Shown here piece after piece: positions 1 through 64,000 of a DNA stretch of 64,000 nucleotides (position 1 is the stretch's first letter; each line of letters begins with the position of its first letter). Under the pieces are notes generated by a model. That model saw only the letters and a list, made by a program, of their open reading frames with translations, had not been told where the DNA came from and made no database searches. Position numbers and translations under genes: made by a program. This DNA comes from Gammaproteobacteria bacterium (GTDB lineage Bacteria; Pseudomonadota; Gammaproteobacteria; GCA-002705445; GCA-002716945). The stretch is from contig JBJKYD010000010.1 in assembly GCA_045561295.1 (NCBI GenBank), positions 1-64,000 of the forward strand, in the 5' to 3' direction.

Positions 1-10
1 CCCTTTAATG

Positions 11-42
11 AAAGGCCGAATCTACCCCCTCGGCCTTTTTTT
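11..42. terminator. Intrinsic terminator-like hairpin, possibly bidirectional, just downstream of dinB
   Basis: AAAGGCCGA (11-19) pairs with TCGGCCTTT (30-38) around a 10-nt loop; T-run 36-42 on +, TTT after the stem on -. Confidence 0.75.
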
Positions 43-1259
43 ATACCGATTTTCGGTGTCCACTAGGTCTCCATGCCGGAGCTATAACATCTGGGCTGTC
101 TGTATGATCACTAATCAGGCGAGCGGGCTTGACAGTATCGGGGCCAAACTTATCATATATATTTTCTAATACTTGATCTAAAACTTCACTCTTATCATTA
201 TCCTCACTGAAAATATCCATTTGTGCATTCTTCTTTAAGGGGTTCAAAGCTGTAACCTGAACTTGATAAATGCCAGTATTTTTGTCAAATAAATTCAGAT
301 AAGATAAGCAAATATTAAATATATCACTTCGATTACACGTAGCTTTCTCTATTTTGACCTTTTTCTGTATCCATCCTGCTTTTATTTTTATGCCTATTAA
401 GAAAATATTTGATTCATAATTAGACTTACGTAACCGTAATGCTAATTTATTCGACATTCTTAAGAATACTTTTTTTATTAAATAGCTACTTTTTTGTATT
501 GGGTTTTAATACTTTTCCATGTCCAAGGCTTTTTGGATGATTTAAGTCTGAAATGAGTCCTTCAAAATCATTTCCATTTGCCATTAGCCATATCTTTTTG
601 CCGATATTACCAAACCTATTAGAAAGTATACTTATAGGTAATTTTTTCATGTCAGAACATTTATAAACACCATGATAGTTTAAGAAACTTTTAACTCCTG
701 TTGATACCCCACACAAAGTATCTACTGGTGAATTATCTAGATATTCATGATAATTATTTCTATTAATATAAGTTATTCCATCTGGCTTATTAACTTTTGA
801 AGCATATTTTGCTAGCGACTTACTAAATGATATACCAATTGAACATTTAAGGTTTTCTGATTTATAAATAAGATCTTTAATCTTATATACGGCATAATTA
901 ATTTTTTTATAAATTTTCATACAATTTGTTAATTCTAAAAAAGCTTCATCAACTGAGTATATTTGAATATCAGGAGTTATACTGTGTAGTATATTCATTA
1001 TCCTTGCTGATGTTGCTGCATACACTTTTGGCCTTGACGGTCTTTGAACCAAGTAAGGGCAAATTTTTCTTCCTTCAGAAATTCTCATGCCTGTCTTTAT
1101 ACCAAATGCTCTAGCTTCATATGAAGAAGTAATAATGCATGAACCATGCTTTCCGTTAGTTACAGCTATTGGTTTTCCTAAAAGTTTTGGATAATCTCTT
1201 TGTTCTATTGAAGCAAAAAATGCGTTCATGTCTACATGAATAAAAACTTTTTTACTCAT
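41..1259 (-). CDS. dinB: Y-family DNA polymerase (DinB/Pol IV-like), split by one extra base in the T6 run at 490-495
   Basis: HVDMNAFFASIEQ, SYEAR and SVDE motifs in ORF 486..1259; removing one A gives NTKSSYLIKKVFLRMSNKLA, joining the little-finger domain in ORF 41..457. Confidence 0.88.
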
Positions 1260-1861
1260 TAGTATATTCTTACTTGCCCAACTACATATCCTTGAATAGA
1301 AATTCTTTCAATAGGATAAATTTTTTCTTTATATGTTTTATTTGCAGGAATTAATTTTATCTCTTCTGAGCTCACCTTTTCTATATACTTCAAAGTTACA
1401 TCTTGATTATCAATTAAAATTACATGAACTTTTGATTTATAGAATCTTTTGCTTTCTTCAATAATCACCCAGTCTCCATCATTTATACCTGCGTCTATCA
1501 TTGATTCTCCTTTCACCTTAAGTGCATATGATTTTTTATTGGTGAATAAGTATTCAAGTTCAATTCTTTGCTGATCAGTTATTGCTTCAATAGCTCCCCC
1601 AGCTGCAATTTTACCTAGAGATTTTAAAAAAAGAGGTTCTTTATCTACTGTAGAAATACCACGGTGTTTGTTTGAAAACTTTAAGATTTTACCTGCTTTT
1701 TCCAAAGATTTTACATACCGGTGCGCTACACCTTTTGATGTAATTCCTATGCCCTTTGCGATTTCAATTAATAAAGGATATTTTCCATACTTTTTTGAAT
1801 ACCTAATGATGAAGTCATATGTCTTTTGTTCCTTAGCAGTTAAAATAGAATATTCTTTCAT
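1259..1861 (-). CDS. lexA: LexA repressor
   Basis: N-terminal winged HTH, GKIAAG cleavage site, VKGESM catalytic Ser and VTLK catalytic Lys; 200 aa. Confidence 0.93.
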   Translation of the reverse strand: MKEYSILTAKEQKTYDFIIRYSKKYGKYPLLIEIAKGIGITSKGVAHRYVKSLEKAGKILKFSNKHRGISTVDKEPLFLKSLGKIAAGGAIEAITDQQRIELEYLFTNKKSYALKVKGESMIDAGINDGDWVIIEESKRFYKSKVHVILIDNQDVTLKYIEKVSSEEIKLIPANKTYKEKIYPIERISIQGYVVGQVRIY

Positions 1862-1882
1862 AAGTTCTCATTAAGTTCTCAT
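1861..1882 (-). promoter_or_regulatory. Putative LexA operator: tandem 11-mer containing GAAC-N7-GAAC (GTTC-N7-GTTC on +, 1864-1878)
   Basis: TAAGTTCTCAT twice in tandem (1861-1871, 1872-1882), between the -10 box and the lexA ATG. Confidence 0.8.
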
Positions 1883-1911
1883 ATAATATATGAAATACTG
1901 AGTTGATACAA
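1883..1911 (-). promoter_or_regulatory. Sigma70-type promoter of lexA-dinB
   Basis: TTGTAT (1911-1906), 17-nt spacer, TATTAT (1888-1883) on the minus strand. Confidence 0.65.
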
Positions 1912-1929
1912 CTAATTATCAATATGAAA

Positions 1930-2287
1930 TTATCTTTGAAAAATATATTTCCTAACAAATGAGCCGGATATTATTCCGATTGAAATACCTAAGGTATTAA
2001 ATAAAAAATCAGTGAATTCAGAATCTCTATTGAAATAAGGTTGTATTAGTTCGATCAGACCTCCAAGAAAGATAAAGGACACACATATAGAAATGAAGAA
2101 AGGGGGGCTTGCGTATAGAGACTGGAAAGCTTAATAGAGAAAATATAATTAAGTGATAAAGCTTGTCATAGTCTGGGATTTTTGTTGACGAATCAAGTGA
2201 ACACAAGGTTAAAGCCAAAGTAAGTGACAATAAAACTGCTGTAATAGTAGAAAATTTATTATAAATAATATGAAAGACTTTTCTCAT
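1930..2287 (-). CDS. VanZ-like membrane protein (about 118 aa), frameshifted by one extra base in the G6 run at 2102-2107
   Basis: DKLYHLIIF motif; removing one C continues as FFISICVSFIFLGGLIELIQPYFNRDSEFTDFLFNTLG to TAA at 1932-1930, a typical VanZ C-terminus missed by the ORF track. Confidence 0.8.
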
Positions 2288-2349
2288 GAATAATATTTTA
2301 TAAAGTAAATAGAGTTTATTTTATAAAGCTTTTTCTATAAGATTTCACA

Positions 2350-3240
2350 TCAGAGCTTCATTGATGGCTCATTAGCATTACTGAGCTGAGCTAAGGTGTA
2401 TTCAGGTTTGATTGACCAGTTAATATTATCAACTGCAGTTCTTACATCTATAAAATCAAAATCTTTCAGCAATTTTTCTAATTTATCTTGGGCTGAGCTA
2501 AGGCCATAATAAGATTTAAATTTTCTAACTAATCCTAGATCTTTAATTACAGGTTGTTCGGCATCAAAGTCCCTTGGATGAAAGTAAGTCATGACATAAT
2601 TGGATCTTTTAAATAAGTTTTTAAGCACGACATAGGGAATTAGTCTAAAATAACCTCCTCCAGAGAAAACCATTTTTTTTCCTAAAATATTTTTGGTATT
2701 AAGTGGTAATTCTTTTATTGTTTTGCCATTTCCTAATTTGATAACTGTTGGACCATTGTTCTTAAAATTAGGTAACCCTCCATGACTTCTACTAGCAGGA
2801 AAAATAGAACAATCAATATTGAATCCATTTTCTGCAAGTATATCAAGTGCCCATAAATTATCTTCAATCAGAGAAAATCCAGGAATTCTGTAAGTATCAA
2901 CTTTTTTACCAATTATATTTTCAATAGTTGCTTTAGCATTTAACAAATCTTCTGTAAATTCTTTTCTCGTCTGGTGGTAAGCTAATTGATGAGTATGAGA
3001 ATGACATGCTATATGAAAACCTTTATTAGATATGTTTTTTATAAGATAAGGATATTTTTCTGCTAACCAACCTAAGCAAAAAAAAGTTGCACTAGTATTA
3101 GTCATCTCTAACATGTCTAGAATTCTTTCAACGTTTATATCAATTCGTGACTCAAATTTAGACCAATTTTTAGGTGACTTAGTAGTTGGATGATCAAGTA
3201 AATGAAACCATTCTTCTAGATCAAAAGTAAGAATATTCAT
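2350..3240 (-). CDS. Polysaccharide deacetylase (CE4, DUF3473-type)
   Basis: TFDLEEWFH, ATFFCLGW, HSHTH metal motif, YRIPGFS, GGGYFR, YFHPRDFD. Confidence 0.88.
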   Translation of the reverse strand: MNILTFDLEEWFHLLDHPTTKSPKNWSKFESRIDINVERILDMLEMTNTSATFFCLGWLAEKYPYLIKNISNKGFHIACHSHTHQLAYHQTRKEFTEDLLNAKATIENIIGKKVDTYRIPGFSLIEDNLWALDILAENGFNIDCSIFPASRSHGGLPNFKNNGPTVIKLGNGKTIKELPLNTKNILGKKMVFSGGGYFRLIPYVVLKNLFKRSNYVMTYFHPRDFDAEQPVIKDLGLVRKFKSYYGLSSAQDKLEKLLKDFDFIDVRTAVDNINWSIKPEYTLAQLSNANEPSMKL

Positions 3241-4001
3241 TAGAAAAATTTGCCACCTTTCATTTTGAAATCCAAAACATCCTTTCTGGACGGAAAAGAG
3301 AAATATGATGATAACTTATTATTATTTTCAATAGTCTTAATATTACTGGATTTAATTATATTGATTCCCTCGATAATTGCTTCAATACCTAGAAATTTAG
3401 TCAATTTAATTAAATTCCATTGGGTAATGTTACCTAGTCTAATTTTTTTTTGCACAAGGATAGGGCCGCTATCTATTCCTTCATCTACAAAGAAAACAGA
3501 AACTCCTGTCTCTTTTTCTTTATTTTTTAACACCCAGAACGTAGGCATTAACCCTCTATACTTAGGCAGAAGTGAAGTATGAAGATTCAAAATACCATTT
3601 TGTGGTATATTTAGAAGTGGTTTTTTGAAGATCTGATTACCTGTTATAGAAATTATAAGATCAGGCTGTAATTCTGAAATCTTTTTTAAAGATTCTTGTG
3701 AATTGATAGAATTATTAACTTTAATTATTGGAATATTAAATTTTTTCATTATAGAAAAAACATCTAATTTAAATATTTTTTTGTAAAGGTAATTTATTCC
3801 ATATATGAGTGTGAATTTAAAACCAAATATATTAATAGTATTAATAAATTTTCCTATAAAGCTTTTTGCCTCTCCAAACGGTGATGGGCTAAGTATTAAT
3901 GATCCAACGATAGTGACATATTCTGGTTTTCGTCGAATAAAATATTCAATAGCAGATGGTAAAAACATTGTTTCATTTTGAGTAAGTAAAATTATTCTCA
4001 T
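3240..4001 (-). CDS. Formyltransferase-family protein, probably acting on a sugar or glycan
   Basis: NLHTSLLPKYRG and DEGIDSGPI motifs; no Fmt C-terminal domain; coupled to the deacetylase. Confidence 0.82.
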   Translation of the reverse strand: MRIILLTQNETMFLPSAIEYFIRRKPEYVTIVGSLILSPSPFGEAKSFIGKFINTINIFGFKFTLIYGINYLYKKIFKLDVFSIMKKFNIPIIKVNNSINSQESLKKISELQPDLIISITGNQIFKKPLLNIPQNGILNLHTSLLPKYRGLMPTFWVLKNKEKETGVSVFFVDEGIDSGPILVQKKIRLGNITQWNLIKLTKFLGIEAIIEGINIIKSSNIKTIENNNKLSSYFSFPSRKDVLDFKMKGGKFF

Positions 4002-4168
4002 TTTTTTTTTGTTTTTTCTAATAAAGTTTCAATATTAATGTACATTACATTAGTTTGCTTATTTTTTGATGTTTCCATATACACTACAGAAAGATTCAAT
4101 TAAATCAACAATATTATATGAGTTTATATGCAGAAAAGATTTACAGTAAGTATGATTGTTTCCAGACT

Positions 4169-5713
4169 CTACTCCCACTCTATTGTACCAGGAGGTTTTG
4201 ATGTAATATCATAAACTACTCTTGCTACACCATTAACCTCATTAATTATTCTTGTTGAAATATTATTTAAAGATTGATGGCTTATGTTAGAAGCTGTTGC
4301 AGTCATAAAATCTGTAGTATTAACCGCTCTTAGTGCGACAATATATCCATACTGTCTCTTATCTCCCATAACACCTACTGATTTTGAAGGTATTAACACT
4401 GCTAGAGCTTGGTCTATTTTATTGTATAATTTTTTATTTCTTAGTTCATCAATAAAAATATGATCAACTTCTTGAAGAATTTTTATTTTCTCATGATTTA
4501 TTTCTCCAAGAATTCGTACTGCTAAACCTGGACCAGGAAAAGGGTGTCTGTTTATTAAAACCTTAGGTATACCTAATTCAAGACCTACCTTTCTTACTTC
4601 ATCTTTGAATAAATCTCTTATAGGTTCAACAAGTTTTAGTTTCATTTTTTTTGGTAGACCACCAACATTATGATGCGATTTAATAATATCTGATTTTGAG
4701 TTTTTTGATGATGATTCAATTACATCAGGATAAATGGTTCCTTGTCCAAGAAATTTTACATTTTTAATTTTTTTTGCTTCATAATCGAAAACATCTATAA
4801 AACATTTTCCAATAATCTTTCTCTTTTTCTCAGGGTCCTTAACGCCACGAAGAGCAAGTAGGAATTTTCTAGATGCATCAATAATTTTCAAATTTATTTT
4901 TAATGACGATGTAATTTTTTTTACTTCTATAGATTCATTTTTTCTTAATAATCCAGTATCAATGAAAATACATGTAAGTTGCTTACCAATAGCTCGATTT
5001 AATATGGCTGCTACTACAGATGAATCAACGCCTCCAGATAGTGCTAGAATGACCTTATCATCTCCAATATCTGACCTTATTTTATAAATCATCTCTTTAC
5101 TAATTTTGTTTGCTGTCCAAGATTTCTTACACTTACAAATTTTGATAAAATTTTTAAGTATTGTTTTTCCAATAGATGTGTGAGTCACTTCAGGATGAAA
5201 TTGAATTCCAAAAATATTTTCATCTTCATTCTCGAATGCAGCTATTTTAGAATTTGTACTTTCTCCTATTTTATTAAAGTTTGAAGGTAAATCTATTACT
5301 TTGTCTGAATGACTCATCCAGACTTTATGTTCTATATTATTTTTTATGTTACAAAATAGTTTAGATTTTTTCCTAATTGTAAACTTTGAATCTCCAAATT
5401 CTTTTTTATTAGACTCAGCAACTTTTCCCCCGAATTCTTTAGAAAGTAATTGCATTCCATAACATATGCCTAGTATAGGTACATCCAAGAGGAATATATT
5501 TTTACTTGGTTTAAGTGTTCTCTTGAAGTTTACAGAATTTGGTCCTCCACTTAGGATTATTCCTTTTGGCTTTAAGTTCTTAATTTGTTTGATATCAGTA
5601 TCATATGATTTCACAAGGCTATAAATTCCTTGTTCACGTATTCGTCTCGCAATTAGCTGTGTGTATTGTGAACCAAAATCTAGGATTAAAATTAAATCTC
5701 TTTCAGATATCAT
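4169..5713 (-). CDS. guaA: GMP synthase (glutamine-hydrolysing)
   Basis: LDFGSQY, GICYGMQ, QFHPEV, SGGVDS, C-terminal KPPGTIEWE. Confidence 0.98.
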   Translation of the reverse strand: MISERDLILILDFGSQYTQLIARRIREQGIYSLVKSYDTDIKQIKNLKPKGIILSGGPNSVNFKRTLKPSKNIFLLDVPILGICYGMQLLSKEFGGKVAESNKKEFGDSKFTIRKKSKLFCNIKNNIEHKVWMSHSDKVIDLPSNFNKIGESTNSKIAAFENEDENIFGIQFHPEVTHTSIGKTILKNFIKICKCKKSWTANKISKEMIYKIRSDIGDDKVILALSGGVDSSVVAAILNRAIGKQLTCIFIDTGLLRKNESIEVKKITSSLKINLKIIDASRKFLLALRGVKDPEKKRKIIGKCFIDVFDYEAKKIKNVKFLGQGTIYPDVIESSSKNSKSDIIKSHHNVGGLPKKMKLKLVEPIRDLFKDEVRKVGLELGIPKVLINRHPFPGPGLAVRILGEINHEKIKILQEVDHIFIDELRNKKLYNKIDQALAVLIPSKSVGVMGDKRQYGYIVALRAVNTTDFMTATASNISHQSLNNISTRIINEVNGVARVVYDITSKPPGTIEWE

Positions 5714-7203
5714 TATTTAGGTTGATAATTGGGGGGCTCTTTAACAATTGCTACATCATGGGTGTGACTCTCTATTCTTGAAGAATTAGATATTTTTATA
5801 AAATTAGTTTTTGTTTTCATTAATTTTATGTTTTTACAGCCTAAATATCCCATGCTTGATCGCAGACCACCTGTTAGTTGATGGAGTATTGTTTTCATGG
5901 TTCCTTTATATGGAACTCTGCCTTCTATACCTTCTGGTATAAGTTTTTTACTCTCACTGTGATGATCTTGAAAATATCTATCTTTAGAACCACTTTGCAT
6001 AGCTCCAATTGATCCCATCCCACGATAGGATTTATATGTTCTTCCCTCAAACATCTCAACTTCGCCTGGTGATTCATCCGTACCAGCAAGAAGGCCTCCT
6101 AACATAACGGAATCTGCACCAGCAGCTATTGCTTTTGCGATATCACCAGAATATCGTATTCCCCCATCTGCTATTAATGGTACTTTATGTTTATGCGCTA
6201 TTTTAGAACAATGGTAGATTGCTGAAAGTTGCGGCACGCCAACTCCAGCTACTATTCTCGTGGTACAGATGGAGCCAGGACCTATTCCTACTTTTATTGC
6301 ATCTGCACCATTCTTAATTAAGAGCTCAGCAGCATCGGCAGTTGCAATATTTCCAACTATAACTTGTTGAGCAGGATGTTTCTTTTTAATATATTTTAAA
6401 GTATCAATAACAGATTTAGAATGTCCATGTGCAGTATCAATAGTAATTACATCAACATTTTCTTCAACTAGAGCATCAATTCTTTCGAGGGATTCTTTGC
6501 TTGTACTAACAGCTGCACCAACTAACAAACTACCATTTAAGTCTTTTGATGCATTAGGGTATGTAGATGATTTTTGTATATCTTTAAAAGTTATCATTCC
6601 TTTTAATTGATATTTTTTATTAACAATTAATACCTTTTCAATTCTATTTTTTCTCAATAAATCTATAACTTTCTTTTTAGTATAATTTTCCGACACGGTA
6701 ATTAACCTGTCTTTAGGAGTCATTACAGATGACACTTTAGTATCCGAATTTTCTACAAATCTGAGGTCCCTATTGGTGACAATACCAATCAGATTTTTAT
6801 TATCCACTATTGGCACGCCTGATATGCCAAATTGCTCTGTAATTTTATTAATCTCAGAAACTGTTGAATTCGCATTGGCTGTAATAGGATTATTTATGAC
6901 GCCACTTTCGTACTTTTTTACAAATCTTACTTGTTTGGCTTGTTCATCTATGGATAAATTTTTATGAATAATTCCTATCCCTCCCTCACTCGCAAGTGTG
7001 ATAGCCATTTTTGATTCTGTAACTGTATCCATCGCAGCTGATACTATAGGTGTTTTTAATTCTATAGATTTAGTCAAAAAAGATGATAAATTTACATTTA
7101 CAGGTAAGATATCAGAGTAAGAAGGTACAAGTAAGACATCATCAAATGCTAGAGCTTCTTCAGAAAATACTTTAGTCCGTGATTGATGTGTTGTGCCTAC
7201 CAT
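5713..7203 (-). CDS. guaB: IMP dehydrogenase with CBS domains
   Basis: [33 protein letters not shown]. Confidence 0.98.
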
Positions 7204-7245
7204 TCTATATTATACATAGAATATCTATTTACGAAAAGTTAAAAA

Positions 7246-8568
7246 ATGAAAATATATAGTGTTTCTGAACTTAATACTGAAGCTAGGGAAGCAATGTTAC
7301 TTGCTTTTCAATATCCTATTACGGTTAAAGGTGAGATATCGGATTATAGATCCTCAAGGGGTCATCAATATTTCAAATTAAGAGATAACAAGTCAAGTAG
7401 TACAGTTAGCTGTGTCATGTGGAAAAATTCTTTAAATACTCTTGATATATCTGAGTATCTGCACAAGGAAGTAATAGTCTCAGCAAAAGTAGATTTTTAT
7501 GCTGGTTTTGGGCAATTTCAACTCAATATAATTGAATTATCAGAGTTTGGTGATGGGTTTATAAAAAAAGAAATTGAAAAACTCAAAAAGAAACTATCTG
7601 ATGAGGGCATCTTTGATAATAAGAAAGATTTACCTAGATATCCAGGTGCAATAGGAATATTAACAGCACAAGATAGTCATGCATTAAAAGATGTCTGTTC
7701 TAAACTAAAAGAAAAATTTCCTTTATCAAAGATTTATATATATCCATCCATAGTTCAAGGTGAACTAGCACCTAATAATTTAGTTAAACAACTCAAAAGA
7801 ATAAATAAAGACGCTATCGTAGATGTTGTTTTAATCGTACGAGGTGGGGGCTCACTTCAAGACTTAATGGCATTTAATGATGAAAATTTAGTAAGAGAAA
7901 TATCTGCTTCATCAATACCTACGATTACTGGGATTGGACATAAGCCAGATATAACTCTTGCAGATTACGCATCAGACTCTGCACAAGAAACTCCTACAGC
8001 TGCAGCTATCAAATCAGTTCCGGATTTCCAGACTCTCAAACAAGACATACATTATATTGAGATCGCACTTGGGAAAGTATGTAGTAATTTAATTGCTTCA
8101 TTACAAAATAAACTAAAAGGTTTTTTAATTATTATTAAGATAAGTAGACCAATTAAGGTTATTAGTAATATTTCAAAAGAATTTATTCAAAAGAGAAAAT
8201 TATTAAATAAAGCTATAGATAATAAAATTAAAATAAATAATAAGTCTTTACAAAATTATAAAGATAGACAGATAAGGTTAAGATACGAGATATCATTGAA
8301 AATTGATAATTATAGTATTGATATGATGAAAGTATATAAAGATATAAAAAATACTTTAAATTCAAATATTGTTACACAGAAAGAAATTCTTAATCTTAAG
8401 ATTCAACAAGTAAAACAAATTAATCCTAATTTATTATTAAAAAAAGGTTATGCCATTGTAAGAGACAAAAATAATAAAATCGTGAAAAGTATTAATGATA
8501 TTACACTTCAATGCGAGCTTGAAATACAAGTATATGACGGTTTAATAAAAGTTAAAAGAAAAGAGTAA
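7246..8568 (+). CDS. xseA: Exodeoxyribonuclease VII large subunit
   Basis: OB-fold (GEIS, GHQYFKL), RGGGS, TGIGH, TPTAAA, LKKGYAIV; divergent from guaB as usual. Confidence 0.95.
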   Translation: MKIYSVSELNTEAREAMLLAFQYPITVKGEISDYRSSRGHQYFKLRDNKSSSTVSCVMWKNSLNTLDISEYLHKEVIVSAKVDFYAGFGQFQLNIIELSEFGDGFIKKEIEKLKKKLSDEGIFDNKKDLPRYPGAIGILTAQDSHALKDVCSKLKEKFPLSKIYIYPSIVQGELAPNNLVKQLKRINKDAIVDVVLIVRGGGSLQDLMAFNDENLVREISASSIPTITGIGHKPDITLADYASDSAQETPTAAAIKSVPDFQTLKQDIHYIEIALGKVCSNLIASLQNKLKGFLIIIKISRPIKVISNISKEFIQKRKLLNKAIDNKIKINNKSLQNYKDRQIRLRYEISLKIDNYSIDMMKVYKDIKNTLNSNIVTQKEILNLKIQQVKQINPNLLLKKGYAIVRDKNNKIVKSINDITLQCELEIQVYDGLIKVKRKE

Positions 8569-8615
8569 AAAAGACTTGCTATGATGTCAAACAAATAGCA
8601 AAATAATCTATCGAT

Positions 8616-9047
8616 ATGGCTATATCCAATTTAGAGAAATATCTTAACTTCAAACCGTATAAACCTAAAAAAGGCGAAGACTATATGTCTTCAGAACAGG
8701 TTAATCACTTTAAAAACATTCTTTACTCATGGAAAAAATTACTAATGTCAGAAGCTGAAAAAACAATGGATCATATGAAACAAGACTCCTCTAAATTGTC
8801 AGATCCGAATGATGCTGCAACACAAGAGGAAGAATTTAGATTAGAATTAAGAACACGTGATAGAGAAAGAAAGTTAATATCAAAAATTGATCAAGCGCTT
8901 AATCGCATAGATGATGGGTCTTATGGTTACTGCGAGGATACAGGCGAACCAATAGGAATAAAAAGATTAGAAGCAAGGCCAATAGCTACTCTTTCAATCG
9001 AAGCGCAAGAAAGGCATGAGAAGTTAGAAAAAACTCAGATTGACTAG
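8616..9047 (+). CDS. dksA: RNA polymerase-binding factor DksA, one-Cys (Zn-free) type
   Basis: DPNDAA tip motif, LRTRDRERKL, YGYCEDTGEPIGIKRLEARP. Confidence 0.95.
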   Translation: MAISNLEKYLNFKPYKPKKGEDYMSSEQVNHFKNILYSWKKLLMSEAEKTMDHMKQDSSKLSDPNDAATQEEEFRLELRTRDRERKLISKIDQALNRIDDGSYGYCEDTGEPIGIKRLEARPIATLSIEAQERHEKLEKTQID

Positions 9048-9054
9048 TTAGAGA

Positions 9055-11128
9055 CTAGTTTTGTTCTATTCCTTTCATTGTTAATTTTACTCTTCCTTGT
9101 TTATCAACCTCAAGAACTCTTACCTTAACCATATCACCTTCAGATAATACATCTTTTACGTCTTTAACTCTATCTTCGCTGATTTGTGATATGTGAACTA
9201 GACCATCCTTGTTAGGCGTGATTGCTACAAACGCACCAAAGTCCATTATTTTTGCTACCTTTCCTTCATAGATTTTATCAACTTGTGGACCAGCTGTAAT
9301 TTCTTCTATTATCGACTTTGCATGATCGCTTTTTGATTGGTCTGATGCAGCAATTTTAATAACACCATCATCATTTATATCTATGACTGCACCTGTTTGC
9401 TCAACTATTGATTTAATGACTGCGCCGCCCTTACCAATAACTTCGGCAATCTTTGATTGATCAACTTTCATTGTAGTATACCTAGGTGCAAATTCAGATA
9501 CATCATCTCTTGCTTCGCTTAACTCTTTATTCATTTCAGCTAAAATATGCAGTCTTGCTTCTTTTGCTTGACTTAATGCTGTCTCCATAATGTCAGATGT
9601 AATTCCATCTATCTTGATATCCATTTGTAGTGCGTTAATACCAGATTCAGTACCTGCTACCTTGAAGTCCATATCTCCTAAATGATCCTCATCACCAAGA
9701 ATATCAGTAAGAACTACATGTCTATCACCTTCTTTCACTAAACCCATAGCAATACCTGCGACAGGTCCCTTTAAAGGAATACCAGCATCCATCATTGCCA
9801 AGCTTGAACCACATACTGAAGCCATAGAGCTAGATCCATTTGATTCAGTAATTTCAGATACTACTCTAATTGTGTATGGAAAATCTTCTACGGACGGCAT
9901 TACTGCTTGTACGCCTCTCCTAGCGAGTTTTCCATGACCTATTTCTCTTCTCTTTGGTGAACCAATCATACCAATTTCACCAACAGAATATGGAGGAAAG
10001 TTATAATGAAAAATAAAGTGATCATCAAGTCTACCATTTAATGAATCAATTATTTGAGCATCTTTATTTGTACCTAATGTAGCGACTACTAATGCTTGTG
10101 TTTCGCCTCTTGTAAATAACGCAGAACCATGAGTCCTCGGTAGTACGCCTGTTTGAACAGATATAGGTCTTACTGTCGAACTATCTCTACCATCAATTCT
10201 TTTTTCACCGCTTAAAATTCTTTCTCTAACAATGTCTTTTTTTAAGTCGTTAAAGACTACAGACAGTTTATCTGAATTATCCTCATCATCAGAGACTTCT
10301 TTTAACATTATATCTTCTTTTAGTTCAGAAAGTTTTTCATAACGATCCTGTTTAATAGTTATTTGATATGCCTCAGATATTTGATTACCATATTTTGTTT
10401 TTATAGAGTTATATAATTCTGAATTATCTTCTGCTGGTGCTGCTTCCATGGCATTGACACCCATATCAGCAACTAAGCTCATCAATCGCTTTAATAATAT
10501 CCTGCATTTTATCATGCCCAAAGTTAACGGCATCTAGCATTTCTTTTTCAGTAAGTTCTTTAGCCTCTGACTCTACCATTAGTACAGCATTGTTTGTGCC
10601 GGCTACTGTCAAGTCTAGCAAGGATGTCTCAAGTTGTGATGATGTAGGATTAAGAATATATTCATTATCTAGATAACCAACTTTAACTGCTCCTAATGTT
10701 CCATTAAATGGTAAGCCTGCAAGCTTCACACATGTTGATGCAGCAATCAAAGCTGGAACTTCTGGATCAATTTCTGGATTGTATGATACTAATGTTAAAA
10801 CTATTTGTACTTCTTGATTATAAGTAGCAGCAAATAAAGGTCTAAGAGGTCTATCAATCAAACGACTTATTAATGTTTCTTTTTCACTTGGTCTCCCTTC
10901 TCTTTTAAAAAAACTTCCAGGTATTTTACCTGCAGCATAAGACTTTTCATTATAGTTTACTGTTAGAGGGAAAAAATCTCTTGTGTTAGGTTCTAATGAT
11001 GCGACCAGCGTTCCTAAAATAACTGTACCATCTATTTCTACTGTTACTGATGCATTTGCCTGTTTTGCTATAAGGCCTGTATCTATTTTTACTGTTTGTG
11101 AACCTAATTTAAATTCTTTAGTTTGCAT
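9055..11128 (-). CDS. pnp: Polynucleotide phosphorylase, split by one extra base near 10474-10477
   Basis: [41 protein letters not shown] and S1 domains across two overlapping ORFs; joined frame reads IDELVADMG. Confidence 0.96.
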
Positions 11129-11397
11129 TATTTTCTTAGTCCTAGTTCTTTGATGAGCTTTTCATATGTAGTTATATCTGTTCTTTTTAGGTATCTCATA
11201 AGAGATCTTCTTTTCATGATCATCTTTAAAAGACCTAATCTTGAGTGATTATCTTTTTTATTTTTATTAAAGTGATCAGAAAGCTTATTGATATTTTCTG
11301 TAAGAAGAGCTATCTGGACTGAACTAGAACCGCAGTCACCATCAGACTGTTTAAATTTCTTTATAATTTCAGCTTTTGTTTCATTATTTAATGCCAT
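11128..11397 (-). CDS. rpsO: 30S ribosomal protein S15
   Basis: [27 protein letters not shown]; 89 aa; position upstream of pnp. Confidence 0.97.
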
Positions 11398-11426
11398 ATT
11401 TTCTTTTCTATTTCTTTAACGAATGG

Positions 11427-11454
11427 ATTTTATCATGTCCCTGCACTATTACAA
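11427..11454 (-). promoter_or_regulatory. Putative rpsO promoter with extended -10
   Basis: TTGTAA, 16-nt spacer, TAAAAT preceded by TGn on the minus strand. Confidence 0.55.
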
Positions 11455-11462
11455 ACTAAATA

Positions 11463-12344
11463 TCATCTTTTCATCAATCTTTTAGGATATAGATAATTTT
11501 CTTTAAAAAATCCAACACCATGAAATATATCATCTTTGCTTGTAATCCTATGAAGCGTCTTTGACGTAGTATTTACAATTTTTTCTATATAGAGTCCGTT
11601 ATACAATTTATTTATCTCTTCCTCAGTACATAATAATCTTGGCAATTTTGATAACATATTAGGTATTGTAATTAAGTGCTCATGAAAGTTCTTAGTAGTT
11701 AAATTTTCTAGCGTGACATTATCAAAATCATCAAAAGGTTCTACATTGGATCTATGCAAACTATATAAACATGAATGTAAGTCCCACTTTTTTGAAATAT
11801 CTTGTACAAGTGTTCTAATATATGTGCCAGATGAACAGACAACTGAAAATTCTAAAATATTTGATTTGAGAGATATAAATTTTATTTTATAGATTTGTCT
11901 ATTTTTAGGTTCACGCTTAATCTCAATATTTTTGCGAGCATAGGTATAAAGAGGTTTTCCATTATATTTTGTACTACTGAACATTGGTGGAACTTGAATA
12001 TATTCACCAATAAATTTAGCTAGAGTGTCTTTAATTGTTTGTTCTTGCAGGTTATGTATAATTAATTTTTCCTCATCGAATTCGATAGGTTTAGACTCAA
12101 AATCTCCACATTCACTAAATACACCGAGCTTACATCTAACATTATAACTTTTTTTATTACTTTCAATATAAGTAATATATTTTGTAGCTTGACCAATAAC
12201 TATAGGAAGAACACCTGTAGCTAACGGATCTAATATTCCTAATAATCCTGCTTTTTTTATTTTTAGTTTTCTTTTAAAAAGAGTGAGAAGATTGTTTGAA
12301 GTTACAAATTTGTATTTATTAAGTAAAATTATCCCGTTAATCAC
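11463..12344 (-). CDS. truB: tRNA pseudouridine(55) synthase
   Basis: GILDPLATGVL, QVPPMFS, CSSGTYIRTL; located between rbfA and rpsO. Confidence 0.93.
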   Translation of the reverse strand: MINGIILLNKYKFVTSNNLLTLFKRKLKIKKAGLLGILDPLATGVLPIVIGQATKYITYIESNKKSYNVRCKLGVFSECGDFESKPIEFDEEKLIIHNLQEQTIKDTLAKFIGEYIQVPPMFSSTKYNGKPLYTYARKNIEIKREPKNRQIYKIKFISLKSNILEFSVVCSSGTYIRTLVQDISKKWDLHSCLYSLHRSNVEPFDDFDNVTLENLTTKNFHEHLITIPNMLSKLPRLLCTEEEINKLYNGLYIEKIVNTTSKTLHRITSKDDIFHGVGFFKENYLYPKRLMKR

Positions 12345-12351
12345 AAATCAA

Positions 12352-12681
12352 TTACTTAAGTGAATTAAGAAGCGTATTAATTTTTTGTCCTTTAATTACT
12401 GTATCATCAAAAATAAATTTAAAATCTGGAATTCTTTTAAGGTGAACATTTTTTGAAAGATAGAATTTTATTGTTGGCTTTAGTGTATTCATTATTTTTT
12501 CAATTTTCTTAAAATCATTTTTTAATGTAGTAAAATACACGATAGCACTCCTGATATCTTTGCTGACCTTTATGTCAGTAATAGTTACAGTATTTTTAAC
12601 ATCTTGATTATCTATTCTAGTAACGATTATACTGGCAATTTCTTTATGAAGAAGATCTTCAATTTTATGCATTCTGCTCAT
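12352..12681 (-). CDS. rbfA: Ribosome-binding factor A
   Basis: VTITDIKVSKDIRSAIVY, LKRIPDFKFIFD; synteny. Confidence 0.92.
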   Translation of the reverse strand: MSRMHKIEDLLHKEIASIIVTRIDNQDVKNTVTITDIKVSKDIRSAIVYFTTLKNDFKKIEKIMNTLKPTIKFYLSKNVHLKRIPDFKFIFDDTVIKGQKINTLLNSLK

Positions 12682-12682
12682 T

Positions 12683-14851
12683 TTAAATAGAGCGCTTAAT
12701 TTCAGTTCTCTTATAAACTTCTATCTGGTCACCAGACTTGATATCATTATAGTCCTTAACGCCAATACCGCATTCTATCCCGCTTTTAACTTCCTTAACA
12801 TCCTCTTTAAATCTTCTTAAAGATTCTAACTCTCCTTCATAAATAACTGTATTTTCGCGTAATACTCTTATAGGCTGATCTTTCTGAATTGTTCCTTCTG
12901 AAACTATAGTTCCTGCTATTGCGCCAAGCTTTGATGAACGAAATACATCTTTAACCGTAGCTATACCAATAATTTCTTCTTTAACCTCTGGTTCAAGTTC
13001 ACCAGACAAGTCAAATTTCACAGCATCTATTAAATCATAAATTATACTAAAGTACTGTAACGGTATATCGTGTGATTCGATTAATTTTTTAGCTTTACTA
13101 TCTGCCCTTACATTAAATCCTATTACATGAGCTTGTGCACTTAGAGCTAAATTGATATCTGATTCCGTTATACCACCAACACCACTATATATTATCTCTA
13201 AACCAACATCTGGATTTTCTATAGATTGTAAGCTATTTAAAATAGCCTCACAGCTGCCTTGAACATCAGTCTTTACTAGATAGTTTATAATTTTTTTAGT
13301 CCCATTAGCATCACCAAATGATTCTATTGAGAAATTCTTTTGTTTGCTTTGCATGTCAATTTCTTTTTGTTTTTTCTCTCTTGTAGATGCAATTTCTTTA
13401 ACTTTTTTCTCATCATCTGTTGATATTAACTGATCACCTACATTTGGTGTAGCAGACAAACCTGTAATAACTACAGGAGTACTTGGCCCTGCATTGTTAA
13501 CTGGTTTACCAAATTCATTGAAAAGAGCTCTTACTCTTCCAAATGTTTGACCGACTAGAACAAAATCTTTCATATTTAATATACCATTTTGAATCAATAC
13601 GGTTGCAACAGGTCCTTTACCTTTATCTAATGACGATTCAATTACAACGCCTGTGGCAGGGCCAGTGTCATGAGCTTTCAGTTCTAGTATTTCAGCCTGC
13701 AGAACAACAGAATCTAAAAGAGTATCGATACCTTCCCCACTAAGTGCAGATATAGGAATAAAAATTGTTTCACCACCCCATTCCTCAGGAATTACATTCT
13801 TTGCTGCTAAATCATTTTTAACTTTTTCTTGATCAGCATTTTCTTTATCAATTTTGTTTATAGCAACTATTAATGGTACCCCAGCTGCTCTAGCATGCTC
13901 AATAGCCTCTTCAGTTTGAGGCATTACGCCGTCATCTGCAGAAACGACAAGTATAACTATATCAGTTACTTGAGCGCCCCTAGCCCTCATACTGGTGAAT
14001 GCGGCATGTCCAGGTGTATCAAGAAAAGCTATTTCACCATTGTTAGTTTTGACTCTGTATGCACCAACATGTTGTGTAATTCCGCCAGATTCAGACTCAG
14101 TAATTTTTGACTTTCTGATATAGTCTAGCAGTGAAGTTTTACCATGATCTACATGGCCCATAATTGTTACTATTGGAGCACGTGTTTTTCCGTCAGTTAT
14201 TTTAATTTTTTCTGGCTGTGCAATATCATCTTCATTCTCTTTTTGTATAACTGGGTTGTGTCCTATTTCTTCTGTTATAAGAATTGCTGTATCTTGATCT
14301 AGAGATTGGTTTACAGTGGCCATAACTCCCAAGCTCATCATTTTTGATATAAGATCGGTATTTTTCAAAGCCATTTGATTAGCAAGTTCAGCCACCGTCA
14401 TAGATTGGCTTATTTTCACATCTCTTTTTATGGGTTCAGTTGGCTTTTCAAACTTATGAGTAGGCGCTATTTCTTTGATATTATTTTTGTTCTTTTTATT
14501 TTTATCTTTTTTTTGTTTAGGTGATTTAAGATGAAGCTCTTTACTCTCCATTTTTTCAATTTTTTCATCTTTATTGATTTTTTGTTTTTTTGAAGGTTTA
14601 GTATCTTGTACTGGTGGTTCACCAACTTTAGCTACTGTTTTAAGTTTTTTTTCGTTATTTATCTTTGTTAGGGAAGAGGAATTTTTTACTTCTTTCTTTA
14701 CAACGGGAGCGTTATTTGTTTTCAATGGCTCTTTTGATGCTGGCTTAGCAATAATCTTTCTTTTTCTTTTGACATGTACACCCACTGAAGCGCTACTTTT
14801 CCTTGAGGATAAAGTATCCGTTTTAAGTTTTATATTGTCTTTTTCTGACAT
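12683..14851 (-). CDS. infB: Translation initiation factor IF-2 (short N-terminus)
   Basis: GHVDHGKTS, GGITQH, DTPGH, NKID, SLRRFKEDV. Confidence 0.98.
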   Translation of the reverse strand: MSEKDNIKLKTDTLSSRKSSASVGVHVKRKRKIIAKPASKEPLKTNNAPVVKKEVKNSSSLTKINNEKKLKTVAKVGEPPVQDTKPSKKQKINKDEKIEKMESKELHLKSPKQKKDKNKKNKNNIKEIAPTHKFEKPTEPIKRDVKISQSMTVAELANQMALKNTDLISKMMSLGVMATVNQSLDQDTAILITEEIGHNPVIQKENEDDIAQPEKIKITDGKTRAPIVTIMGHVDHGKTSLLDYIRKSKITESESGGITQHVGAYRVKTNNGEIAFLDTPGHAAFTSMRARGAQVTDIVILVVSADDGVMPQTEEAIEHARAAGVPLIVAINKIDKENADQEKVKNDLAAKNVIPEEWGGETIFIPISALSGEGIDTLLDSVVLQAEILELKAHDTGPATGVVIESSLDKGKGPVATVLIQNGILNMKDFVLVGQTFGRVRALFNEFGKPVNNAGPSTPVVITGLSATPNVGDQLISTDDEKKVKEIASTREKKQKEIDMQSKQKNFSIESFGDANGTKKIINYLVKTDVQGSCEAILNSLQSIENPDVGLEIIYSGVGGITESDINLALSAQAHVIGFNVRADSKAKKLIESHDIPLQYFSIIYDLIDAVKFDLSGELEPEVKEEIIGIATVKDVFRSSKLGAIAGTIVSEGTIQKDQPIRVLRENTVIYEGELESLRRFKEDVKEVKSGIECGIGVKDYNDIKSGDQIEVYKRTEIKRSI

Positions 14852-16357
14852 TATTCCTCTTCAGACCAACTCTCACGAGCCTTCATTATAACTTTTCCGG
14901 CAGTTTCATTTGATAACTCAACATAATCGAGCAATTCATCAATTGATAAATCTGCCACATCACTAATAGTTAATATATCATTGTTTTTAAGTAATGTTAT
15001 ATGATCATCTGTAAGATCTGACAAGTTTTTCAACGATGATTTGTCCTCTATTTCTTTTTGTTTCTTGTCATATTCATCATTTGCTCTTTTTCTAAGTTCA
15101 TTTACAAGATCTGTATCAAAACCATTTATATTTTCAAGTTCTTCAATCTCACATAATGCTATCTCTTCTATTGAAGTAAAACCTTCTTCAGCAAGTATTT
15201 TTGCAACATCATTGTCTACATTAAGTTCATTTTGAAATTTAGTTGCCGTTTCCTCTTCTTCTTTAGTATTTTTGTCATCAGCATCATCCTTACTCATAAC
15301 ATTAAGATTCCAGCCTGTTAGCTCGCTTGCTAATCTGACATTTTGACCTCCTCGTCCAATAGCCTGTGATAACTGCTCTTCTGCAACAGCTATATCCATA
15401 GTCTTGCTCGTTTCATCAACTACTATTGATAAGACCTCAGCAGGAGACATAGCATTAACAACAAATTTTGCTGGATCTTCATCCCATGGGATAATGTCTA
15501 TTCTTTCTCCAGCAAGTTCATTAGATACTGACTGTACTCTAGATCCCCTCATACCAACACATGCACCAATTGCATCAAGTTTTGGATCATTTGATTTAAC
15601 TGCTATTTTAGCTCTTAGTCCTGGATCTCTTGAAGCCCCTAATATCTCAATAATACCTTGGCCTACTTCTGGTACTTCCAATCTGAAAAGCTCAATTAAA
15701 AACTCTGAACATTTTCTAGAAATATATAATTGAGGACCTCTCAACTCCGATTGAACATCCTTTAAATAACCCCTAATTCTGTCACCCGGTTTAATATTTT
15801 CTCTGGGTATAAGATTTTCTTTCAGAATCATAGCTTCATCAGAAAGGCTGCTCCCTTCATTGGAGTTCAAGTCCAGGAATACATTGTTTTTGTCAACTCT
15901 TCTTACTATGCCAAATAATAGTTCTCCTATTCTGGGCGCATAAAGATCTACTATTCTGTTTCTCTCTGCCGCTTTGAGACTAGCAACTATGTTTTGTTTG
16001 GCCGTTTGAGCAACAATCCTACCAAACTCAACTGATTCAATTTCTTCGGTTATATATTCGCCAACATTGATGTCAGGATTTTTTTCTTTAGCAAACTCCA
16101 ATGAGCATTTTCTTTTCATACTCATCATCTACTAGCATTTCATTCACAACTTCCCATTTTCTTATAGTCGTGTATGATCCATCATCTTGATTGATACTAA
16201 CCTCCACGTCAATTTCATCTTGAGTTTTATTATCAAGTTTATATTTTTTCTTTACAGCAGATGCTAACGCATGCTCCATTGCATCAATAATAATTTCTCG
16301 ATCAACATTTTTTTCATTAGAGACTGTGTCAATTATTAGAAGTATCTCTTTATTCAT
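14851..16357 (-). CDS. nusA: Transcription factor NusA, split by one extra base near 16106-16111
   Basis: MNKEIL N-terminus, FGRIVAQTAKQ, GACVGMRG, AIGRGGQNVRLA, AR domains; joined frame reads YEKK(C/M)SLEFAKEK. Confidence 0.96.
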
Positions 16358-16809
16358 ATTTTTATCTCCCTGACTAAATTAGCTTTTTTTATAGCATCGA
16401 ATGTTATTGATACTTTTTCTTTTTTATAATTGATACAAATTGTATTGCCAATCACCTCATAATATCCTTTGAATCTTTTTTGATTATTAATATTTTTTTT
16501 TAATTCTACAAATACTCTTTCTCCCTGGTATTTGATAAAATCATTCATATTATATAGTGGTCTATTTATGCCGGGTGAAGAAACTTCAATGCTATAGTTT
16601 TCATCAATATAATTTTCTAATGTAATTATATTTTGAGCTAGTTTTGTTACCTTTGAGCAATGATCAATGGATACACCAGTATCAGACTCAATCATTATTT
16701 GAATACTTCTAGAATCACTATTACCAAATATATTCACATTTATAGCTTTCAAATCATTTTCAAGCAAATCATTCAATTTATTCATTATGTTTTCTTCGAC
16801 TTCATTCAT
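16354..16809 (-). CDS. rimP: Ribosome maturation factor RimP
   Basis: GVSIDHC, YSIEVSSPGINRPL, IKKANLV. Confidence 0.94.
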   Translation of the reverse strand: MNEVEENIMNKLNDLLENDLKAINVNIFGNSDSRSIQIMIESDTGVSIDHCSKVTKLAQNIITLENYIDENYSIEVSSPGINRPLYNMNDFIKYQGERVFVELKKNINNQKRFKGYYEVIGNTICINYKKEKVSITFDAIKKANLVREIKI

Positions 16810-16821
16810 AAAACAAGCATT

Positions 16822-16844
16822 AAAATGGCCCCAATAGGAGCCGT
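16822..16844 (-). promoter_or_regulatory. Short GC hairpin upstream of rimP (rimP-leader or terminator-like)
   Basis: GGCTCC-TATT-GGGGCC followed by ATTTT on the minus strand, between tRNA-fMet and rimP. Confidence 0.55.
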
Positions 16845-16898
16845 GTGTGTATTGTATATCAAAATAGAAGTAATGCGAAAGAGAATTTGATTATTTTA

Positions 16899-16975
<77 letters not shown>

Positions 16976-17014
16976 CTGGTATGAAGTCTATAATTTATGG
17001 AAATTATTTTCAAG

Positions 17015-18445
17015 TTAAATAGAAATAACAGAAAATATTGTCATAAGGTAGCTAGTTAAATTGAATAATAGATAAGGAAAAATTCCTAAAGCTATGAGTG
17101 ATAAAACGTTTATCGATAAAACTATATCACTATTAGAGTAAGTTGAGATTAAATCTTCTCTGTTATCAAAATAAATTGTTTTAATGACTTTTAAATAGTA
17201 ATAAGCTGAGACAACAGTCATTATTACGACAATAATTGAAAGTATAATATACGAACTACTTATTAATGCCTTAATTACCATTAACTTTGCATGAAATCCA
17301 ATTAACGGCGGAATACCTGCTGAGGACAGCATAGTTATTAAAATTAAAAAAGCAAAGTATGGATGTGTCTTTGATAGTCCTGCCAGATCAGTTATTTTTT
17401 CAATACCATTACTATTGGAGGTAATATGAGTAATAATGCCAAATGATGCAAGTGCTGTTAAACTATACACCACAGTATAATAAAGTGATGCATGAATGCC
17501 GTCGATCGAGATAAGGCCAAGTGATAATATGATAAATCCTATATTAGATATAGCAGAATATGCTAGAAGTCTTTTTATATTTTCTTGAGTTAAAGCAAAC
17601 AGACTTCCTATTACTATAGAGAGCATTCCGACAAAGATTAATATATCTGACCATACTTCTCTAAGAAGAATAAATGGTATGAAATATAGTTTAAGAAAAA
17701 CAATAAAAACTGCAATCTTTGGAAGAGTACTCAATAATATTGTAGTGCTTATTAAAGAACCTTGATAAATATCAGGAACCCACATATGAAAAGGGGCTGC
17801 ACCAAACTTAAAACATAGGCTGGCAGTTATAAAAATGATTCCAAAAATAATAGCTATGTAATCAACTGAATTTATATCGATATTAATCAATTGAGATGCT
17901 ATATCATCATAGCCTATAGAACCTGTGAAACCATAAATTAATGAAATGCCAAATAATAGTATGCCGGATGACATTGCCCCTAGGACATAATATTTAATTG
18001 CGGCTTCAGATGATAGAGATGATTTTTTATTGAAACCAATGAGTGCGTATAAAGATAGTGACAATAATTCAATGCCAAGATACAACATTAGTAGACTATT
18101 TGCTGATATCATAATCATAGTTCCTATAAGGCCTAGTAATGAAATCGTGAAATATTCGATTTTAAGAATTTTTAGAAATTTAAGATGCTTATATGTATAG
18201 TGAAATATCGCAAGAGAGCCAACTAAAAGAATGAATTTAAAAACGTTTGTAAACTCATTAAGTGTATATGCACTATAACTAGGTGAAAACTTATTATTAA
18301 GAGAGTAATAGGCAGCTATTAATAATAGAAACTGTACTAAAGTGAATGAGAGTCCTTTCTGTTTTTGAAAAAATAAGTCAAATAGAATAATTATCATCAC
18401 TCCAATTGAAAGTATTATTTCGGGTATGAATAAAATATTCAACAT
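17015..18445 (-). CDS. nuoN: NADH-quinone oxidoreductase subunit N
   Basis: EAAIKYY, FKFGAAPFHMWVPD, KRLLAYSAI, AGIPPL. Confidence 0.96.
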   Translation of the reverse strand: MLNILFIPEIILSIGVMIIILFDLFFQKQKGLSFTLVQFLLLIAAYYSLNNKFSPSYSAYTLNEFTNVFKFILLVGSLAIFHYTYKHLKFLKILKIEYFTISLLGLIGTMIMISANSLLMLYLGIELLSLSLYALIGFNKKSSLSSEAAIKYYVLGAMSSGILLFGISLIYGFTGSIGYDDIASQLINIDINSVDYIAIIFGIIFITASLCFKFGAAPFHMWVPDIYQGSLISTTILLSTLPKIAVFIVFLKLYFIPFILLREVWSDILIFVGMLSIVIGSLFALTQENIKRLLAYSAISNIGFIILSLGLISIDGIHASLYYTVVYSLTALASFGIITHITSNSNGIEKITDLAGLSKTHPYFAFLILITMLSSAGIPPLIGFHAKLMVIKALISSSYIILSIIVVIMTVVSAYYYLKVIKTIYFDNREDLISTYSNSDIVLSINVLSLIALGIFPYLLFNLTSYLMTIFSVISI

Positions 18446-19947
18446 TATATTTTACCTGCTGATAATGACTCAACAATACCAATAACAGATTGGTCAATAA
18501 TTTTAAATAAGTAATCTGGAACAATACCAAGATATAAAATAAATATAATTAGAATTGTTAGAACAATTTTCTCATTAAAACTACATTCTATATATCCTTG
18601 TGTGTTTTTAAGGTTATCTCCAAATAAAACAGTTTTACCCATTTTAAGTGAATATGATGCTGATAGAAGTAGTGATGTCGCTGCAAGAAAACCGAATAAA
18701 AAGCTTGAGCCTAGAGATGAAGTAATTACAAGAAATTCCCCAACAAAACCCGAAGTCCCTGGTAAGCCAGAGTTTGCCATAAGAAAAAAGATCATCATAA
18801 AAGAGAAAATTGGCATGAATTTAGAAACGCCATAATTATCTTTAAGAAGTCTCGATTTGGAATGCTTGTATATTATTCCTATACAAAAAAATAATGCCGC
18901 AGATATTAATCCATGAGATATCATCTGAACCATAGCACCCTCAAGGCCAATTATTGCAGCAGATGTATTACTGTCAAGTAGATTAAAAACCAGGAAGATG
19001 CCTAGTGTAACAAAACCCATATGCGCTACAGAAGAATATGCAATTAGTTTTTTCATGTCTTCTTGAGCATAAGCTACAAAACTAATATAGATGATAGCTA
19101 TTAGAGATAAATAAATCATATACTCACTTAAATAAATTCCAGCGTCTGTTGTTACAGGCAACATAAATCTAATCATTCCATATCCACCAACTTTAAGAAG
19201 AACTGAAGCCAAAATAACTGATCCACTTGTTGGGGCTTCTACATGCGCATCTGGCAGCCATGTATGAACAGGCCACATTGGTATTTTAATTCCAAATCCA
19301 ATTAGAAATGCTAAGAGTATCAATATCTCTTCTTGAAATGACAGATTAACAGAATAAAAATCCTGAATTGCAAATGATCCAGATATTTTTGCTAAATAAA
19401 TTATAGAAATTAACATTAAAACAGAACCAAATAATGTATAAAGAAAGAATTTCAAAGTAGCATATTTTCTGTTAGCTCCACCCCATATACCTATAATTAG
19501 AAATAATGGAATTAATAAACTTTCAAAAAATATATAAAAAAGAATGCTATCAAATGCTGAAAAGGTTCCTATGAGAAGCCCTTCTAAAATTAAAAAGTAA
19601 CCTAAGAATGAAGACTTTTTGACATAGTTTTCTGAGGACGCATAAATCGCAATTAAAAAGTTTATAAAAGCTGTTAGTAATATAAGTGAAACAGATATCC
19701 CATCAACTGCAAGATAATAAAATATATTAAGGCCAGATATCCATTCGATACGCTCAATAAATTGAAGTTGGCCTGTTGTATGATCATAAGCTTGGGTTAA
19801 ATTTAATGAAACAACCAGTATTAAAAACGATGTTAGCAATGTTATGAGTTGAGATATATTGTCGCTAATATTTTTTGATAAAATTAGCAATAGTCCTATA
19901 AGTATTGGGATCCATATTAACAAGCTAAGAATAGGATAATCAAACAT
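18445..19947 (-). CDS. nuoM: NADH-quinone oxidoreductase subunit M
   Basis: KIPMWPVHTWLPDAHVEAPT, KKLIAYSSVAHMG, GLPGTSGFVGE. Confidence 0.97.
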   Translation of the reverse strand: MFDYPILSLLIWIPILIGLLLILSKNISDNISQLITLLTSFLILVVSLNLTQAYDHTTGQLQFIERIEWISGLNIFYYLAVDGISVSLILLTAFINFLIAIYASSENYVKKSSFLGYFLILEGLLIGTFSAFDSILFYIFFESLLIPLFLIIGIWGGANRKYATLKFFLYTLFGSVLMLISIIYLAKISGSFAIQDFYSVNLSFQEEILILLAFLIGFGIKIPMWPVHTWLPDAHVEAPTSGSVILASVLLKVGGYGMIRFMLPVTTDAGIYLSEYMIYLSLIAIIYISFVAYAQEDMKKLIAYSSVAHMGFVTLGIFLVFNLLDSNTSAAIIGLEGAMVQMISHGLISAALFFCIGIIYKHSKSRLLKDNYGVSKFMPIFSFMMIFFLMANSGLPGTSGFVGEFLVITSSLGSSFLFGFLAATSLLLSASYSLKMGKTVLFGDNLKNTQGYIECSFNEKIVLTILIIFILYLGIVPDYLFKIIDQSVIGIVESLSAGKI

Positions 19948-21870
19948 TTAGTTCTTATACCCAATGATTAATAGTAATAATATTAAAGCAGAAATTATGG
20001 TTAGTGAGTAATGATATATGAAACCTGTATGTACTTTGCGAACCTTATGTGAAATTTTATTAAGTAAATATGATGTATTATTAACAAATCCATTATCAAT
20101 AGCTGATATATCAACACGTCTCCATAAATATTTAGTTATAAAGTTTTGAAGTTCAGGAATATATTTAGATGAAAAAGTGTTAAAACCATATTCCTCTGTT
20201 AAGATATTTTTGATAAAAGAAGGTGTCTTTATCACAAAAGATTTTTTATAGTAATAAAAATATCCAAAGATTATAGCTGATAATAATATTAAAAAATTAA
20301 TAGTCAAAAAAGAATGTAGAAAAAAATTTAGAGAATTAATAACATAATTATTATAGAATGATACCACAAGTTCTTGTGCTGCTAACGAAGTTCCAAATAA
20401 TGTCCCCAACATTAAAGAGTCATAAATAAATATACCTAAAAATACTGAAGGTATGGTTAATACCACAAGCGGTATTAACATTTCAGTATCATTTTCTTTA
20501 TTTTTTAATTCACTATCTAAATGTAAAGTAGATTCACCAAAAAAGACCTTGGAGAATATTTTTGCTGTATATAGTGTGGTGGTAAATATGGATAATAAAA
20601 GCATTATATATGGAATTGTGTGACCATAATATCCCACCGCATCAATAATTGTCTCTTTGGAATAAAAACCTGATGTGAGAGGAAACCCAATTAAAGATAG
20701 TGAGGCATATAAAAATGCCATATACGTAATAGGCATAAACCTTCTCAAACCTCCAATTTTCCTGATATCTTGCTCATGATGACATTTTATAATTATTGAA
20801 CCAGCGCACAGAAATAATAGTGCTTTGAAGAAAGCATGAGTGATTAAATGAAAAATAGCCAATGAATATAACGATGCACCTAGTGCAGCAGTCATATAGC
20901 CTAACTGTGAGATAGTTGAATATGCAATAATTCTTTTAATATCATTTTGCACTAATGCAACTATTCCAAGGAAAAATGCAGTAATCGAACCGACGTACAA
21001 TATAAACAATGAAACATCTTCCGCTAAAACATAAAGAGGTGATAGCCTTGCGACCATATAAATACCTGCGGTTACCATAGTAGCAGCATGAATAAGGGCA
21101 GATATTGGCGTTGGGCCCTCCATAGAATCTGGAAGCCAAAAATGAAGCGGCACTTGTGCAGATTTGGCCATTGCGCCTATAAATAGTAATAAGCAAATTA
21201 AACTTAGAGTATTAAATGTATATCCAAAAATGTTTATGTTTGTATTATTTATAATATCTTTTAGTTGAAATACTTCATTATAGTTAGTTGTATTATATGA
21301 AATAAATATCAAACATAACCCTAGGATTAATCCTATATCACCCACTCTATTAACCAGAAATGCTTTGTAGTTTGCTTTAATGGCTGAATCTTTCTTAGTC
21401 CAAAAACCAATTAATAGATAAGAAGATAACCCTACAAGCTCCCATCCTATAAATAGTTGAAAAAAGTTATTTGATAAAACTATCAGAAGCATTGAGAATG
21501 TGAAAAAGTTTGTGTAAATAAAAAATCTATTAAATGATTTTTCATCTTTCATATAAGAAATAGAATAATAGTGAACAAGAAAGGAGACTGAGGTGACTAC
21601 AGTACACATTACTAGGGACAATGAATCAATATAAAGTCCAAATGCTAAGGAATATATCTTTACATCAGCGAAGACTAATACATCTTTAGATAAAGTAGAA
21701 GCATTGGATGATATATAAAGAATTAGTAAGTACACAGAAAGCAAGAAAGAAAATAATATAGATAAATTTGAAATAATAATAGTTAGTTTTTTTGATGAGT
21801 TTTGCAAGTACAAAAGGATTAGTGTCCCTATCAGTGGAGTAAGTAAAAGTAACAAAGCAATATTTATCAA
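19948..21870 (-). CDS. nuoL: NADH-quinone oxidoreductase subunit L
   Basis: [51 protein letters not shown]. Confidence 0.97.
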
Positions 21871-22172
21871 CCTTTTAGCTCCGACAAATCATCTACATCA
21901 ATAGATTTTTTACTCCTAAATAATACAATCAATAAAGCTAGACCAATTGCAGATTCAGCTGCAACGACAGTCAATACAAAAAATACAAAAACTTGTCCAG
22001 TAAGATCCCCCAGGTAATTGCCTAATGTAATTAGATTAAAATTAACTGATAAAAACATTAATTCTAGGGACATTAATAAAACAAGAATATTTTTTCTGTT
22101 AAGAAATATACCAGCTATTGATATAGTGAATATAATTGTACTTAATATCAAATAATAACTTATTGGAATCAT
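21867..22172 (-). CDS. nuoK: NADH-quinone oxidoreductase subunit K
   Basis: [17 protein letters not shown]; operon position. Confidence 0.96.
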
Positions 22173-22173
22173 A

Positions 22174-22770
22174 TTATTCTTTGAGATCCGTTATTATCTT
22201 TAGTCTATCTTTTTTGGAAGCTGAAATCTGTTTAGTAGGGTTCTGATATTTATTTTTCGGATTTTTCCTATAAGTAAGTACAATCGCTGAGATGATTCCG
22301 AGTAATAATATTAATCCAGCAATCTCAAACTCAATAATATATTTTGTAAATAAAAGATAACCTAAGTTTTGAGTATTACTATCACTTATAATTTCTATAT
22401 TTTTAACTGCATTGTAGTCAATATTCTCAAATGTGTTAATGAAAAAATAAATTATGAGTATGTTGAAGGCTATAAAAACTGCTATCCCTAAAGGAAGATA
22501 TTTTATATATGCTGCTGTTTTTTTTGCAATATTTATATCTAGCATCATTACTACAAAAAGGAAAAGGACCATTACAGCACCTACATATACGAGAATTAGA
22601 ATGATTGATAAGAATTCAGCTCCAAGAAGCAACCATAGAACTGCAGATAAAAAAAATGAAAAGACTAAATTAATCGCTGATAGAACAGGATTTGATGATG
22701 TTATAACTTTAAAACAGGTAAATATAAGTAATGTGCTAAATATAAAAAAAGTTACTAATTCAATATTCAT
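22174..22770 (-). CDS. nuoJ: NADH-quinone oxidoreductase subunit J
   Basis: [21 protein letters not shown]. Confidence 0.96.
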
Positions 22771-23252
22771 AAGTCATTTGCACTTCTATCTTTTAACTCT
22801 TGTTGTTCATATAAATCACCAATTTTTAAAAGATCTATTTTATTCATAATTCCATCGTTTCTATTTTCAAAATGGTATTCAAAAATGCTTGTCTCAATAA
22901 TTGCATCAACAGGGCATGCCTCTTCACAGAAACCGCAGTATATACATTTAAAGAGATCTATATCGTACTTAGTTGTTCGCCTTGTGTTATCATCAGCCCT
23001 CTCTTCTGTATCAATTGTTATCGCAAGTGCAGGACAAACAGCTTCACAAAGTTTACAACCGATACATCTCTCTTCTCCATTAGGATATTTTCTTAGTGCA
23101 TGGAGACCACGAAATCTAGTTGATTGTGGTGTTTTTTCTTCAGGATACTGAATAGTGATAGGTTTCTTATAAAGTTTTTTACCTGTAATACTTAGTCCTT
23201 TAAAAATCTCAAGGAAAAATAAACTTTTAATGAATTTGATTATACTGTTCAT
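22767..23252 (-). CDS. nuoI: NADH-quinone oxidoreductase subunit I
   Basis: Two CxxCxxCxxxCP motifs ([24 protein letters not shown]). Confidence 0.97.
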
Positions 23253-23254
23253 AA

Positions 23255-24268
23255 TTATAGTGGTAAATACTCAAGATATATTAAAATTCCAATAATGGTA
23301 AGCCAAAAAAAAGTAATTGGGAGAAATACTTTCCATCCCAGTCTCATGATTTGATCATACCTGTATCTTGGAAGAGTAGCTCTGAGCCAGAGAAATACGA
23401 AAATAAATAAAAGCGTTTTAATAGAAAGCCAAATGAATCCAGGAATAAAAGATAAATATGAATCTATTACAGTTCCTTGAAATGGCGATAACCACCCTCC
23501 AAAAAACATAATGCTGCATAATATGCTTATTAATATTAAGTTCATGTATTCGGCTAAAAAGAACATAGCAAATGCCATCCCTGAGTATTCCACATGAAAA
23601 CCAGCAACAATCTCAGACTCACCTTCAGATACATCAAATGGTGCTCTATTAGTTTCTGCAACTCCAGCAATAAAGTATATTAAGAATAATGGGAATAAAG
23701 GCAGCCAATACCAATTAAATAGGCTTCCAGATTGAGCGTAGATAATGTTTTGCAAGTTTAGACTTCCAGAAAGCATCAACACTCCAACTAAGGCAAAACC
23801 CATTGCAATCTCATAGGCGATTATTTGTGCTGCTGATCTCATAGAACCTAGGAACGCATATTTGGAGTTAGAAGCCCATCCAGCTAATATCACTCCGTAA
23901 ACACTTAATGATGTTAGTGCTAAAATGAATAATAACCCTGCATTAATATTAGAAATAATAAAGTATTCTGAAAGCGGAATTACAGACCAAACTAATAAAG
24001 ATGGAATAAGCATAAGCATAGGAGCGGTTAGGAAAATGCCTTTGTTAGCATTAGTAGGAATTATTATTTCTTTTGATACTAGCTTAAGAACATCTGCGAT
24101 AGGTTGCAGTAGACCAGAGGGGCCCACTCTCATTGGACCCATTCTTGATTGCATAAATCCAATTATTTTTCTTTCCGAGTAAGTAACATATGCAACTATT
24201 AAAAATAAAGGTACAATGACCACTAAAATAGATATCAAGGTCTTTATGATATAAAATATTGCTTCCAT
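23255..24268 (-). CDS. nuoH: NADH-quinone oxidoreductase subunit H
   Basis: [30 protein letters not shown]. Confidence 0.97.
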
Positions 24269-26508
24269 TACGATAGGTCTACACTAGTATTGTAAGAACC
24301 AATTTTCTGTGCATATCTTCCATTCATTTTTACCAAAATAGTATTATCAGGTTTATCATGAACTTTAATATTTGCTTTAATTTTAAAACTATTTTCTGAT
24401 TCATTAATTGTAATTTTTGACTCACTATTGATTTTCATACTATTGGGGATGCTCATGAAATCATCATTATCATGTGTGGTCAGTAAAGATTTACATCTTC
24501 TCAATGTTGGGTTATTTGAGTTTGAGCTTCTGATAATTATTTTTTCTAGGGTATTCTTTTCGTTTGTCATCTCTATAGTATCAATAAGAATGTAATTACT
24601 TTTAATATTCATTTTAGATAAAATTTCATTTATATCTTTAGAGATTTGCTCATCATCAATGTTAATTCCAAGTCTTTTTGAAAGTCCCAATAGTATCTCT
24701 AATCCATTCTTAGATTGTCCTCTTGGAGATATAACTTGATTAAATACTTGAAGTTGTTTGTTTGTATTTAGGTAAGAGCCATGAGATTCTTGTTGAACAG
24801 CTAGCGGATAAACAACATCTGCATACTTATTAATAGAATCTGTCATATAAGAAGAAAAGAATACATTGAATTTAGAATTTTTTAATCTATCTATAATTTC
24901 TGTGTCATTAGAGAAATCATATTCAGGCTCAAGATTATAAATGATTAATAAGTCATTCTTAGGATATGATGAAAGGTAAGCTGTGTTCTTGAATTCTTCT
25001 ATTTCAATACCTCCCGGCAATCTATGAGGAACAACGCCCATTGCCCAAGCGCCTGATGTATTACATTGATCCCCTAAAAGAGATAATTTAGAATTTATTG
25101 ATTTTGCATATCTACTAATATTATTAGTAATATTAGTATAATTCTTCAAATAAGTTGTTGATGGACCCATGATTATAAGATTTTTTTTATCTTTGTTAAT
25201 ATTTGATAAAAAATTATTTGAAGTGGTAGTAAAATATTTTTCGAGCTCTTTTGGGCTTAACGTTTCTGAATGAGAGATATCAAAATTCTCCAAGTATTCA
25301 TAAGCTGACAAAGAGATAATATTAGTAGAGTTTTGTTTGACTGCATTTCTTAAATATACGGATAGTATAGGGAATTCTTTGCTAATGTTAACATTTACAA
25401 GAATTATATTTTCCATAAATTCGATTTCACTAAGTTTTATATCGAATGATGGGATAATAGGATAGTAATCTTGATATCCAAAATCACACTCTTTGCTTCT
25501 ATGATCAATGTTAGGAATACCACTTTCTCTAAGAATTTTTTGAAATAAGTACATCTCTTCGCATGATGATTGTGCTGACATCACAGCTGTTGTACTTGAT
25601 GTATACTCTTGCATTTTTTGAGATACAGCTTGATTAAGTGTTTCCAAATCAGATTGAATAAGCTTATTCTCACTTCTGACAAATGGGGAAAGTATTCTTT
25701 CTTCAGATTCAATTCCTTCATGCCCGAATCGGTCGCTATCAGCTAACCATGATAAATTTATTTGTTCATTTTCTTTTGGAACAGTTCTTTTAATTTCATT
25801 TTTATATGTATGATAATAAATATTTGAACCTAAACAATCATTTGAAGAAATAGAACTAATTTGCTTTAAGTCCCATGTTCTAGCACTGTACTTATACAGG
25901 TTGTTATTTAATGCTCCTACAGGGCAAAGGTCAATAACATTTCCAGATAGTTCAGAAGTCAGACTTTGATTTACAAATGTTTCAATCTTAGTCTCCTCGC
26001 CTCTACCTGTCATACCAAGTTCTTTTATGCCTGCAACTTCCTCTCCAAAACGTACACATCGACTACAATGAATACATCGGGTCATTTCAGTTGTAACAAG
26101 ATTGCCAATATCTTTATCTATTACAGTACGTTTTATCTCTTTATAATTTGATTTATAATCTCCATGATCTAAGGAGATATCTTGAAGTTCACATTCGCCA
26201 GCTTGATCACAAACAGGACAATCTAGTGGATGATTAATTAACAAGAACTCCATAGTACTTTTTTGAGCATCTTCTGTAACTGAGCCCACAGTATTAACTT
26301 TCATACCATCTCTTACAATTGTAGAGCATGCAGGTTGAGGGTATTTAGCACCCTCAACTTCAACAAGACACATTCTACAACTTGCTACAATACTTAATCT
26401 TTTATGATAGCAAAATCTTGGAATATGAATATCATGACGGTCAGCAACTTGTATGATAGTTTCATCATCTAATGCTTGATATTTATTGTTATTAATATAA
26501 ATGTCCAT
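24268..26508 (-). CDS. nuoG: NADH-quinone oxidoreductase subunit G
   Basis: [51 protein letters not shown]. Confidence 0.96.
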
Positions 26509-27774
26509 CTATATAACCATTGATTGCTTCTTATCGACATAATACTCAAATTCAGTCCAAAAGTGTTTAAGAAAACTTATTACAGGCATGGCCGCTGCAT
26601 CTCCTAATGCACAAATACAATGTCCCTCTATCTGAGTTGCAACTTTATTTAATAAATCTAAATCTGATTGATCGCCATTACCTGATCTAATTTTAACTAA
26701 TGTCTTGTATAACCATCCAGTTCCTTCTCTACATGGAGTACACTGCCCACATGATTCTGCATAATAAAATCTTGAAATTCTCTCAAGGACGGAGACCATA
26801 CACGTAGATTCATCCATTACAATAATTCCTCCAGAACCTAGCATAGTCCCTATCTTCATTAGGGACTCATAATCCATTGGTGTTTCCATGATATCTTCAC
26901 CTTTTACTACTGGAACTGATGATCCTCCAGGTATAACTGCTTTTAGTTTTTTGTCATCCAGTACCCCCTTACATTCATTTAATAATTTAGAAAATGGTAC
27001 GCCTAGTGGTGCCTCAATTACAGATGGTTTATTTAGATGTCCGCTCATGCAAAACATTTTTACTCCATCAGAATCATTTACTCCAAGATTTTTATACCAT
27101 TCCGAACCATTTTTTATAATATATGGAACAGTGGCTAGTGTTTCAGTGTTATTAATGATTGTAGGTTTACCATACAGTCCTTGTACAGCAGGAAAAGGCG
27201 GTTTTATCCTTGGCATTCCTCTTTTGCCTTCAATAGATTCTAACATTGCAGTTTCTTCACCAACAATATAAGCTCCTGCACCAATTAGTGGGACTATCTC
27301 AATACATAAATTAGATTTCAAAATATTTTTACCTATAAAATTATATTCATAAGCTTCTTTGACGGCTTTGTTAAATACAACCCATTGATCACCGATAAAT
27401 TCTCCACGCAAATAATTATAGCCAACAGATGCTCCAATAGCATAAGAAGCAATTAACATTCCTTCTATGACAGCATGAGGATTGTATCTGAGTATATCCC
27501 GGTCTTTACATGTACCTGGCTCACTTTCATCGGAGTTACAAACAAGGTACTTTTGTTGATCACTTGAATTAATAAATGACCATTTCAGTCCCGTAGAGAA
27601 TCCTGCTCCTCCTTTACCTCTAAGCCCAGACTCTTTTATAATTGTTATAACTTCAGATTTAGGTATCTCTCCAGAAATTATCTTTTTCCAGGAGCTATAA
27701 CCATCTTGGGACAGATAAGTCTCAATACTTGAAGGATTCTTAAGAGAAAAAGTTGATGTGCATAAGTTAGTCAT
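26509..27774 (-). CDS. nuoF: NADH-quinone oxidoreductase subunit F (likely ATG 27774; ORF track starts 27786)
   Basis: GLRGKGGAGF, DESEPGT, GEETA, ESCGQCTPCREG. Confidence 0.97.
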   Translation of the reverse strand: MTNLCTSTFSLKNPSSIETYLSQDGYSSWKKIISGEIPKSEVITIIKESGLRGKGGAGFSTGLKWSFINSSDQQKYLVCNSDESEPGTCKDRDILRYNPHAVIEGMLIASYAIGASVGYNYLRGEFIGDQWVVFNKAVKEAYEYNFIGKNILKSNLCIEIVPLIGAGAYIVGEETAMLESIEGKRGMPRIKPPFPAVQGLYGKPTIINNTETLATVPYIIKNGSEWYKNLGVNDSDGVKMFCMSGHLNKPSVIEAPLGVPFSKLLNECKGVLDDKKLKAVIPGGSSVPVVKGEDIMETPMDYESLMKIGTMLGSGGIIVMDESTCMVSVLERISRFYYAESCGQCTPCREGTGWLYKTLVKIRSGNGDQSDLDLLNKVATQIEGHCICALGDAAAMPVISFLKHFWTEFEYYVDKKQSMVI

Positions 27775-28267
27775 TAGCAATCTCATCTAGTATTTTATCA
27801 ACTTTTTCAGTTGTAAGATTCTCATAATTGATATGATTTACTTGCATCATCGGAGCACCGTTACAAGCAGCAAGACATTCCATTTCATCTTTAAGGTAAA
27901 ATTTATTATCTTTAGTGGACTCGCCAATTTTAATTTTTAATCTTTTTTCAATATGACTAACAATACCATCAGAATTTCTTAACATGCATGAAATGTTTGT
28001 ACATACAGATATTGTATTTTTGCCTACAGGTTTTAAGTTAAACATAGAATAAAAAGTTGCTACTTCATAAACATCAATTTTCTGTATGCTTAAGTAATTT
28101 GCGAGCGAGGTGATTAGTTCATCGTTGAGGAAACCATTATTATCATGCTGAATGATTAATAATGATTCTATTATTGCTGACTTACTTCTATCCTTTGGAA
28201 ATTTACTTCTGATTAAGTCAATCTCTCTAATCATATTTTCTGAAAATATATGTTTAGAATCCGTCAT
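27767..28267 (-). CDS. nuoE: NADH-quinone oxidoreductase subunit E
   Basis: [21 protein letters not shown] 2Fe-2S ligands. Confidence 0.96.
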
Positions 28268-29517
28268 CTATCAATCTCACCAAAAACTATATCTTGAGTA
28301 CCAATTATTGCTACAACATCTGATAACATATGACCTTTAGACATCTCATTAAGTGCCGCAAGATGAGGGAAACCTGGTGCTCTAATTTTTAATCTGTACG
28401 GTTTATTTGCGCCGTCTGAAATCATATATACTCCAAATTCTCCTTTTGGTGCTTCCACTGCAGCATATACCTCACCTTCTGGTACACAGTAACCTTCGCT
28501 GAATAATTTAAAATGATGTATTAGAGACTCCATATTATCTTTCATATCATCTCGATCAGGTGGTGCTATTTTTGAGTTAGACGAGATATGTTGCCCATCA
28601 TCTTTTTTTAGCCATTCACAGCACTGCTGGATAATCTTTGCCGACTCTCTCATTTCTTGTATTCTTACTAGATAGCGGTCATACGAATCTCCTTCTGTTC
28701 CTATTGGAATGTCGAACTTAAGATTTTTGTATACTTCATAAGGCTCTTTTTTTCTAAGGTCCCAGCTTACACCAGACCCTCTTAACATAGGGCCAGTAAA
28801 CCCTAAATCAATAGCACGCTCAGGTGATACCACACCAATACCAACAGTTCTTTGTTTCCAAATCCTATTCTCTGTTAATAAATTTTCATATTCATCAACA
28901 TTTTTAGGAAATCTATCTACAAAACTATCTATAAAATCTAATAAGGTGCCTTCCCTATTATAATTAAGTGTTTCTATTTGCTCTAAATTTTGATTTTTGT
29001 TTAGCATAAACTTAGGCATAACATTAGGTAAGTCTTTTGCTACTCCACCAGGTCTATAATATGTAGCATGCATTCTTGTTCCTGATACGGCTTCATAACA
29101 ATCCATTAAATCCTCTCTTTCTCTGAATGCATATAAAAATACCGACATTGCTCCAATGTCTAATGCATGGGCACCAAGCCATAAAAGGTGATTTAAAATT
29201 CTTGTGATTTCATCAAACATTACTCGAATATATTGAGCTCTTACTGGAACTTCTAATTTTAGTAGCTTTTCAATTGCTAGAACATATGCATGTTCATTAC
29301 ACATCATAGAGACATAATCCAATCTGTCCATGTAGCCAATATTTTGATTGTAAGGTTTAGACTCTGCCAATTTTTCTGTTGCTCTGTGTAAAAGTCCTAT
29401 GTGAGGATCAGCACTACGAATAACTTCGCCATCCATTTCTAAGATTAATCTCAGCACTCCGTGGGCCGCTGGATGTTGCGGTCCAAAATTCATTGTAAAA
29501 TTTTTATAATCGCTCAT
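28264..29517 (-). CDS. nuoD: NADH-quinone oxidoreductase subunit D
   Basis: [21 protein letters not shown]-terminal FGEIDR. Confidence 0.98.
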
Positions 29518-30158
29518 TTTCTCTTCCTTATAACTTTTGGAACTAGCGTTCTTGGTGATATATCAACAGGGACATTTACTACTTTTTTTTGCTCAGGGTC
29601 ATAAGTAACCTGAGTATTACCTATTAGAGGAAATTTCTTTCTGAAGGGATGTCCTATAAAGCCATAGTCAGTAAGTATCCTTCTTAAATCTTGATGGCCT
29701 TCGAATAATACACCAAATAAATCATAAGCTTCTCTCTCATACCAATCAGCAGATGCAAAAATATCCGTTACAGACGGAACAATTAATGACTCATTAGATA
29801 AATTACATTTAACGCGTATCCTCATATTATGTTTAATAGATAGCAGATGATAAACAACACATAATTTATATTCCTGATTAACATCTTCAGTAACAAAGTC
29901 AATTCTGCTGTGTGACTGAGGATTTATACCTCTATTGTAACCTTTGGATGTTGTCTCTTTTGTTTCCCATTCTGATTGCCCATATTCAATTAAATCAACA
30001 GCGCATAAGTCTATTAGTTGATTGAACTGTAAATCTTTTGTTTCTTTGAGGGTTTTAAGAACTTTCCTAAGATTTAATTTATCAACAGTCAGAGTAATCA
30101 TGTCAGATTCAACATAATCAATAACTAACTCTTGAAATAATTCCCTAATTTTATTCAT
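29514..30158 (-). CDS. nuoC: NADH-quinone oxidoreductase subunit C (not fused to D)
   Basis: [28 protein letters not shown]. Confidence 0.96.
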
Positions 30159-30161
30159 AAG

Positions 30162-30641
30162 TTATTTAATTTTTATTCTATTTTTATTTCTTATTTTATT
30201 TTGTAATTGAAGGATGCCGTATAGCAGTGCTTCAGCAGTTGGTGGGCAACCAGGCACATAAACATCCACCGGAACGATTCGGTCGCAACCTCTTACAACA
30301 GAATATGAATAGTGATAATATCCACCTCCGTTAGCACAAGAACCCATAGAGATAACCCATTTAGGATCAGCCATTTGATCGTAAACTTTTCTTAAAGCTG
30401 GAGCCATCTTATTTACAAGTGTGCCTGCAACAATCATAACATCAGATTGTCTAGGGCTTGGTCTAAATAACATTCCAAATCTGTCTAAGTCATATCTTGA
30501 AGCGCCTGCATGCATCATTTCTATAGAGCAGCATGCCAAACCGAATGTCATAGGCCATAATGAACCTGTTCTTGCCCAGTCAAATAAACTGTCTGAGTCA
30601 GCTAAAACAAAGCCGTCTCTTTTTATATTTTCTAATCCCAC
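30162..30641 (-). CDS. nuoB: NADH-quinone oxidoreductase subunit B (likely GTG start 30641)
   Basis: [30 protein letters not shown]. Confidence 0.97.
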
Positions 30642-30988
30642 TCTAAAGCCCCTTTTTTCCATTCATATATAAAACCAATTAGTAAAATAAATAAAAATAC
30701 AGCCATAGCTAAAAATCCTTCATGACCTATATGATCTAGAACGACAGCCCAAGGAAACAAAAAAGCAATCTCAAGGTCGAATATGATAAATAGTATGGCT
30801 ACAAGATAGAATCTTACATCAAATTTCATTCGGCTATCTTCAAACGGTTCAAATCCACACTCATATGGTGAATTTTTTTCAGAATCAGGATTACTCCCTC
30901 CGAAAAAGAAACCCGCGGTCATCATTACAGATGCAAATATCAAAGCAATGAATAAAAAAATTAAAATTGGTAGGTATTCAAATAACAT
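30632..30988 (-). CDS. nuoA: NADH-quinone oxidoreductase subunit A
   Basis: [23 protein letters not shown]. Confidence 0.97.
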
Positions 30989-31047
30989 ATCTTATTATAT
31001 CCTATATGTAATCAAATACTAACAGGCATTGTAGGCAGATAACCTTC

Positions 31048-31611
31048 ATGAAAGACATAGAAACATTAGTAAATGTAAGAGAAAACATATCATCAAATCT
31101 TCTAGATGGTGTGAAAAATAGAAAATCTGATTTTAGAACTTTTACTCTTTGCACAACCGGAGAAGTACCTTCTGGAAGAACTGTAGTTTTACGAGGCTAT
31201 GATGCTACAAATAATCTACTTACATTTCATACAAACTTTCACGCCGAAAAAGTTGAACACCTAAATTCTAATCCTGACGTATGTTGTGTTTTCTATAGTA
31301 AATCGTCAAAGCTCCAAATAAGGTGCTTCGGTATAGCAAATATTAATCATAAAAATAAAAAATCTGATAGTTCATGGAAAAAAATGGGTGATATTTCTAA
31401 AGAATGTTATTTTCAAAATCCTCTTCCTGGCACTCCAATCAATAATTATGATAACTTTGAGAAGAATATTGAGAATAAAGAAAGCGATTTTTTTTGTGTG
31501 GTAGAAATAAAATTGTGCAAAATAGATTGGCTATTTCTTAAAAGAGAGGGCCATAGAAGAGCAAATATATTCTTAAATGATAAAAAAGAAGATTTATGGG
31601 TTAGTCCATAA
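31048..31611 (+). CDS. Pyridoxamine 5'-phosphate oxidase-related FMN-binding protein
   Basis: PSGRTVVLRG, FHTN, LQIR, IDWLFL, HRRA split-barrel pattern. Confidence 0.8.
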   Translation: MKDIETLVNVRENISSNLLDGVKNRKSDFRTFTLCTTGEVPSGRTVVLRGYDATNNLLTFHTNFHAEKVEHLNSNPDVCCVFYSKSSKLQIRCFGIANINHKNKKSDSSWKKMGDISKECYFQNPLPGTPINNYDNFEKNIENKESDFFCVVEIKLCKIDWLFLKREGHRRANIFLNDKKEDLWVSP

Positions 31612-31613
31612 AT

Positions 31614-31695
31614 TGCCGATGGCCGGACTCGAACCGGCACGACTTACGCCACTGCCCCCTCAAGACAGCGTGTCTACCAGTTCCACCACATCGGC
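31614..31695 (-). tRNA. tRNA-Leu (GAG), CCA not encoded
   Basis: GCCGATG/CATCGGC acceptor stem, anticodon arm CTGTC-TTGAGGG-GGCAG, long variable arm, GTTCGAGTC T-loop; follows secG. Confidence 0.95.
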
Positions 31696-32007
31696 TTAAG
31701 GTTTATTGAATTCTTCTTGTTTATCAATTGTCTCTTCCTGAACGGTATCGCTAATCAAGCTTTTAGAACCTGATGATTTATTTGAAGAGATATAGGCGAG
31801 GCTAAGGCTAGTTACAAAGAAACTTAGAGCGATTACTGTTGTAACTTTATTCATGAATGTTGCACTACCTCTAGCGCCGAAGACTGTAGATGATGCGCCA
31901 GAGCCAAATGCTGCGCCTGCATCTGCGCCTTTTCCTTGTTGAACGAGCACTAATATAATCAAAATTACTGCCAATATGATGTGAATAGTTAGTATCGCTG
32001 TTTGCAT
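31696..32007 (-). CDS. secG: Preprotein translocase subunit SecG
   Basis: LVQQGKGADAGAAFGSGASSTVFG, two TM segments. Confidence 0.96.
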   Translation of the reverse strand: MQTAILTIHIILAVILIILVLVQQGKGADAGAAFGSGASSTVFGARGSATFMNKVTTVIALSFFVTSLSLAYISSNKSSGSKSLISDTVQEETIDKQEEFNKP

Positions 32008-32019
32008 TGTGTATTTATC

Positions 32020-32772
32020 TCAAATTGTGGAACAAATATCAATAAATTTTTTTGCTATTAGAGATGCGCCACCAATTAAAAGCCCACTAACGTATTGTGT
32101 CTTCATCAAAGATTGTGCATTTTCTGGCGAGACACTTCCCCCATATAGCAACTTAATGGGCTCATTAGATTCGTTATATCTCTTAACAGTATTATATATA
32201 TAACCAAAAGTATTAGATAATTCTTTGGCTGATGGAATCAGACCAGTGCCTATCGCCCAAACAGGTTCATAAGCAATAATTACTTTATTGGATCTTTTTG
32301 ATTTATTTAAGCTTTTAAATAGAGATTGTAATTGTTTATTGAGGATGTATTTAGTTCTTTTAGTTTTATACTCTTTTAGAGTCTCTCCAATACAATATAT
32401 TACTTTAATATTATTTTCACGAAGCCTTGAGACCTTCTCACATAGAGATAAGTTATTTTCATCTAGGATATGTCTTCTTTCTGAGTGCCCAACAAGACAA
32501 TATTGAATTTTTGAGTCTTTCAACATTGTAGCTGAAATCTCTCCAGTGAGTGCTCCATCATTATATGCAGATACATTTTGGGAACCAATATTAATAATTT
32601 CTTTTTTATTAATATTTTTTATTGATAACAGATAAATGCTTGGCGGAAATATTATTACTTCGTGTTTAATATTATTTTTTTTTACTCCGCGAATAATATC
32701 TTGTGCAAGCTTAATACTTGACTTGATGTTTCCATTTTGCTTCCAATTACCTGCGATTATTTTTTTTGACAT
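32020..32772 (-). CDS. tpiA: Triosephosphate isomerase
   Basis: AGNWK, GHSERR, AYEPVWAIGTG, YGGSV, IGGASL. Confidence 0.97.
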   Translation of the reverse strand: MSKKIIAGNWKQNGNIKSSIKLAQDIIRGVKKNNIKHEVIIFPPSIYLLSIKNINKKEIINIGSQNVSAYNDGALTGEISATMLKDSKIQYCLVGHSERRHILDENNLSLCEKVSRLRENNIKVIYCIGETLKEYKTKRTKYILNKQLQSLFKSLNKSKRSNKVIIAYEPVWAIGTGLIPSAKELSNTFGYIYNTVKRYNESNEPIKLLYGGSVSPENAQSLMKTQYVSGLLIGGASLIAKKFIDICSTI

Positions 32773-34115
32773 TATATAATATTATCAATAATTTCCTTTG
32801 CTTTGGAAAGTGTATTCTCAGATCTGTGCTCTATGAGAATTCTTATTAGTGGTTGCGTTCCAGATTCTCTTATAAGGATTCTACCATCTTCATTTAAGAT
32901 TTCTTCTACTTTCTTAAAATTTGTATAATTATTTTTTATCCAAGACTCTTTGTCGGTTACTTTGATGTTAATAAGCTCAGATGGTATTTTCAATGATTCA
33001 GGATATAACTCATCAAGAGAAGAATTACTTGCTTCAAGTAGATGTATTATTTTAATTAGTGTGATTATAGCATCTCCAATAGGTATATTACTTGAGTCGG
33101 TATGAATTATGTGACCAGATGACTCGGAACCAATCTTTGCATTATGTTGAATAATTCCTTCTAAAACATTCTTATCACCCACTGCTGTTTCTATAAAGTT
33201 ATAACCCAATTTATCAAAGCTTGTTCTTATTCCATAATTTGTCATAACAGTTCCTACTATTGTTGAAGTGGCAGGAAAATTATGGGTGGATAAAATATAT
33301 AGAATTTCATCTCCATCTATAATTTTACCACTATCACTTATTAGTATAGTCCTATCGCCATCTCCATCAAAAGCTATACCGAAGTCAATCCATTCATTAT
33401 TATTTTTATCATGCTTCCTATTAGTATCTTTGACAAATTGTGAAAGGTTTTCTGGATAAACAGCTCCACAATTATGATTAATATTTTTTCCATTAGATAA
33501 GTTATTCAATAGAGCAAATGAAATATTATTAGGAACTTTTAGTGATTTGAATATATTTGAGACTGCTCCATTTGAACAGTCCAGTGCAATATTTAGTTTT
33601 TTCTTGAACTTTATATCTTTGGTTAACTTCTCTGAGAGATAATGTGAATAGAGATCCACAGTTGACTGGTCAACATTTAAATCACAATCAATTTCTTTTT
33701 GAAAATTATCTTGAGAATTAACGATTTCCTCAATTGCTTTTTCTTCATTTCTAGAAATTTTATACCCATTATAACCAAAAATTTTTATGCCGTTATCATT
33801 GTAAGGGTTATGAGATGCAGTTATTTGAATACCAATTGAATCTTGAGATGTATTATGCGAGAGAATAAAAGGTAAGGCTGGTGTAGGCAGCATTCCCAAA
33901 AACTTGATAGAATATGCTTTTTCAAAAAGAATACCTTCTAATAGATTTCTATAGACTGATTTAAATGATTCTCTTCCATCATGAGCAATATAAATATTTT
34001 TGATATTATTATCTAATATTTTACTCAAGGCTAAGCCTATTTTTTTGATTGTAGGGTTGTCCATTGGAAAATTTCCATATGTACCTCTAACACCATCTGT
34101 TCCAAATAACTTCAT
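32772..34115 (-). CDS. glmM: Phosphoglucosamine mutase
   Basis: FGTDGVRG, ITASHNP, DGDGDR, VGDK; folP-glmM-tpiA synteny. Confidence 0.93.
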   Translation of the reverse strand: MKLFGTDGVRGTYGNFPMDNPTIKKIGLALSKILDNNIKNIYIAHDGRESFKSVYRNLLEGILFEKAYSIKFLGMLPTPALPFILSHNTSQDSIGIQITASHNPYNDNGIKIFGYNGYKISRNEEKAIEEIVNSQDNFQKEIDCDLNVDQSTVDLYSHYLSEKLTKDIKFKKKLNIALDCSNGAVSNIFKSLKVPNNISFALLNNLSNGKNINHNCGAVYPENLSQFVKDTNRKHDKNNNEWIDFGIAFDGDGDRTILISDSGKIIDGDEILYILSTHNFPATSTIVGTVMTNYGIRTSFDKLGYNFIETAVGDKNVLEGIIQHNAKIGSESSGHIIHTDSSNIPIGDAIITLIKIIHLLEASNSSLDELYPESLKIPSELINIKVTDKESWIKNNYTNFKKVEEILNEDGRILIRESGTQPLIRILIEHRSENTLSKAKEIIDNII

Positions 34116-34912
34116 TATGAATTTCTAATTAGTTCTTTGAAGTTCAATAACATTTTAGTTTCTCTAACGTCATGTACGCGAAGAATGCTAGTATTATTTT
34201 TAATCGCTATTACTGATGCAGCAAGACTGCCGTAAAGTCTATCTGTTACAGGTTTATTAAGAACATCACCAATCATGCTTTTTCTTGATATACCTGAGAG
34301 GACGCGATATCCCATGTTACTGAACTTTTCTAAGTTATTTAATATCTCATAGTTATGATCCAATGTTTTGCCAAAACCAAAGCCTGGATCAATGATAATA
34401 TTACTTTTATCGATACCATGATTAATGCAAAGTTCCGCTCTATTTTTTAAATACCCATATATATCATCAACGACATTATCGTAAATTGGATTAATCTGCA
34501 TAGTTTTAGGAGTACCTAACATATGCATTAATGAAATAGATAATCTATTAGATTTTACAATATCTAGAAGGTCTTTATCTTCAAGAGAAGAAATATCATT
34601 TACAATGTTAATTTCATATTTTAATAAATGGGAAATTACTTTTGAGCTTCTTGTGTCTATGGATATAGGAATGTTTGAAATATCTCTTAAAGCTTCTACT
34701 AAAGGTTCAATTTTACGTATTTGATCTGTGCTTGAAACTGGGTCAGATCCTGGTTTAGATGATTCTGCGCCAATATCAATGATATCAGCACCATCATTAA
34801 TTAATTTTTTTGCGTGATCAATTGATGCTTTTAGGCTATTAAATTTACCACCGTCATAGAATGAATTGTCGGTAATATTTAAAACTCCCATTATTTCTAC
34901 TTTAGAATTCAT
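34115..34912 (-). CDS. folP: Dihydropteroate synthase
   Basis: MGVLNITDNSFYDGG, DIGAES, DPGFGF, SRKS, RVHDV. Confidence 0.96.
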   Translation of the reverse strand: MNSKVEIMGVLNITDNSFYDGGKFNSLKASIDHAKKLINDGADIIDIGAESSKPGSDPVSSTDQIRKIEPLVEALRDISNIPISIDTRSSKVISHLLKYEINIVNDISSLEDKDLLDIVKSNRLSISLMHMLGTPKTMQINPIYDNVVDDIYGYLKNRAELCINHGIDKSNIIIDPGFGFGKTLDHNYEILNNLEKFSNMGYRVLSGISRKSMIGDVLNKPVTDRLYGSLAASVIAIKNNTSILRVHDVRETKMLLNFKELIRNS

Positions 34913-34914
34913 TT

Positions 34915-35607
34915 TTAATTTCTGTTTAACATTTTATATTTTGCAACACGTTCTAAGAATTTTTTTTGAAACCATAGAAACTCATTATCTTTAATAATAA
35001 ATTCTTGAAATTCAAACTTAGGTGTACATATTAGTATAACGCCTTGTTTAATATTAGTATTATGTTGCAAATTATGAGCGAGTGCGTAGGCTGCAGTTTG
35101 TAGAAAGTAATCTGTAATCCACTCTCTTCTTTTCGTTTTTGTTGATGATTTAAAATCAATAATAGATTCCTCGTTATTATAAACCCCACATAAATCTGTT
35201 GTACCTGCGTGTGAATCCGGGTAGAAAAGCGGTGTTTCGCAACCCCAAATTTCATTTAATTTTTTTTCTAATGCTTGATCAAGAATAACCTGTGACATTT
35301 TCTTTTCATTATCATTCATGATATCAAAATCAAGTGCCTGTTTACCATGCAATGCATCTTCGAGATGCTTATGCATTTTATCTCCTCTCGACATAGATTC
35401 TTTTGATATTCGTGATGCTTCTATTTGCCCAACCTTTTCCTTCCATGCAATTAAGGCATCCTTATCTTTTTGAGATTTAGTTTTATCGAGAATAGTCGTA
35501 ACAGATGGTACTTTTTCACCATTTGAGCTATAAAATCTACCACCAGTTTTGTCTGTTACCCTGGAGAGATTACTATATGAAAATTTTTTATTCCAAAGAT
35601 GTAACAA
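34915..35607 (-). CDS. PD-(D/E)XK-superfamily exonuclease, phage/MGME1-like
   Basis: PSVTTIL, RGDKMH, AGTTD, IIDFKSS, YFLQTAAYA motifs; TTG start. Confidence 0.8.
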   Translation of the reverse strand: MLHLWNKKFSYSNLSRVTDKTGGRFYSSNGEKVPSVTTILDKTKSQKDKDALIAWKEKVGQIEASRISKESMSRGDKMHKHLEDALHGKQALDFDIMNDNEKKMSQVILDQALEKKLNEIWGCETPLFYPDSHAGTTDLCGVYNNEESIIDFKSSTKTKRREWITDYFLQTAAYALAHNLQHNTNIKQGVILICTPKFEFQEFIIKDNEFLWFQKKFLERVAKYKMLNRN

Positions 35608-35612
35608 TCAAT

Positions 35613-35653
35613 TTAGTCCATGGTAGCTTTTTTTATATACTACCATGAACTAA
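35613..35653. repeat. 14-bp inverted repeat between ftsH and the nuclease gene
   Basis: TTAGTCCATGGTAG, 13-nt spacer, CTACCATGAACTAA; the one mismatch is a G-U pair in minus-strand RNA. Confidence 0.8.
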
Positions 35654-35663
35654 TTTTTAAGTC

Positions 35664-37574
35664 TTATGATGCAGGTGAAGCTGAAGGACTATCTTTTGAA
35701 GAGGTATTAGCCGGTTTACCAGATGAATCATTATCATCATCCGACCAACTATCAGGTGCATCAGGAACCTTACCATCCATAATTTGATCAATTTGTTCAA
35801 CATCAATAGTTTCATACTTCATTAGTGCGTCTGCCATCAGATGCATTTTTTCTAGATTGTCTTTGATAAGCTTCGTAGCTCTCTGATACTGATGATCAAT
35901 AATTTTTCTGATTTCAGAGTCTATAGAACTAGCTGTCTCATTCGACATGTTCTTACTTGTTTGAGATGCTGACTTGCCTAAGAATACTTCTTGTTCTTGC
36001 TCACTGTAGGCTAATGGACCCATCTTTTCAGAAAGACCCCACTTTGTTACCATATTTCTTGCTAAGTCCGTGGCTCTTTCAATATCATTTGAAGCACCAG
36101 TCGTTACCGCGTCATCACCAAAAATGACCTCTTCTGCAACTCTTCCGCCAAATAATGCTGCAATCATACTGTTTATACGTTGTCTACTGTTACTGTATCT
36201 ATCTTCTTCGGGTAAAAACATAGTAACACCAAGAGCTCTTCCTCTTGGAATAATGCTTACTTTATAAACTGGATCATGATCAGGAACTAACCTTCCTACA
36301 ATTGCATGACCTGCTTCATGATAAGCTGTGAGTTTCTTTTCATCATCGTTCATGACCATTGATTTTCTCTCACCACCCATTAGAATTTTATCTTTAGCTT
36401 TTTCAAAATCATCCATATCAACAATTTTTTTATTAGCTCTTGCAGCAAATAGTGCAGCTTCATTTGCAAGATTAGCCAAGTCCGCCCCTGAGAATCCAGG
36501 AGTACCTCTTGCTAACAGTTTAGGATTTACATCATTTGCTATAGGTATTTTTCTCATATGTACTTTGAGAATCTGTTCTCTACCACGAATATCAGGCAGA
36601 GGAACTGTAACTTGTCTATCAAACCTGCCAGGACGTAACAAGGCTGGATCCAACACATCTGGTCTGTTAGTAGCTGCAATTACAATAACGCCTTCATTAC
36701 CATCAAATCCATCCATTTCTACTAGCAATTGGTTGAGTGTTTGCTCACGCTCGTCGTTTCCGCCGCCTACACCTGCACCCCTGTGTCTTCCTACTGCATC
36801 GATCTCATCTATAAAGATAATACATGGAGCATGTTTTTTTGCAGTCTCAAACATGTCTCTTACTCTTGAAGCACCAACACCAACAAACATCTCTACAAAG
36901 TCTGAACCAGATATTGTAAAAAATGGCACTTTTGCTTCTCCTGCGATTGCTCTGGCAAGGAGTGTTTTACCTGTACCAGGTGAACCTGACATCAATACTC
37001 CTCTGGGAATATTACCACCAAGGTTTTGAAATTTTGCAGGATCTCTGAGGAAATCAACAAGCTCTTTAACTTCTTCTTTTGCTTCTTCTACTCCAGCAAC
37101 ATCCTTAAATGTAACTTTCACTTGATCCTCAGTTTGCATTTTAGCTTTACTTTTACCAAATGACATTGCTCCACCTCGGCCACCGCCGCCTTGCATTTGT
37201 CTCATAAAGAAGATCCAAACACCAATTAGCAGAAGAAATGGAAACCAATGTATAAATATTTGAGCCAGAAAAGATTGTTTTTCCGGAGCTTTCCCGCTGA
37301 TGCGAACCTTGCCTTTAATGAGTTCGCCTACCAATGCAGAATTATCTGTTTCAGGACTATAAGTTCTGAATGTTTCACCCGATTTGAATGAACCAGAAAT
37401 TTCTCTTCCTGCTATTGTTACTTCCTCAACCTGGCCGGTTTGGACTTGTTGCATAAAATCTGTGTAATTAAATTCTTGTGAGGCAGTATTTCTTCCTCCA
37501 ACTCCTGTAAATAAAGACATAATTACAACCGCAATTACTGTCCAAATAACTAAATTTTTGACTAAGTCTCCCAT
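35664..37574 (-). CDS. ftsH: ATP-dependent zinc metalloprotease FtsH
   Basis: [27 protein letters not shown]; two TM helices; SD AGGGAG. Confidence 0.98.
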
Positions 37575-37586
37575 AATACTCCCTTT

Positions 37587-37603
37587 CTTAGAATCATTCT
37601 AAG
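37587..37603. promoter_or_regulatory. Perfect 8-1-8 palindrome upstream of ftsH; candidate Fur-family (Irr/PerR-like) operator
   Basis: CTTAGAAT-C-ATTCTAAG immediately 5' of the ftsH SD. Confidence 0.5.
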
Positions 37604-37635
37604 TGTGACACTGTTAATTAATAATTTCAATAATA

Positions 37636-38247
37636 TCAGTCTTTATATCCATTACAAACAAAGAACACCTCATTACTGCTTCTTCTTGAGGAATCAGGCT
37701 TATAAGTTGCTACTTTGCTAAAAGACTGTTTCAGCTTTTCTCTTGAAAAATCATATGATGATCCAATGAAAAACTTCATAACTAAAACTCCATTTATTTT
37801 GAGTAAATCAGAACATATGCTAAGTATTGACTCAAGAATCTCAACGAAATTTGCCTGATCTACATCTTCTATACCACTAATGTTAGGGGCGATATCTGAT
37901 AATACAAGGTCTGCTTTGTTCATTTTAGCGTATATTTGACTTCTATCCGCCAATTTATTGATATCCCCTTTAATAAAATGTACGCCTTTGATTTTTTTCA
38001 TGTCAAGGAGATCTATAGCGACAAGATTTTTTTCCTTGAAGTTTCTGCTAACATACTCCGACCAAGAACCAGGGGCGGAACCTAAATCAAGTATGTTCTG
38101 AGAAGACTTAAAAATACTATATTTTTCTTGAATCTCATGAAGCTTATGAAATGCTCTAGATCTATAATTTCCAGTTTGGGATAACTTCACATACCTGTCT
38201 TTAGAATGTTTGTTAACCCAATTTTTTATACTTTTCTTTTTTGTCAT
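37636..38247 (-). CDS. rlmE: 23S rRNA Um2552 methyltransferase (likely ATG 38247; the ORF-track extension overlaps tpx)
   Basis: YRSRAFHKL, DLGSAPGSWS, SDIAPN, KPDSSR; upstream of ftsH. Confidence 0.94.
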   Translation of the reverse strand: MTKKKSIKNWVNKHSKDRYVKLSQTGNYRSRAFHKLHEIQEKYSIFKSSQNILDLGSAPGSWSEYVSRNFKEKNLVAIDLLDMKKIKGVHFIKGDINKLADRSQIYAKMNKADLVLSDIAPNISGIEDVDQANFVEILESILSICSDLLKINGVLVMKFFIGSSYDFSREKLKQSFSKVATYKPDSSRRSSNEVFFVCNGYKD

Positions 38248-38266
38248 ATCGGTATAATCTATGTTC

Positions 38267-38767
38267 ATGGCTAAAATAACATTGAAAGGTAATGAAGTTA
38301 ACACAAATTCTGATATCGTTACCAAAGGCTCAATTGCTCCGGACTTCATCCTTGTGGATTCTGATTTACAAGATGTAAATCTCTCTAGTTTTGATGGTAA
38401 AAATAAAATATTAAGTATTGTTCCTAGTCTCGATACGCCTGTATGTCAAAAATCAACATTAGTTTTCAATGAGAAAGTGGCAGGACTTGATGATACAGTG
38501 ATGCTAATTGTATCAAGCGACCTACCTTTCGCTATGAAAAGATTTTGCTCGAGCGAATCTCTTGCAAATGTGACGCCTGTGTCGATGATGAGGTCAAGAA
38601 ATTTTGCAAAAGATTATGGTGTTTTATTAGTAGATGGCCCGCTTTCTGGTATTACAACAAGAGCGATTGTTACAATCTCTAAAGATAACAAAGTACTTCA
38701 CTCAGAACTTGTAACTGAAATTGCTGATGAACCTAACTATCAAGCTGCATTAGACTCAATTAAATAG
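38267..38767 (+). CDS. tpx: Thiol peroxidase (atypical 2-Cys peroxiredoxin)
   Basis: ITLKGN, PSLDTPVC, DLPFAMKRFC, EPNY. Confidence 0.95.
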   Translation: MAKITLKGNEVNTNSDIVTKGSIAPDFILVDSDLQDVNLSSFDGKNKILSIVPSLDTPVCQKSTLVFNEKVAGLDDTVMLIVSSDLPFAMKRFCSSESLANVTPVSMMRSRNFAKDYGVLLVDGPLSGITTRAIVTISKDNKVLHSELVTEIADEPNYQAALDSIK

Positions 38768-38769
38768 TA

Positions 38770-39990
38770 ATGTCCTTCACAAAAAAAATCATTGTTGCAA
38801 TGATTTTAGGAATTATAGCCGGTATATTTTTAAATATATTTACTTATGATGTATCTGCAGATGATTCAATTGTTATAAATCTTTTTAGTGTAGTATCAGA
38901 TTTATTTATTTCTGCCCTCAAGCTAGTTATTATTCCCCTGATATTTTTTTCCATAGTTTGCGGCATAATATCATTATCTGATGATGTTTCACTTTCTAGA
39001 TTAGGTATCAAAACTTTATCGTTATATTTGCTAACAACTGTCATAGCTATTTCGTTGGGTTTATTATTTTCATCATTTATAGATTATGAACCAATTTTAT
39101 TATCAAATCTTGAGAGTGATGTTTCTATAGATAATATTGAAACTGAGTCAAATTTCTTCCCAACTAATATCTTTAAATCACTATCCAATGGAAATATCAT
39201 TCATCTATTAATTTTCTCTGTTCTAATTGGTATTGCAGCAAGTAAAGTTAAAGATAAAGTTAAAACTTTTGTTAATTATTTTCATGAATTTAATGCCGTG
39301 ATTAATGAGCTTGTAAAGATAATCATATCTTTTACGCCAATCGCAGTATTTTGTATTTTATCAAAAACATTTGCTACTCAAGGTCTTGAAACACTCACGC
39401 CACTAATGGGTTATTTTTTTACGGTCGTTTTTGTACTGCTATTTCATTTCTTTATAACTTTTTATTTCATGTTAAAAACTTTCACGAACCTAAGCCCAAA
39501 GAAATTTTTTATCAATATAAAAGACGTCATTGTTTTTACATTTAGTACATCCAGTAGCAGTGCATCAATTCCGTTTACACTTAAAGCTGCTAATGAGAAA
39601 TGTGGTATAAATAAATCGATAAGCAGTTTTACGATTCCATTAGGTGCAACTATAAATATGGATGGAACTGCAATTATGCAGGGTTGTGCGACATTTTTCC
39701 TGGCCAGTCTCTATGGTATTGATCTTGGAATGCCTGAAATACTTACAATCGTGATAACGGCAACAATTGCTTCCATAGGTACTGCGGGTATACCTAGCGC
39801 TGGAATAATAATGCTAACAGTAATTTTTACTCAAATAGGCATCCCTTTAGAGGGTATAACATTACTCTTAGGTGTTGATAGATTGCTTGATATGATGAGA
39901 ACCTCTATTAATGTGAGTGGTGACCTTTGTATAAGTTGCATAGTTGCTAATAGTGAAAATAGAATAGATGAGACTATTTTTAAATCTTAA
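38770..39990 (+). CDS. Dicarboxylate/amino acid:cation symporter (DAACS, GltP-like)
   Basis: [34 protein letters not shown]. Confidence 0.92.
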
Positions 39991-42900
39991 TTAACAGTTA
40001 AAGACTCATGTCTTAGCTTTAAATCAACAGCATCAAAATCATCTATAAATTTAATTGCTTTACAAAAAGCTTTGGCTCCAGACACTGTTGTCGTTAAGGA
40101 TATTTTATGATTCTGAGCCTCTTTTCTTATTGAGAATGAATCTTTTATGGAGCGTGCACCCTCGGTCGTATTTATTATTAAATGAACTTCGTTATTTTTT
40201 ATCATATCTACAATATGAGGATGTCCATCTTTTACTTTATTAATTTTAGTACATGATACTCCAGATTCTTTGAGGTGAAGATAAGTTCCAGAGGTTGCGT
40301 AGATATCAAATCCCATATTTATAAGTTCTGCTGCTACTTCACATATTGGTTCTTTATCGTGATCTCTTACACTGATAAATACATTCCCAGTTTTAGGTAA
40401 AATAACACCAGCTGCTCTCTGAGCTTTAAAATATGCTTCACCGAATGATTTACCAAAACCCATAACTTCTCCAGTTGATTTCATTTCAGGTCCCAATAAT
40501 ACATCTACTTCTGGAAATTTAGAAAATGGGAAAACAGCCTCTTTAACAGAAAAATAAGAATTATTTTTTCTTTCTGTTGGTAAACTTAATTCCTTAATGG
40601 TAGCACCTGACATGACTAGAGCGCCTAGTTTTGCTAGTTGGAGTCCAATAGCTTTTGAGACAAATGGTGCTGTTCTTGATGCTCTTGGATTTGCTTCTAA
40701 TAAAAATATTTGATCATCTTTAATGGCGAATTGGGCATTCATTAAACCTATCACTTTTAATGCCATAGCTAATTTAGAAGCTTGATCTTTCAGTTCATCA
40801 ACGATTTTATCTTTAAGAGTGTACGGTGGTAGCGAACAACCTGAATCGCCAGAATGTATACCTGCTTCTTCTATGTGTTCCATGATACCAGCTACATAAA
40901 CATCTTTACCGTCGCAAAGAAGATCAATATCAACTTCTATAGCATCATTTAGAAACTTATCCAGAAGGATAGGCGAATCATCAGAGACATCTACAGCTTC
41001 TTTCATATATTTTTCTAAATCAGAAGTATTAGTAACAATTTCCATAGCTCTTCCACCAAGAACATAGGATGGTCTTACAACCAATGGGTAGCCTATCTCT
41101 TCGGCAGATTTTTTTGCTTCAGCAATATTGGTTACAGTTTCATTCATAGGTTGTCTTAAACCTAATGACTCAACCAAAACTTTAAATCTTTCTCTATCCT
41201 CTGCCAAGTCAATAGAATCAGGAGAAGTTCCTATTATTCTTACGCCACATTTCTCAAGTTCATCTGCAAGTTTCAAAGGTGTTTGTCCTCCATATTGAAC
41301 AATTACACCCCATGGTCTCTCAATGTCTATTATAGACATTACATCCTCTACTGTGAGTGGCTCAAAGTAAAGTCTGTCAGAAGTATCGTAGTCAGTAGAG
41401 ACAGTCTCAGGATTACAATTTATCATAATTGTTTCAAACCCAGCCTCTTTGAGTGCCATAGAGGCATGTACACAACAGTAATCAAATTCTATTCCTTGTC
41501 CAATTCTATTTGGTCCACCACCAAGGATAATAACTTTTTTATTGTCTGTAGGATTAGATTCACAAAAGTCAGAATATGTAGAATACATGTATGCTGTTGA
41601 TGATTTAAATTCTGCTGCGCATGTGTCAATTCTTTTAAAAACTGGGCTTATAGATTTGTCCTTACGGAAATCTCTAATATTTTTTTCGCTAGTGTTGTAT
41701 AACTTTGCTAATCTCCTATCGGAAAATCCGACTGATTTCATTGCATATACATCTTCTTTTGTTAGTTCAATTGATTTATCTTTTATTTTATTTTCAGAAA
41801 TAATGATTTCATATACTTGATTAAGAAACCATTTATCAATAAAAGACAAATTGAAAACATCATCTATGCTCATACCTTCTCTGAAAGCTTGTGCAACATA
41901 AAGAATTCTATTAGAGGATGGCGTTGATATTTCTTTGACTATCAAATCTTGTCTCTCTTTTGGTGACAGTGATTCTTCAAATATAATTTCATCGAATCCA
42001 TCTATACCAACCTCCAGTCCCCTCAATGCTTTTTGAAGAGATTCTTTAAAACAACTGCCAATTGCCATTACCTCGCCTACTGACTTCATTTGGGTTGTAA
42101 GATGAGAATCAGCCTCTTTAAATTTTTCGAATGCAAACCTTGGTATTTTGGTTACAACATAATCAATGCTTGGTTCAAATGATGAAGGGATTACATCTCC
42201 AGTGATTTCATTTCTTAGTTCATCCAAGGTATAACCGATAGCTAATTTAGCTGCAACTTTAGCGATAGGAAAACCTGTAGCTTTTGATGCAAGTGCAGAA
42301 GATCTAGAAACCCTTGGATTCATTTCAATGACATAAATTTTTCCATTATCTGGATTAATTGCAAATTGAACATTTGATCCACCTGTATCAACTCCAATTT
42401 TTCTAAGAACTTGAATAGACTGGTTTCTAAGGTTTTGATATTCCTTATCTGTAAGAGTTTGTGCTGGAGCTATTGTAATCGAATCTCCTGTATGAACTCC
42501 CATTGGATCTAAATTTTCTATAGAGCAAACAATTATGCAATTATCATTCTTATCCCTGACAACTTCCATTTCGAATTCTTTCCATCCGATTACTGACTCT
42601 TCTAGAAGAACCTCATTCGTTGGTGATAAGTCTAGACCTCTTTTAACTATTTTCTCAAAGTCTTGTTTGTTGTATGCAATGCCTCCGCCTGATCCGCCTA
42701 ATGTAAATGAAGGTCTTATAATAATTGGGTAACCAATGTCTTTTTGAATCACTAATGCTCTATCAAAATCTTTAGCAACATAAGCTCTTGGTGTTTCAAG
42801 ACCAATATCTGTCATCGCATTTTTAAAGAGTTCTCTATCCTCAGCCATATCAATAGAATCAACGCTTGCTCCAATTATCTTGACATTATATTTTTCAAGA

Positions 42901-43220
42901 ATCTTATGTCTATTGAGATCTAATGTTGTGTTAAGCGCAGTCTGACCACCCATGGTTGGAAGAATTGCATCTGGTTTTTCTATAGCAATAATTTTTTCTA
43001 TATTCCTCCAATGTATTGGTTCAATATAAATTTTATCTGCCATATCAGGATCAGTCATGATTGTAGCAGGGTTAGAATTTACAAGAATAGTTTTTATACC
43101 CTCTTCTCTAAGAGCTTTACATGCTTGAACACCAGAGTAATCAAATTCACATGCCTGACCGATAATAATTGGCCCTGCACCGATTACCAAAATACTATTT
43201 ATTCCGTTTTCTTTAGGCAT
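39987..43220 (-). CDS. carB: Carbamoyl-phosphate synthase large subunit
   Basis: [29 protein letters not shown], duplicated ATP-grasp and MGS domain; 1077 aa. Confidence 0.99.
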
Positions 43221-44337
43221 TTTTCTTTTTCATATTGTCTATAAACTTTTTAAATAAATTATAAATATCTTGTGGGCCAGGACTAGCCTCTGGATGTCCC
43301 TGGAAGCCATATGCAGGAGTATCTGTTAATTCAATTCCTTGAAGAGATTCATCAAAAAGAGATTTATGCGTGATTTTATGGATGCTTTTTAATGAATCTT
43401 TATCCACTGCAAATCCATGGTTCTGACTGGTTATGTAAACCCTACTTGTATTAACATCAATTACGGGGTGATTTGCGCCATGATGGCCAAACTTCATTTT
43501 ATAGGTTTTTGCACCACTTGCTAAACACATCAACTGAAAACCTAAGCATATTCCAAAAATTGGTATTTGTTTTGATAATAAGTTTCTGATGTTGTTTATG
43601 GCATAGTCACATGCTGCAGGATCCCCAGGGCCATTAGATAGAAATACTCCATCGGGTTTATTTTTCAATACTTCATTATAAGTAGTCTCTGCAGGGACAA
43701 CAGTCACATCGCAACCCAAATCAGTAAGTATTCTTAATATATTTTTTTTAATGCCATAATCATAAGCAAATACTCTCAGCTCTTTTTGACCTTTTGAAGA
43801 CTCAACATTTACTAAATCGTGTGTTCCTTCATTCCAAATATATTGCTCTTTAGTTGTCACATTTTTTGCTAAATCTAATCCATTTAGACCTGGGAATTTT
43901 GATAATAAATCCTTTGCTTGATCCAATTTTTTTATATCTGGCACTATACATCCATTAATAGAACCTTTTTCTCTTAGAAGTGATGTCAAATATCTTGTAT
44001 CTACCGAACATACAGCAGAAATCGTTTTGTCCTTGAGAAATTCAAGAAAATTATTTTCGTTTCTCCAACTACTTTCTTTTGTAGGGTGATTTCTGATAAT
44101 AATTCCTGAGCATCCGTTATAGCTAGACTCATAATCATCGACATTAACTCCAGTGTTCCCAATATGTGGATTAGTAAAAGTAACGATTTGTTTATCGTAT
44201 GATGGATCAGTAATAATTTCCTGATATCCAGTCATAGATGTATTGAATACTATTTCACCTATGGTAATTGAATCATATCCAATTGATTCAGCAGGTATTA
44301 CCGTGCCGTCCGCTAGAAGAATCGCAGAAGATTTCAA
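43213..44337 (-). CDS. carA: Carbamoyl-phosphate synthase small subunit
   Basis: [27 protein letters not shown]; TTG start with SD AAGGA. Confidence 0.98.
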
Positions 44338-44358
44338 GTATTTTTCCTTGTTTTAAAT

Positions 44359-44390
44359 AAAAAAAAAGATGCCTCGATTCGAGTCATCTT
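44359..44390 (-). terminator. Intrinsic terminator about 20 nt upstream of the carA start (possible attenuator)
   Basis: AAGATG-A-CTCG-AAT-CGAG-G-CATCTT running into a T9 tract on the minus strand. Confidence 0.75.
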
Positions 44391-44436
44391 ATATGTCGTT
44401 TAGCAGGTTCCACTAAAACTAAATGATACGATAAAA

Positions 44437-45267
44437 CTATATGCTATGTCTAATAGATAATACGTTTTTATAGATTTCTTTTTTTGAATCATTCGAGATG
44501 AGGTTGATTATCTCTACTATGTCTTTATTGGTGAATTTCTTCTTAATCAGCTGTTCTACAATTATCAAATAATTTATATCTGGGGTCTTATGTAAGGATT
44601 TTGACGAAATGATGATTACAAACTCTCCTTTTGGGGGATTTTCGCTGTAGTAATTAATCAAATTTGAGACACTATCATGAATAATAGTTTCATAGACCTT
44701 TGTAAGCTCTCTGAATATACCAATTTGAGTCTTCTGCCCGAATATCTCATTTATATCTCTAAGGAGCTTCAATAATCTGTGTTTACTCTCAAATAAACAG
44801 ATAGGATTATTATATAAAACTAATTCAGCTAGCTTCTTTTTTCTGTCGTTATCTTTTTTTGGTAAAAATCCGACGAAAATAAAAGAATTCATTGGTATTT
44901 TTGATACTGATAATGCGCAGCTTAGCGATGATGCTCCTGGTATTGGTATTACATTAATCTCAGGACAAAGTTTTGATAATAAATGATATCCGGGGTCAGA
45001 TATTGATGGTGTCCCAGCATCGGTCACTAAAGCAATATTATTGGATTCTTCAAGGTAAGATATAATTGTACTTGCCTTTCTGACTTCATTGTCTTTGTTA
45101 TATGATATTACTTTCTTTTTAATTCCAAAGTGTGAAAGCAAAGATTTGGTTCTTTCAACACTTTCAGCAAAAATGAAATCTACATCCCTTAATACATTTA
45201 GTGCTCGGATAGTGATATCATCCAAGTTACCTATAGGAGTGGAAACAATATATAACTCGCCATACAT
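44437..45267 (-). CDS. rsmI: 16S rRNA (cytidine1402-2'-O)-methyltransferase
   Basis: LYIVSTPIGNLDDIT, DAGTPSISDPG, RELTKVYE, KGEF. Confidence 0.95.
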   Translation of the reverse strand: MYGELYIVSTPIGNLDDITIRALNVLRDVDFIFAESVERTKSLLSHFGIKKKVISYNKDNEVRKASTIISYLEESNNIALVTDAGTPSISDPGYHLLSKLCPEINVIPIPGASSLSCALSVSKIPMNSFIFVGFLPKKDNDRKKKLAELVLYNNPICLFESKHRLLKLLRDINEIFGQKTQIGIFRELTKVYETIIHDSVSNLINYYSENPPKGEFVIIISSKSLHKTPDINYLIIVEQLIKKKFTNKDIVEIINLISNDSKKEIYKNVLSIRHSI

Positions 45268-45340
45268 AAGAATTACTTTATCATATGTTAAATTATATTA
45301 GATGATATAAAACATAAGACCTAATGAATGTTTATGGAAT

Positions 45341-45958
45341 TTAAAAAAGTTCTTTTTCTGTTTCAGTTAAACTTTCTTGAAAAGCTTCTCTATCAAATAT
45401 TCTCTCTGAGTACTCGCAAATTATTTTATTATTTGAAGCTAAATCAAAATCTAATGATTTTAGTCTCCATAATAATGGTGCCAGGCTACAGTCTACGAGA
45501 CCAAAATCATCGCTCATAAAAAAACTATTTTTAATCATAGGAGCGATTTCAAGTAAATAATTTTTAATTTCATCAACAAACTTCATATCCAAAACTTCAC
45601 CTATATATAACTCGTTATATTTAACATACCAATGTTGTTCTATTTCATTTAATGCAAGCCTAAATTTTGCGCGTGATATTGGGTCTACTGGCAATAGTGG
45701 CGGATGAGGAAACCTCTCATCTAAATACTCGATAATTACTCTAGAATTTTGAAGTATCAACTCTCTATCTACTAGAGAAGGATATTGGTCATAGGGGCTG
45801 ATAACTTTAATTTCATCAGGAATTTTATTTGTATCAACCTCATGGACTTCAGCTGATATCTCCTTCTCTTTAATTACGATGCGAGTTCTATGACTATCCA
45901 GACAGTTTGGGAGAGAGAACAATAGTATCGCAGATCTGCGATTAGCTAATAAGGTCAT
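45341..45958 (-). CDS. sspA: Stringent starvation protein A (GST fold)
   Basis: SHRTRIV, LVDREL, EYLDERFPHPPLLP; follows petC. Confidence 0.93.
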   Translation of the reverse strand: MTLLANRRSAILLFSLPNCLDSHRTRIVIKEKEISAEVHEVDTNKIPDEIKVISPYDQYPSLVDRELILQNSRVIIEYLDERFPHPPLLPVDPISRAKFRLALNEIEQHWYVKYNELYIGEVLDMKFVDEIKNYLLEIAPMIKNSFFMSDDFGLVDCSLAPLLWRLKSLDFDLASNNKIICEYSERIFDREAFQESLTETEKELF

Positions 45959-46674
45959 TACTTAATGTCTCTCCAATACTCAATCTTTAGAAGATACGTA
46001 ATAAAGGCAAAAAATACAAGGAATAACATCACCCATAGACCTATTGAGTACCTTTCTAGTTGAGCAGGCTCAGAGACATAAGTTAAAAAATTTACTAAAT
46101 CAGTTATTTCTTGTTCATATTCTTTTTGAGTGAGCTGCCCCTGAACCTTAACAGTGAGAATATTATTTTCATCCATTTCTTTTAAACCTTCCTTGTACCA
46201 GAGTACATGAGGCATATTTACATTCGGATATAGAACATTATTTACACCCATAGGTCTTGTGTTGTCCTCATAAAAGGATGTTAAAAATGTATATATCCAT
46301 TCAGATCCACGTGAGCGCGCCGTCAGTGTTAAGTCTGGCGGAACAACGCCAAATCCCTCTTTAATAGAGTCATGATTTATAGCATTCACGATTGTAGATC
46401 CCAACTTAGTTTTTTCACCTTTGCTGGTAGTAAGAATAAGATTAGATTTAATCATATCTTCGCTAATTCCTAAATCGCCTACAAATTTACTATACCTATG
46501 ATATTGTAATGTATGACAACCAGCGCAATTATTAAAAAAAATTTGCGCACCTCTTTGAAGAGAGGCTTTATTTCCTAAATCAATTTGTACGGGTTTGAGC
46601 TGACCGCCACTTGCAGCATATGTAAGTTGGGTTGAAAAAATTAGGATAAAAAAAAATACATATTTTTTATTCAT
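45958..46674 (-). CDS. petC: Cytochrome c1
   Basis: LQRGAQ, CAGCH haem site, PPDLTL, MPHVL, C-terminal TM anchor. Confidence 0.95.
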   Translation of the reverse strand: MNKKYVFFFILIFSTQLTYAASGGQLKPVQIDLGNKASLQRGAQIFFNNCAGCHTLQYHRYSKFVGDLGISEDMIKSNLILTTSKGEKTKLGSTIVNAINHDSIKEGFGVVPPDLTLTARSRGSEWIYTFLTSFYEDNTRPMGVNNVLYPNVNMPHVLWYKEGLKEMDENNILTVKVQGQLTQKEYEQEITDLVNFLTYVSEPAQLERYSIGLWVMLFLVFFAFITYLLKIEYWRDIK

Positions 46675-47884
46675 ACATAGTTACTCTTTCCGGTACGGGC
46701 TTTGTTTTCTCATTCTTACTCGTGAGATAAAGCAACACAAAGAATCCAAAGTAAACTAATGTGAACAATCTGCCTAATATAGTCAAAATGGGTGTAGGCG
46801 CCTTCATGCCGATATAACCTAAACCGATAAAGCTTATTACAAAAGATACGAGTAAGATTTTATATGTTAATGATCTATATCTTATAGATTTAACTTTACA
46901 TCTATCCAACCAAGGCATTAAAAAGAGAACAAAAATAGCAAGGCCCATTGCTAAAACACCACCAAGCTTATCAGGAATTGCCCTAAGAATTGCATAAAAA
47001 GGAGTAAAGTACCAAACAGGGACGATATGTTCTGGTGTTTTTAATGGATCTGCTGGAACAAAGTTATCTTTCTCAAGAAAAAAACCTCCAAATTCTGGAA
47101 GAAAAAACACTACAAACATAAATATAGTTAAAAATACTGCGAGACCAAAGATGTCTTTAACTGTGTAATAAGGATGAAAAGGGATGCCGTCAACTGGTTT
47201 ACCATCTTTATCTTTATTTTGTTTTATCTCCACTCCATCAGGATTATTTGAGCCTACTGTATGTAAAGCTGCAATATGCAGATAGATTACAGCAAAAAGT
47301 AAAAGCGGAAGAGCTATAACATGGAAGGCAAAGAATCTATTCAATGTAGCATCTGAGATTACATAATCACCGCGTATCCATAAAGCCAAAGACTCACCTA
47401 CAAATGGAATCGCACCAAACAATGATATGATTACTTGGGCTCCCCAGTATGACATTTGACCCCAAGGTAAAAGATATCCCATGAACGCCTCTGCCATTAA
47501 AAGTACAAATATAAACATTCCAAATAGCCACAATAGTTCTCTTGGTTTTTTATATGATCCATACATCAAGGCTCTCAACATGTGTAAATAAATTATAATG
47601 AAGAAAAATGAAGCTCCAGTAGAATGCATATACCTAATTAACCAGCCCCATTCTACATCTCTCATGATGTATTCAACTGAGGCAAATGCTGAGGCAGCAT
47701 CTGGCTTATAGTTGATAGTGAGGAATATACCTGTGATAATTTGCATTATAAATACGAATAATGCCAAGCTCCCAAAAAAGTAAAAAAAGTTGAAGTTTTT
47801 AGGTGCGTAATATTCAGATAAGTGGTTTTTTACAAAGTTCGATACCGGCAATCTTTCATCAATCCATGTTATAAATTTACTCAT
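46667..47884 (-). CDS. petB: Cytochrome b
   Basis: GWLIRYMH, GYLLPWGQMSYWGA, TLNRFFAFH, PVWY Qo motif. Confidence 0.98.
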   Translation of the reverse strand: MSKFITWIDERLPVSNFVKNHLSEYYAPKNFNFFYFFGSLALFVFIMQIITGIFLTINYKPDAASAFASVEYIMRDVEWGWLIRYMHSTGASFFFIIIYLHMLRALMYGSYKKPRELLWLFGMFIFVLLMAEAFMGYLLPWGQMSYWGAQVIISLFGAIPFVGESLALWIRGDYVISDATLNRFFAFHVIALPLLLFAVIYLHIAALHTVGSNNPDGVEIKQNKDKDGKPVDGIPFHPYYTVKDIFGLAVFLTIFMFVVFFLPEFGGFFLEKDNFVPADPLKTPEHIVPVWYFTPFYAILRAIPDKLGGVLAMGLAIFVLFLMPWLDRCKVKSIRYRSLTYKILLVSFVISFIGLGYIGMKAPTPILTILGRLFTLVYFGFFVLLYLTSKNEKTKPVPERVTMYE

Positions 47885-48480
47885 TATGTTTTATCCTCTC
47901 CAACGACTAACTTAGTCTCACTTGCAAAATAATGTGGTGGTACTTCAAGATTATAAGGCGCTGGCATTGCCTTATATACTCTTCCAGATAAATCAAACTT
48001 TGATCCGTGACAGGGACAGAAGAATCCTCCTTTCCACTCGAGGCCTAAGTCCTTATTCTCTCCTGGTTTATACAATGGTGAACAACCTAAGTGGGTACAT
48101 ACTCCGACTAGAACCAAATATTCAGGCTTTACCGATCTAAATTTATTCTGAGCATATTGCGGTTGATATTCCTCATCCGATTTAGGATCAGCTAGATGCT
48201 CGGCATCATTTTTAATCTTTTCAAGCATCTCTGTTGTTCTATGAACTATCCAAACAGGCTTTCCTCTCCATTCAACAATTTTAAATGCACCAGGTTGGAT
48301 TGCAGATATATCTATTTCTATAGGCGCACCTGCCATTTTCGTTTTTTCACTTGGGGACATTGAAGATAAAAATGGGATTGCAGCAAAAATTGCTCCGACA
48401 CCGCCCACTACTTTTGTTACATTCGTAAGAAAATTTCTTCTATTTGATGAATTATTATTATCGCTCATGTCCCTGTTCAC
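47884..48480 (-). CDS. petA: Rieske Fe-S subunit of the bc1 complex (start 48480 or 48468)
   Basis: Tat motif NRRNFL, CTHLGC and CPCHGS boxes. Confidence 0.97.
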   Translation of the reverse strand: MNRDMSDNNNSSNRRNFLTNVTKVVGGVGAIFAAIPFLSSMSPSEKTKMAGAPIEIDISAIQPGAFKIVEWRGKPVWIVHRTTEMLEKIKNDAEHLADPKSDEEYQPQYAQNKFRSVKPEYLVLVGVCTHLGCSPLYKPGENKDLGLEWKGGFFCPCHGSKFDLSGRVYKAMPAPYNLEVPPHYFASETKLVVGEDKT

Positions 48481-48553
48481 TTTTTTAATTCTGTCGATAA
48501 TATATCATATAATGATTCTCTAATATATACTTTTAGACATAGAAATTAATATT

Positions 48554-49549
48554 ATGTTTAAAGAACTTTTAAAATATATGGTAATTGGTGTTGTTGCAGG
48601 TATCGCATCGTATTTAGTTATTTTAGATACACCGGTCTCTATAAAAGTAAATCAGACTTCAAATGAAAATATTATATCGGGGAAAAATTCTTATAACTAT
48701 ATATATGAAGCTGTAAAAGATTCTGTTGTTACAATACAAACAGACAAAGGAAGAGGTTCAGGTGTTATCGTAACTTCTGATGGGCATATTGTTACAAATG
48801 AACATGTAATTAGACAAGCTCAAATAGTTAACATTATAACTACTGATAATAAAATCTATCCGGCGAAAATTATTGGGGTAGATTCTATAACTGATATAGC
48901 GTTATTGCATAGTAATTATGAGGGTAAATCAATTACTTTTTCCGATTCCACATTGGTAAAAATAGGAGATATAGTTCTAGCTATAGGCAATCCATTTGGA
49001 GTTGGACAGACATTGACCCAGGGAATAATTTCAAGAACAAATAGTGGACATATAACCGAAAACCCGCTTGATGAATTCCTCCAATCTGATGCTGCTATCA
49101 ATCCAGGAAATTCAGGTGGGGCAATGGTTAATACAGATGGAAATTTAGTTGGCATTAACACCATGAACTTATCTCTTGGCGGCGGCAGTGATGGAATTGG
49201 GTTAGCAGTGCCCTCTAACCTTGTGAGAAACATCACTGAACAGATAATCAAGTATGGAAGGGTAGTCAGAGGCTATGTCGGTATGTCTGCATATAACACT
49301 CCAAGCGGAGTAGTCATAACAAATGTACTAAAAAATGGTCCAGCAGACGAATCTGGATTAACCCCTGGGGATATCATTGTGAGTATTGATGGTATAATAA
49401 TAGAGAATATCAAACAGGTAGTAAAAATTGTAGCCTCTTTTGAGGTAGATCAAAAAGTAACTCTCAAATATCGAAGAGGTGAAGAATTGGTTGAGTCTTC
49501 TATTAAGGTAACCGCGATGCCAGCAACTCATAAAACCATAAATAGATAG
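48554..49549 (+). CDS. degS: HtrA-family serine protease with a single PDZ domain (DegS-like)
   Basis: N-terminal TM, GSGVI, TNEHV, DIAL, NPGNSGG, one PDZ domain. Confidence 0.82.
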   Translation: MFKELLKYMVIGVVAGIASYLVILDTPVSIKVNQTSNENIISGKNSYNYIYEAVKDSVVTIQTDKGRGSGVIVTSDGHIVTNEHVIRQAQIVNIITTDNKIYPAKIIGVDSITDIALLHSNYEGKSITFSDSTLVKIGDIVLAIGNPFGVGQTLTQGIISRTNSGHITENPLDEFLQSDAAINPGNSGGAMVNTDGNLVGINTMNLSLGGGSDGIGLAVPSNLVRNITEQIIKYGRVVRGYVGMSAYNTPSGVVITNVLKNGPADESGLTPGDIIVSIDGIIIENIKQVVKIVASFEVDQKVTLKYRRGEELVESSIKVTAMPATHKTINR

Positions 49550-50839
49550 TTACTTTCTATACTTAGCTGATTCTGAATGTGAATATAACCCTTCGCTGTC
49601 TGCAATAGAAATAGCTATTTTTGAAAGCTCTTTTGCATGAGTCTTTGATATTTGCATAATGCTAGACCGTTTTAAAAAGTCATAAACTCCTAAAGGTGAA
49701 GCGTATTTAGCCGTACCGTTTGTTGGAAGCACATGGTTGGGTCCAGCACAATAATCTCCGAAAACCTCAGGGCTAGACTCGCCTATAAAAATTGCACCAG
49801 CATTATTAATTTTTTTTGGTAAGTTTAATTTTTTATAGCCAAGAATCTCTAAATGTTCAGGAGCTATGGAATTTGCTATATTTACAATGTCAGACTGTGT
49901 TTTTACTTTGATAAACAACCCTCTCGAAGTAAGTGATTTTTTTATAATATCTTTTCTTTTTTGATTTTTAATCATTATGTTAATTTTTTTACTCACGTCT
50001 AAAATTAACTTATCACTTGTTGTCAGTAAAATTGATTGTGCCATTTCATCATGTTCAGCCTGAGCAAACATATCAATAGCTATACATTCTGGATTCACAT
50101 CTTTATCAGCAATAATTAATATTTCTGATGGTCCTGCAAAACTGTCAATACCAACTGTACCAAATACTTTTCTTTTAGCAGTAGCTACATAGATATTCCC
50201 TGGGCCTACAATTTTATGAACTTGTTTAATAGTTTCTGTGCCATAAGCAAGAGCCCCAATCGCATGAGCTCCACCAATTTTATAGATTTCATCGACTTCA
50301 CATAAATCTGCAGCAACTAAAACAAGTGGGTCAAGTTTCCCATTAATTGGAGGACAAACCATAGTTATATTTTTTACACCCGCTGTTCTTGCAGGAATTG
50401 CATTCATCAATACAGTAGACGGATAGGATGCTTTGCCACCTGGAACGTATATACCGACCCTTTCAATAGCTGTCACTTTCTCTCCAAGTGTTGATCCATT
50501 GATTTTCATTGACCAACTTTTCAGCATTTGTTTTCTTGAAAATTTTTTTATATTTATTATTGCTTTTTTTAGACTTGTTAATGTTTGTTTAGATATATGT
50601 GAATAAGCTTTGACTATTTCAGCTTTTGATACATCAGATTCAGATGTACTTTTATAGGCAGTCTTGTCAAATCTTTTAGATAATTTTATTAAAGCTTTGT
50701 CTTTATTTTTTTTAATATCCTCTAATATTAGAGAAACAGAAGTTTCGATAGCTTTCGAGTTTTCGACCTTCAATTTAAGATATTCATTTAAGTCTTTATT
50801 AAAGTTCGTTTTACTAATATCTAAAGTTTTAATTTTCAT
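49550..50839 (-). CDS. hisD: Histidinol dehydrogenase
   Basis: YVPGG, GPGNIYV, AGPSE, QAEHD, PEHL, GPNHVLPT. Confidence 0.97.
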   Translation of the reverse strand: MKIKTLDISKTNFNKDLNEYLKLKVENSKAIETSVSLILEDIKKNKDKALIKLSKRFDKTAYKSTSESDVSKAEIVKAYSHISKQTLTSLKKAIINIKKFSRKQMLKSWSMKINGSTLGEKVTAIERVGIYVPGGKASYPSTVLMNAIPARTAGVKNITMVCPPINGKLDPLVLVAADLCEVDEIYKIGGAHAIGALAYGTETIKQVHKIVGPGNIYVATAKRKVFGTVGIDSFAGPSEILIIADKDVNPECIAIDMFAQAEHDEMAQSILLTTSDKLILDVSKKINIMIKNQKRKDIIKKSLTSRGLFIKVKTQSDIVNIANSIAPEHLEILGYKKLNLPKKINNAGAIFIGESSPEVFGDYCAGPNHVLPTNGTAKYASPLGVYDFLKRSSIMQISKTHAKELSKIAISIADSEGLYSHSESAKYRK

Positions 50840-51888
50840 AAATTATTTTTTAATGCTTCATCGAGTGATAAAATTATTTCTTCAGTTTCATTCCATCCTA
50901 TGCATGAATCTGTAATGCTTTGACCGTATTTTAGTTTTTCTCTGCTATTAATTTTTTGATTGCCTTCTACAAGGTTACTTTCTAGCATAATTCCGATGAT
51001 ATTTTTTTCACCATTACATATCTGTTGTTTGACATCTTCGACAACAGTGGACTGTTTTTTATAATCCTTTTTACTGTTGGCGTGGCTTGCGTCAATCATA
51101 ATATTAGGTTTCAAATTATTATTCTCTAATGTGATAGTAGATTCCTTCACATCCTTAGAAGAGAAATTTGTTTTTTTATTACCTCCGCGGAGAATTATGT
51201 GGCAGTCATTGTTGCCTGCTGTGTTGAATATTGCGGACTTTCCTTCTTTTGTTACAGATAAAAAACTATGAGAGTGTCTTGCAGCATTCATTGCATCAAT
51301 TGCAATTTGAATACTACCATCTGTTCCATTTTTAAATCCAACTGGGCAAGATAATCCTGAAGCAAGCTCTCTATGACTCTGACTTTCTGTAGTTCTAGCG
51401 CCAATTGCACCCCAACTTATCAAGTCAGATAAATATTGTGGGCTTACTAAATCAAGAAACTCATGACCACATGGTATGTTCATCTCGGATAGGTCTATTA
51501 ATAACTGTCTTGCTATTTTTATACCATTGTTGATTTTAAAAGATCCATCTAAATCTGGGTCATTAATTAAACCCTTCCATCCAATGACTGTTCTTGGTTT
51601 TTCAAAATATACCCTCATGACCAATAAGCTATTATCAGATAATGAGTTTTTTAAAGTTTTTAATTTGATAGCGTATTCTTTTGCTGCATCAATATCATGT
51701 ATTGAGCAAGGGCCAACAACAATTACAAATTTCTTTGATGTTTTGTCAAGGATATTTTTGATTTCAGATCTTGTGTCAATTATGGTTTTTATTCCAGAAT
51801 CTGAAGGCGAAAGCTCACTTATAATATCTTTAGGGCTTATCAGTTCTTGCGTGTTGATTATCCTTACATCATCTGTTTTATTTATCAT
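50836..51888 (-). CDS. aroG: DAHP synthase, class I-alpha (AroG/AroF/AroH type)
   Basis: GPCSIHD, RVYFEKPRT, AIGARTTESQ, GFKNGT, DASHANS, SITDSC; exact paralogue type uncertain. Confidence 0.9.
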   Translation of the reverse strand: MINKTDDVRIINTQELISPKDIISELSPSDSGIKTIIDTRSEIKNILDKTSKKFVIVVGPCSIHDIDAAKEYAIKLKTLKNSLSDNSLLVMRVYFEKPRTVIGWKGLINDPDLDGSFKINNGIKIARQLLIDLSEMNIPCGHEFLDLVSPQYLSDLISWGAIGARTTESQSHRELASGLSCPVGFKNGTDGSIQIAIDAMNAARHSHSFLSVTKEGKSAIFNTAGNNDCHIILRGGNKKTNFSSKDVKESTITLENNNLKPNIMIDASHANSKKDYKKQSTVVEDVKQQICNGEKNIIGIMLESNLVEGNQKINSREKLKYGQSITDSCIGWNETEEIILSLDEALKNNL

Positions 51889-52495
51889 GAGTCTTAACCC
51901 TGTCTATGAGTGAATTTATTTCTTTATTTTTTAATTTATATGAAACTTTATTTGCAATTAATAATGATGATATATCGAAAATTTTATCAAATTCTTTTAA
52001 TCCATTTTCTTTCAGAGTTTTGCCCGACTCGACTATATCAACAATAAAATCAGAAAGCGACAGAACTGGAGCAAGCTCTATAGAGCCATATAGCTTAAGG
52101 ATAGAACACTGTAATCCTATCTCTTCAAAATAGTTTTTTGCTGCATTTGGATATTTTGTTGCAATTTTCATATTATTGAAATAAGCAGTATTTGGCTTTC
52201 CCGCAACTACAAGTTTGCATTTAGCTATTTGGAGATCTAGAAGACGATAATGATTACCGAGACTCTCCTCCAAAAGAGTATCAAATCCTACTATTCCTAT
52301 ATCTACTTTTCCCGAATCAATATAAACGGGAACATCACTTGCCTTAATAACAATAATCTCAAGATTTTTCATATTAGTAGGAATTATCAATTTTCTAGAA
52401 TCTATAGGATTAAATTTACAATTAATATTAATTCTGCGAAGAATTTCAATAGCTTGTTCTAATATTCTTCCCTTGGAGATGGCTAATCTAATCAT
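51878..52495 (-). CDS. hisG: ATP phosphoribosyltransferase, short form (needs HisZ)
   Basis: LAISKGR, IATKY, GSIELAP, DIVESGKTLKENGL; 205 aa with no C-terminal regulatory domain. Confidence 0.95.
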   Translation of the reverse strand: MIRLAISKGRILEQAIEILRRININCKFNPIDSRKLIIPTNMKNLEIIVIKASDVPVYIDSGKVDIGIVGFDTLLEESLGNHYRLLDLQIAKCKLVVAGKPNTAYFNNMKIATKYPNAAKNYFEEIGLQCSILKLYGSIELAPVLSLSDFIVDIVESGKTLKENGLKEFDKIFDISSLLIANKVSYKLKNKEINSLIDRVKTHDK

Positions 52496-52506
52496 TTGGT
52501 AGCATT

Positions 52507-53766
52507 TTACATGGGTTTTCTTGAAATCCTAGCCCCAATTAACTGTAGTTTTTCCTCTATACAGTCATAACCTCTATCTATGTGATAAACTCTTGCAATT
52601 TCTGTAGTTCCCTCAGCAGCTAGTCCTGCTAATATTAGGCTAGCTGAAGCCCTTAAATCTGTTGCCATTACTGGTGCTGCAAAAAGTTTTTTTGTCCCAG
52701 ATATTGTAGCGGTATTATCGTCTACCTTTATTGATGCACCCATTCTTTCAAGTTCTTGAACATGCATGAACCGATTTTCAAAAATGTTCTCTCTAACGTA
52801 ACTGTCGCCTTTTGCTACAGAATTTAGAGCGGTCATTTGTGCCTGCATATCTGTGGGAAAGTATGGATAAGCATTTGTTTCTATGTCAACCGCCTTTGGT
52901 CGTTGTCTCATCTTTACTCTAATAGAATTATCAGTAGAAGTAATTTCTGCTCCAGCTTCAATAAGCTTTTCAATTACAGCGTGAGAATGTTCAGGAACAA
53001 TATTGTTTATCTCTACATCTCCTCTAGTTATAGCCGCTGCTATCATAAATGTCCCTGCTTCTATTCTATCTGGTAAGGGCTTATGTTTTGTTCCTCTTAG
53101 AGTATCTACTCCGTCAATCTCAATCATGTCAGTACCATATCCACTTATCTTGGCTCCCATTTTATTTAAAAAAAGGCATAAGTCTGAAATTTCTGGCTCG
53201 TTAGCTGCATTGCTAATTTTTGTTTGTCCTTTAGCTAATGATGCAGCCATAATAATATTTTCTGTTCCAGTAACTGTTTTTTTCTCAAAAGTAATATTAG
53301 CCCCTATTAATCTCTTTGATCGTGCAGTGATATAACCTCTTTCAACTTTAATTTCAGCACCCATTTTTTTAAGCGCCTTTAGATGCATGTCCACTGGTCT
53401 TAATCCAATAGCGCAACCACCTGGAAGAGAGACTTTTGCTTCACCAAATCTTGAAAGTAATGGTCCTAATACCAATATGGATGATCTCATTGTCTTCACT
53501 AAATCATACGGAGCATAGAAATTATCAATTGCTGATGGATCAAGACTAATATTCATAAATTCATCCATAGTAACGCTGACACCCATTTGTGTTAGTAATC
53601 TTGTAGTAGTTGTAACGTCTTGTAAATGAGGTACATTTTCTAATTGTACAACTCCTGTTGTAGGCATTACAGATGCGCAAAGCATTGGCAGAACAGAGTT
53701 CTTAGCACCTGATATCTTTACGGAGCCAGACAAAGATTGACCGCCTTGAATTAATAATTTATCCAT
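52507..53766 (-). CDS. murA: UDP-GlcNAc 1-carboxyvinyltransferase
   Basis: [28 protein letters not shown]. Confidence 0.98.
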
Positions 53767-53820
53767 AGTTATTTTTTTAAGTTTGTTTCGGTATTCTAAG
53801 AGTTTATACTCAATAAAGCT

Positions 53821-56274
53821 ATGATTAAAAAGATATCATATTTTTACGAACACTATATTCTAGGCTACCCAGCTTTGGTTCTCTCACTACTATCAATTAT
53901 ACTTGCGTTCTCGATGAGTAACATAAATAATTTTAAGTTAGATGCATCTGCAGATACCCTAATACTTGATGATGACAAGGACCTAAAATTATTTAGAGAA
54001 ATAAATGATCGATATGAATCAAATGAATTTTTAATTTTAACAGTTACAGATAGAAATAAAGATATTTTTGCTAATGAGACTCTTGAATACATACATAACC
54101 TAACATTAGAAATCGAAGAGTTTGCAAGTGTTCAATCAGTGACAGCAATAACTAACATACCCCTTGTTAGTAGTTCGAAAAAACCTCTAACAGAATTAAT
54201 AAATAATATTCCAAATATTTTTAGTAAAGATATAGATCCTGAGCTTGCACAAGAAGAAATATTAACAAGCCCGATTTATAAAGACTTGGTGATTAGCCAA
54301 GATGCTAAGACGACAGCTATGCAAGTTACTCTTAAAAAAAATACTGAATTAAAAGAGGCGCTTATAAAAAGAGAATTATATTACAAAAAATATAAACAGG
54401 ATGCTTCTTTTGAGACTCAATATCTACTATCAAAGCAAGAATATAATAATATATCTGAAACTCAGAAAAAAAAGATTAGTAACCTCATTAAAGAAATTAG
54501 AAAAGTTCAAGAAAAATATACTAGCGATAGATATGAGATAAGGCTTGGCGGTATACCTATGATTACTGATGATATGGTTACTTTTATAAAAAATGATTTA
54601 ATAAATTTTGGTTTAGGAGTTCTGATATTTATTTTGGCTACATTGGTAATTATATTTAGAAAATTAATATGGGTAATGACGCCAGTAATTAATTGTATTT
54701 ATTCAGTTTTGTTTATGGTTGGTTTGCTGGGTTATCTAGACTGGAAAGTAACGGTGATATCATCAAATTTTATATCATTGATGCTGATTCTGACGCTATC
54801 AATGAATATACACATTATAGTAAGATATCGACAGATATATACCTCCTCAAATCAAGACAAAAAGCTTTCTATAACTCAAACTACTCAAAAAATGATATGG
54901 CCATGTCTATATACAGCTCTAACAACAATAGTTGCATTTGCATCTTTAATATTTAGCGATATTAAACCAGTCATGGATTTTGGCTATATGATGGTACTCG
55001 GGCTTACTACATTATTTTTGACATCATTTTTTCTTCTACCTTGTTTAATCATGATTTTTTCAAATAGAAAAAATTCTATAATCCATGAAAATAAAACAAA
55101 ATTATTTGTTACTGATTTTTTAGCTGGAGTTACTATCAATTCTGGTAAATCTATCTATGTTATATTTACACTAGTAACTCTAGTAACTGTATATGGCTTA
55201 AATCTACTAAAAGTTGAGAACAGCTTTATAAATTATTTTAGATCAGACACAGAAATATATAAAGGTATGCAGCTAATTGACAATGAACTTGGTGGAACAA
55301 CGCCAATGGACATAATTATCAAATTTGATGACGAAAAATTAACTTCTGAAAATGATGAGTTTGAAGATCTATTAGGCGATGAAGATGAGCCTGTAGAATC
55401 AAACTGGTTTACAACTGACAAAATTAATAAAATTAAATATGTTCATGATTATCTAGATAAAAATTATTATATAGGAAAAGTCTTATCTTTTGCGTCCTCA
55501 ATACGTGTTGCTGAAATTGTTAATGATGATAAGGAACTAAATAGTCTTGAAATGTCTCTGCTTTATAAAAAGTTGCCTGATGAAGTTAAAGATATTGCAG
55601 TGACCCCCTATCTATCTATAGATAATAACGAAGCTAGAATTAATATTAGGATTCTAGATTCAAATCCTGATTTGAGAAGAGCTGATCTTATAAATAAAAT
55701 TCAAAATGATTTGAATCAAGACCCATATCTTAAAACAGAAAAAATTACACTTACAGGGATTCTTCTTCTTTATAATAATATGTTACAAAGTTTATTTGAT
55801 TCTCAAATAAAATCTTTAGGTTTTGTGATGTTAATTATAGCTACTATGTTCCTCATTTTATTTAAATCTATTGCATTAATGGTTATAGGAATTGTGCCGA
55901 ATCTGCTTTCAGCATTATTAGTTTTGGGAATAATGGGTATTATGAAATTACCATTAGATATGATGACTATTACTATAGCAGCCATTACTGTAGGTATAGC
56001 CGTAGACAACAGTATTCATTACATTTATAGGTTTAAAGAGGAGTTAAAGACTTGTGGTGACTACGAACAAACAATTCTTATTTGCCACTCAACTATAGGA
56101 AAAGCAATTTTTTTCACAGGTATTACGGTTATATTTGGATTTTCTATACTAATACTATCTAATTTTATACCAACAATAATATTTGGGGTGTTGACTGGTT
56201 TTGCAATGCTTGTTGCGCTGATTGCTGTTCTAACGTTGCTGCCTAGAATGCTTATCTCGTTTAAGCCTATTTAA
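53821..56274 (+). CDS. MMPL/RND-family transporter
   Basis: Two repeats of TM, large periplasmic loop and five TMs; [25 protein letters not shown]; 817 aa. Confidence 0.88.
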
Positions 56275-56281
56275 ATAGGAC

Positions 56282-56863
56282 CTATTGTCCTAGACTATTT
56301 ATAAGGGAGTCAATCCCATTTTTGTTCACATGCTCTCTAAAGTCTGCTCTGTAATTTTTCATTAAACTGATGCCTTCAAAGATAATATCGTAAACTCTCC
56401 AGCCATCCTTATTTTTGATTAATCGATAATCAACATCTATATTACCTGCTGCAATTAGATATTTTGATTTCACAAATGCAATTCTGTTTTTTTTTCCTGG
56501 AACAAAAGGTAAGAATTCTATTTTCTCACCATCAAATGCTGTAATTGATTTCATATATGTGCTCGTCATCCTATATTTAAATGCTTCTACAAAATCAGTT
56601 TTTTGTTGTGGGGTCATATCTGTCCAAATACCTTTACCAAGTATAATTTTGGACATAAGAATAATGTCAAGTTTAGGCATAACAACCAAGTTCATTTGGC
56701 TTCTTAAGAAATCTTCATCTTTCTCAAATCTATCTTTATGCTTAGAAACTAGCGCACTTACCTCCTGGACCGACTTTTTTAAGAAATCATCAGGTCTTTC
56801 CGTTGTATATCCGCTGGATGATATGAATATGAAAATTATGAAGAACGATATTTTTTTAATCAT
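56282..56863 (-). CDS. mlaC: MlaC/Ttg2D periplasmic lipid-binding protein (likely ATG 56863)
   Basis: Signal peptide, MSKIILGK-W, VDYRL, WRVYDIIFEGISL-NYR-F, GIDSLI. Confidence 0.9.
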   Translation of the reverse strand: MIKKISFFIIFIFISSSGYTTERPDDFLKKSVQEVSALVSKHKDRFEKDEDFLRSQMNLVVMPKLDIILMSKIILGKGIWTDMTPQQKTDFVEAFKYRMTSTYMKSITAFDGEKIEFLPFVPGKKNRIAFVKSKYLIAAGNIDVDYRLIKNKDGWRVYDIIFEGISLMKNYRADFREHVNKNGIDSLINSLGQ

Positions 56864-56891
56864 GTTACATATTTTAGTATATAATCTACTT

Positions 56892-57653
56892 ATGTCACCG
56901 ATTAAATTTAAAAATTTCTTTAGTGTATTAACCGTATCACTAGCTGTTATATTGTCATTTTCATTAGCTCTTAATGCCAAAAATGTATATTCATCAGATG
57001 ATGACCCACTTGAGCCAATAAATAGAGCAATCTTTGGTTTTAATGAAGTAATTGATGATGCAGTATTAGAGCCAGTTGCCAAAGGTTACCGAGCGATTAC
57101 TCCTGATCCAGTTGAAAAAAGTGTGTCGAACTTTTTCAATAATCTAGGAGAAATTAATAATATATTTAATAGCACATTACAGTTAAAGCTAGATAAAACA
57201 CTGTCTTCATCCGCGAGGTTTGTTATAAATTCTACTGTGGGTGTTTTTGGCTTGTTTGATATAGCTACAAGTCTAGGAATTGAGAGACATAGAGAGGATT
57301 TTGGACAAACACTTGGTCATTATGGTGTTCCAGCTGGCCCGTATCTTGTTTTACCTTTTTTTGGACCGAGTACTTTTAGAGATGCACCTGGATTCTATGC
57401 TGACATAGCAGTAGAGAAAAGTATCTCGCCAGTACATACAGAACTTCATCATGAAGAAAGGCAATTAATTCAAGCTACTAATGTTATAGACACCAGGGCA
57501 AACTTGTTACAAGCAACAAAAATCTTAGATACTGCAGCAAAAGATAAATATATATTTTTAAGGGAATCATATCTTCAAAAAAGAACAAAAATGATTGCGG
57601 ATGGCAAAAATGTCCAAGATTTTGAAATCGATGTTCTTGAAATTAACTACTAG
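56892..57653 (+). CDS. mlaA: MlaA/VacJ outer-membrane lipid asymmetry protein (likely ATG 56892)
   Basis: DPLEPINRAIFGFN, NFFNNL, RFVINST-G, EDFGQTLG, GPYLVLPFFGPST. Confidence 0.93.
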   Translation: MSPIKFKNFFSVLTVSLAVILSFSLALNAKNVYSSDDDPLEPINRAIFGFNEVIDDAVLEPVAKGYRAITPDPVEKSVSNFFNNLGEINNIFNSTLQLKLDKTLSSSARFVINSTVGVFGLFDIATSLGIERHREDFGQTLGHYGVPAGPYLVLPFFGPSTFRDAPGFYADIAVEKSISPVHTELHHEERQLIQATNVIDTRANLLQATKILDTAAKDKYIFLRESYLQKRTKMIADGKNVQDFEIDVLEINY

Positions 57654-57683
57654 TTCAACACTTAACATAATCTAATTATAAAT

Positions 57684-58610
57684 ATGATGATAGAATCCAT
57701 ATCTATCTTGTTAATAGGACTAGCACTATTATTAATAGGATCTAATCTTTTAGTCGCATCAACTGATAATGCTTCTAAGCGTTTTTCGATATCTGGCTTT
57801 TATGCAAGTTTCTTTATGATTGGTATAGCAACATCAGCACCTGAAATTTTTATATCAATCGAATCAGCTCTTCAAGATAAAACAATTTTAGCAATAGGAA
57901 ATGCCCTTGGTTCAAATATCTCAAACATAGCTTTAGTATTTTGTATTTCTCTTTTTTTTATTAAAGGAGATTTGATAAAAGAGAATCTTCCTATAAGGCC
58001 CTATGCGAGTATGATCATATTGACTATTTCAGCTTTCGTATTAATGTTTTTTGATGAACGTCTTGATATAAAAGACTCTTTAATATTGATTGTACTACTA
58101 ATATTATGCGTGAATTTTTTTCAACCTCCAGAGGACAAAAAGCCTGCTGATAACAAAGGGAGCGCTAGTTTATCAAATATAATTTTTTATCTATTACTAA
58201 GTTTAGCGATGTTAATATTTGGATCAACCTACTTCATAAATGGTGCAACTCAAATTGCAACAGCTCTAGGTGTAAGCGCATACGTAATTGGTCTTACGTT
58301 AGCCGCATTAGGGACAAGTTTACCTGAACTTGCTGCTAGTATTCAATCTGCAAGAAAAGGGAAATTTGATTTTATAATTGGAAATATTATTGGCTCAAAT
58401 CTCTTTAATATTGCAATAGCTATGTCGATTGCTGGGATAATCAGCTCTTCACATATAGAATCTGACGCTCTTGTAAGAGATATCATGATGCTTGGATTGT
58501 CAACATTAGTTCTCTACCTTATTATTCAATCAAATAGTATGTTTAGAACTGTATATTCAGTGGCATTAGTAATAACATACTTTTTATACTTAACGTTAAT
58601 TTTAAAATGA
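57684..58610 (+). CDS. Ca2+/Na+ antiporter family protein (YrbG-like)
   Basis: Alpha repeats ATSAPE/GNALGSN and GTSLPE/GNIIGSN; upstream of kdsD. Confidence 0.9.
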   Translation: MMIESISILLIGLALLLIGSNLLVASTDNASKRFSISGFYASFFMIGIATSAPEIFISIESALQDKTILAIGNALGSNISNIALVFCISLFFIKGDLIKENLPIRPYASMIILTISAFVLMFFDERLDIKDSLILIVLLILCVNFFQPPEDKKPADNKGSASLSNIIFYLLLSLAMLIFGSTYFINGATQIATALGVSAYVIGLTLAALGTSLPELAASIQSARKGKFDFIIGNIIGSNLFNIAIAMSIAGIISSSHIESDALVRDIMMLGLSTLVLYLIIQSNSMFRTVYSVALVITYFLYLTLILK

Positions 58611-59575
58611 TAATGAAAAATAAATCTAATATTAGCCTTGCAACAGAAATTATTAAAACTGAGATAACAGCCCTAACAAGGACTTTGAAAAGGATTGATT
58701 CAAGCTTTGATAGAGCATGTGAATTGATTAAAAAGAACTCAGGAAAAGTAGTTACAATAGGTCTTGGTAAGTCAGGATATATTGCTATGAAAATGGCTGC
58801 CACGTTAAGTAGTACTGGAACTCCGTCGATTTTTATACATGCTACAGAGGCTCTTCATGGTGACATGGGTGTTATAAATTCAAATGATATAATTATATTT
58901 TATTCCAATTCTGGAGATACTGAAGAAATAGTTAAGCTTGTGCCTTTGCTAAAAGTTCTCAAATGCAAAATAATTTCAATCACAGGTAATAAAAAATCAC
59001 AGCTAGCAAAATATTCAGATTTGGTTCTAGATGCCTCTGTTACCAAAGAAGCCTGTCCAAATAACCTAGCCCCAACATCGAGTGTTATGTGTGCACTAGC
59101 TATTTCTGATGCCTTAGCTCTGACAGTCTCATCAAAAAAGAATTTTACAATGAAAGATTTCGCCAAGACTCATCCAGAGGGTTCTCTTGGTAAAAGATTA
59201 TTAAAAAATGTTCAAGACATAATGATCAAGAAAAATATTCCTAAAATAAATATAGATGTAAGCTTCTCTGAGCTTATCAATATGACTACAGAATATAATT
59301 TAGGAATTGCTTTAATTATAAATAAAGAAAAAAAATTAGTAGGAGTAATAACTGATGGCGATATAAAAAGAATAATGAATGCTCATAAGAATATTGATGA
59401 GATTCTAGTCAAGAATGTAATGACAAGAAAGCCTTTACATGTAAGTAGTGATATCCTCGCAGCTGAAGCATTATCAGTTCTCGAGAAAAATAATATTAGC
59501 GTATTGCCTGTAATAGATAAATCGGCAATTAAAGGTATCATTACCATGCAAGATCTAATTAAATCTATTAACTAA
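58607..59575 (+). CDS. kdsD: Arabinose-5-phosphate isomerase (SIS plus CBS)
   Basis: GLGKSG, EALHGDMG, SNSG, EACPNNLAPTSS, HPEGSLG. Confidence 0.95.
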   Translation: MIMKNKSNISLATEIIKTEITALTRTLKRIDSSFDRACELIKKNSGKVVTIGLGKSGYIAMKMAATLSSTGTPSIFIHATEALHGDMGVINSNDIIIFYSNSGDTEEIVKLVPLLKVLKCKIISITGNKKSQLAKYSDLVLDASVTKEACPNNLAPTSSVMCALAISDALALTVSSKKNFTMKDFAKTHPEGSLGKRLLKNVQDIMIKKNIPKINIDVSFSELINMTTEYNLGIALIINKEKKLVGVITDGDIKRIMNAHKNIDEILVKNVMTRKPLHVSSDILAAEALSVLEKNNISVLPVIDKSAIKGIITMQDLIKSIN

Positions 59576-59576
59576 A

Positions 59577-60122
59577 ATGATTAACAAGTCAACATATATA
59601 AAATTAGCAGAGAAATTATACACAGATAAGCTTATTGATAAGGCTAGTAAGATAGAATTGCTAGCATTTGATGTAGATGGTGTTCTTACAGATGGCGGGT
59701 TATATTTTGATCATAATGGTAACGAGAGTAAGAGATTTTATGCACAAGATGGACATGGAATAAAAATATTACAATCAATTGATATTGATATAATGATTAT
59801 ATCTGGTCGTTATTCGAAATGTGTAAAAGAAAGAGGAGAAGAACTTGGCATCCAAAGAATTATTCAAGGTAGCAGGGATAAACTAAAATCATTTCATGAA
59901 CATAAAATAAATCTACCAAAAGAAAAGTTATGTTATGTTGGTGATGATACCGTTGACGTTGAACTTCTACAGTTTTGCGGGTTATCGGTAATTGTTCCAA
60001 ATGCTAATCCAATACTGAATCTATTAAATTTTGACTGGGTAACTCCTAGACGAGGAGGAAATGGGGCAATTAGAGATATCTGTGATTTAATATACTTTTC
60101 TAAAATAATTAATGCTCAGTAA
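59577..60122 (+). CDS. kdsC: KDO 8-phosphate phosphatase
   Basis: FDVDGVLTDG, DGHGI, YVGDD, GGNGAIRD. Confidence 0.94.
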   Translation: MINKSTYIKLAEKLYTDKLIDKASKIELLAFDVDGVLTDGGLYFDHNGNESKRFYAQDGHGIKILQSIDIDIMIISGRYSKCVKERGEELGIQRIIQGSRDKLKSFHEHKINLPKEKLCYVGDDTVDVELLQFCGLSVIVPNANPILNLLNFDWVTPRRGGNGAIRDICDLIYFSKIINAQ

Positions 60123-60780
60123 AATTAAAGTCCGGCTTATCTTCTTTATATATCTTCTTTCAAGTACAACTGTTTTTGGGAATTCGTCAGAAAGTAATAT
60201 TTTGATCAAAAATCAATTATATAATTTTTCTACGATAAAAAATAACAAAGATATGACAATTGATTGGGAACTTAAAGGAAGCATGTTGACAAAATACAGC
60301 AATAATATAACCCTAATTGAAAAACCATTTCTCAATATATATAAGACTACATCTACAGTTGATATAAAATCTGATACTGCCATAGATCCATCAGGTAATA
60401 TGGAAGAAATATATTTAAAAGATAATGTATTTATTAATAGAGAATATCTTCTAGATGATATTTCAATGAAGATGTATACATCTTATGCAATTTTCTATGT
60501 ATCAAAAAATTTATTTGAAACTGATCGTGATGTTACAATCATTACTTCTGATTCTACAACGACTGGTTCAGGTTTATCTGCTAACATGGATACTGGCATT
60601 ATCAGAATTTTAAGTAATGCTAAGAGAATAGTAAGAGATAATGATAAGTCTAGAACAATTGAAGGTAATCAAATGATTTATGATGCTAATAAAGAGAAAT
60701 GGACAGTCAAAGATGTAGCTGCAAATAATTTAAAAAAAATAATTACAAAAAAAGTTACTACAACATTTTACGTCAAATAA
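60112..60780 (+). CDS. lptC: LptC-family LPS export protein with an LptA-like C-terminal extension (apparent LptC-LptA chimera)
   Basis: Only gene between kdsC and lptB; residues ~30-168 follow the LptC jellyroll pattern (KPFLNIY, IYLKDNV, ETDRDVTI, GSGLSANM); tail IEGNQMIYD...KKVTTTF resembles the LptA C-terminus. Confidence 0.8.
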   Translation: MLSKIKVRLIFFIYLLSSTTVFGNSSESNILIKNQLYNFSTIKNNKDMTIDWELKGSMLTKYSNNITLIEKPFLNIYKTTSTVDIKSDTAIDPSGNMEEIYLKDNVFINREYLLDDISMKMYTSYAIFYVSKNLFETDRDVTIITSDSTTTGSGLSANMDTGIIRILSNAKRIVRDNDKSRTIEGNQMIYDANKEKWTVKDVAANNLKKIITKKVTTTFYVK

Positions 60781-60781
60781 T

Positions 60782-61507
60782 ATGTCTATTCTTAAATGCA
60801 ATAATCTTGAAAAGAATTATAACACAAAAAAAGTTGTTCAAGATATATCTATAGAGGTTGCTTCCGGAGAAATTATTGGTTTGCTTGGTCCTAATGGAGC
60901 TGGTAAGACAACAACTTTTTACATGATAGTAGGCCTTATAAAATCAGATTTAGGCTCTATAATAATTGATGATGTAGATATTACCTTGGTACCAATTCAT
61001 AAAAGATTTGAATATGGAATTAGTTATTTACCTCAAGAGCCTTCAATCTTCCGCAACATGACCGCACTTGATAATATTAAGGCAATATTAGAGACAGACA
61101 ATAAATTGAGTAAACAGAAAAAGAAAGATATCCTTGATGAACTAATTATTAGGTTTGATCTTAAAAATTTCTTAAATACCCAAGGTATGCAGCTTTCAGG
61201 TGGCGAAAGGAGAAGAGTTGAAATTGCAAGAGCATTAGCCTTAAGACCTAAGTTCCTACTTTTAGATGAGCCCTTTGCAGGAATTGATCCTCTTTCCGTA
61301 ATAGATATTCAGGAAATAATTAAAGAACTGTCGCTAGCTAATATAGGTATCTTAATCACAGATCATAACGTTAGAGAAACCTTAAAAATATGTGATAAAT
61401 CCTATGTAGTAAATACCGGACAAGTACTTGCTTCAGGTAAAACAAAAGATTTGATTAAAAATGAGACTGTCAAAAAGGTATATCTAGGTGAAAAATTTAA
61501 ACTATGA
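60782..61507 (+). CDS. lptB: LPS export ABC transporter ATPase
   Basis: GPNGAGKTT, YLPQEPSIF, LSGGERRR, LLDEPFAG, ITDHNVRET, VYLG. Confidence 0.97.
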   Translation: MSILKCNNLEKNYNTKKVVQDISIEVASGEIIGLLGPNGAGKTTTFYMIVGLIKSDLGSIIIDDVDITLVPIHKRFEYGISYLPQEPSIFRNMTALDNIKAILETDNKLSKQKKKDILDELIIRFDLKNFLNTQGMQLSGGERRRVEIARALALRPKFLLLDEPFAGIDPLSVIDIQEIIKELSLANIGILITDHNVRETLKICDKSYVVNTGQVLASGKTKDLIKNETVKKVYLGEKFKL

Positions 61508-62838
61508 ATAAATTAAAACAATCCATTCACCTAAAACAAAAAAAAATCTTGTCGCACCAGACAAGACAAGCCATTAACATTTTACAACTAAACTCTCTTG
61601 ACCTACACAAAGAAATAGAAAATATTATTCTTGAGAATCCTTTTCTTGAAAAAGAAGTAGATATGGAACCTAGTTATAACTTGGAACATTCTGTTCGATC
61701 TAATAATGCTGATATTGAAGATATATTAAGCTATCACTATGACTCAGATAATTTAAGAGAATATTTAAATAAACAACTTGATACATCCTCATTTTCTGAA
61801 GAAGAAAAAAAAGTAGCTTTAATAATAATTGATTGTGTAGATGATAACGGCTATCTAACTGAAGATTTAAGAGAGATATTCATAGAAGCTAATAGAATAA
61901 GTGAAGTATCTTTTCAAGATATATTCTATATACTTCATACTCTCCAAAGATTTGATCCTGTTGGTACCTGCGCTATTGACCTATGTGACTCGTTAAATAT
62001 TCAGCTAGATCATTACCATAAACAATCAGATTATTATGATAATGCAAAAGATATACTAGATACTCTTAAAGGTGTAGATATTAATGAAAAGTTGAATTTT
62101 GATAGAGTAATCAAATTAATAACTAATGATGAAATTTCTAATGAAAAAACTCTAGCTCTTTTAAAAAGACTTAATCCAAAACCTGGATTAATAATCTCTA
62201 AAAAACTTAATACTTATCATATCTATCCTGATGTAATAATCTTTAAAAGAAATAATCAGTGGATAGTTGAATCAACAAAGAACACTCCTGTTCTCACTAT
62301 GAATAGAGAATATATTTCACTGATGAAAGATAGTAAAATTAAGTCAGATAAGGATTATTTAGAAAAAAACTATAATCAAGCAAAATTTATTATTAAATCT
62401 ATCAGCAATAGAAATATAACCATACTTAATGTATGTAATGAGATATTTAAAAGGCAATCAAAATTTTTAAATGATGGTGATATTGGAATAGTACCAATGA
62501 CTTTAAAAGAAATATCTAATTCTTTAGATGTACATGAATCTACAGTATCAAGGGCCACCAACAATAAATATGTACAAACCCCAAGAGGAGTATATGAACT
62601 TAAGTATTTCTTTTCATCAGAATTAAGCACTAATACTGGTAAAATGGTATCTTCAAAAGCGATAATGAAAATGATTGATGAGATCATTAAAAATGAAGAC
62701 AAAATGAAGCCCTCAAGCGATAGCCAAATTTCAAAATACTTCGAAGATCAAGGAATTTCTGTTGCCAGAAGGACAGTGACGAAGTATAGAGAGAAATTAA
62801 ACATAGAAAAATCAACAGAAAGAAGAGTTAAGAATTGA
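61504..62838 (+). CDS. rpoN: RNA polymerase sigma-54 factor
   Basis: QAINILQL, ENPFLE, HESTVSR, ELKYFF, RpoN box ARRTVTKYRE. Confidence 0.96.
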   Translation: MNKLKQSIHLKQKKILSHQTRQAINILQLNSLDLHKEIENIILENPFLEKEVDMEPSYNLEHSVRSNNADIEDILSYHYDSDNLREYLNKQLDTSSFSEEEKKVALIIIDCVDDNGYLTEDLREIFIEANRISEVSFQDIFYILHTLQRFDPVGTCAIDLCDSLNIQLDHYHKQSDYYDNAKDILDTLKGVDINEKLNFDRVIKLITNDEISNEKTLALLKRLNPKPGLIISKKLNTYHIYPDVIIFKRNNQWIVESTKNTPVLTMNREYISLMKDSKIKSDKDYLEKNYNQAKFIIKSISNRNITILNVCNEIFKRQSKFLNDGDIGIVPMTLKEISNSLDVHESTVSRATNNKYVQTPRGVYELKYFFSSELSTNTGKMVSSKAIMKMIDEIIKNEDKMKPSSDSQISKYFEDQGISVARRTVTKYREKLNIEKSTERRVKN

Positions 62839-62839
62839 A

Positions 62840-63298
62840 ATGATAAACATTAAACTAGATGACTCTCAAATAAGCATAAATGATGATTGTAGAAGTAAAA
62901 AAAGTATATTAGAGAGATTGTCTTTATTATTAAGTAAGTCCTCTGGGATTAGTACTGACGAGATATTTGCTGGTTTATACGAAAGAGAAAAATTAGGATC
63001 TACATCAGTTGGCAATGGCGTAGCTATACCTCATGCAAGAATTAAAGGCATTAATCATCCATTTGTTTCAGTAATTATACTAGATAACCCAATTGACTTT
63101 GATAATATTGATAGCCTTGATGTAGATATTGTTGTTTGTTTAATTGTTCCTACTGAAGAGACAGAAAATCATCTTACTCTGTTGGCATGTTTAAGCGAGA
63201 TTCTTGATAAAATATCAAATAGGAAAAAACTGAGAAGCGCCAGAAATAGCGAAGAAATATTACATTGCTTGGAATCAACTGACTTGATATTTATATAG
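62840..63298 (+). CDS. ptsN: PTS EIIA(Ntr)
   Basis: REKLGSTSVGNGVAIPHAR with phospho-His; downstream of rpoN. Confidence 0.92.
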   Translation: MINIKLDDSQISINDDCRSKKSILERLSLLLSKSSGISTDEIFAGLYEREKLGSTSVGNGVAIPHARIKGINHPFVSVIILDNPIDFDNIDSLDVDIVVCLIVPTEETENHLTLLACLSEILDKISNRKKLRSARNSEEILHCLESTDLIFI

Positions 63299-63679
63299 AT
63301 GAACGTAGGTATATTAATAATTACCCATAGTGACATTGGCAAGCAAATGCTGCTTACTGCGACTTCTGTCTATGGAAATAATCCTTTTCGCGTTGAGTTG
63401 TTATCGGTTGATAATTATGACCAACCGAATGATGTAATCCAACTTGGTCAAAAATATGTCAATTTTTTAGATGAAGGAAAGGGAGTTTTGGTTTTAACAG
63501 ATATAATTGGAACTACTCCATCTAATATTGCTAAATCTATTAAACATCAGAAGATTAGAATTGTAGCAGGATTAAATTTATCAATGATTTTAAATGTTTT
63601 TAACTACCCTAAATATTCCCTTGAAAATCTTGCTGAAAAAGCAATTGAGGGAGGTATTGACGGTATCATGAATCTATAG
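63299..63679 (+). CDS. Stand-alone PTS EIIA, mannose/fructose family
   Basis: ILIITH, LTDIIGTTPSN, GLNLSM. Confidence 0.88.
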   Translation: MNVGILIITHSDIGKQMLLTATSVYGNNPFRVELLSVDNYDQPNDVIQLGQKYVNFLDEGKGVLVLTDIIGTTPSNIAKSIKHQKIRIVAGLNLSMILNVFNYPKYSLENLAEKAIEGGIDGIMNL

Positions 63680-63683
63680 AAAT

Positions 63684-63953
63684 ATGATTACTAAAGATTT
63701 ACATGTGTTAAACAAACTTGGACTTCATGCAAGAGCAGCTGCAAAATTGGTTTTCATAGCAAATAAATTCGTATCTGATATTACTCTTGTAAAAGATGAC
63801 AAACAGGCAGATGCTAGAAGTATTATGAAAATACTCATGCTGTCTGCTTCGAGAGACTCTATTATAAATATTACTGTTGAAGGTAACGATGAAATTCAAG
63901 CAATGAATTCTATAGAAAAACTATTTCAAAATAAATTTGATGAAGATTCATGA
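63684..63953 (+). CDS. ptsH: Phosphocarrier protein HPr/NPr
   Basis: NKLGLHARAA (His15) and DARSIM (Ser46). Confidence 0.92.
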   Translation: MITKDLHVLNKLGLHARAAAKLVFIANKFVSDITLVKDDKQADARSIMKILMLSASRDSIINITVEGNDEIQAMNSIEKLFQNKFDEDS

Positions 63954-64000
63954 GCATAATTATTAAAGGGTTAAGTGTATCCACAGGCATATGCATAGGA
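63950..64000 (+). CDS. ptsI: Probable PTS enzyme I, N-terminal 17 codons (runs off the window)
   Basis: ATGA overlap with ptsH; MSIIIKGLSVSTGICIG fits the enzyme I N-terminal pattern. Confidence 0.65.
   Translation, partial: MSIIIKGLSVSTGICIG

Follow-up and report, generated by a model that had tools for sequence, protein, structure and literature searches.

A candidate LptC–LptA hybrid protein between kdsC and lptB in an order of marine Gammaproteobacteria

In model organisms none of the seven Lpt proteins can be dispensed with, and the number of LptA units that make up the periplasmic bridge is still debated. The two described proteins closest to the one reported here are LptC (YrbK) of E. 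coli and other Gammaproteobacteria (PF06835, TIGR04409; structures 3my2, 6mit_C and 9doq_C) and LptA (YhbN; TIGR03002; structures 2r19 and 2r1a, and 4uu4 for LptH). That the bridge tolerates the loss of a module is indicated by the E. coli lptF(R212G) ΔlptC suppressors, which keep a working Lpt machine as a six-protein bridge without LptC (Falchi et al. 2022, PMC9972910).

The protein described here, referred to below as the hybrid, is like LptC in its slot after kdsC, its jellyroll and its fold, but it has 51 extra C-terminal residues, no LptA gene follows it and, in the genus of the window, it has a shorter N-terminus that looks like a signal peptide. With LptA it has in common that an end-to-end alignment pairs its last ~45 residues with the LptA C-terminus and that its gene ends directly before lptB; in the window's genus it may also, like LptA, be a soluble periplasmic protein. 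It differs from LptA in that roughly model positions 1–100 are absent, the N-terminal edge strand among them. The E. coli suppressor bridge (PMC9972910) also lacks one of the two periplasmic bridge proteins; there, however, the protein lost is LptC, with LptA overexpressed and a laboratory mutation required, whereas the present system is without LptA, is natural and fixed across a whole order, and its remaining protein appears to be a hybrid. Our literature search found no paper describing an LptC with an LptA-like tail that replaces both LptC and LptA.

Layout and conservation of the locus

The window, that is, the whole 64,000-nucleotide stretch of DNA that was analysed, holds the cluster with the following features (E values and scores are those of the supporting domain matches):

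58607..59575, + strand: kdsD (arabinose-5-phosphate isomerase), first gene of the cluster; SIS domain E=1.3e-24, CBS domain E=6e-19
59577..60122, + strand: kdsC (KDO-8-phosphate phosphatase type, HAD family); Hydrolase_3 E=2.9e-7
60112..60780, + strand: hybrid gene, 222 aa with an ATG start, a complete LptC plus a C-terminal tail resembling LptA
60112..60180, + strand: N-terminal basic and hydrophobic segment of the hybrid, residues 1–23, with an uncharged run at residues 9–23
60181..60624, + strand: LptC beta-jellyroll domain, residues 24–171, recognized by PF06835, TIGR04409, hhalign and Foldseek
60625..60777, + strand: tail, 51 residues (172–222), of which residues 173–219 align with the last ~40 positions of LptA
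60782..61507, + strand: lptB (ATPase of the LPS exporter); ABC_tran E=6.2e-34, position kept in 20/20 loci
61504..62838, + strand: rpoN (sigma-54), the usual downstream gene; Sigma54 DBD, CBD and AID domains

The name kdsC is based on the place and length of that gene within the conserved cluster. Between kdsC and lptB there is a single gene, the 222-aa hybrid ORF, which overlaps kdsC by 11 nt at its 5′ end and is separated from lptB by a 1-nt gap at its 3′ end; the ORF layout thus agrees with the original prediction, which had given the same length, overlap and gap. The position of the gene, after kdsC and ahead of lptB, is the usual LptC slot in 20/20 loci.

The same arrangement was found in the relatives: one ORF of 218–264 aa fills the kdsC–lptB interval in all 20 loci checked, from six genera, and the same single ORF is present in 24 further public records. 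The databases hold 450 homologues of the hybrid, mostly of 222 aa, and the public records label these proteins plain 'LptC'; entries of 165–175 aa are gene calls shortened at the N-terminus that retain the tail. The tail is conserved: its mean pairwise identity is 0.41, against 0.49 in the LptC domain and 0.23 in the N-terminus, and the tail residues G185, Y190, W197, K208 and T217 are invariant.

It is hardly credible that the hybrid gene is an assembly or gene-calling artefact, such as a collapsed lptC–lptA pair or a frameshift. A DNA contig from an independent metagenome (run X6) covers positions 59763–61038 with two base differences and no indel, and contigs of runs X10, X15 and X16 also bridge 60600–60630, the stretch in which the junction had been proposed to lie; contigs from RNA libraries cover the stretch in part. 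Together with the 20 loci, the 24 additional records and the 450 homologues, these junction-spanning contigs refute the artefact reading. Two database oddities were set aside: a 450-aa protein combining an LptC part with 3-hydroxyacyl-CoA dehydrogenase domains, the one result when longer fused relatives were sought, which occurs on a single contig and is a probable gene-calling or assembly chimera, and a match of the hybrid to a Shiga-toxin subunit model of NCBIfam, which at 16 bits against a cut-off of 720 is noise.

The LptC domain and the C-terminal tail

The front of the hybrid is a complete LptC, which bears out the earlier reading that residues ~30–168 follow this family. PF06835 matches residues 24–171 (E=1.6e-18, 67.4 bits against a cut-off of 21), TIGR04409 matches residues 10–171 over model positions 12–177 of 180 (73.1 bits against a cut-off of 38), and hhalign aligns residues 27–172 with a profile of 29 LptC sequences of the class (E=1.8e-24). 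The AlphaFold2 model of the hybrid (pLDDT 86.5, pTM 0.79) has LptC chains as its top Foldseek matches, namely 6mit_C (the best, E=4.3e-8), 6mjp_C, 3my2 and 9doq_C. The protein therefore carries the whole LptC domain above the curated cut-offs, and it is predicted to adopt the Lpt-type beta-jellyroll fold.

The 51 residues that follow have no counterpart in LptC: such a C-terminal extension is absent from every LptC in our 29-genome class sample, and the sole solved relative found by sequence, the LptC chain 9doq_C, ends six residues past profile position 174. As modelled by AlphaFold2, the C-terminal strand of LptC leaves no free edge and runs into three extra beta-strands (residues 179–185, 187–191 and 196–200), which are followed by a terminal helix (205–219).

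Judged by its sequence, this tail is LptA-like and not LptC-like, and the likeness is specific but weak. When the tails of the 20 loci were scanned alone against the 18,950 NCBIfam models, the only match of the window's tail was TIGR03002 (E=0.01), with tail residues 10–56 on model positions 102–139 of 142; at 15.7 bits against the curated LptA cut-off of 71.7, and over these positions only, the hybrid does not pass as an LptA. In all, 11 of the 20 tails match TIGR03002 at about positions 100–140 of 142 (best E=6.2e-4) and nine do not, while the LptC model is matched by none of the 20. Controls part the two families almost perfectly, since normal LptC C-termini match LptC in 29/29 cases and LptA in 0/29, and LptA C-termini match LptA in 29/29 cases and LptC in 1/29. 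Profile comparison by hhalign gives the same picture, with a score of 23.3 (P=0.0016, alignment end to end) for the tail against LptA and 10.6 (P=0.35) against LptC; none of 300 column shuffles reached 23.3 (mean 10.2, sd 2.3, maximum 19.9). Separate scans of front and tail thus return LptC for the one and a weak LptA match, never LptC, for the other, and the parallel that the original prediction had drawn with the C-terminus of E. coli LptA proves to be real, if weak.

For 14 of the order's 37 genomes, whole-genome TIGR03002 searches also yielded weak matches on the hybrid tail, placed there by coordinates in ten cases and deduced from the frame size in four. Thirteen of these matches cover about positions 85–140 of the model, and the one in G047 runs over the whole protein (7–140); for G000, G004 and G006 the tail is not among the matches of the genome-wide search. 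PF03968 gave no match on the window's hybrid protein. The aligned LptA unit of the tail reads 'xGxxIxYD...V.A...RVxxxI', and the modelled secondary structures agree in part, the tail strands at 179–191 and 196–200 corresponding to strands 141–151 and 156–160 of an LptA model. Of the LptA jellyroll, the hybrid lacks the first two thirds as well as the N-terminal edge strand, LptC standing in that place.

These observations have to be weighed against a different history, in which the tail is a lineage-specific extension of LptC that never belonged to lptA, a jellyroll unit, duplicated or newly grown, that the need to pair with LptD made similar to LptA by convergence, with lptA lost separately. 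LptC and LptA share a fold of repeated strand-pair units, and therefore short units can look alike; the similarity between tail and LptA amounts to just 13–21 bits; and the last 15 residues of the hybrid are modelled as a helix, where the LptA model has a short strand. Searches beyond NCBIfam lend this history some weight as well. The tail profile found no LptA among the PDB sequences (a D-Ala-D-Ala ligase at E=0.079 and a designed repeat protein were both chance matches), no tail of the 20 matched an Lpt family in Pfam, and a profile search of 1.84 billion representative proteins (E≤0.001) turned up neither an LptA nor a protein of LptA size, its 31 matches being the own family and fragments, plus seven long repeat proteins (440–3436 aa). 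A protein-atlas search with residues 165–222 led to clusters with scores of 0.91–0.92, and 15 of 30 matches fell in a set in which 11% of the members carry PF03968, a lead only, from a method uncalibrated for parts of proteins. Against such an extension stand the near-perfect separation in the controls, which puts the tail on the LptA side, the alignment to LptA in the right register and end to end, with no likeness to any part of LptC, and the place of the tail next to lptB, exactly where the 3′ end of lptA belongs. On balance we regard this separate history as unlikely, and an origin of the tail from lptA is preferred.

Search for a separate lptA

Across the 37 genomes of the order, TIGR03002 detected no separate lptA above its cut-off; 17 of these genomes have a completeness of 90% or more and no more than 5% contamination. 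In a class-wide comparison sample the same model passed its cut-off in 52 of 61 genomes, and as a detection control LpxC was found in 33 of the 37. The more general PF03968 model returned LptD or the hybrid itself in these genomes, plus three other weak matches and no LptA candidate: one lies in a 304-aa frame of G001 (L097; E=0.18), and the two that were checked are not LptA, one being a further fragment of LptD and the other a cytochrome c. In the window's genome, a custom LptA HMM run against all 4119 frames gave nothing significant, and the hybrid's own profile found no second LptA-type candidate, its weak matches to EF-Ts (C2, C19) and to the antisense strand of an ABC permease gene (C16) being noise. 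The other Lpt parts, LptF, LptG, LptE, LptD and LptB, are present. The original prediction had pictured the protein as the sole bridge, and in line with this the searches detect a free-standing lptA neither in the window's genome nor across the 37 genomes. The C-terminal edge through which LptC passes LPS to the N-terminal edge of LptA accordingly finds no counterpart here, with no LptA detectable in 37/37 genomes and no free edge in the model.

A strongly diverged LptA might nevertheless be encoded elsewhere, as might a bridge protein unrelated to it, the tail then adapting LptC to that partner and a free periplasmic component being kept. The window's genome is 92% complete, and its LptD jellyroll is so strongly diverged (PF03968 E=0.007–0.035 only) that a diverged LptA could be missed as well. 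Furthermore, in three other gammaproteobacterial lineages (G062, G078 and G096) lptC adjoins lptB, no lptA is detectable and LptC has no tail; loss of a recognizable lptA therefore need not entail a hybrid, and there may be bridge proteins that escaped detection. Set against this are the failure of both TIGR03002 and PF03968 to produce a candidate in the 37 genomes, the near-complete ones included, the empty searches of the window's genome with the custom HMM and the hybrid profile, and the identity of the weak matches that were checked. A hidden partner of this kind seems to us decidedly unlikely.

Proposed origin, LptD docking and the N-terminus

Since an LptC front, an LptA-like tail, the lack of a separate lptA and an architecture common to the relatives come together, an in-frame deletion within a tandem lptC–lptA pair is the most economical origin, and to this extent the original interpretation of a deletion chimera is supported. 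We consider it probable that the hybrid is a bridge protein in which a complete LptC continues from its last strand into the final structural unit of LptA, and it would dock directly on LptD. The event would have taken place in the ancestor of the order, either as a deletion that kept the reading frame or as an unequal crossover of the two tandem paralogues, with the crossover at an equivalent strand ('LLSxVRG' in LptC, 'LxGxAxh' in LptA). It would have removed the stop codon of lptC, the signal peptide of LptA and about the first 100 residues of mature LptA, and spared the lptA 3′ end together with the lptB junction; the LptA-derived unit would comprise about 45 residues.

In the resulting machine the N-terminal edge of the hybrid would bind the LptF/G jellyroll, as LptC does, LPS would move along its hydrophobic groove, and the C-terminal edge derived from LptA would form a direct strand pairing with 'TLEIRAD', the strand that opens the LptD periplasmic jellyroll. 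The route would then lead from LptB2FG through the hybrid to LptDE without free LptA, a six-gene Lpt machine. What has been observed is the build of the hybrid, its conservation, a tail with specific LptA likeness and genomes in which no lptA could be detected; the deletion event, the docking on LptD and a shorter bridge are what we infer. A complex prediction of hybrid residues 28–222 (20-row alignment) with LptD jellyroll residues 185–345 (13-row alignment), made without controls, returned a score of 0.00, which counts neither for nor against binding.

How the protein is held in the periplasm may differ among genera. In the window's hybrid an uncharged run of 15 residues is followed by NSSESN, and residues 1–27 have an AlphaFold2 pLDDT below 50; across this genus a basic start is followed by 9–21 uncharged residues and then by motifs such as VLA|S, LFA|S and VFG|N. 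From these residues, the N-terminus in the window may be a signal peptide that is cleaved off or else a short membrane anchor. The five other genera have uncharged runs of 13–15 that continue beyond one polar residue, and their anchors are LptC-like and typical. The signal peptide suggested in the original prediction therefore fits the window's genus, with its cleavage-like motifs, but not these five.

This bears on whether the hybrid is a fixed one-piece bridge at all. In the window's genus it might instead be freed by signal peptidase and stack head to tail like LptA, giving bridges of variable length. The N-terminus there resembles a Sec signal peptide, and there is a precedent in E. coli LptC, where the single K27A change causes the anchor to be cleaved like a signal sequence, giving soluble LptC (PMC9544173). 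The tail would also supply an LptA-type C-terminal edge, which mediates LptA self-association too (PMC7237710). The N-terminal edge of the hybrid, however, is of the LptC type, which is not known to take up an edge like that of LptA, and a normal anchor is kept in the five other genera, so that we hold stacking to be quite unlikely.

Returning to the direct link between LptB2FG and LptD, a wider picture can be drawn, which we put forward tentatively as a possibility somewhat short of even. A whole order of streamlined marine Gammaproteobacteria would run a natural six-gene, LptA-less Lpt machine in which the hybrid makes this link, LptD would have absorbed the cell's only BamE domain, and in one genus the hybrid would be an anchorless, soluble connector. 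Such a machine would represent a minimal bridge whose number of modules is defined, reached by gene fusion during genome reduction.

Taken together, the results suggest that in a marine bacterial group with tiny genomes one protein stands for both LptC and LptA, in a shorter, six-part version of the seven-part machine. For annotation this means that, with the hybrids labelled as they are, pathway-completeness tools would call these genomes LptA-less. The locus also offers an example of how genome streamlining may compact the machines of the cell envelope. If LptA has indeed been reduced to its last unit and welded onto LptC, this would provide a natural minimal bridge of defined composition, useful for structural work and reconstitution, and it would reveal which part of LptA is indispensable, namely the edge that faces LptD.

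The gene between kdsC and lptB

From the gene order, it is clear that a single open reading frame of 222 aa lies between kdsC and lptB, and its coordinates bear out the tight spacing of the original prediction, with an 11-nt overlap with kdsC and 1 nt from its end to lptB. The cluster reads as follows:

58607-59575, kdsD, with SIS and CBS domains
59577-60122, kdsC, HAD hydrolase
60112-60780, the hybrid ORF, 222 aa
60782-61507, lptB, ABC ATPase
61504-62838, rpoN, followed by PTS-type genes

The ORFs downstream of rpoN (62840-63953), named by eye, we take to be ptsN-like (152 aa), PTS EIIA-like (126 aa) and NPr-like (89 aa); lacking an intervening hpf or yhbJ, they are presumably a compacted form of the usual rpoN neighbourhood. 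The source assembly (G000) comprises 1.03 Mb at ~31% G+C in 19 contigs, the window being contig C10, with a completeness of 92% and a contamination of 6.8%; related public records are titled as uncultured (marine) Gammaproteobacteria. Its EF-Ts gene (tsf) occurs in two near-identical copies on short contigs (G000:C2:22729-23496, minus strand, and G000:C19:17706-18545, plus strand), probably a strain duplication, in agreement with the contamination estimate.

This architecture is shared by the relatives, since a single ORF of 218-264 aa was present between kdsC and lptB in all 20 loci from six genera. The gene was also found in 24 further public records, and 450 database proteins match its product; among the matches listed, 120 of 120 carry PF06835 only and are called LptC where the source names them. 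The shorter entries, of 165-175 aa, retain the tail and owe their length to gene calls truncated at the N-terminus. In one relative (L012, G010:C5, positions 2147-2873) lptB is broken into overlapping frames of 118 and 143 aa, either by a frameshift or by a sequencing error, the assembly being 69% complete.

Independent sequencing runs also support the gene. A DNA contig of X6, a run not flagged as a possible assembly source, spans 59763-61038 with two differences and no indel, and contigs of X10 span 60208-60596 and 60567-60822. RNA-library contigs, which are no proof of transcription, cover 60603-60868 (X15) and 60521-60822 (X16). Neither joints nor indels appeared in any of the four runs, and the stretch at 60600-60630 is bridged in each of them.

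An LptC front with an LptA-like tail

The front of the protein is a complete LptC, as had been proposed. PF06835 matches residues 24-171 (E=1.6e-18), and TIGR04409 matches residues 10-171 against model positions 12-177 of 180 with 73.1 bits (cut-off 38). When the 20-sequence alignment of the hybrid family (A1) was compared with that of 29 LptC proteins from other families of the class (A4), residues 27-172 aligned up to the end of the LptC profile (E=1.8e-24). The sole solved relative by sequence is the LptC chain 9doq_C, which ends 6 residues past profile position 174. The AlphaFold2 model built from A1 (pLDDT 86.5, pTM 0.79; residues 1-27 below 50) matched LptC chains best (6mit_C, E=4.3e-8), followed by LptA and LptH, then LptD. 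By its defining features, the hybrid belongs to the LptC family.

The N-terminus differs among genera. In five of them it begins with a long basic cytoplasmic stretch ahead of a ~20-residue hydrophobic segment, as in ordinary LptC anchors. The window's genus shows a basic start, 9-21 uncharged residues and then motifs such as VLA|S and LFA|S (VFG|N in G000), a sequence that resembles a Sec signal peptide. A published study (PMC9544173) describes an E. coli LptC K27A substitution that turns the anchor into a cleaved signal sequence and yields soluble LptC.

Beyond the LptC domain, a tail of residues 172-222 continues the protein. This extension is absent from all 29 class LptC proteins, which stop a few residues past the 'LLSxVRGxY' strand. 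In the model, the last LptC strand (163-176) is followed by tail strands 179-185, 187-191 and 196-200 and by a helix (205-219). The tail is conserved, with a mean pairwise identity of 0.41 (LptC domain 0.49, N-terminus 0.23), and G185, Y190, W197, K208 and T217 are invariant among the 20 sequences of A1.

The original prediction likened this tail to the LptA C-terminus, and the likeness proved specific, but weak. When 20 tails of 59-65 aa (A2) were scanned singly against all 18,950 NCBIfam models, the LptA model TIGR03002 was the commonest match (11 of 20, best E=6.2e-4) and the LptC model matched none. For the window's tail it was the sole match (E=0.01, 15.7 bits, tail residues 10-56 against model positions 102-139 of 142). 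In controls limited to the C-terminal 59 residues, 29 of 29 normal LptC proteins matched the LptC model and none the LptA model; 29 of 29 LptA proteins matched the LptA model and one the LptC model. A profile of the tails scored 23.3 (P=0.0016) against the profile of 29 LptA sequences (A3), with tail positions 17-59 on the last ~40 LptA columns ('fxGxRIxYD...V.A...RVxxvIxP'), and 10.6 (P=0.35) against the LptC profile. None of 300 column-shuffled tails reached 23.3 (mean 10.2, sd 2.3, maximum 19.9), and the reversed tail scored 9.6 against LptA. Sub-threshold TIGR03002 matches from whole-genome searches of the order fell exclusively on LptD or on the tail, the latter in 14 of 37 genomes (10 by coordinates, 4 by frame size); 13 of these lay at model positions ~85-140, and that in G047 covered positions 7-140 over the whole protein. 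Through the tail-LptA profile alignment, modelled tail strands 179-191 and 196-200 correspond to LptA strands 141-151 and 156-160.

On the other side, the tail scores stay well under the TIGR03002 cut-off of 71.7 bits, 9 of the 20 tails scanned alone gave no match to this model, and its genome-wide search left the tail unreported in G000, G004 and G006. The tail profile retrieved no LptA among PDB sequences, Pfam or 1.84 billion representative proteins. The last 15 residues, modelled as a helix where the LptA model has a short strand, also count against the likeness. Because the hybrid falls under the cut-off and is without the first two thirds of LptA, it stands outside the LptA family.

The LptC match stops at residue 171 and the LptA match starts at residue 173, both inside the strand 'IRILSNAKRIV', whose counterparts are 'LLSxVRGxY' in LptC and 'LxLxGxAxvxQ' in LptA. 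This pattern would fit an in-frame deletion or an unequal crossover at an equivalent strand of the tandem paralogues lptC and lptA, an origin that we infer, since the searches turned up no intermediate. One relative alone is longer (450 aa); it comes from one contig and is a fusion to an unrelated dehydrogenase.

The search for a separate lptA

No separate lptA was detectable in G000 with TIGR03002, PF03968 or our own HMMs, or with TIGR03002 or PF03968 in the order's 37 genomes (the family as used here; six genera; 17 genomes with a completeness of 90% or more and a contamination of 5% or less). TIGR03002 gave no match in G000 at E<=10 and none over cut-off in the 37 genomes; it exceeded the cut-off in 52 of 61 genomes of an even class sample, including the unpublished genome G075. 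Apart from three other weak ones, the PF03968 matches in the 37 genomes were LptD frames of ~900 aa or the hybrid itself. Two of the weak matches were rejected as lptA, being a second, truncated LptD (G052:C27) and a cytochrome c (G051:C6); the third is a 304-aa frame of G001 (E=0.18). HMMs from A1-A4, run unfiltered on the 4119 G000 frames of at least 50 aa, found only the hybrid and chance matches, to EF-Ts and to a permease gene's antisense strand.

LpxC (PF03331), our detection control, was found in 33 of 37 genomes, including 17 of 17 high-quality ones, but not in G000 or three other incomplete assemblies. Its absence from G000 is therefore most likely an assembly gap. LptF, LptG, LptE, LptD and LptB are all present in G000.

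The G000 LptD (L001, G000:C13:60512-63205, minus strand, 898-aa frame), on another contig than the window, has an N-terminal BamE domain (PF04355, E=1.2e-12, frame residues 59-125), followed by a diverged jellyroll and the barrel. Twelve other LptD sequences of the family share this front end, which is the only BamE match in G000. Among 60 other class genomes sampled (including G075), BamE frames measured 98-388 aa, and none was longer.

Three genomes of other gammaproteobacterial lineages, G062 (L087), G078 (L086) and G096 (L085), also have kdsC-lptC-lptB without lptA between, and no TIGR03002 match genome-wide at E<=0.001. Their LptC proteins are of normal length (195-210 aa) and have no tail, so that a bridge component which escaped detection is in principle conceivable.

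A possible shortened bridge

A full-text literature search, with matches judged largely by abstract, turned up neither a natural LptC-LptA hybrid nor an Lpt system that does without LptA. According to one study (PMC9972910), E. coli tolerates loss of LptC in an lptF suppressor strain, where LptA bridges LptF and LptD. That is the converse loss, LptC being gone there and LptA being undetected in the hybrid lineage.

In the hybrid, the LptC front could bind LptF/G, and the LptA-like end could bind LptD at its first jellyroll strand, which in G000 reads 'TLEIRAD' and lies near residue 198. In the order LptF-LptC-LptA-LptD, the C-terminal edge of each Lpt jellyroll meets the N-terminal edge of the next. 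Were the hybrid to bind both partners, LptA would be unnecessary, and the bridge would be ~100 jellyroll residues shorter than LptC plus one LptA.
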